A stretch of DNA of 29,213 nucleotides, from NCBI GenBank assembly GCA_963978095.1, contig CAXBQP010000038.1, forward strand, positions 1-29,213. Reading direction: 5' to 3'. The first letter of the stretch is position 1; every line of letters starts with the position of its first letter. The notes below the pieces were generated by a model. The model saw only the letters and a program-made list of their open reading frames with translations, made no database searches and was not told where the DNA came from. Positions 1 through 29,213 of the stretch are shown one piece after another. The position numbers and the translations under genes are program-made. The stretch comes from an uncultured bacterium (GTDB taxonomy: Bacteria > Gemmatimonadota > Gemmatimonadetes > Gemmatimonadales > Gemmatimonadaceae).

Positions 1-1
1 G

Positions 2-493
2 CTCGCCGCGCGACTTCCCTGGAGTTGGGATACCTCGGAAGACCAGCGACACTCGTTCAGTCCGGAAATCGCGGCGGCGCTCCGGTCGATCCCGGGGGAG
101 TTGACCGTCGAGGCGCATCTGGCGCCGGAGGACCCTCGGCTCGCCGATCTGCGCCGAGGGGTACTGGCTCGCATGGAGCGTGTCTTAAGTACACACGTAG
201 AGCTCCGTGGTGGAGGCGGGCGGACGGGGCTGTTCGCGCATCCCGACTCGTCGTACGGAGAAATCTGGTATTCGCTTGCGGGAAAAAGAGTTATGGAGCG
301 TTCCACGATCGACAATATCGTGGTGGAGACCGTTTTGCGTCTGGCGGGCAAGCCGATGCCAACGGCTAGCGCCGAGTCGGCGTATTATGGATATTCAATG
401 AATTCCAAGCCACGCTTCGCGGCGATTTTCTTCTTTTTTGCGTGGCCCATGTGCGTGTTCGCGATCTTCTGGCAGGCGCGACGGGTGACCTGA
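2..493 (+). CDS. C-terminal part of a probable ABC transporter permease/GldG-like auxiliary component (5' truncated by the window)
   Basis: The frame is open from position 2 (LAARLPWSWDTSEDQRHSFSPEIAAAL...) into ORF 101..493. The WDxSEDxRxSFS segment resembles GldG/ABC-auxiliary domains, and there is a C-terminal hydrophobic helix (FAAIFFFFAWPMCVFAIFW). Confidence 0.55.
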   Translation, partial: LAARLPWSWDTSEDQRHSFSPEIAAALRSIPGELTVEAHLAPEDPRLADLRRGVLARMERVLSTHVELRGGGGRTGLFAHPDSSYGEIWYSLAGKRVMERSTIDNIVVETVLRLAGKPMPTASAESAYYGYSMNSKPRFAAIFFFFAWPMCVFAIFWQARRVT

Positions 494-540
494 CGCGCGA
501 CGGCCCGGGGATCACCTCTCCCATCCCTGAGGGCTGCTCG

Positions 541-2844
541 ATGAACCGTTCGCTCCGCACCATCACCCTGCTGTTGGGTCTGACCGTCACGACGACGCGC
601 CTGATGCGCGCGCAGGAGCGCGGTGCGCTCACGGGGGTCGTGACCGCGGCGGCCGGCGGCGCACCGCTCGTCGGCGCACGCGTCGCCAGCGGCCAGCCGG
701 TGCGCGTCACGGTCACCGACGCCAGCGGACACTATGCGCTGAAGGATCTCCCGGTCGGCACGCTCGACATCACCGTCAGCGCGATCGGGCACACCGCACG
801 CCGGCAGTCGGTCACCATCACCGCCGGGAGCACGACGCACAACGTCCAGCTCACGAAGGGCTCGCTGATGTTGTCCAGCGTCTTCGTGACGGCGAGCGGA
901 TCGACCGACGACGCCCGCAAAGTGGCGGGCACGATCAATACGATGTCCAGTGAGCAGGTCCGCACCTCACCGGCGAGTACCGTGCAGGACATGCTGCGCG
1001 AGATCCCCGGCGTGGAACTGGCGCGCACGAGCAGCACGGTGGGTGGCACGGCGCAGATCGTCTCGATTCGCGGCGTCGACGAAGGACGCACCGCGGTCCT
1101 CGTCGACGGGATTCCGCTGAACGACGCGTGGGGCGAGTGGATCGATTGGGACCGGATGCCGAAGGGGAGCGTCGAACGCGTGGAAGTGCTCGAGGGCGGC
1201 GGGTCGAGCCTGTATGGAAATGGCGCGATGGGTGGTGTGATCAGTTTCTTCTCTCGCCCGATCACCCCGGGATCGGTCCGCCTCAGCATGGACGGCGGCA
1301 GCCGCAACGCGCGCCACGGCTTCGCGTCAGTCGGCGTGCCACTGCGGGGCCCGCTCAGCCTGGCCCTCACGGGGGACTATGCGGAAGGGGGCGGCTACAC
1401 CCTGATCGCCCCGGCGAACCGCGGCGCGGTCGATGTGGATTCCTGGTCCATCCGGCGCAACGCGATGGCGAAGCTCGAGTACTCGCCGTCGTCCACGTTC
1501 AGCGCGTTCCTCACGGGCCACCTGTTCGGCGACGACCGCCACCTCGGCACCCCGATCAGTCAAGCGACGCGCACCGATGGTGCGACCGACGGCGGCCTCA
1601 ACTATCGCACGGCGGGCGGTTCCGCGATCGCGGTGCGCGCCTGGAATCGGGAGATGCGGGAGTCGACGAACTCCACGACGCTGCTCACCGTCAACAGCGT
1701 CGCGCGGGCGGATGAACGTCGCACCAGCTACTCGCGCATTCCCTCATACGACCGCGGCGCGTCGGCGACCTGGAACAGCAAGCAAGTGCTCGGCACGGAC
1801 GTGCTCAGCATCGGTGCCGACTACCGCCTGATGTCCGGCTTCTTCGATCAGCAGGACTACGCGAACACCGTGGCGAACACCGCGACCACGCACATCACGT
1901 CGGGCGGGCAGCAGACGCTCAGTGGTGCGTATGTCAGCGGACTCTGGTCGCTCGGCGCGGCGTGGCGAGTCGAAGCCAGTGCGCGCATGGATCACTGGAC
2001 GAACAGCGGTGCATACGCGGTGGAAGCCACCGGGACCTCGAACTATCCGGACGCCGCGCGCGATGCCTTCTCGCCGCGCCTCGGCGTGAAGTATCAGCTG
2101 GCACCGGCGCTGGCCGTCCACGCGGCCACGTATCAGGCCTTCCGCGCGCCGAACCTCGCCGAGTTGTACCGCAAGCAGGTGACGAGCACGACGATCTCCC
2201 TGCCGAATCCGTCGCTGAAGCCGGAGTTCGCGACCGGCTATGAACTCGGAATCGACTGGCAGCCGGCCGATTGGCTCCAGATGAAGGGCACGATCTATCA
2301 GGCGAACTACACGGATTTCAACACGTTCGTGACGCTCTCGACGACGTCGGGTGTCACCACCCGTCAGCGGCAGAACGTGCAGAAAGCCAAGAGTCTCGGT
2401 GGAGAGCTGTACCTGGCGCTGCGTCCCCTGCCGCATCTCGAAGTCGGGCTCAGCGGCAACTACGACGACGCACGCGTCGCGGATCTGGGGCCGGTCGCAC
2501 CCACGGCGCTGGTGTTCGTGGGGGCGCGCATCGGTCGGGTGCCGCAGCAGCGTGGAACCGCGCGCATCACCTACGACAACCGGAGCATCGGCACCTTCAC
2601 CGTGCTGGGTCGCTACGAAAGCACCAACACCACGCTGGGCAACAGCTTCACCATTCCCGACTTCGGGGTGGTGGATCTGAGTGCACAGCGGCACCTCGTG
2701 GGCGATATCGATCTCTTCGTCTCGGTGGAGAATGTCTTCGATCGTCCGTACTATGTCACGATCTCCGGCACGGCGACCGCACCGATCTATTCGCTCGGTT
2801 TGCCACGGACGGTGCGCGTCGGGCTCGACCTGCTCCGATTCTGA
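541..2844 (+). CDS. TonB-dependent outer-membrane receptor with an N-terminal carboxypeptidase-regulatory-like domain
   Basis: ATG 541 follows GAGGG. Signal peptide (MNRSLRTITLLLGL...RAQ), TDASGHY beta-sandwich, plug motifs (VSIRG, VLVDGIPLND, ERVEVLEGGGSSLYGNGAMGGVI), FRAPNLAELY, C-terminal ENVFDRPY...PRTVRVGLDLLRF. Confidence 0.95.
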   Translation: MNRSLRTITLLLGLTVTTTRLMRAQERGALTGVVTAAAGGAPLVGARVASGQPVRVTVTDASGHYALKDLPVGTLDITVSAIGHTARRQSVTITAGSTTHNVQLTKGSLMLSSVFVTASGSTDDARKVAGTINTMSSEQVRTSPASTVQDMLREIPGVELARTSSTVGGTAQIVSIRGVDEGRTAVLVDGIPLNDAWGEWIDWDRMPKGSVERVEVLEGGGSSLYGNGAMGGVISFFSRPITPGSVRLSMDGGSRNARHGFASVGVPLRGPLSLALTGDYAEGGGYTLIAPANRGAVDVDSWSIRRNAMAKLEYSPSSTFSAFLTGHLFGDDRHLGTPISQATRTDGATDGGLNYRTAGGSAIAVRAWNREMRESTNSTTLLTVNSVARADERRTSYSRIPSYDRGASATWNSKQVLGTDVLSIGADYRLMSGFFDQQDYANTVANTATTHITSGGQQTLSGAYVSGLWSLGAAWRVEASARMDHWTNSGAYAVEATGTSNYPDAARDAFSPRLGVKYQLAPALAVHAATYQAFRAPNLAELYRKQVTSTTISLPNPSLKPEFATGYELGIDWQPADWLQMKGTIYQANYTDFNTFVTLSTTSGVTTRQRQNVQKAKSLGGELYLALRPLPHLEVGLSGNYDDARVADLGPVAPTALVFVGARIGRVPQQRGTARITYDNRSIGTFTVLGRYESTNTTLGNSFTIPDFGVVDLSAQRHLVGDIDLFVSVENVFDRPYYVTISGTATAPIYSLGLPRTVRVGLDLLRF

Positions 2845-2865
2845 CGGCTGACGGTCCGGACTACG

Positions 2866-2905
2866 CACGAGGGGGCGGCACCGTGATCGGCGCCGCCCCC
2901 TCGTG
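2866..2905. terminator. GC-rich hairpin between convergent genes, probable bidirectional terminator
   Basis: CACGAGGGGGCGGCaCCG-TGAT-CGGcGCCGCCCCCTCGTG: an 18-bp stem with one mismatch, lying between the stops at 2844 and 2920. Confidence 0.8.
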
Positions 2906-2919
2906 TTCGCAGCACGCGA

Positions 2920-3708
2920 TCACCAGCCGACGCGACGACCGAAGATCACCTTGAAGATGTTGTGGTCGCCACTCCCCGAGGCGAGCACGCCGTAGCCGAC
3001 GTTCAGCTCCCATTCCGGACCGAGATCGAAGTCGAGCGTGGGGTAGATCATGTGCGATTGCTCGGCGGCCGCGGCCATGCGTTTGAGCGACCCGGTGCCG
3101 CCGAAATACTCGATGCCGGCCGAGACCTTGTCGTTCAGTTCCCATTGGAGCTTCACGGCGGGTTCGAACATCATGCCGTCGAGGCCCTTGCCCGCGTCGG
3201 GGCCTTTGACCGACCACCCGATCGTCGGGTTGAACGACCAATAGAACTTGCCGATGGTTTGGTCGATGATCGGCCGGAACTCGACGCCGAGCTCGCTGTC
3301 GTCGAACGCCTTGTTCGTGGGGCCGAACTCGGTGGAGAGGCTGAGTCCGACCGGCAGCTTCCATGACTCCGGCGCGCGAACGCGCGGACGGATGTGCGTC
3401 CCGACGAACCGGTATCCGTCCGATCCGTGGGCGCTCGTGAAGACATAGAAGCCGACTTCGAAGATGTCGCTGAAGCCGTGGGTGATCTCGAGCGTTTCGT
3501 GAAACGCACCGTTGGTCGCGAGCAAGCTGCCCGTGCGCACCACGCTGCCCGCGCCGGTGAAGTTGCTGTGCAACTCGAAGATGGTGGTGCCCTTCTTGGT
3601 CGTCTCCGACGGGTACACCTGGATCTCGTAGTTCTCTTGTGCGGCGGCGACGGCCGGAGCCACACAGGTCAGGGCGAGCGCGAGACGCGCGGCGGTGAGA
3701 ATTCGCAT
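2920..3708 (-). CDS. Exported hypothetical protein, probable outer-membrane beta-barrel
   Basis: Signal peptide ending AVAAA-Q, alternating amphipathic strands (FEVGFYVFT, WELNVGYGV, FKVIFGRRVGW) and a terminal aromatic residue. Confidence 0.7.
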   Translation of the reverse strand: MRILTAARLALALTCVAPAVAAAQENYEIQVYPSETTKKGTTIFELHSNFTGAGSVVRTGSLLATNGAFHETLEITHGFSDIFEVGFYVFTSAHGSDGYRFVGTHIRPRVRAPESWKLPVGLSLSTEFGPTNKAFDDSELGVEFRPIIDQTIGKFYWSFNPTIGWSVKGPDAGKGLDGMMFEPAVKLQWELNDKVSAGIEYFGGTGSLKRMAAAAEQSHMIYPTLDFDLGPEWELNVGYGVLASGSGDHNIFKVIFGRRVGW

Positions 3709-3745
3709 GCCCGAAGATACGCAGTTGTCGCCCCGATGGCAGGGG

Positions 3746-5851
3746 CTAGAACCAGTATCCGACGCGGATCAGCGTCGACCGCTCCCCGGTCACACTGAAC
3801 CCCTCCTCGGCACGAATCGGGCCGATCGGCGTCTGTGCCTCGACGCCGACGCGCATACCGCCGCGCCACGCGCCGAACTCGGTGCCGGGTTCGTAGGCGA
3901 GCACCCCGTAGCCGCGGGCGATCACGCCCGCCATGAACTCGGTGCGGAGTTTGAGGAGGTTCGTGATCGGACGGCGGATGAGCACGCTGCCGAAAAGTTC
4001 CTGGGATCCGCGGAACTCCCCGATCCGGTATCCGGCGAATCCTTCATTCCCGCCGAGCGCGAACGTCTGGTAGGTGGGGAGGTTGTGCCCCCAGCCGACG
4101 GCGAATCGCAGCGTGGTCTGCGTGTTGCCCCGGAGCCAGCTGTTGCTGCTCTCGAAGCTGAGGCGCTGGTAGTCGTTGAGGACAAGCAGTTCGCCGACCG
4201 TGCCGGGCTCGTAGTCGCTGGCCGCGCGCGCGATCGATGCGCGGATGCCAAGGGCGCCGCGCGCCGATCGGTATGTCTCGCGGAAGGCGCGGAACTCGAG
4301 GCCGGCATCGTAGCGCCAATGCCCGACCGATGCATCCTCGTGAAGGCCAAGGAATCCCGAGAGGGCGCGGGCATCGATGCCTGGCAGTTCCGTCGCACCG
4401 GAGAACATGCGGACGCTCTCATGCATGAGCGCTGCGCTCAGTGTCAGCGGCACGAATCGGCGACCGATCAACGCGCGGCGTCTCACGAAGCTCCAGGCTT
4501 CCTGTTGATACGTGCCGAGCTTCACGAGCAGGGCGGCCTCGGCGTCACCCTTGAACAGCGCACGGTCCACTGCGCCCATCCAGAGGCGTCCACTGCTGAA
4601 CTGATCGAAGGCGACACCGACCCCCAGGCTCCGCAGGGGCGCGCCGGCGAGCGTCACGTGAAGGAGCAGGGTATCGGCATTGCCGCTCGGGTTGAGCCAG
4701 ACCTCGCGATAGCGCTCCATCCGCCCGATCTCCATCAGGCCGCGCTGCAGCGTGCGGAGGTCGAGGGGTCCCCCGTCCGAGAGTCCCAAGTCCGCCACGA
4801 TGGCATCGCCATCAACGATGCTTTGGAGGCTACTGCTGTCGCGCCGCTGCGGCGTGAGGGTCACCGCTGTCACGCGGCTGGTGAGGCGCGCTTCGGCGCG
4901 ATCAGGGGCAAGGCGTCCCGCGGGGTGCGTACAGGCCGCCGCAGCGAATGCGGTCCGCGCCGCGCGGCGGCCCACCTCGACGAGCGAATCCTGCATGGCG
5001 CGACTGAAATCCAGATTGTCGTACGTCTCGGTCGCGTTGCGGATCACGACGTCCGCTGCGCGCGTGACGAGGGAGTCCTGCTCGAACAGCGAGTTGAGCA
5101 TGTCCGCCATGATCTGCAGCGGATCCTCATACGACGACGGCGAGGGCGGTGCATACGGGAGTCGCGAGACCCAGACGCGTTGCGCCCCGAGGGCGCGCGC
5201 CGACTTGACGGGCTCATTCTCGGCGATACCGCCGTCCGTCAACCAACGTCCCTCGACCTGCATGGGCCGCAGGATCACGGGAATCGCCGAGCTCGCGCGG
5301 ATGGCGCGTGCCAAGTCCCCCGTCCCGAGCACCACGGGGGCGTGGGTCCGCAGATCGGTGGCGATCGCGCGGAACGGGATCGGCAGCCGATCGAAGTTCC
5401 CGCGGGCAATGACATTGCCGCGCAGGAACAGCGCCGACATCAGCGCATTGAGTTCTCCCTCATGCGCCGCGCCCGACTGCAACGCGTAGCCCGCGGCGGT
5501 GAGATCCCATACCGCCGTGGGGCGGAGCAGGCCGATCGTCGTGGATACTTGCGGCTCATACCGGGCGATGACCTGATCCATCGGCAGCGCCCGCATCAGC
5601 GAGTCGATCTGCTTGCCGGTGTACCCGCTGGCGTACAGCGCGCCTGCGATCGCGCCGCTGCTGGTTCCCACCACGAAGTCCGGCCGGAGTCCGAGACTGT
5701 CGAGGATCTGGATGACTCCGATATGGGCGAACCCCTTGGCGCCGCCGCCAGCCAGGACCAAGGCGGTCGGGGCGGCGGGGCATGACTGGGCGGGAACCGT
5801 GGTCGTGGCCACGGTCCCCCAAGCTATGGCAAGCAGGAGTCGTCGCACCAT
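3746..5851 (-). CDS. Patatin-like phospholipase fused to a probable POTRA and C-terminal beta-barrel (PlpD/type Vd-like); the start may be GTG 5848
   Basis: Signal peptide, oxyanion motif LAGGGAKG, nucleophile GTSSG, DGG motif, and a strand-rich C-terminal half ending TPIGPIR...IRVGYWF as in Omp85-type barrels. Confidence 0.85.
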   Translation of the reverse strand: MVRRLLLAIAWGTVATTTVPAQSCPAAPTALVLAGGGAKGFAHIGVIQILDSLGLRPDFVVGTSSGAIAGALYASGYTGKQIDSLMRALPMDQVIARYEPQVSTTIGLLRPTAVWDLTAAGYALQSGAAHEGELNALMSALFLRGNVIARGNFDRLPIPFRAIATDLRTHAPVVLGTGDLARAIRASSAIPVILRPMQVEGRWLTDGGIAENEPVKSARALGAQRVWVSRLPYAPPSPSSYEDPLQIMADMLNSLFEQDSLVTRAADVVIRNATETYDNLDFSRAMQDSLVEVGRRAARTAFAAAACTHPAGRLAPDRAEARLTSRVTAVTLTPQRRDSSSLQSIVDGDAIVADLGLSDGGPLDLRTLQRGLMEIGRMERYREVWLNPSGNADTLLLHVTLAGAPLRSLGVGVAFDQFSSGRLWMGAVDRALFKGDAEAALLVKLGTYQQEAWSFVRRRALIGRRFVPLTLSAALMHESVRMFSGATELPGIDARALSGFLGLHEDASVGHWRYDAGLEFRAFRETYRSARGALGIRASIARAASDYEPGTVGELLVLNDYQRLSFESSNSWLRGNTQTTLRFAVGWGHNLPTYQTFALGGNEGFAGYRIGEFRGSQELFGSVLIRRPITNLLKLRTEFMAGVIARGYGVLAYEPGTEFGAWRGGMRVGVEAQTPIGPIRAEEGFSVTGERSTLIRVGYWF

Positions 5852-5916
5852 AGGAAGCTAGCGTGCCGGTGGTTCGCGGTGCAGGGCGTGGGGTGGATCG
5901 CGAACGGGAGGCAACG

Positions 5917-5925
5917 TGGTATCTT
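5917..5925 (+). promoter_or_regulatory. Extended -10 element directly upstream of ATG 5933 (probable leaderless transcript)
   Basis: TGgTATCTT, then 7 nt, then ATG, with no Shine-Dalgarno in between. Confidence 0.55.
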
Positions 5926-5932
5926 AAATCCA

Positions 5933-7129
5933 ATGTCCATTCCGCCGTCGCAACCGGTCAACGCTGACCTGTTCCGTTCCGCTTCGTCTTCCGCCGCGGG
6001 GACGCTGCCGACGCCGGAGCTGGTCGCCGTGGACGAGCCTCTCACCGACCTCTCGATTTGGGCGGTCGTGTTCGCCGGCGGGATCGGATCGCGCTTCTGG
6101 CCGCTGAGCACGCCGACGCGCCCCAAACCGCTCCTGGCGCTGGTGACGGGACGAACCCTGCTCGAGGACACCGTCGGGCGCCTCCAGCCACTGATCCCAC
6201 CGGAGCGTGTGCTCGTCGTCACGAGTTCCGACATCGCGCCCGCCATCCGGACCGCCATCCGGGAGGTCCCCGACGCCAATGTCCTGGTCGAGCCGCGTCC
6301 GCTCGGCACGGCCGCTGCGCTCGCATGGGCGGCGCAAGAGATCGCGCGTCGTGCGGGTCCGAATACCGCCTTCGTCGCCCTGCATTGCGATCTCGCGATC
6401 GGGTTTCCGGGGGTGTTCCGCGAGATGATCCACCGTGCGGCGGCGGTCGCCCACCGTGAGCGCGCCATCGTGGCCATCGGCGTCACCCCGACGCGCGCGG
6501 ATCCGCAGTTCGGCTATCTGCGCCCCGGGGCGTTGCTCGACGCCGATACCCCGCTGAGTCGCGGGGGATCGGCGCTCGTGGACGGCTTCGAGGAAAAGCC
6601 CGATACCGCCCGCGCGGCCGCGTTGATCGCCGCCGGCGCGCGGTGGCATGCCGGCGCCTTCGTGGCCGATGCGCAAACGGTCCTGCGACAACTCGCACAG
6701 TGCACCCCCGAGCTCGCTTCGGGGCTCGAGCAGCTCGCGCAGGGTGACATCGAGGGCTGGGTCGCGCGACTCGGGGACTCGGTCTCGATCGAGCGCGGAC
6801 TGCTCGAGCGTGCGGAACGACTGCTCGTCGTGAGCGGTGATGTGGCGTGGGACGACATCGGCACCTGGGCCAGTCTTCGCCGCGCCCGCGATCTGGACGA
6901 CGACGGCAACGGGGCGCTGGGCCGCGTGGCCTTCGTCGACAGCGAGAACAACGTCGTGCATGCCGAAGGGGGCACCGTGGTGCTCTACGGCGTGGAGCGA
7001 CTCCTCGTCGTGGCGCTCCCGGGGCTGACCTTCGTCACCACACTCGAGCGCGCCAACGAGCTCAAACCGCTGCTCGACGCGCTGCCGGGCAGCTTGCGGA
7101 TGCACCCGGGATCGGGGCGGTCGACGTGA
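5933..7129 (+). CDS. manC: Mannose-1-phosphate guanylyltransferase-like sugar-phosphate nucleotidyltransferase (no cupin PMI domain)
   Basis: FAGGIGSRFWPLS..RPKPLL, VEPRPLGTAAA, FGYL, FEEKP and WDDIGTW motifs, plus a short C-terminal beta-helix-like region. Confidence 0.85.
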   Translation: MSIPPSQPVNADLFRSASSSAAGTLPTPELVAVDEPLTDLSIWAVVFAGGIGSRFWPLSTPTRPKPLLALVTGRTLLEDTVGRLQPLIPPERVLVVTSSDIAPAIRTAIREVPDANVLVEPRPLGTAAALAWAAQEIARRAGPNTAFVALHCDLAIGFPGVFREMIHRAAAVAHRERAIVAIGVTPTRADPQFGYLRPGALLDADTPLSRGGSALVDGFEEKPDTARAAALIAAGARWHAGAFVADAQTVLRQLAQCTPELASGLEQLAQGDIEGWVARLGDSVSIERGLLERAERLLVVSGDVAWDDIGTWASLRRARDLDDDGNGALGRVAFVDSENNVVHAEGGTVVLYGVERLLVVALPGLTFVTTLERANELKPLLDALPGSLRMHPGSGRST

Positions 7130-7536
7130 GTCCACGCGCGCCGATCTTCCACCGGATCACGCAGGGGATCCGCGTCACGGTCCGTCCGATCTACCTGCCG
7201 GAGCAGTCGCTCCCGGAGCAGCGGCAGTTCGTGTTCGCGTACTTCGTGCGGATCGAGAACGTCGGTACCCGCGCGGCGCAGTTGCTGTCGCGGCGTTGGC
7301 ACATCCACGATTCGCTGGGTGAGGACAGCGAGGTCGTGGGGGACGGTGTCGTCGGCGAGCAGCCGCTGTTGCCCGCCGGTGGTGTGCACGAATACCGGAG
7401 TTTCTGCGTGCTCAAGTCGCCGAGCGGTTACATGGAAGGGGAGTACCGCTTCGTGCGGGAGGACGCCGAGCAGTTCGAGGCGGCGATACCCCGCTTCACC
7501 CTCGCCGCCGACGAGTGGCTGGGTTCGCAGAACTGA
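7126..7536 (+). CDS. apaG: ApaG protein
   Basis: GTG start overlaps the upstream stop (GTGA). Motifs FVFAYFVRIEN, QLLSRRWHI, GDGVVGEQP, YRSFCVLKSPSGYMEGEY, IPRFTL. Confidence 0.95.
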   Translation: MSPRAPIFHRITQGIRVTVRPIYLPEQSLPEQRQFVFAYFVRIENVGTRAAQLLSRRWHIHDSLGEDSEVVGDGVVGEQPLLPAGGVHEYRSFCVLKSPSGYMEGEYRFVREDAEQFEAAIPRFTLAADEWLGSQN

Positions 7537-7543
7537 CGGGCCG

Positions 7544-8770
7544 GTGGACGCACTGACGACCCTGATCACGGATTCGGACGTCGCCCGCTGGCGACACGAC
7601 ACCCCCGGGTGTGTCTCCTGCACGCACCTCAACAACGCGGGCGCGTCGCTCGTCCCGGCTTCGGTGCATGCGGAGGTGGTCGGTCACCTCGAACTCGAGA
7701 CGCGCCTGGGAGGCTATGAAGCCGCCGCACTCGCCGCGCCGGCGGTCGCGCGTACCTACGCGTCGATCGCGGCGCTCGTCGGGGCCCGGGCGTCCGAGAT
7801 CGCGGTCGTCTCCAGCGCGACGGCCGCGTTCGCCCAAGCGCTGTCCAGCGTGGCGCTCCGCGCTGGTGATGCGATCGTCACCACCACGGCCGACTACATC
7901 TCGAATCAGTTGATGTTCTTGTCGCTCGCGCAGCGGCACGGGGTGACGGTCCTCCGGGCGGAGGACGAAGCGGCTGGTGGCGTGGATCTCGATTCGCTCC
8001 GGGCGCTGGTGCGGCGCCATGCCCCGAAGCTCGTGTCGCTGACCTGGGTGCCGACCAACTCTGGGCTCGTCCAGCCGGCGGCGGCGGTGGGGGCCATCTG
8101 TGCCGAGGCCGGCGTGCCGTTCTTGCTCGATGCGTGCCAGGCGGTCGGGCAGCTTCCCGTCGACGTCACGCAACTCCAGTGCGACTTCCTGGCCGCCACG
8201 GCACGCAAGTTCCTGCGCGGTCCGCGCGGCGTCGGCTTCCTCTATGTCTCGGAGCGGATGTTGGCGCGTGGCGCGCATCCGTTGTTGGTGGACATGCGCG
8301 GCGCCGCCTGGACCGCGGCGAACGCCTACGACCTATTCGACGGCGCGCGGCGCTTCGAGCAGTGGGAGCTGCCGTATGCATTGGTGCTCGGAATGGGCGA
8401 GGCCGCGCGTTACGCGGTCACCGCCGGTGTCGACCGTACCGCCGCGCGCGCGCACGCGCTCGCCGACACGCTCCGTACCGCGCTGGCGGCAACGCCGGGC
8501 GTCCGTGTCCTCGACCACGGGGCGCAACTCGGCGCGATCGTCTCGCTCGAACTGCCCGGACACGACGCCGGGGACATCATGCACGCGTTGCGCGCCCGCG
8601 GGATCCACACCACCGCACAGTCGATCGGCGACGCGGTGATCGATCTCACGCGCAAAGGGGCGACGTCCACGCTGCGCGTCTCCCCGCACTATTTCAACAC
8701 GGTCGACGAACTGGAAGCGTTCCGCGCCGCGTTGGTCGATGTCGTGTCATCGCCGGTGCGCGCGTCATGA
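7544..8770 (+). CDS. PLP-dependent aminotransferase class V-fold enzyme, EgtE-like C-S lyase group
   Basis: HLNNAGAS, LDACQAVG, ATARKFLRGPRGVG (PLP lysine), LRVSPHYFNT. No RxGHHC or GSAC catalytic cysteine loop. Confidence 0.85.
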   Translation: MDALTTLITDSDVARWRHDTPGCVSCTHLNNAGASLVPASVHAEVVGHLELETRLGGYEAAALAAPAVARTYASIAALVGARASEIAVVSSATAAFAQALSSVALRAGDAIVTTTADYISNQLMFLSLAQRHGVTVLRAEDEAAGGVDLDSLRALVRRHAPKLVSLTWVPTNSGLVQPAAAVGAICAEAGVPFLLDACQAVGQLPVDVTQLQCDFLAATARKFLRGPRGVGFLYVSERMLARGAHPLLVDMRGAAWTAANAYDLFDGARRFEQWELPYALVLGMGEAARYAVTAGVDRTAARAHALADTLRTALAATPGVRVLDHGAQLGAIVSLELPGHDAGDIMHALRARGIHTTAQSIGDAVIDLTRKGATSTLRVSPHYFNTVDELEAFRAALVDVVSSPVRAS

Positions 8771-11388
8771 CCGCGCGGTGCCGACTGGCGGATGTTCTCC
8801 GGGGGATCCGACTGTGCCTGTGGCTGCTCGCGGTCGCCTGCCGCCCGGCCACGGATGCGCCCCAGGACCTGGCTGCCGTGCGCTCGATCACGGTGTCGAT
8901 CGCGGCGGGACGTGTCGCGGTCGGGGCGAGCGTGCTCGCCACGGCGGTGCTGAAGAACGGAACCGGGGCGGTCGTCACCGACCAACTCCCGGTATGGCGA
9001 TCCTTGAACCCGACGATTGCCGTGGTCGAGCCCAACGGACTGATCACCGGCGTGTCGCTCGGCACCGCGACCATTCGCGCCGCGTTCGGGGCGGTCACCA
9101 CGGACGCGCAGGTCGTGGTGGGGAATCCGGTCGCGAGCGCCGTCACGATGGTGCGCGACACCGGAACGGTGACCCTGCCCGGCGGCTCCCTGCAGTTGCA
9201 GGCCGTGGCGCGCGACGCCGGCGGTGCGGTCATCGCCCGTCCCGATTTTACCTGGACATCGGCCACCCCCCTGATCGCCCGCGTCAACGCGCAGGGGGTC
9301 GTGAGCCCCGTGGCGGCGGGTACCGCGCTGATCCGCGCCAGCATGGACAGCGCCACCGCCCAAGCGGCCATCACCGTGCAACTCGCGCCAGCCGCGAATG
9401 CACCGACCATCACCTCGATCGCACCGAGCAGCACGCTCGTCCCCGGGAATACATATACCCTCACGGGCGCCAACTTCGCGAACATCTCGTCGGGCAATAC
9501 CGTGCTGATCGATGGCGTCCCGGCAACCGTCGGGTCCTCGTCGCTCACGCAGCTGGTGATCACGCTGCCGGCCACGGGGTTCCCCTGCGAGCCGACGCAT
9601 CAAGCCTTCATCCAGGTGACAGCGGGGGGGCTGACCGGCGGGGGCACCGCCGCGCTCCAGGTCGCCAGCCCGCGCACGCTGCAACCGGGCCAGTCGGTGA
9701 TCCTGAGTGCCGCCGGCGATGTGCGCTGCAATGAACTCGCCCTGACCGGTGGCCGTTACCTGGTCAGCGTGTACAATGCGAGTCGCTCGAGCATCTCGCC
9801 CACCGCACTCAACGCGGTGTCCGCCACGCTGCGCGGCGCGACGACACTCGGCGGTGGTCAAGTCGGCATCGTCGGCAGTCTTCCCGCCGCGAGCAACTCG
9901 ATCCTCCCCGCCAACGCACCGTCCGCGGTGCGAGCGGCCGACGCCAGCGCTTCCAATGCCGCCACTCGCCACCTCGCGGTTCTCGAGCGCAATCGCGGCA
10001 TGTGGCGGGCAGCCGGGGCCGGGAGCGTCGTGCGCAGCTCGTCGCTGACCGTCGCCGCGAGTGCGACGATCGGATCGATCGCCCCGGTCAAACTCCCCAA
10101 TCTGGATGCGGCGAACTTCTGCGCGTCGAACATCGTGGTCAACGCGCGGACGGTGTTCGTCGGCCAGCGGGCCGTCATCCTCGAGGACACGAGTACGGTA
10201 TTCGGCGCCCGCGCCACTCTCGCCGGGCAGATGGATGACTACTACCGGCGACTCGGCCAAGAGTTCGACGCCGTCGTGTGGCCGCTGATCACCACGAACT
10301 TCGGCAACCCGCTCGCGGTCGATGCGCAGATCGGCGGACCCGGAAAAGTCGTGATGGTCTTCTCACCGCGCATCAATGTCATGCAGCAGCAGTCGGTGCA
10401 GGGCTTTGCCGTCAGTTGCGATCTTGATCCCACGCTGCCCAGCAGCAACGCCGGTGCCTTCTTTTATGCCGTCGTGCCCACGAGCACCGCCGGCGGTTAC
10501 ACCACCACCGAGACCCGCGACAGTTGGCTCCGCCAGATCCGGCCCACGGTGGTGCACGAACTCAAGCACATCGCCAGCTTCGCGGAGCGCCGGTCGCGGG
10601 CACTCTCGCTGGATCCGCTCCTCGCGGATGCGTCGTGGGAAGAGGGAATGGCCCGCGTTGCGGAGGAGTTGTATGCGCGCACGTTCTATCAAACGGGCGC
10701 GAAGGCGGATCTCCGCTATGCGGCAACCGTCGGATGCGATCTCACCTTCCAAACCATCGGGTCTCCCTGCCAGGATCGCCCGATGCTCATGCAACAGCAT
10801 TTTGCCGCGCTCTTCACCGCGCTCGCGGGGTCGCCGTCGCTGAGTCCGCTCGGAAAGAGTCAGGCCTCCGATGTGAGCTTCTATGCCAATGCGTGGTCGC
10901 TCCTCCGCTGGGCCGTCGATCAGTTCGGGCCGAGTGAATCGCAGTTTCTGTCGGCATTCACGACGAGCGCATCCACCGGGGTGCCCGCGCTCGAAGCGCG
11001 GACCGGAGGCGTCCCGTGGGAACAACTCCTCGGCGAGTGGTCGCTCGCCATGTATCTCGATGATCTGCCCGGATTCACCTCGGGCACGCCGCGCATCGAT
11101 TTCCCCTCGTGGAATCTCCGCAACATCTTCGCGGGATACTGTGCCGATCTTGGCCCGTGCACCACGCCGACGAATCCGGTCCAGCTCTTCCCGCGTCCGA
11201 TCCCACAACAACCGCGCGCGCTGACCTACGGCAACTTCTCCTCGAGCCTCACCGCACTCGTCGGGGGCGGCTATGCGTTGTTCGAGATCGGCGGCACGCA
11301 GACCGCGCGTCAGTTGCTCGAGCTGAAAGCGCCCAACGGGAGCGACCCGCCCTCCACGTTGCGCATCGCCATCGCGCGGGTGCAATGA
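8767..11388 (+). CDS. Lipoprotein with two Ig-like (Big_2) repeats, an IPT/TIG domain and a C-terminal HExxH metallopeptidase-like domain
   Basis: ATGA overlap with the upstream stop. Lipobox LLAVAC; repeats WRSLNPTIAVVEPNGLITGVSLGTATIRA and WTSATPLIARVNAQGVVSPVAAGTALIRA; PTITSIAP..TLTGANF; VHELKH followed by WEEGMA. Confidence 0.8.
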   Translation: MTARCRLADVLRGIRLCLWLLAVACRPATDAPQDLAAVRSITVSIAAGRVAVGASVLATAVLKNGTGAVVTDQLPVWRSLNPTIAVVEPNGLITGVSLGTATIRAAFGAVTTDAQVVVGNPVASAVTMVRDTGTVTLPGGSLQLQAVARDAGGAVIARPDFTWTSATPLIARVNAQGVVSPVAAGTALIRASMDSATAQAAITVQLAPAANAPTITSIAPSSTLVPGNTYTLTGANFANISSGNTVLIDGVPATVGSSSLTQLVITLPATGFPCEPTHQAFIQVTAGGLTGGGTAALQVASPRTLQPGQSVILSAAGDVRCNELALTGGRYLVSVYNASRSSISPTALNAVSATLRGATTLGGGQVGIVGSLPAASNSILPANAPSAVRAADASASNAATRHLAVLERNRGMWRAAGAGSVVRSSSLTVAASATIGSIAPVKLPNLDAANFCASNIVVNARTVFVGQRAVILEDTSTVFGARATLAGQMDDYYRRLGQEFDAVVWPLITTNFGNPLAVDAQIGGPGKVVMVFSPRINVMQQQSVQGFAVSCDLDPTLPSSNAGAFFYAVVPTSTAGGYTTTETRDSWLRQIRPTVVHELKHIASFAERRSRALSLDPLLADASWEEGMARVAEELYARTFYQTGAKADLRYAATVGCDLTFQTIGSPCQDRPMLMQQHFAALFTALAGSPSLSPLGKSQASDVSFYANAWSLLRWAVDQFGPSESQFLSAFTTSASTGVPALEARTGGVPWEQLLGEWSLAMYLDDLPGFTSGTPRIDFPSWNLRNIFAGYCADLGPCTTPTNPVQLFPRPIPQQPRALTYGNFSSSLTALVGGGYALFEIGGTQTARQLLELKAPNGSDPPSTLRIAIARVQ

Positions 11389-11390
11389 CG

Positions 11391-11422
11391 ATCGGGGCGG
11401 CCCCTGGTGTGGCCGCCCCGAT
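11391..11422. terminator. Hairpin between convergent genes, probable bidirectional terminator
   Basis: ATCGGGGCGGCC-N8-GGCCGCCCCGAT, a perfect 12-bp stem. Confidence 0.8.
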
Positions 11423-11442
11423 GCCCCGAAGCCCCGCGGTGG

Positions 11443-13989
11443 TCAGTTCTCGCGCAGTGCCGCCATCGGCGTCTCGCGGAAGACGTCGCGGCTCGTCGCG
11501 AGGCCGATCGTGACCGCGAGTCCCATCATCAGCATCGCGATCGCCGCTGCCGCGCCGACGGCGGGCGAGAAGGATCCCTTGAACACGAAGTGGATCAGCC
11601 CCCACGCGCCGCCGAAGGACAGCACCATCCCGGCGAGCGCGCCGAGCGCCCCGAGGAGCGCGTATTCGACCAACAGGATTCGCATGATCTGCGATTGCGT
11701 GGCACCCAACGTCTTGAGCAACACGCTCTCGCGCAGACGGTCCCGGCGCGTCGCGGCCACGGCGCTGAAGAGGACCGGTACCCCCATGGCCAAACTGAAC
11801 AGGGCAAGGAAGCGCACGGCGAGACTCACCTTCTCGATGATCTCCGTGACGGTGCGACGCACGAGGGAGAGATCGATGCTGGAGACATTCGGATACCGCG
11901 ACACCGTTTGACGCTGGAGGCGGGCGATCGTCGTGTCGGCGCTGACGGCCGCCATCGTCACGAACTGCTTGGGCGCCGTCACCAACCCCTTGGTAGCGAA
12001 GACCGCGAAGAAGTTCGGCTCGAACCGCCCCCACGTCACGGCACGCAGGCTCGTGAGCTGCGACAGCACGCGCACACCCTGCACATCCCACGCGATCCGG
12101 TCGCCGATCGTCACTTTCAGCTGGGCCGCGACGTCCTGGTCGAGCGAGAGCTCGGTGACGCTATCGGGGAGCGTCGCCGCGCCGAACCACCGGCCGCTGA
12201 CGATCCGCTCCGTGCTGACCACCGTATCACGGTAGGTGGATCGGTATTCGCGGCGCAGCGTCCAGTGGTTCGCGGGCATCGCGTGTGCCGCTGCCCACCG
12301 GACGCCGCTCACCCCATTGATCTCGGCGATCTTCATCGTCACGATCGGCGAGTAGCCCATGACATGCTGGCCTTCGGCCGAGAAGATGGAATCGAGCCCG
12401 GCGCGCTGATCCTCCTGGATGTCGAAGAGGATCATGTTCGCCTTGGACTGCGCCGCCGTCACGTTGAACTGGTTCAAGAGATTGGCCTGCACCAGAAACA
12501 GCGTGCTGACGAGAAACGCGCCGAATCCCAGCGCGAGCACGACGGTGCGCGTTTGGTTCCCCGGGCGGTACAGGTTGGCGAGCCCTTGCCGCACCACGTA
12601 CGGCCAGCGCGCCGTCCCGATGCGGCGCGCCAGCCACGACAGCGCGGCAGCGCTCAAATACAGCACGAGCACACTGCCCGCGATTCCGGCGGCGAAGCCC
12701 GCACCCCGCCGCACGGAGCCCGCGCGTTCGAAAGCGAGCGCCAGCACGCTGCCGATCAACGCCACGTTGACGAGCTGCGTCGGAAGGTCGCGCGCCCGCG
12801 CACGGTCCAGCGCGTCGGCGTCACGACGCAACGCTTGCAGCGGTGACACGCGGCGCACGCCGAGCAGCGGGCGCAGGGCGAAGACCAGCGCCACCCACAC
12901 GCCGATCCCGAGCCCCGTGAGCAACGCCTTGACGTCAAGGGCAACGCGGACGTCCACCGGCAGGAAGTCCTTGAGGACGAGCGGAAGGCCGAACTGGATG
13001 GCGATGCCGAGTGCGGCACCCAGGGCCGCCCCGAGGAACCCCATCACGCTCGCCTGCAACACGTAGATCGCGAGCACCTGGCCGCTGGTCGCCCCCAGGC
13101 AGCGGAGGACGGCCACGGTCTCGATCTTGCGCGACACGAACGCGTTGACGCCACTCGCGACGCCGATGCCGCCGAGCAGCAGCGCGATCAATCCGACGAT
13201 CCCCAGGAAGTCGGCGAGCTGCCCGATGGATTCCGTGAGATTCGATTCACGCTGCGTCACCGTGACGACGCGCACATTCTGTTTCTGGAACCGCGCCCGA
13301 TACGCCTTGACCCAGTCATCGCTCGCCACCGACGACGGCAGCTTCACCAGCGCTTCATACGAGGCGCGGCTGCCGAACCCGAGCAGTTGCGTTTCCGCGG
13401 CGTAGCGCTCGGCGATGTACACGCGCGGGCCGATCGCCGCGGCGAATCCCGGGTCGCCGGGCATCGCCTCCACGGCGCCGATGATCTCGAAGCGCCCGAG
13501 ACCGATGCGGAGCGAGTCTCCGACCTTCGCGTCGAGCGCGATCAGCAGGGCAGGGTCGACCACGGCGCGTGGCCCCGTTTGGATGTCGTGCCACCGCCCG
13601 AGCGGTCGCGTCTCCACCGCCCCGTAATAGGGATACCCATCCCCCACCGCTTTCACCTGCGCGAGGCGTGTGCCGCCGGACCGCGGCGCGAGCACCATGG
13701 AACCAAAGCTGACCACCCGTGCGACCGGGGTGCCGTGGGCGGCGATGGTGTCCAAGGCGCGCTGGGCGTCCTCGGGGAACTGCGCATTGTAGGTGAAGGA
13801 CACGTCGCCGCCGAGCAGGGAGCGCGATTGCTCCTTGAGCGAACTCTGGACGTTCGCGGCGAATGAGTCGATCGCCACCAGCGCGGCGACGCCGAGCGAG
13901 ATGGACGACATGTACAGCAGGAGGCGACGACGCGCCGTGCGGCTCTCGCGCCACGCGAGTCGCGGAATGGCCGACCACCGCATCGCCAT
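11443..13989 (-). CDS. ybbP: FtsX/MacB-family ABC transporter permease, YbbP-like
   Basis: LAWRESR..., LLGGD, YPYYG, two FtsX-like membrane blocks (AVLRCLGAT, LLKTLGAT) and FDIQEDQ. Its start overlaps the ATPase stop (TGATG). Confidence 0.85.
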   Translation of the reverse strand: MAMRWSAIPRLAWRESRTARRRLLLYMSSISLGVAALVAIDSFAANVQSSLKEQSRSLLGGDVSFTYNAQFPEDAQRALDTIAAHGTPVARVVSFGSMVLAPRSGGTRLAQVKAVGDGYPYYGAVETRPLGRWHDIQTGPRAVVDPALLIALDAKVGDSLRIGLGRFEIIGAVEAMPGDPGFAAAIGPRVYIAERYAAETQLLGFGSRASYEALVKLPSSVASDDWVKAYRARFQKQNVRVVTVTQRESNLTESIGQLADFLGIVGLIALLLGGIGVASGVNAFVSRKIETVAVLRCLGATSGQVLAIYVLQASVMGFLGAALGAALGIAIQFGLPLVLKDFLPVDVRVALDVKALLTGLGIGVWVALVFALRPLLGVRRVSPLQALRRDADALDRARARDLPTQLVNVALIGSVLALAFERAGSVRRGAGFAAGIAGSVLVLYLSAAALSWLARRIGTARWPYVVRQGLANLYRPGNQTRTVVLALGFGAFLVSTLFLVQANLLNQFNVTAAQSKANMILFDIQEDQRAGLDSIFSAEGQHVMGYSPIVTMKIAEINGVSGVRWAAAHAMPANHWTLRREYRSTYRDTVVSTERIVSGRWFGAATLPDSVTELSLDQDVAAQLKVTIGDRIAWDVQGVRVLSQLTSLRAVTWGRFEPNFFAVFATKGLVTAPKQFVTMAAVSADTTIARLQRQTVSRYPNVSSIDLSLVRRTVTEIIEKVSLAVRFLALFSLAMGVPVLFSAVAATRRDRLRESVLLKTLGATQSQIMRILLVEYALLGALGALAGMVLSFGGAWGLIHFVFKGSFSPAVGAAAAIAMLMMGLAVTIGLATSRDVFRETPMAALREN

Positions 13990-14684
13990 CAGCCGGCGTC
14001 GCCGTTGGCGGCTGCCGTCGGCCGGTCTTCCACCACCTCGCCATCGCGCAGCCGGATCACGCGTCCCGTCCGCTCGGCGAGCGCGATGTCGTGGGTGACG
14101 ATCACGACCGTCGATCCGGACTCGCGGTTGAGTTCCTGGAGCAACGCCACGATCCGCTCCCCGGTGGCACCGTCCAGATTCCCTGTGGGCTCGTCCGCGA
14201 ACAGGATGCGCGGCTGGTTCGAGAACGCGCGCGCGATGGCCACGCGCTGTTGCTCGCCCCCCGAGAGCTGCGCCGGGAAATGCCCCGTGCGGTCGCCCAG
14301 TCCCACCCGGCGCAACAGCTCCCGGGCGCGGTCGCCCGCGCCGTCCTCCCCGCGCAATTCCAGCGGCACTTGCACATTTTCCAGTGCGGTGAGCGTCGGG
14401 ATCAGTTGGAACGATTGAAAGATGAATCCGACTTTCTGTCCGCGCAGCAGCGCACGCTGGTCCTCGGTCATCCGGGTGATGTCCACGCCGTCCAGGCTGA
14501 CGGCGCCAGCACTCGGCGTGTCGAGCCCGGCGAGCAATCCGAGGAGCGTGGTCTTGCCGCTCCCCGAGGGGCCGACGATCGCGACGAAGGCGCCTTGCGG
14601 GACGGAGAAGGACACCTGTTTCAGTACCGCCAGTCGGCCATTGCCGCTCTGGTATTCCTTCGTGAGGTTCGTGGCCGTGAGCAT
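13989..14684 (-). CDS. ybbA: ABC transporter ATP-binding protein, YbbA/LolD family
   Basis: Walker A GPSGSGKT, GFIFQSFQL, signature LSGGEQQR, ADEPTGNLD, VTHD. Start chosen at MLTATNLTKEY. Confidence 0.92.
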   Translation of the reverse strand: MLTATNLTKEYQSGNGRLAVLKQVSFSVPQGAFVAIVGPSGSGKTTLLGLLAGLDTPSAGAVSLDGVDITRMTEDQRALLRGQKVGFIFQSFQLIPTLTALENVQVPLELRGEDGAGDRARELLRRVGLGDRTGHFPAQLSGGEQQRVAIARAFSNQPRILFADEPTGNLDGATGERIVALLQELNRESGSTVVIVTHDIALAERTGRVIRLRDGEVVEDRPTAAANGDAG

Positions 14685-15483
14685 GAATGCAGCGGTGCAG
14701 GAAAGAAGCGGTGTCGCCCGGCGGCGCTGGACGCGCGGGATGATGGTCGGACTCGGACTGTTCGGCGCGGCGTGCGGCGGGCGCACGAGCGACGGGACAG
14801 CGGCGAAACCCCCGATGGCGAACCCCGGCGGGGACCCGTCGGTTCCTGTGGAATCAACCACCGCGGGGGCGCCGGTGGCAGTTGGCGTGAATTCGGTCGC
14901 CGGCCCCGACCGTACGGGGGCGCCTCGCGTCTTGTTTCTGGGGACGTCGCTCACCGCCGGCTACGGGCTCGACGACCCGGCGCGCGACAGTTGGCCCTCC
15001 GTGATCCAGGCCATCGCCGATTCGCTCCACGTCCCCCTGCAAGTCGTGAACGCCGGGCTGTCCGGGGAGACCTCCGCCGGCGCGCTGCGGCGTACGGAGT
15101 GGCTCCTGCGGCAACCCGCCGATCTCGTGGTGATCGAGACGGGCGCCAACGACGGGCTGCGCGGCCTGAATCCGGATTCCACCGCCGCCAATCTCCGGGC
15201 GATCGTCGCCAAGATCCGCGCCACCCTCCCCGCGGCGAAACTGCTGCTGGTACAGATGGAGGCCCCCACGAATCTGGGGGCGGCGTACACGCGGGATTTC
15301 CATGCACTGTACGGGCGCGTGGCGCGGGAGGCCAAGATTCCGCTCAGTCCGTTCCTGCTCGACGGGGTGGCCGGGGTGCGGACGCTGAATCAGGGGGACG
15401 GCATCCACCCGCTGCCCGAGGGGGCGCGGCGGGCGGCGCGGACCCTGTGGCCGTCGATTCGCCGGGCGCTCGGCCCAGGGTGA
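14683..15483 (+). CDS. tesA: SGNH arylesterase/acyl-CoA thioesterase I (TesA-like), probable lipoprotein; alternative start at 14740
   Basis: FLGTSLTAGYG, NAGLSGETS, ETGANDGLRG and DGIHP blocks, a lipobox-like FGAAC, and divergent orientation to ybbA as in E. coli. Confidence 0.85.
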   Translation: MNAAVQERSGVARRRWTRGMMVGLGLFGAACGGRTSDGTAAKPPMANPGGDPSVPVESTTAGAPVAVGVNSVAGPDRTGAPRVLFLGTSLTAGYGLDDPARDSWPSVIQAIADSLHVPLQVVNAGLSGETSAGALRRTEWLLRQPADLVVIETGANDGLRGLNPDSTAANLRAIVAKIRATLPAAKLLLVQMEAPTNLGAAYTRDFHALYGRVAREAKIPLSPFLLDGVAGVRTLNQGDGIHPLPEGARRAARTLWPSIRRALGPG

Positions 15484-15512
15484 GTCCGGCGGCCGGGGAG
15501 CCCCGCCACACG

Positions 15513-15541
15513 TTGACCCAACCGATTGTCTGGTTTATACT
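15513..15541 (+). promoter_or_regulatory. Sigma-70-type promoter of efp
   Basis: TTGACC-17 nt-TATACT, ending 50 nt upstream of the efp start. Confidence 0.8.
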
Positions 15542-15591
15542 TGAAGGCTACCTCCGAACACTTTCGAATCGCTCAAGAGGGATGTCGTTCA

Positions 15592-16158
15592 ATGGCAATG
15601 CCCGCCACCCAGATCCGTCGCGGAATGGTCCTCGTGTTCGAGGGCGATCCGTGCCGCGTCATCGAGTTTCGTCACCACACGCCGGGGAATCTCCGCGCGA
15701 TGGTGCAGGCCAAGCTGAAGAACCTGCGTAGCGGGAACAGCTTCGAGCATCGGTTCCGCGCGGCTGACTCGATCGAGAAGGCCGACATGGAGACGCACGA
15801 GTTGGAGTTCATGTATGCCGGCGGCGACACCTGGCACTTCATGAACACCGAGAACTACGACCAGCTCGAGATGGACGCCGAGACGTTGGGCGACAACGCG
15901 CAGTGGATGCAGTCGGGGATGAAGATCCTCGCCGAGTATTACAACGGCAAGGCGATCGGCATTCAGTTGCCGCAGCATCTGTCGTTGACGATCGTCGATA
16001 CCGCGCCGGTGATGAAGACCGCGACCAAGACGGCGAGCACCAAGCCGGCTGTGTTGGAGAACGGGGTGACAATCAACGTGCCCGAGTTCATCGCCAGCGG
16101 CGAGCGGGTGCGCGTGAACCCGACGACGGGCGAGTACATGGATCGGGCGAAGGACTGA
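15592..16158 (+). CDS. efp: Elongation factor P (non-canonical TPGNLR loop)
   Basis: 188 aa with the KOW/OB/OB layout: IRRGMV, KLKNLRSG, FMNTENYDQ, KPAVLENG, VPEFI..GE, TGEYMDR. GAGGGA RBS upstream. Confidence 0.95.
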   Translation: MAMPATQIRRGMVLVFEGDPCRVIEFRHHTPGNLRAMVQAKLKNLRSGNSFEHRFRAADSIEKADMETHELEFMYAGGDTWHFMNTENYDQLEMDAETLGDNAQWMQSGMKILAEYYNGKAIGIQLPQHLSLTIVDTAPVMKTATKTASTKPAVLENGVTINVPEFIASGERVRVNPTTGEYMDRAKD

Positions 16159-16217
16159 AGTCGGTTCGTTCGCTTCGCGCTTTTTTCAACAACTGACCAA
16201 AAAGTGGCGAGGTGAGG

Positions 16218-16246
16218 TTGAAGTCGCCAAGTCGCCGCGCTACGTT
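16218..16246 (+). promoter_or_regulatory. Sigma-70-type promoter of the tRNA cluster
   Basis: TTGAAG-17 nt-TACGTT, about 45 nt before tRNA-His. Confidence 0.7.
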
Positions 16247-16290
16247 TGAGGTCTGTACGAAATCCCGGCCGGGGGGTACCAACCGGCGAT

Positions 16291-16365
16291 GGTGACTGTA
16301 GCTCAATCGGTTAGAGCACCGGTCTGTGGCACCGGGGGTTGCGGGTTCAAGTCCCGTCAGTCACC
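16291..16365 (+). tRNA. tRNA-His (GTG) with encoded G-1
   Basis: G-1 plus acceptor stem GTGACTG/CAGTCAC, discriminator C, anticodon arm CCGGT-CTGTGGC-ACCGG, T-loop TTCAAGT. Confidence 0.97.
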
Positions 16366-16381
16366 CTGCTGTCGGAGTGTT

Positions 16382-16454
16382 AGGTCCGTAGCTCAATTGG
16401 TAGAGCACCGGTCTCCAAAACCGGCGGTTGGGGGTTCGATTCCCTCCGGGCCTG
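16382..16454 (+). tRNA. tRNA-Trp (CCA)
   Basis: Acceptor AGGTCCG/CGGGCCT, anticodon arm CCGGT-CTCCAAA-ACCGG, T-loop TTCGATT. Confidence 0.97.
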
Positions 16455-16490
16455 TCGACAAATGGGGATGCATCGGAAGTGAAGTCCTGC

Positions 16491-16563
16491 GGCGCTATCG
16501 TCTAGGGGACTAGGACACGGCCCTCTCAAGGCTGGAACACGGGTTCGAATCCCGTTAGCGCTA
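16491..16563 (+). tRNA. tRNA-Glu (CTC)
   Basis: Acceptor GGCGCTA/TAGCGCT, anticodon arm CGGCC-CTCTCAA-GGCTG, T-loop TTCGAAT. Confidence 0.96.
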
Positions 16564-16623
16564 TCTCACCGTGGTGTTGGGGGCAGGTTGCAGGTGGCAT
16601 GAGCAGCACAGCAGGCGATAGTC

Positions 16624-16695
16624 GGCCTCATCGTCTATCGGTTAGGACGGCACCCTTTCAAGGTGCAGAGACGGGTTCGACTCCCGTTGGGGCTA
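16624..16695 (+). tRNA. tRNA-Glu (TTC)
   Basis: Acceptor GGCCTCA/TGGGGCT, anticodon arm GCACC-CTTTCAA-GGTGC, T-loop TTCGACT. Confidence 0.96.
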
Positions 16696-16768
16696 TCGGG
16701 TCGACTCGGCGGCGACGACCAATCGCGGCATGCCGGTGCAGGTGCAGGGTCGGTGAAGGGTAGGTTCA

Positions 16769-16843
16769 GGGGGCGTAGCTCAGTTTGGTTAGAGCACTCG
16801 ACTGTCACTCGAGAGGTCGCGGGTTCGAGCCCCGTCGCTCCCG
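16769..16843 (+). tRNA. tRNA-Asp (GTC)
   Basis: Acceptor GGGGGCG/CGCTCCC, anticodon arm CTCGA-CTGTCAC-TCGAG, T-loop TTCGAGC. Confidence 0.97.
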
Positions 16844-16932
16844 TTGGAAGTATGGGCTCGCACGACAGGTTGTTGGCGGTTCGCAGGATCGGCATCAGCC
16901 CATCGACGCCGGACACAATGGAAGAGATCCTC

Positions 16933-17014
16933 GCCCTGGTGGTGAAACTGGTAGACACGCCATCTTGAGGGGGTGGTGCCGCAAGGCGTCTCGGTTCGAA
17001 TCCGAGCCAGGGCA
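16933..17014 (+). tRNA. tRNA-Leu (GAG)
   Basis: Acceptor GCCCTGG/CCAGGGC, anticodon arm CCATC-TTGAGGG-GGTGG, long variable arm GCC-GCAA-GGC. Confidence 0.97.
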
Positions 17015-17026
17015 TGAGGTTCCCTC

Positions 17027-17098
17027 GCCACAGTAGCTCAGTGGTAGAGCACTCGATTCGTAATCGAGCGGTCGTCGGTTCAATCCCGACCTGTGGCT
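17027..17098 (+). tRNA. tRNA-Thr (CGT)
   Basis: Acceptor GCCACAG/CTGTGGC, anticodon arm CTCGA-TTCGTAA-TCGAG, T-loop TTCAATC. Confidence 0.97.
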
Positions 17099-17124
17099 CT
17101 CGAGGTAAGCGGTTGATCGACGAC

Positions 17125-17161
17125 AACGTCCCGTCCCGGCATCATGCCAGGACGGGACGTT
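17125..17161. terminator. Hairpin closing the tRNA operon, possibly bidirectional with the convergent DoxX gene
   Basis: AACGTCCCGTCCcGGC-ATCAT-GCCaGGACGGGACGTT. Confidence 0.85.
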
Positions 17162-17207
17162 CGTCTTGCGGAGGTGCGTCAGCGGCCGCCTGAGCGGCCC
17201 CCGCCCC

Positions 17208-17594
17208 TCACCCCTTCGACGGCCGCGCCTGCAACAGCGGCAGGTACAACGTCCGGTACCCGTGCGCCGCCATGAACATCAATGCCGGCAGCACGACCCC
17301 CATCGGCCACTTCTCCGGGTCCAGTGTCAGGTGGAACCAGCTGATCACCACCACGATGGGCGACAAGACCACCAGCGCGAGCGGCGCAAAGAAACCGGTG
17401 AGAAGCGCCGCGCCGCACACGAGCTCCACCACCATCACGATGCTGAGCAGATGGCTGTTCACCATCGCCAACATGAAGTTCTGCGCGGCCGCGTTGGGCG
17501 GCAGCCCGCCAGCGCCCATCAGCTTGGCGACGCCGCTGACCAGAAAGAGGAGACCGAGAAGGATGCGACTGATCGTGGGGAGCTTGGCGAGCAT
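17208..17594 (-). CDS. DoxX-family membrane protein
   Basis: RILLGLLFLVSGVAKL, VELVCGAALLTGFFAPLALVVLSPI, FHLTLDP; about four hydrophobic helices. Confidence 0.85.
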   Translation of the reverse strand: MLAKLPTISRILLGLLFLVSGVAKLMGAGGLPPNAAAQNFMLAMVNSHLLSIVMVVELVCGAALLTGFFAPLALVVLSPIVVVISWFHLTLDPEKWPMGVVLPALMFMAAHGYRTLYLPLLQARPSKG

Positions 17595-17651
17595 CGGACG
17601 AGGGGTGAGGGGAGCGGGCGAAGCGCTGACGGCGTTCGTGTCCGGTGCAAC

Positions 17652-18749
17652 CTAAGCGCCGAACAGCCGCTGCACCAACCAGACGCTGCCGATGATCGCC
17701 GCGACGGCGGAGGGAACCCTCGGCTCGGTCAGCCGCTCCGCTCCGACGCGGCGAAGCACGACGGCGCTCGCGAGCACGGCACTCAAGAACAGCGCTTGCC
17801 CCACCTCGATGCCGACATTGAAGCCCACGAGGCTCATCACGCGGTAGCCGGCGCTGAGGCCGATATCCGCCATGGCCGACGCGAATCCCAGTCCGTGCAG
17901 CAGCCCGCAGCCGAATACGATCGCCACGCGCTCGCGCACCACCACGGCGCGCCGCCGCAGGTTGAGCACGGCCATCAGGACGATGCTCGCGGCGATCAAC
18001 GGTTCTACGACGTTCGCGGGCAGCCGCACCCAGCCGAGCAACGCCATGGTGAGGGTGATGCTGTGCGCGAAGGTGAAACTCGTGAGCACCCCGACCCAAT
18101 ACCGCCACCCGACCGCGGCGGCGATGATCGTCAGCAGGAACAACAGGTGATCCGCACCGCCCAGGATGTGGCGCACGCCGATCCCGACGAACTCGCGCAA
18201 CACCTGACTCGGCGCACCAAAGAACTGATGCGAGCGGCGCCCGGGACTCAGAATCGCCACCTCGGCGTCACGCCCGCGCGTGGCTTTGACCGTGAGCTGT
18301 TGCTCCGATGGCGCGCGCCCGAAGATATCGGTCGTGAGCACCAACGCGCGCGGCGCGGTCGGGAAACTGATTTTGAGCAGGGCAAGGAAATGTCGGCTCC
18401 CCGAGGCCGCGCCACCGGGCGCACGGTCGTCCGGTTCCATGCTCAGGATCAGGGTGTCGAGCGTCGCGGCGAGTTCCGCGTCGGTGATGCGGAACGACGC
18501 CGCGATGCGCGCACGCAAGGATGCGTCGTGCGCGCGCAGTTCGGCCAACGAGAGTCGACCATCGCGGTCGTCGTCCGCGTCGGCGAAGGCTGAGACGGGC
18601 AGCGCGACCGCGGCGAAGACGGCGTTGCCGAGCACATTGAGCGTCCCCTGCTGTGCCGGCATGAGATGCGCCCAGAGCGGCGACGCACCGAGCAGCGCGA
18701 GGCCAACGGTGATCGCCAGCACGCGGAGGCCGCGCACGCGGCGTGGCAT
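17652..18749 (-). CDS. HupE/UreJ-like (HupE_UreJ_2-type) membrane protein with an N-terminal periplasmic domain containing an EF-hand-like loop
   Basis: Signal peptide ending PLWA-H, DADDDRDGRLSLAEL, GVRHILGGADHLLFLL, SFTFAHSITL, VEPLIAASI, GLLHGLGFA, FNVGIEVGQ. Start uncertain (18749 or 18809). Confidence 0.85.
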   Translation of the reverse strand: MPRRVRGLRVLAITVGLALLGASPLWAHLMPAQQGTLNVLGNAVFAAVALPVSAFADADDDRDGRLSLAELRAHDASLRARIAASFRITDAELAATLDTLILSMEPDDRAPGGAASGSRHFLALLKISFPTAPRALVLTTDIFGRAPSEQQLTVKATRGRDAEVAILSPGRRSHQFFGAPSQVLREFVGIGVRHILGGADHLLFLLTIIAAAVGWRYWVGVLTSFTFAHSITLTMALLGWVRLPANVVEPLIAASIVLMAVLNLRRRAVVVRERVAIVFGCGLLHGLGFASAMADIGLSAGYRVMSLVGFNVGIEVGQALFLSAVLASAVVLRRVGAERLTEPRVPSAVAAIIGSVWLVQRLFGA

Positions 18750-18783
18750 CACGCCATCCGGCAAAGGCGCGTGATGTGCCCGG

Positions 18784-20103
18784 TCACGGGGGGCCGCCCG
18801 GTCCGCCAACGCCGGTGATGCTCACGCCCTTGTAGCAGCGCTGGATGTACGGAAAGCTGTCGGTGATGTAATAGTGGTAGATGCCATTCGGGAACTCCGG
18901 TGTGACCCCCGTGCGACCGTTGCACTGGTCGAGGTCTCCGGAGCCCGCCACGTATTCATAGTCCTGGGTGAAGGTGCCCATCGGGAAGATCGTCGTCGAC
19001 GGGCGCCCCGTGTCCGGCGTCGCCTTCTTCTGCCAACTCCCGCGCATGACGCGGGTCCCCGAGCTGGCGTTGTTGGCATCGACGTAGCCGTAGCGTGCGT
19101 AGATCGGGAACCCATCACGCGCCCACGCGACGAGTGTGAGCCCCGTGCCCTTGCCGAGTCGGGCGATCTCGCCCTCGGGCATGCCATGATAGTGATACTG
19201 CCCGTTGGGCTGCACGTGCGCGTTGTTCTCGTCGGTCCCGAAGGTGAAGGCGCCGCCGAGCGCTTCGATGCGCCACGGGTCGGTACCCGCCGCCGCCACG
19301 CAACCACCCCCCGGGAGGGTCGACGTGGCGGTGGACGTGCAGGTGCCGGCCGTGCCCGGGTCGAGCTTCACGCTGTTCCATGCATAGCCGACGTCCCCGC
19401 TCTGGGTCGCAGTCCCGGTGTTGGACGGCGTCAGACTGAAGGTCATGCTGATGTTCTGCACGCCGACCGGTGTGGCAAAGTTGCCCCCGGTCACCGCATG
19501 TTCCGGAATCCCATTGCCGGTGAGCGTCCGTACCGTGCCGCAGCTCCAGTTCCAGACGCTGTAGGCGTTGACCTTGGTGCTGCTGTTGAAGCTGTTGTTG
19601 GAGAGTGGGCAACCGATCGCGGCCGTCGAGCCGGCGGCAGGCGTGGATGCCACTGGGGTCAGCGCCACGGCAGCGGACGCCGCGCCGGTTCCGGCTGCAT
19701 TCTTCGCGACCACGGTGCAGGAATACGCCGTGCCATTGGTGAGCCCCGAGACGGCAACGGGACTCGCGGCCGACGTGCCGGTGACGGTGGCGCTCCCCGC
19801 GGTGCACGATGCCGTGTACCCCGTGATGGCGCTCCCTCCCGCGCTGGGCGCGGTGAAGGCGATACTGCCGCTCCCGTTGCCGGGGGTCGCGACGAGATTC
19901 GTCGGCGCTCCCGGGACCGTGGTCGTGCCGGTGGTTCCCGTGCTGCCGGTGGACGCTCCCCCGCTGCAGGCGGCCGCGCCGACGGCGAACGCGCAGACGG
20001 CGACCGCGATCGGGCTGGCCCAGCGGCGCCGCGCCGCTGCGGCGTGACGTCCGGCCGGGAGGAGGAGCACGCGGCGATTCGGAAGAACGGGGGTCAGTCC
20101 CAT
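18784..20103 (-). CDS. YHYH-domain lipoprotein with a fibronectin type III domain
   Basis: GCAGGAG RBS 8 nt before ATG 20103, lipobox GAAAC, FN3 (PGAPTNLVA...GLTNGTAYSCTVVAKN), NGIPEH, NNAHVQPNGQYHYHG, DGFPIY, GDLDQCNG, YHYYIT. Confidence 0.88.
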   Translation of the reverse strand: MGLTPVLPNRRVLLLPAGRHAAAARRRWASPIAVAVCAFAVGAAACSGGASTGSTGTTGTTTVPGAPTNLVATPGNGSGSIAFTAPSAGGSAITGYTASCTAGSATVTGTSAASPVAVSGLTNGTAYSCTVVAKNAAGTGAASAAVALTPVASTPAAGSTAAIGCPLSNNSFNSSTKVNAYSVWNWSCGTVRTLTGNGIPEHAVTGGNFATPVGVQNISMTFSLTPSNTGTATQSGDVGYAWNSVKLDPGTAGTCTSTATSTLPGGGCVAAAGTDPWRIEALGGAFTFGTDENNAHVQPNGQYHYHGMPEGEIARLGKGTGLTLVAWARDGFPIYARYGYVDANNASSGTRVMRGSWQKKATPDTGRPSTTIFPMGTFTQDYEYVAGSGDLDQCNGRTGVTPEFPNGIYHYYITDSFPYIQRCYKGVSITGVGGPGGPP

Positions 20104-20229
20104 CAGAGGTACTCCTGCGGAGTCGGCGGTTGTCATATGATAACCCATATCCCCGTCACAAGATTCATGGCATCGATCCCGGACGCCGCGTGGCAGTGTC
20201 CCGCCAGCCGCCCATATATTTGTCGAATC

Positions 20230-22080
20230 ATGTCAACTCCCCCCGAGAAGATCAGGACACTGGTGTTCGACGACCACGCGGAACTCGCGCGGGTCGTCGC
20301 GGCCCGGATCGCCGCGCTGATCCGTGACCGCCAGGCGGATGCGCGCCCCGTCGTACTGGGGCTTGCCACCGGTTCCACGCCGATCGGCGTGTATCGCGAG
20401 CTGATACGCTTGCACCAGGAGGAGGGCCTCTCCTTCGCGCATGTGGTCACGTTCAATCTTGATGAATACTGGCCGATGCAACCGGAGGCGATGCATTCCT
20501 ACCACCGGTTCATGTGGGAGAACTTCTTCGCCCACGTGGATATCTCACCAGCCAACGTGCATATCCCTGACGGGCGACTCGCCCGTGAGGACGTCGAGGC
20601 TGCGTGCGCGGCCTATGAGGCGGCGATCGCGGCGCACGGCGGAATCGACTTCCAGCTGCTGGGCATCGGGAAAACGGGACACATCGGATTCAATGAGCCG
20701 GGGTCCGGGGCGCAGAGCCGGACGCGGCTCCTCCCGCTCGACAACATCACGCGTCGCGATGCGGCCGCCGATTTCTTCGGCGAGGAGTTCGTGCCGAAGG
20801 AAGCGATCACCATGGGTGTCGCCACCATTCTTGAGGCGCGCGAAATCGCCATTCTCGCCACCGGCGAGCATAAAGCGCGCATCGTGCGCCGAGCGGCGGA
20901 AGGCGAGGTGAGTGTCGAAGTCGCCGCCACCTTCCTGCAAACACATCCCCACACCACGCTGTACGTGGACGGTGCGGCGGCCGCGGAGCTGACCCGGATT
21001 GCCACGCCGTGGTTACTGGACGAGGTGCAGTGGACGCCCGAACTCGCCCTGCGCGCCGTGGTGTGGCTCTCGCTGACGACGGGTACGGCCATCCTCAAGC
21101 TCACCCAGCACGACTACGCGGAGCATCATCTGTCGTCGCTCGTGGCCCGGTATGGGTCGCCCGGCGCCGCGAATGGGGAGATCTTCAACATCCTTGGCGC
21201 CAAGATCCGCGGGCGTTCCAAGTTGCCGCGCGGCAAGCGCATCGTGGTCTTCTCGCCGCACCCGGATGACGACGTGATCTCCATGGGCGGGATCCTCCAC
21301 AAGTTGGCGCTGAACGACAATGCGATGACGGTGGCCTACATGACCAGCGGCAACATCGCGGTGTTCGATCACGAGGTGCGGCGGTACATCGACGTGCTGG
21401 AGCGACTCGGCACGAGCGGTCGGTTGCCGGCCGCGCACGTTCGTACGCTCGCCGGATCCGTCCGGACGTCACTGGCGGCCAAGCAGCCGGGGGAGGTCGA
21501 CAGCGCGGAAGTCCAGGACCTCAAGCGCATCATTCGCGAGGCCGAGGCGGTGAGCGGCATCGAGACCGCCGGCTTGGACGCGGCTTCGGCGCGTTTCCTG
21601 AATCTGCCGTTCTACCAGACCGGGCAGGTGAAGAAGGCGCCGATCGGCCCCGCGGACGTGGCGATCGTGCGATCGGTGCTCGAGGAGCTGCGACCTGAAC
21701 TGATTTTCGTGGCCGGCGACTTGTCGGATCCCCACGGCACGCATCGGGTCTGCAAGGAGGCGATCGACCGTGCGGTCGCCGAACTCTGGCCGGAGCGGAC
21801 GAGTGCGGGGCGCCCCGAGATCTGGCTGTATCGCGGGGCTTGGCAGGAGTGGCCGGTGACGGAGGCCACCTGGCTCGTGCCCCTGTCGCAGGAGGAGCTG
21901 CGGCTGAAGATCCAGGCGATCTTCAAGCATCAGTCGCAGAAGGACTCCGCACCCTTCCCCGGGCAGGATGACCGCGAGTTCTGGCAGCGGGTGGATGCCC
22001 GCAACAAGGAAACGGCCGCGCAGCTCAACCGCCTGGGGCTCGCGGAGTATTACGCCATGGAAGCGTACGTGGTGGCGTAG
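20230..22080 (+). CDS. nagB: Glucosamine-6-phosphate deaminase fused to a C-terminal PIG-L/LmbE deacetylase-like domain
   Basis: LGLATGSTP, FNLDEY, LGIGKTGHIGFNEPG and AITMG in the N-terminal half; FSPHPDDD, DPHGTH and HQSQ in the C-terminal half. Confidence 0.93.
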   Translation: MSTPPEKIRTLVFDDHAELARVVAARIAALIRDRQADARPVVLGLATGSTPIGVYRELIRLHQEEGLSFAHVVTFNLDEYWPMQPEAMHSYHRFMWENFFAHVDISPANVHIPDGRLAREDVEAACAAYEAAIAAHGGIDFQLLGIGKTGHIGFNEPGSGAQSRTRLLPLDNITRRDAAADFFGEEFVPKEAITMGVATILEAREIAILATGEHKARIVRRAAEGEVSVEVAATFLQTHPHTTLYVDGAAAAELTRIATPWLLDEVQWTPELALRAVVWLSLTTGTAILKLTQHDYAEHHLSSLVARYGSPGAANGEIFNILGAKIRGRSKLPRGKRIVVFSPHPDDDVISMGGILHKLALNDNAMTVAYMTSGNIAVFDHEVRRYIDVLERLGTSGRLPAAHVRTLAGSVRTSLAAKQPGEVDSAEVQDLKRIIREAEAVSGIETAGLDAASARFLNLPFYQTGQVKKAPIGPADVAIVRSVLEELRPELIFVAGDLSDPHGTHRVCKEAIDRAVAELWPERTSAGRPEIWLYRGAWQEWPVTEATWLVPLSQEELRLKIQAIFKHQSQKDSAPFPGQDDREFWQRVDARNKETAAQLNRLGLAEYYAMEAYVVA

Positions 22081-22105
22081 CGCCTTCGCCGGGCCGGGCG
22101 CGACG

Positions 22106-23506
22106 TCAGCGTTGGTCTTCGAAGCCGACGTCGGAGAGATCGAACTGGCGCATCTTGCTGTAGAGCGTCGCGCGCGTGATGCCGAGCACGCGGGCGGCCT
22201 GCGTGCGGTTGCCACCGGTCTCGGAGAGCACGCGGCGCACGTGGCTCCGTTCCATGTCGCGCAGGGATCGACCACCATCGGGGTTCGGCATGGGCGGGGT
22301 CGATCCGCGTGTGGTGACCACCGACGGGAGTTGGGCCAGGTCGATCTGGTCCGCGTCGATCGCAGACGGGAACGCGTGTTCGATGACGTTCCGCACTTGG
22401 CGCACGTTCCCGGGCCAGTTGTAGGCGAGGAGGACGGCGAGCGCCTCCGGCGAGAAGCGCGTGGGACCGCGTCCCACGCGGGCTTGGTGCGCATGCAGCA
22501 ACCGACGCAACAGCGAGCTGATCTCGTCTCGTCCCCGCTCGCGGAGCGGGGGGATGTGCACGGGGAGGACGGCCAGCCTGAAGTAGAGGTCGGAGCGGAA
22601 CCGTCCATCGCGGACGGCCTGCTCGAGGTCGTGATTGCTGGCGGACACGATGCGGACGTTGGTGGCGATGTCGTGCGCGCCGCCCAATCGACGGAAGCGG
22701 CCCTCGTCGAGCACGGTCAGGAGCTTCGACTGCAGTTCCATCGCGAGTTCGCCGACTTCGTCCAGCAGGAGCGTTCCGCCCTCGGCCATCTCGAAGAGCC
22801 CGCGCCTCTGGGGCGTGGCATCGGTGAACGCCCCGCCCTCATGACCGAACAATTCGCTCTCGAGAAAGGTCGCGCCCAGGCTCGCGCAGTTGATGCGGAC
22901 GAACGGGCCGTCGGCGCGCCGCGACATCTGGTGCACGAGCGACGCCGCCAACCCTTTGCCAGCTCCGGTCTCCCCGGTGATCAGCACGGGGGAGCTGGTC
23001 TGCGCGACGACCTCGAGTTTGCGGAAGGTGTGTTGCATGACCGGGGAGTCATTGAGCAGCCCCAGCAGTTCGGGGGAGCTCGCGATGGCGCCACGATGCC
23101 GCCGGGCCAGCAGCGACCCGGCGGCGGCCCGCGCCAGCGTCACCGTGAGCTGATCGAACGGCACCGTCTTGATCAGCACATCGTCCGCGCCTCCCCGCAT
23201 GGCGCGCACGGTCGTCGCAACATCCATGTGTCCGGAGAGCATCACCGCCGCGGCGGTCGGGTCGACGCGCCGGAGTTCCGCGAGCAGTTCCAGCCCGTCG
23301 ATGCCCGGCATTTGATAATCCAGCAGCACGACGTCCGGGCGCTGCGTGGCGTACACGGCGACGGCGGTCCGCGGATCCGTGGTCGACGAGACGCGGAATC
23401 CGTTCGCCGTCAACGCCATCGTGATCGTTTCGACCCAAGTCGCGTTGTCGTCGACCACGAGGACGTGCAGTCCGGGCGTGGTGTCCGCAGCATCAGAGTG
23501 GGTCAT
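22106..23506 (-). CDS. Sigma-54-dependent response regulator (NtrC/AtoC family: receiver, AAA+, Fis-type HTH)
   Basis: VVDD, LLDYQMPG, GETGAGKG, ESELFGHEGGAFTDA, LLLDEVGE, FRSDLYFRL, WPGNVRQ, GNRTQAARVLGITRATLYSKM. GGAG RBS upstream. Confidence 0.95.
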   Translation of the reverse strand: MTHSDAADTTPGLHVLVVDDNATWVETITMALTANGFRVSSTTDPRTAVAVYATQRPDVVLLDYQMPGIDGLELLAELRRVDPTAAAVMLSGHMDVATTVRAMRGGADDVLIKTVPFDQLTVTLARAAAGSLLARRHRGAIASSPELLGLLNDSPVMQHTFRKLEVVAQTSSPVLITGETGAGKGLAASLVHQMSRRADGPFVRINCASLGATFLESELFGHEGGAFTDATPQRRGLFEMAEGGTLLLDEVGELAMELQSKLLTVLDEGRFRRLGGAHDIATNVRIVSASNHDLEQAVRDGRFRSDLYFRLAVLPVHIPPLRERGRDEISSLLRRLLHAHQARVGRGPTRFSPEALAVLLAYNWPGNVRQVRNVIEHAFPSAIDADQIDLAQLPSVVTTRGSTPPMPNPDGGRSLRDMERSHVRRVLSETGGNRTQAARVLGITRATLYSKMRQFDLSDVGFEDQR

Positions 23507-23550
23507 ACGAACTCCGGGAACTGGAAGTCGAGTGGCGATCAGTGTCTGGT

Positions 23551-23617
23551 CACTGTATAACTATTTTCCAAATATAGTGTAATTTATGAGCGCCGCAATC
23601 GCCAAAAAATTATACAG
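23551..23617. promoter_or_regulatory. AT-rich control region upstream of the response regulator, with inverted repeats
   Basis: CTGTATAA (23553-23560) and TTATACAG (23610-23617), a nested CACTGTAT/ATATAGTG pair, and a minus-strand TATAAT at 23609-23614. Confidence 0.55.
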
Positions 23618-23674
23618 ATCGCGGCTCGTCCTGCGATGAGAGCTCGCCGGCGGGTGGCGCGGCCGGATGCCCGC

Positions 23675-24499
23675 TCAGCGGGGGATCCGAATCTTCGTGA
23701 AGTCCAGGTCGGGCGGAGCAACCGGAAAACGGGGATGCATTCTCGTCAGCGTGTGCAACAGGGTGCGCGCCACGACGTAGTTCCGGTACCACTTGTGGTC
23801 GGCGGGAATCAGGTACCACGGTGCATGGCGCGTACTGGTGGCGGAGAGCACGTCGGCATTCACCTCGGCATAGCGGTCCCAGGACCCGCGCTCGACCAGG
23901 TCGCTGGGGCTGAACTTCCAGCGCTTGTGCGGGTCGTCCAGGCGCGCCTGGAGCCGACGCCGCTGCTCCTCCTTGGAAATCACGAGAAAGAACTTGAGCA
24001 CGGTCGTCCCGCTTTCCACGAGCAACCGCTCGAAGTCGTTGATGTGGCGGATGCGGGCCCGCGCCTCGGAGGGCGTGATCAGCCCGTGCACGCGCGTCAC
24101 GAGCACGTCCTCGTAGTGCGAACGGTTGAACACGCCGATCATCCCCTTGGCTGGAACGGCCTTGTGTATGCGCCAGAGGAAGTCGTGGTTCCGTTCTTCC
24201 GGGGTCGGCACCTTGAACGACGTCACCACGCACCCCTGTGGATTCAGCGAACGCATCACATGGCGGATCACCCCGTCCTTGCCGCCGGTGTCGATGGCTT
24301 GGAGGATCACCAGCAGCGAGCGGCGTCCTTCGGCGTACAGGCGCTCCTGCAGCGGGTCCAACCCCGCAACGATGGTCGCCGTCTCGGCGATGATCGCCTG
24401 CTTGGCGGCGGGATCTCCGCACGCCGCGGCATCGAAGCGGTCCCATCGCACACGCCGGCCGGGGGCGAGGCGATGGGTGTCCGGCTTGATCTTCCTCAT
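23675..24499 (-). CDS. ppk2: Polyphosphate kinase 2 family protein, probably class III
   Basis: Walker A QAIDTGGKDG, FKVPT.EE..HDFLWR, FNRSHYEDVL, KRWKFSPSD, APWYLIPADHKWYRN. Confidence 0.93.
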   Translation of the reverse strand: MRKIKPDTHRLAPGRRVRWDRFDAAACGDPAAKQAIIAETATIVAGLDPLQERLYAEGRRSLLVILQAIDTGGKDGVIRHVMRSLNPQGCVVTSFKVPTPEERNHDFLWRIHKAVPAKGMIGVFNRSHYEDVLVTRVHGLITPSEARARIRHINDFERLLVESGTTVLKFFLVISKEEQRRRLQARLDDPHKRWKFSPSDLVERGSWDRYAEVNADVLSATSTRHAPWYLIPADHKWYRNYVVARTLLHTLTRMHPRFPVAPPDLDFTKIRIPR

Positions 24500-24531
24500 G
24501 CGTGGAAACTATCGGCGAGCCGTCGCGGCGC

Positions 24532-26292
24532 CTAGAACGTCACCCCGGCGGCCTGATACACGATCTTCCCGTTGAAGATCGTCATCAGGCACTTGGCATC
24601 CTTGATCTGCGCCGTGGGCACGGTGTAGAAATCGCGGTCCCAGATCGCGAGGTCGGCGTACTTTCCGACCTCCACCGATCCGATCTTGGTCTCGAGGAAC
24701 AGCTGTCGCGCCGCCCACACGGTCACGGCGCGCAGCGCGGTCTTGGCGTCGACCGATTCCTTGCGGCCGAAGGGATCGCCGCCATACACCCCGAGCAGTG
24801 GCTCGCGGGCGATCGCCGACCAGATCCCATACCGCGCGGCAAAGGGGGTGACGCCGAAGTCCGACCCGTTCGCCCACAGGATCCCCTTGCTCTTGAAGGT
24901 CGCGAAGGGATTCAAACGCGCCGAGCGCGTGGCCCCGAAGTTGCCGGCGTAGGTATCGCCCAACCACCACGTGAAGGTCGCGCTGGGTTCGGGATATCCT
25001 GCGTCGAACGTGTGCTGCAGCTTGGCCATCAGGTCGATGGCGTGGTCGCTGGGGATGTTCGAGTGGATGATTCCATGGCGCAGCCCTTTCTTGGGGTTCT
25101 CACGCATGGCTTGGTCATAGCTGTCCATCACCCAGTCGATGCCTTGGTCACCGATCGAGTGCACCGAGACGTGCATCCCCGCGTCGTGGAACATGCGGAT
25201 GAGCAGGCGGATCGTGTCGGGGGCGGAGCTCGGATAGCCGTGGTTGCCCTTGTCGACGCCGGTGAAGTCGCGGTTCCAATCATCATAGAGCCAAGCGGTG
25301 CGTGCGCCCCCGGAACCGTCGATGTAGAGCTTGATGCCGCCGCTGATCAGGTGATCGTCGCCGGTGCTCTCATACGGGCGCGTCGTGGCGGCGCGTTGCT
25401 CGATGAGCCGCTTGGCACCCTCCACCGACCGACCGCCCAGCCAGAGGGCGAAGACGCGCACGTTGAGGGCGTTGTCGGCCTGCACTTTCTTGTAACTGTC
25501 CCACGCCGACGGGGAAACACCGGGGTCTTTCACTGCCGTCATCCCTTCGGCATTGAATCCCTTGACCATGTCGCGGATCCCCCGCTCGGTGTCGCCGGCC
25601 CCACGGGGAGGGACGAGTCGCCGCACGAGCCCCTGCGCCCCTTCCTTGAGCACACCGGTCGGTGTGCCGTCAGCGTTGCGGTCGATGGTGCCCGCCGGCG
25701 GATTCGGCGTGTCCTTGGTCACGTTGCCGAGCTTGAGCGCGAGACTGTTGGCCACGCCGTAATGCCCGGTGGTCTGCGTGAGATACACGGGGTTGTCCGG
25801 TGCCGCCGCGTCCAGATCCTTGGCGTTCACCATCCGCTTTTCGGCGAGCTTTCCTTCGTCCCACCCTTGGCCCTCGATCCAGGCGCCCTTGGGCAAGGTG
25901 GCCGCCTTGGCCTTCACCGCGGCAACGATGTCGGCCACGCTCTTCACGACGGGATACGAGAGGTCGAGCACGAAGAGTCGCGTGGTCCCGGCGCTGGCGA
26001 AGTGTGCGTGGGCGTCGATCAAGCCCGGCGTCACGGTGCGCCCCGCGAGATCGATGCGGCGGGCGTTGGGCGCGGCCACGCGTTGCACCTCGGCGTTGGT
26101 TCCCACCGCGACAATCGTGCTGCCCGCGAGGGCGACGGCTTGTGCCACCCGGTCCTTGGCATCCACGGTGAGCACGCGACCGTTGTAGAGGACCAGGTCG
26201 GCGCGCGGTGCCTGCTGCGCGGTGAGGAGCGCGGGCGCCGTGGCCACGCAGAGGGCGGACGAGAGAACGGCAACGACACGGGCGAGCGACAT
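24532..26292 (-). CDS. Secreted metal-dependent amidohydrolase (YtcJ-like, amidohydrolase 3); alternative start at 26313
   Basis: GGAGG RBS before ATG 26292, signal peptide, PGLIDAHAH, KLYIDGS, HSIGD, GSDF, GSVEVGKYADL. Confidence 0.9.
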   Translation of the reverse strand: MSLARVVAVLSSALCVATAPALLTAQQAPRADLVLYNGRVLTVDAKDRVAQAVALAGSTIVAVGTNAEVQRVAAPNARRIDLAGRTVTPGLIDAHAHFASAGTTRLFVLDLSYPVVKSVADIVAAVKAKAATLPKGAWIEGQGWDEGKLAEKRMVNAKDLDAAAPDNPVYLTQTTGHYGVANSLALKLGNVTKDTPNPPAGTIDRNADGTPTGVLKEGAQGLVRRLVPPRGAGDTERGIRDMVKGFNAEGMTAVKDPGVSPSAWDSYKKVQADNALNVRVFALWLGGRSVEGAKRLIEQRAATTRPYESTGDDHLISGGIKLYIDGSGGARTAWLYDDWNRDFTGVDKGNHGYPSSAPDTIRLLIRMFHDAGMHVSVHSIGDQGIDWVMDSYDQAMRENPKKGLRHGIIHSNIPSDHAIDLMAKLQHTFDAGYPEPSATFTWWLGDTYAGNFGATRSARLNPFATFKSKGILWANGSDFGVTPFAARYGIWSAIAREPLLGVYGGDPFGRKESVDAKTALRAVTVWAARQLFLETKIGSVEVGKYADLAIWDRDFYTVPTAQIKDAKCLMTIFNGKIVYQAAGVTF

Positions 26293-26371
26293 CGGGTTCC
26301 TCCGGAGGGTCATCCCCCCAAGGATAGCACCTTGCCGGAGAATGCGCCGTGGCCCGCGCGGGGCGTTCCGG

Positions 26372-26728
26372 CTAGCCGCGTCCCTCCGGGGTCACCGCGA
26401 GCGCGTCTTCCTCGCCCGTCCGGATGCGGACCACGCGCTCCACCGGGAGCACGAAGATCTTGCCGTCGCCGACTTCGCCCGTACGCGCCGCGCGGACGAT
26501 GGCGTCGACCGTCGGCTGCACGAAGGATTCCGAGACGCCGATCTCGAGACGCACTTTGGCCTGGAGATCCATCTTCACCGTCACTCCGCGGTAGTTCTCG
26601 ACGTGCTCGACCTCACCCCCGTGTCCTTGCACCTTGCTCACGGTGAGGCCGCGCACGTCGGCGTTGTAGAGCGATTCCAGGACCGCATTCAGCCGCTCCG
26701 GGCGGAGGATGGCCACGACGAGTTTCAT
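26372..26728 (-). CDS. glnK: PII nitrogen regulatory protein (GlnK), Thermus-like T-loop
   Basis: MKLVVAILRP..., YRG, RTGEVGDGKIFVLPVE, RIRTGE. Its start overlaps the amtB stop (TGATG). Confidence 0.96.
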   Translation of the reverse strand: MKLVVAILRPERLNAVLESLYNADVRGLTVSKVQGHGGEVEHVENYRGVTVKMDLQAKVRLEIGVSESFVQPTVDAIVRAARTGEVGDGKIFVLPVERVVRIRTGEEDALAVTPEGRG

Positions 26729-28014
26729 CAGGCGCTCCGGCGCACCGGGGCGCGGTTGGCGGCAGGGTCGGCGGTTTGCAGGACGAGGATCGCCCCTTCG
26801 CCGTCGGTGTAGCCTTCCTCGCCGTGGTCGGCGACGTCGAGGCCGGCGGCTTCGTCGCGCGCATCGGCGCGCAAGATGGTGACCGCACTGATGGCGGCGA
26901 GGATCCCCCACGTGGCGACGGCCGTCCATCCGACGGTTGCGCCGACGCCGATGAGTTGCTTGAGCAGTTGTCCCGGCGCGCCGTGCAGCAGGCCGTCCGT
27001 GCCGCCCCATGCGCGGCTCGCCAAGAGACCGGTGAGCAGGGCGCCGGTCACGCCGCCGACGCCGTGCGCGCCAACGACGTCGAGCGAGTCATCCAGACGC
27101 GTGGCGGCTCGTTTGAGGATCACCCAGTAGGAGGGGAGCGCGGCGATGGCCCCGATCGCCAGGGCGGCCCGCGGACTCACGTACCCGCAGGCCGGGGTGA
27201 TCGCCACGAGTCCGACCACGATCGCGGTTCCGGCGCCGACCGCCGTGGCGCGCCCCGTGCGGCGGAACTCCAGCAGGATCCACGTCGCCAGGGCTGCCAT
27301 CGGCGCAAGAATAGTGTTGACCGTCGCCTGGACCGCCACGCCATTCACGGCGAGTGCGCTGCCGCCGTTGAAGCCCACCCACCCGAACCAGAGCAGCGCC
27401 GCGCCGGTGAGCATCATCGGCACGTTGTGCGGCAGGAAGGCTTGGCGTCCGTAGTCGCGCCGCGGCCCCACCACGGTGGCCGCGACCCATGCCGCCGTGC
27501 CCGCCGTGATGTGGACCACCGTGCCGCCGGCGAAGTCGAGTACGCCGAGGGACCCCAGCCATCCGCCGCCCCAGACCCAGTGCGCCACTGGCGCGTAGAC
27601 GAGGAGCGACCACAGGCCGATGAAGGCGAGGTAGGCGCTGAAGCGCATGCGCTCGACGATGGCGCCGGAGATCAGCGCGGCGGTGATCACCGCGAACGTC
27701 CCTTGGTAGGCGAAGTAGAGCAGGTGGGGGACGGTGGTTCCGTCGCGCAGGTCGAACCCGATGTGGCTGAGCCCCACGTGCCGCACGCCGCCGACGAAAG
27801 CGCCGCCCGGCGCGAAGGCTATCGAGTAGCCCACCACGGCCCACAACACCCCCACCAGGCCGATCGCCGCCAGCGACATCATCATGGTGTTCAGGATGTT
27901 CTTGGCGCGCACCAGCCCGCCGTAGAACAGGGCGAGTGCCGGGGTCATCAGCAGGACGAGCGCCGTACTGATGAGGACAAACAGGGTGTCGACAGGACTG
28001 GTGACGGCAGGCAC
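26728..28014 (-). CDS. amtB: Ammonium transporter
   Basis: LMTPALALFYGGLVR, ISGAIVERM, DFAGGTVVH, GFNGGS, DDSLDVVGAHG (twin His), GLDVADHGE. GTG 28014 chosen because it lies downstream of the predicted promoter. Confidence 0.95.
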   Translation of the reverse strand: MPAVTSPVDTLFVLISTALVLLMTPALALFYGGLVRAKNILNTMMMSLAAIGLVGVLWAVVGYSIAFAPGGAFVGGVRHVGLSHIGFDLRDGTTVPHLLYFAYQGTFAVITAALISGAIVERMRFSAYLAFIGLWSLLVYAPVAHWVWGGGWLGSLGVLDFAGGTVVHITAGTAAWVAATVVGPRRDYGRQAFLPHNVPMMLTGAALLWFGWVGFNGGSALAVNGVAVQATVNTILAPMAALATWILLEFRRTGRATAVGAGTAIVVGLVAITPACGYVSPRAALAIGAIAALPSYWVILKRAATRLDDSLDVVGAHGVGGVTGALLTGLLASRAWGGTDGLLHGAPGQLLKQLIGVGATVGWTAVATWGILAAISAVTILRADARDEAAGLDVADHGEEGYTDGEGAILVLQTADPAANRAPVRRSA

Positions 28015-28054
28015 GATCGCGACGGGAAGGGAAGCAAGCTGTTCGTTTTCACGA

Positions 28055-28083
28055 ATGATACGGATATTTTGCAAAAAATGCAA
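28055..28083 (-). promoter_or_regulatory. Sigma-70-type promoter of amtB-glnK
   Basis: Minus strand TTGCAT-17 nt-TATCAT. The palindrome TTTTGCAAAA (28067-28076) lies in the spacer. Confidence 0.7.
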
Positions 28084-28220
28084 TCCGTGTTGCGCATTTA
28101 CTTCGATTTGAGGCTCTTTTGGTTGTGGATGACTTAACAAAATCGCAAAATTTGCAATTTCCTGAGATATTCGTCGACCACTGGCCTTCGCCGCGCGACT
28201 CGCTATCTTACGCTCTATCT

Positions 28221-28293
<73 letters not shown>

Positions 28294-28320
28294 CTGTCAG
28301 CTTCGCTTGTCTGGCACACG

Positions 28321-28367
28321 CATGAGCCGCCGATTCCCCTCGTGGAATGGGCGGCTCGTGGCATTTT
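28321..28367 (+). terminator. Intrinsic terminator after tRNA-Gly
   Basis: CATGAGCCGCCgATTCC-N6-GGAATgGGCGGCTCGTG followed by GCATTTT. Confidence 0.75.
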
Positions 28368-28397
28368 CCTCGCATCGCATCTCTTGGGAGCAGACGC

Positions 28398-29213
28398 GTG
28401 GCCACCATCGAAGAGAACCAGGCAATGTGGGGACGCGACTACGACTGGTCGCGGCGCGGCGACGAGTGGTCGGACAGCTGGGGGACTGCCGCGGCGCAAT
28501 GGCACTTTGCCCTGCTGCCGCGCCTCCGCGACCTCGTGCCGGCGCGGCGCGTCCTCGAAATCGCCCCGGGGTACGGGCGGTGGACGCACTACCTCCGCGC
28601 GCTCGCCACGGAGCAGCTCACCGTGGTCGATCTCAACGACCGTTGCATCGCCGCCTGCAAGGAGCGCTTCGCGGGCGACGCACACATCCGCTATCACGTC
28701 AACGACGGACGCTCCCTCGACATGGTCCCGGACGGGACCATCGACCTGGTGTTCAGCTTCGATTCGCTCGTGCACGCCGAGGCGGATGTCATGCAGGGGT
28801 ACGTGCACCAGATCGCACGCAAGCTCACCCCGGAGGGTGTGGGAATCATCCACCATTCGAACATGGGAGCGCTCGACGATTATCGCGCGCGGATCACCGC
28901 GCTCCCGTTCCTCGTGCGGAAGCTCCTCCGCGCTGCGGGGCGACTGGATACGATCGATCACCAGTGGCGCGCCCGCTCGATGACGGCTGCCCGGTTCGTG
29001 GCCGACGCGGACGCGGCGGGACTTGCCGTCCTGAGCCAGGAGCTGCACAACTGGCATTCAGCGGGATTGATCGACGCGATCTCGGTGTTCGCGCATCGGG
29101 ACTCGCAGCGCGCGCGCGTGCATGGGCCGATGCGCGTGCTGCGAAACCCGGACTTCATGCGCGACGCCACGCACGCGCGTCGCATCGCGGCGTTGTCCGG
29201 GCCCCGGCTGCGG
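28398..29213 (+). CDS. Class I SAM-dependent methyltransferase (3' truncated; absent from the supplied ORF track)
   Basis: My translation from GTG 28398, after GGGAG, is open to the window end: MATIEENQAMWGRDYDW..., VLEIAPGYGRW, VVDL, VNDGRSL, DLVFSFDSLVH. Confidence 0.9.
   Translation, partial: MATIEENQAMWGRDYDWSRRGDEWSDSWGTAAAQWHFALLPRLRDLVPARRVLEIAPGYGRWTHYLRALATEQLTVVDLNDRCIAACKERFAGDAHIRYHVNDGRSLDMVPDGTIDLVFSFDSLVHAEADVMQGYVHQIARKLTPEGVGIIHHSNMGALDDYRARITALPFLVRKLLRAAGRLDTIDHQWRARSMTAARFVADADAAGLAVLSQELHNWHSAGLIDAISVFAHRDSQRARVHGPMRVLRNPDFMRDATHARRIAALSGPRLR

Follow-up and report, generated by a model that had tools for sequence, protein, structure and literature searches.

Introduction

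In all characterised EF-Ps of which we are aware, the loop tip is occupied by a Lys or Arg, which is the site of both activity and modification, and to our knowledge every EF-P or IF5A that is mechanistically understood has a Lys or Arg tip, usually carrying a long modification. An EF-P of the PGKGP subfamily, found in Actinobacteria and Bacteroidota, was reportedly shown by Pinheiro and colleagues in 2020 to be active without modification, and a preprint of 2023 by Tomasiunaite and colleagues is said to describe a PGKGP-subfamily EF-P with the same property. Activity of unmodified PGKGP EF-Ps is likewise reported in the portions of the literature available to us. EfpL (YeiP) and the unmodified Arg-tip EF-Ps of Thermus, Deinococcus and others are described, in the available text of two studies, as working without modification by means of an Arg near the tip (PMC11611912, PMC12931083).

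Volkwein et al. 2019 (PMC6544042) listed EF-Ps with an Asn at the tip in a catalogue, and Sieber et al. 2024 (PMC11611912) also mention them. According to the available sections of the former, a Pro two residues upstream of the Asn tip co-occurs with it in 100% of cases, E. coli EF-P is inactive as K34N and retains 3.8% of its activity as G35N, and a DHS-type activation was proposed for bacteria with Lys or Asn tips. Given that the E. coli K34N protein is inactive, an Asn tip alone is insufficient. Experiments on an Asn-tip EF-P were not found in the searchable literature.

Here we describe the EF-P encoded in the window, by which we mean the whole stretch of 29,213 nucleotides that was analyzed, from an uncultured bacterium of the Gemmatimonadaceae. 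It is a member of this already catalogued, uncharacterised class, with which it shares the Asn tip, the Pro at position -2, the three domains and the lack of a known modifier; as such, it is of the same kind and the type is not new. Beyond what the available sections of the catalogue contain are an invariant Arg at +2 of the tip, a non-Gly residue at +1, a kinship with PGKGP EF-Ps, the replacement of the ancestral Lys-type in Gemmatimonadales and the identification of the DHS-family gene as that of a homospermidine enzyme.

Identity, fold and loop of the EF-P

The efp gene lies at 15592..16158 on the forward strand, and its 188-residue product was assigned to the Asn-tip subfamily of EF-P based on a stop-free open reading frame, profile and Pfam matches, alignment and a structural model. 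Both EF-P profiles were matched above their cut-offs (TIGR00038 at 214.3 bits against 185.8; NF001810 at 217.2 against 161), and the Pfam domains EFP_N, EFP and Elong-fact-P_C all three matched. The AF2 model has a mean pLDDT of 89.2 and in Foldseek gave TM scores of 0.83-0.94 to solved EF-Ps, including the ribosome-bound structures 4v6a and 6enj_w (TM 0.88 for the latter).

The seven-residue beta3-beta4 loop, T30-P31-G32-N33-L34-R35-A36, is encoded at 15679..15699 (+), within the stretch H28-H29-T30-P31-G32-N33-L34-R35-A36, and is apparent in the sequence, the alignment and the model, in which residues 30-36 are non-strand and are flanked by strands at 19-29 and 37-44. The original prediction had placed Asn33 of a loop reading HHTPGNLRA at the position of E. 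coli Lys34, and this reading is supported by the codons (AAT for N33 at 15688-15690, CGC for R35 at 15694-15696) and by the phmmer alignment to E. coli EF-P (6enj_w), where 'htpgnlram' stands over 'vkpgkgqaf' with no gap, such that T30-A36 pairs with E. coli K31-A37 and N33 with K34. There is thus no Lys or Arg at the tip, although positions -2 and -1 hold Pro and Gly (P31 and G32). Since the tip is Asn33, the gene was placed in the Asn-tip subgroup and not in any characterised EF-P type.

Loop I of domain III reads K142-T143-A144-T145 (16015..16026, +) in sequence and alignment, where E. coli has K-G-D-T. In the phmmer alignment 'vmktatk' stands over 'glkgdta', so the Thr of this loop is kept, the Asp is lost and the G-D-T motif is absent. 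The available text of one study (PMC12856214) assigns D145 and T146 of domain III loop I a role in contacting the E-site codon, and the loss of Asp145 may weaken such contacts. The C-terminal Y182...R185 (16135..16146, +) is retained in the translation and in the subfamily alignment, in which Y182, R185 and T145 are nearly invariant, so that both the K-T-A-T change and the kept C-terminal residues are as originally proposed.

Conservation of the Asn-tip loop

A clear pattern of conservation was apparent for the loop. All 121 close homologues, the query included, have P-G-N, and 31 of 31 subfamily members with 35-65% identity to the query show no variation at P31, G32, N33 and R35; on these two results the loop cannot be put down to chance variation. 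The peptide TPGNLRA is encoded in 124 of 201 genomes of the phylum with many synonymous codons, as compared to two matches for a reversed control pattern. To tally residues at the tip, we used the 106 near-full rows found among the best 150 representatives, of which 64 had an Asn tip, in each case with the Pro at -2, and 34 a Lys tip; in species-representative genomes, at least 600 stretches also had the Asn-tip and Pro signature. Asn-tip members belong to Gemmatimonadales, Acidobacteriota and other lineages, and their loop signature is H-x-T-P-G-N-[L/W/K]-R-[A/G]. No NCBIfam model specific to the Asn type was found, and the 31 subfamily members all scored above cut-off only on general EF-P models.

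The residues that follow the tip differ sharply between the two groups. At +1, all 64 Asn-tip rows have Leu, Trp or Lys and none has Gly, whereas Gly occupies this position in 34 of 34 Lys-tip rows, and at +2 an Arg is found in 63 of the 64 Asn-tip rows versus one of the 34 Lys-tip rows. The latter distribution lends real support to the suggestion that Arg35 may be the reaching residue. In domain III, G-D-T is also absent from 22 of the 34 Lys-tip representatives, indicating that K-T-A-T is not special to Asn-types and that G-D-T is not strictly defining.

Copy number and polyproline demand

The genome assembly is 91% complete and consists of 101 contigs. A search of it with TIGR00038 returned one locus, and tblastn with five EF-P types as queries (including the canonical Lys-type, the PGKGP-type and the 'GGQ-loop' paralogue) matched only 15592-16152 of the window's own contig, C38, the next match having E >= 0.11. 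We therefore rejected a second EF-P within this 91%-complete assembly. Of the 38 genomes sampled from this family within the phylum, 37 had an EF-P match, with one copy in 36 of them and two copies in one. The sister family has at least two EF-P homologues in 25 of 96 genomes, and Asn-type-only, Lys-type-only and both-type genomes are all present in it, a distribution that would fit one type having replaced the other. Three of the 40 EF-P regions that were fetched had been read out of frame and were excluded.

The host genome shows a continuing need for polyproline translation, as judged from its sequence. In a crude gene call, 118 of 1733 proteins contain PPP, with 159 motifs observed and 122 expected from composition, and ValRS keeps IPPPNVTG. 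In addition, the tRNA-Pro D-loop AGCCCGGTA is kept in all three tRNA-Pro genes. A YebC-family gene is also present (304 bits, above cut-off).

Promoter, tRNA array and RNA coverage

A sigma-70-like promoter, TTGACC-17 nt-TATACT (15513..15541, +; 10 of 12 matches), precedes the efp start by ~50 nt and was the only promoter-like site identified in 15300-17300, where shuffled sequences gave a mean of 0.2. Directly downstream of efp are seven tRNA genes, for His, Trp, Glu-CTC, Glu-TTC, Asp, Leu-GAG and Thr-CGT (16292..17099, +), and the same array follows efp at 11 of 13 loci of the Gemmatimonadaceae group versus none of seven loci of other lineages. No terminator-like site was detected in 15300-17300, including between efp and the tRNA array, which is a weak negative given a mean of 1.3 in shuffles. 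Together with the single copy, the promoter and the tRNA array agree with the earlier suggestion of a housekeeping gene that has its own promoter and is placed before tRNA genes.

The whole efp open reading frame is covered by contigs of four runs, all metatranscriptomes from one study, and such contigs also extend across the stop codon of efp into tRNA-His; they are blind to strand and level, and may be of DNA origin. In two runs a contig starts at 15577 and 15579, respectively, although contigs cannot prove a transcript start. The flanking bins at 14798-15481 had no RNA-library coverage, an observation that we did not count as evidence. The genome search for a second efp that had been suggested earlier thus returned none, and the window copy is the one with RNA-library coverage.

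Known modifiers and gene neighborhood

No known EF-P modifier genes were found in the window, and we extended the search to the genome. The genome-wide profile search for EpmA returned none, its best genX match (238.6 bits, cut-off 286.9) being the LysRS, which scores 531.8 bits on TIGR00499, above cut-off, and was rejected as a candidate. As such, the situation that would have told against the original prediction, namely a PGKG-type efp and EpmA elsewhere in the genome and a silent copy in the window, was not encountered. EpmB and EpmC had no match in the 91%-complete genome, and the E. coli controls for them were positive. EarP (PF10093) also had no match genome-wide, but its control was positive in none of 14 genomes, and so its absence is only weakly shown.

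The earlier statement that epmA, epmB, earP and deoxyhypusine synthase genes are lacking holds for the window and needs one correction for the genome, in that a DHS-family gene (231 bits) is present elsewhere, on contig C9. This gene was identified as that of a homospermidine biosynthesis protein by NF001980 (556.9 bits, cut-off 450), scored under the cut-off of each of the five deoxyhypusine synthase models, and has a LOG-family gene and greA as neighbors rather than efp. Among genomes of the phylum, 121 of the 124 that show the Asn-type pattern carry a gene of this family, as do 57 of the 77 that do not, and such a gene is lacking in three Asn-type genomes of 96-100% completeness.

Modifier genes might also be recognized by a conserved position next to efp, and we clustered 5622 stop-to-stop frames from 80 efp loci in three lineage groups. 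Other than efp itself and overlapping frames, no neighbor was common to Gemmatimonadaceae, other Gemmatimonadales and Acidobacteriota in these 80 loci. Lineage-specific neighbors were a MacB/FtsX-type ABC exporter and a GDSL hydrolase in Gemmatimonadaceae, a glyoxalase-family gene in other Gemmatimonadales, and waaA and lpxK in Acidobacteriota. Four of 12 cluster representatives that were scanned had no Pfam match and were taken as frames that overlap real genes. A conserved neighboring modifier was accordingly rejected for these loci.

Comparison with known EF-P types

The YmfI type of Bacillus has a 5-aminopentanolylated Lys32, YmfI being a short-chain dehydrogenase, and the window EF-P has no tip Lys. 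It also differs from the Lys-type modified by EpmA, EpmB and EpmC, as it has no Lys34 and neither EpmA nor EpmB was found, and from the deoxyhypusine type, there being neither a Lys acceptor nor, by score, a true DHS. The Arg-type modified by EarP has no Pro at -2, where the window protein has Pro31 together with its Asn tip. With E. coli EF-P it shares the fold, the loop length, the Pro at -2, the Gly at -1, the C-terminal Tyr and Arg, and the tRNA-Pro D-loop; it differs in the absence of the tip Lys and of EpmA/EpmB/EpmC, and in having T-A-T in place of G-D-T in domain III. The loop of EfpL is two residues longer and has an Arg tip, whereas that of the window EF-P is of canonical length with its Arg at +2, and the EfpL models scored below cut-off (NF003392, 142.7 versus 216; TIGR02178, 131.6 versus 264).

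With PGKGP EF-Ps it shares the seven-residue loop, the retained first Pro and the absence of modifier genes, and it falls on a common tree branch with proteins that carry their motif. The motif P-G-K-G-P is itself absent, the loop being P-G-N-L-R, such that the tip is Asn instead of Lys, Leu replaces Gly at +1 and Arg replaces the second Pro. In the careful tree (56 rows, loop masked), the Asn-types and the PGKGP-motif types are interleaved on a single well-supported branch (100/87), separate from the canonical Lys-types. A PGKGP group (99/93), whose rows were picked by motif alone, is nested inside the Gemmatimonadota Asn-type clade (93/97), the inner nodes being only partly well supported. 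As to a single origin of the Asn tip, the Asn label needs three changes on this tree, and its well-supported branches allow one. On the quick tree of 111 rows, in which the deep branches are weak, the label needs 12 changes, at least three of which are forced by well-supported branches.

Discussion

The presence of an Asn-tip EF-P in this genome is confirmed. In our view the most probable explanation, to which we give a probability of roughly 55%, is that this protein is a working, sole, housekeeping EF-P that acts unmodified and relies on its Asn33/Arg35 loop. The loop would have been rebuilt as a unit, in which the tip Lys was changed to Asn, the Gly at +1 to a bulky residue and the residue at +2 to an invariant Arg, and Arg35 together with Asn33 would contact the tRNA backbone in place of the long side chain of a modified Lys or Arg. 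That the protein is unmodified and that Arg35 has this role are what we infer, the latter from conservation alone. In view of the fact that the sole EF-P of the family has an Asn tip and that polyproline motifs, including the PPP of ValRS, are kept, the Asn-tip loop is probably sufficient for function. The overall interpretation first put forward for this gene therefore stands in part: a sole housekeeping EF-P and support for Arg35 were found, but a DHS-family gene is present outside the window and K-T-A-T is not special to Asn-types.

A less probable course, in our view, is that Asn33 or Arg35 carries a novel modification (for example, amide methylation, hydroxylation or glycosylation) made by an enzyme encoded away from efp. 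Most well-studied EF-Ps need a modification and E. coli K34N is inactive, the strict invariance of N33 and R35 is also what a motif recognized by an enzyme should show, and a modifier gene elsewhere in the genome would escape the tests made here. Set against this, known modifiers often travel with efp, as stated in the available text of one study (PMC12931083), whereas none of the genes beside efp recurred in all three lineage groups among the 80 loci; the closest relatives with a Lys tip have the motif PGKGP, that of a subfamily which reportedly works without modification; and N-L-R is not an N-x-S/T sequon. Modification by the DHS-family protein is an idea that we consider very improbable. 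Its attraction is that the gene is present, that the family is found in nearly all Asn-type genomes and that the idea has been published (PMC6544042, in its available sections), but its family assignment and distribution led us to reject it, the protein scoring as a homospermidine enzyme and the family being common in genomes without the Asn type and missing from three near-complete genomes with it. The gene also does not adjoin efp, and a 2026 review states, in its available part, that bacterial DHS homologues have not been tied to EF-P by any experiment. Further, DHS chemistry requires a lysine amine, and Asn33 has none.

A different explanation, which we regard as doubtful, is that the protein is weakened or re-specialised for other stall motifs or for a mainly structural role in the E site, with YebC or ABCF proteins rescuing most polyproline stalls. 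That both ribosome-facing loops depart from the E. coli pattern (the Asn tip and T-A-T) would fit such a change, as would the YebC-family gene, the different motif sets rescued by different EF-P types (PMC12931083, available text) and the sister-family genomes with two or more homologues, which suggest a division of labour there. However, YebC was also found in 10 of 14 control genomes and so says little, the loss of G-D-T is common in Lys-tip EF-Ps too, the sister-family pattern fits type replacement, and in its own family 36 of 38 genomes have this protein as their single EF-P, with polyproline motifs that are not depleted in the host. We give almost no credence to the idea that this copy is a relic, either inactive or unexpressed, and that another EF-P is encoded in the unassembled 9% of a genome that is only 91% complete and in 101 contigs, since the reading frame is uninterrupted, the loop shows no variation in hundreds of genomes, a promoter-like site and RNA-library contigs accompany the gene, and near-complete relatives in the family (95-100%) also have a single EF-P of the Asn type.

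A bolder and rather unlikely proposal is that P-G-N-x-R represents a fourth way of arming EF-P. This could be either by a novel modification of the Asn amide or of Arg35 by an unlinked enzyme or by contacts of an unmodified amide and guanidinium with the P-site tRNA's CCA end in a geometry that no solved EF-P resembles, and the ancestral Lys-type would have been displaced in a whole order. The coupled signature of Asn, non-Gly and Arg marks the residues of interest for mutation, and cultured relatives (Gemmatimonas and Chloracidobacterium) bring the question within reach of mass spectrometry and complementation. The outcome would be either a further design of unmodified EF-P or a new modification.

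An asparagine-tipped EF-P

The 188-codon open frame efp (15592-16158, plus strand) encodes a bona fide EF-P fold. Its product (the query) matches all three Pfam EF-P domains, scores 214.3 on TIGR00038 (cut-off 185.8) and is likewise above the curated cut-off of NF001810. With 31 subfamily members as input, AlphaFold2 gave a model with a mean pLDDT of 89.2, in which residues 30-36 are a non-strand stretch between two strands, and Foldseek gave TM values of 0.83-0.94 against solved EF-Ps, among them the ribosome-bound 6enj_w and 4v6a. The loop aligned gap-free in phmmer with 6enj_w, the E. coli EF-P from a stalled-ribosome structure ('htpgnlram' over 'vkpgkgqaf'), which upholds the original prediction of a loop HHTPGNLRA with Asn33 (AAT, 15688-15690, plus strand) at the position of E. 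coli Lys34; Arg35 stands at that of Gln36. The predicted domain III change from KGDT to KTAT was also correct ('vmktatk' over 'glkgdta'), as was every other checkable detail of that description; the available portions of a 2026 NAR review (PMC12856214) describe domain III Asp145 and Thr146 as touching the E-site codon.

A sigma-70-like site (TTGACC-17-TATACT, 15513-15541) lies upstream of efp and seven tRNA genes (16292-17099) lie downstream, as expected from the proposal that efp has its own promoter and precedes a tRNA operon. Also upstream are an ABC-transporter ATPase (13989-14954, minus strand) and a GDSL/SGNH hydrolase listed at 14422-15483 (plus strand), whose true start is probably later than 14422 because its frame overlaps that of the ATPase; many long frames in this high-G+C DNA are spurious, e.g. 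13863-15731.

Three central loop positions change together

Among the query and the 120 best of 4711 matches with E <= 1e-10, the loop read HHTPGNLRA in 120 of 121 and HHTPGNLRV in one. Scanning 1.84 billion cluster representatives with HMMER yielded 8009 matches at E <= 0.001, and tip residues were tallied in the 106 rows covering at least 175 of 188 positions among the best 150 of these plus the query, a sample biased towards the query's relatives. The tip was Asn in 64 of the 106, followed at the next position (+1) by Leu (41), Trp (13) or Lys (10) and never by Gly, and at +2 by Arg (63) or Pro (1). It was Lys in 34, with Gly at +1 in all 34 and a variable +2 (G, Q, P, N, T, S, A, K or V; R once); the remaining eight had Arg, Gln or a loop of other length. 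Across 31 aligned Asn-types with 35-65% identity to the query, G11, P31, G32, N33, R35, P127, K151, G158 and P164 were invariant and H28, T30, Y182 and R185 nearly so, the last two bearing out the predicted retention of the terminal Y..R. Judged from the tallies and this alignment, the subfamily signature reads H-x-T-P-G-N-[L/W/K]-R-[A/G], and the tip, +1 and +2 change together; the conservation of this ribosome-facing loop is as strict as that seen in any characterised EF-P type. The domain III GDT was retained in 7 of 64 Asn-tip versus 12 of 34 Lys-tip rows, x-A-T being common in both, and the domain III change appears less specific to Asn-types than that of the domain I loop.

One cluster representative, P0154, has an Asn-type domain I loop (V-E-H-R-T-P-G-N-L-R-A-F) and a domain III motif resembling the one in QPGKGGA Lys-types, with which it groups at 99 in a quick tree. 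Recombination or chimeric assembly of metagenome reads may have produced it, and it raises the apparent count of Asn/Lys switches.

A single EF-P copy in a genome with polyproline demand

The genome assembly is 2.98 Mb in 101 contigs and 91% complete, the window being contig C38. Within it efp is the only EF-P copy: TIGR00038 identified one locus, and tblastn with five other EF-P types from relatives (two canonical Lys-types, one PGKGP-type and two odd paralogues, described below) recovered this gene alone, the next best match having E >= 0.11. The second efp that the original prediction had considered was thus not found, and the best match to the EpmA model that it had likewise raised was a 515-aa LysRS, rejected as EpmA (TIGR00499 531.8 bits, above cut-off; genX about 237, below cut-off). 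EpmB and EpmC had no match in this 91%-complete genome, their controls being positive in E. coli; EarP had none there either, an absence weakly shown as its control was positive nowhere.

The genome still appears to need polyproline translation, as judged from its sequence. In a crude GC3-based gene call (1733 frames, 73% of the genome), PPP occurred in 118 frames, with 159 motifs observed versus 122 expected from composition, and PP in 996. The ValRS retains its proline triplet (IPPPNVTG), which reportedly depends on EF-P, and a YebC-family gene, a possible backup for EF-P, is present. All three tRNA-Pro genes have the D-loop AGCCCGGTA, and a nine-base D-loop is said to be a detail of EF-P recognition. 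That EF-P reads the P-site tRNA's D-loop is stated in the available portions of PMC12856214.

Distribution and phylogeny

Named close homologues of the query came from MAGs of Gemmatimonadaceae and other Gemmatimonadota. When one genome per prokaryote species was scanned with the pattern HxTPGN[LW]R[AG][FMI], at least 600 stretches matched, and tblastn confirmed 600 of 600. Going by record titles, 48 of the best 80 were Gemmatimonadota, 31 were Acidobacteriota (Pyrinomonadaceae, Blastocatellia, Thermoanaerobaculia and Chloracidobacterium) and one was named 'bacterium' only.

Across an even set of 201 phylum genomes, whose EF-P, DHS and DNA-pattern counts include four unpublished genomes (G057, G157, G182 and G097) that bear on no conclusion, 198 had an EF-P match to the query and 124 the DNA pattern for T-P-G-N-L-R-A, with two matches to the reversed control pattern. 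With the window's own genome left out, the pattern occurred in 37 of 38 genomes of the window's family (f1), in 82 of 96 (f2) and one of four (f4) from its sister families, in 3/3 of family f3 and in 0/59 of families f5-f12. Two extra forward matches (G034:C53 and G145:C20) encode T-P-G-N-L-S and lie outside EF-P matches. Exactly one EF-P match was present in 36 of 38 f1 genomes (two in G051, none in G052), and at least two in 25 of 96 f2 genomes.

Of 40 fetched EF-P regions, 37 were read in frame (the mis-framed L038, L068 and L074 were left out). These comprised 24 Asn-types, nine canonical Lys-types (eight reading HVKPGKGGAF; from the other families except for one, a second copy in the f2 genome G137), two KPGKGPA types, both from f4, and two odd paralogues with the loop HAGGGQMKG or HAGAGQMKG. 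The latter (L067, G134:C41:2342-2905; L070, G039:C1:102630-103184, minus strand) represent a third EF-P paralogue, which accompanies the Asn-type in some Gemmatimonadales; their loop (F-H-A-G-G-G-Q-M-K-G, variant A-G-A-G-Q-M-K-G) places a GGQ-like motif at the tip position of other EF-Ps. They score 165-176 on TIGR00038, below the cut-off of 185.8, are not EfpL, and form a well-supported quick-tree clade with a representative of loop Q-P-A-G-G-K-L-T-G. Tblastn with their sequences found none in the window's 91%-complete assembly.

A careful IQ-TREE analysis (56 rows, the seven loop residues masked, canonical KPGKG[G/S/Q]A types as root) separated the canonical types at 100/87 from a second branch. 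Every Gemmatimonadota Lys-type fell among the canonical types, as did the second G137 copy; the second branch held all Asn-types, PGKGP-motif types and some T-P-G-K-G-x types. Within it the Gemmatimonadota Asn-types formed a group (93/97), with a clade of Acidobacteriota Asn-types (97/98) as its neighbour. Nested in the former were the f4 KPGKGPA proteins (99/93; L059 from G167, L061 from G179, and P0135), which share 49% identity with the query and sit beside an f4 Asn-type (L045 from G027; 93/66), a natural pair for comparing the K-G-P and N-L-R loops. We infer that the ancestral EF-P of the phylum was a canonical Lys-type and that a member of the PGKGP/Asn branch was acquired by, or originated in, the order Gemmatimonadales, where it would coexist with the old Lys-type in some genomes and would have replaced it in the window's family. 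At least once within that branch, the tip would have changed between Lys (followed by G-P) and Asn (followed by L-R), in either direction. Both one and several origins of the Asn tip are compatible with the data, since a 111-row quick tree needs 12 changes of the Asn label, at least three of them forced by well-supported branches, and its deep nodes are weak.

Expression and the tRNA array

Contigs covering efp occurred in four metatranscriptome runs of one study: X7 (15577-16409, 4 differing letters), X11 (15628-16416), X12 (15579-16272, 14 differing letters, probably from a related strain) and X8 (two pieces, 15630-15950 and 15921-16411). They are a weak sign of efp expression, being contigs without strand or level from libraries that may contain DNA. 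In three of the four (X7, X8 and X11) they bridge the efp stop codon into tRNA-His. The same seven tRNAs (His, Trp, Glu, Glu, Asp, Leu, Thr, in that order) follow efp in 11 of 13 Gemmatimonadaceae-group loci, with two tRNAs in one locus and a contig edge in the other, and in 0 of 7 loci from other lineages; tRNA-Gly(CCC) often lies further downstream (28221-28294 in the window). No terminator-like site was found between efp and the array. Co-transcription is possible, the contigs being no proof of a single transcript.

The search for a modifier

When every stop-to-stop frame of 70 aa or more at 80 loci was clustered (5622 frames), no neighbour gene was common to the three lineage groups, which shared only efp and frames overlapping it. 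Its neighbours were a MacB/FtsX-type permease and an ABC ATPase upstream in Gemmatimonadaceae (also the GDSL hydrolase in the window), waaA and lpxK downstream in Acidobacteriota, and a glyoxalase-family gene in other Gemmatimonadales. The permease of relatives stands further upstream than the ATPase/hydrolase pair.

Volkwein et al. 2019 (PMC6544042) report that bacteria with Lys or Asn tips can have a DHS-like protein, and consider a link between it and Asn-tip EF-Ps plausible. The window's genome has one DHS-family gene (G000:C9:64817-65710). It reaches 556.9 bits on NF001980, the 'homospermidine biosynthesis protein' model with a cut-off of 450, and stays under the cut-off of each of the five deoxyhypusine synthase models. 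DHS-family genes occurred in 178 of 201 phylum genomes: in 121 of the 124 that carry the Asn-type pattern and in 57 of the other 77. We rejected the link to Asn-tip EF-Ps, at least for this phylum, because the family is also present in those 57 genomes without the pattern and absent from three Asn-type genomes (G050, G114 and G140) that are each 96-100% complete. At its fuller extent (G000:C9:64568-65812; L006:1252-2496) the gene has an N-terminal extension of ~60-80 residues, and it lies between a LOG-family gene ('possible lysine decarboxylase') and greA; phylum-wide score classes of about 325, 285, 230 and 140 bits suggest several DHS-family subtypes. Neither a known modifier nor an efp-linked candidate was found in the genome or at the 80 loci.

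Discussion

The Asn-tip class has already been noted in print, and the window's efp is a further member. Asn is among the tip residues in the available portions of Sieber et al. 2024 (PMC11611912), and those of Volkwein et al. 2019 report 100% co-occurrence of Pro32 with an Asn at the protruding position and, in their reconstruction, an origin of Asn after Arg. Unmodified types, including PGKGP, are described in a preprint by Tomasiunaite et al., in PMC12856214 and in Brewer et al. 2026 (PMC12931083); the available portions of these, of Brewer and Wagner 2024 (PMC11388002) and of a 2026 MMBR review (PMC13602936) do not mention Asn. In a full-text literature search, with subscription papers outside its scope, no work on the function of an Asn-tip EF-P was found, nor any on that of a Gemmatimonadota EF-P.

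We favour, at a probability of roughly 55%, the reading that the Asn-type EF-P works unmodified through a loop whose residues were remodelled together. Asn, which readily forms turns, would replace the Lys-Gly pair at the loop apex, and the invariant Arg at +2 would supply the positive group that reaches the tRNA backbone. In E. coli, none of K34A, K34M, K34N and K34Q is active, and G35N retains 3.8% and Q36S 21.1% (available portions of PMC6544042); a lone K34N thus abolishes activity there, whereas the query natively carries Asn at that position. The PGKGP types work unmodified with Lys and G-P, whereas the query has Asn and L-R.

An unknown modification of the Asn-type is a less likely alternative; the inactivity of E. 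coli K34N speaks for it, and the lack of a shared neighbour gene at the 80 loci against it. That the protein has a weakened or re-specialised role is rather unlikely; the altered domain III motif and the YebC-family gene speak for this idea, and the polyproline content of the genome against it. Most improbable, even taken jointly, are action of the DHS-family protein and a relic gene, the former having the frequency of the family among Asn-type genomes to its credit and the latter having the intact frame, the invariant loop, the promoter-like site and the RNA-library contigs against it. The value of the finding lies in an EF-P that is the sole copy in a whole family, in the coupled N / non-Gly / R signature and in the existence of cultured carriers, which together make a clean experiment possible.
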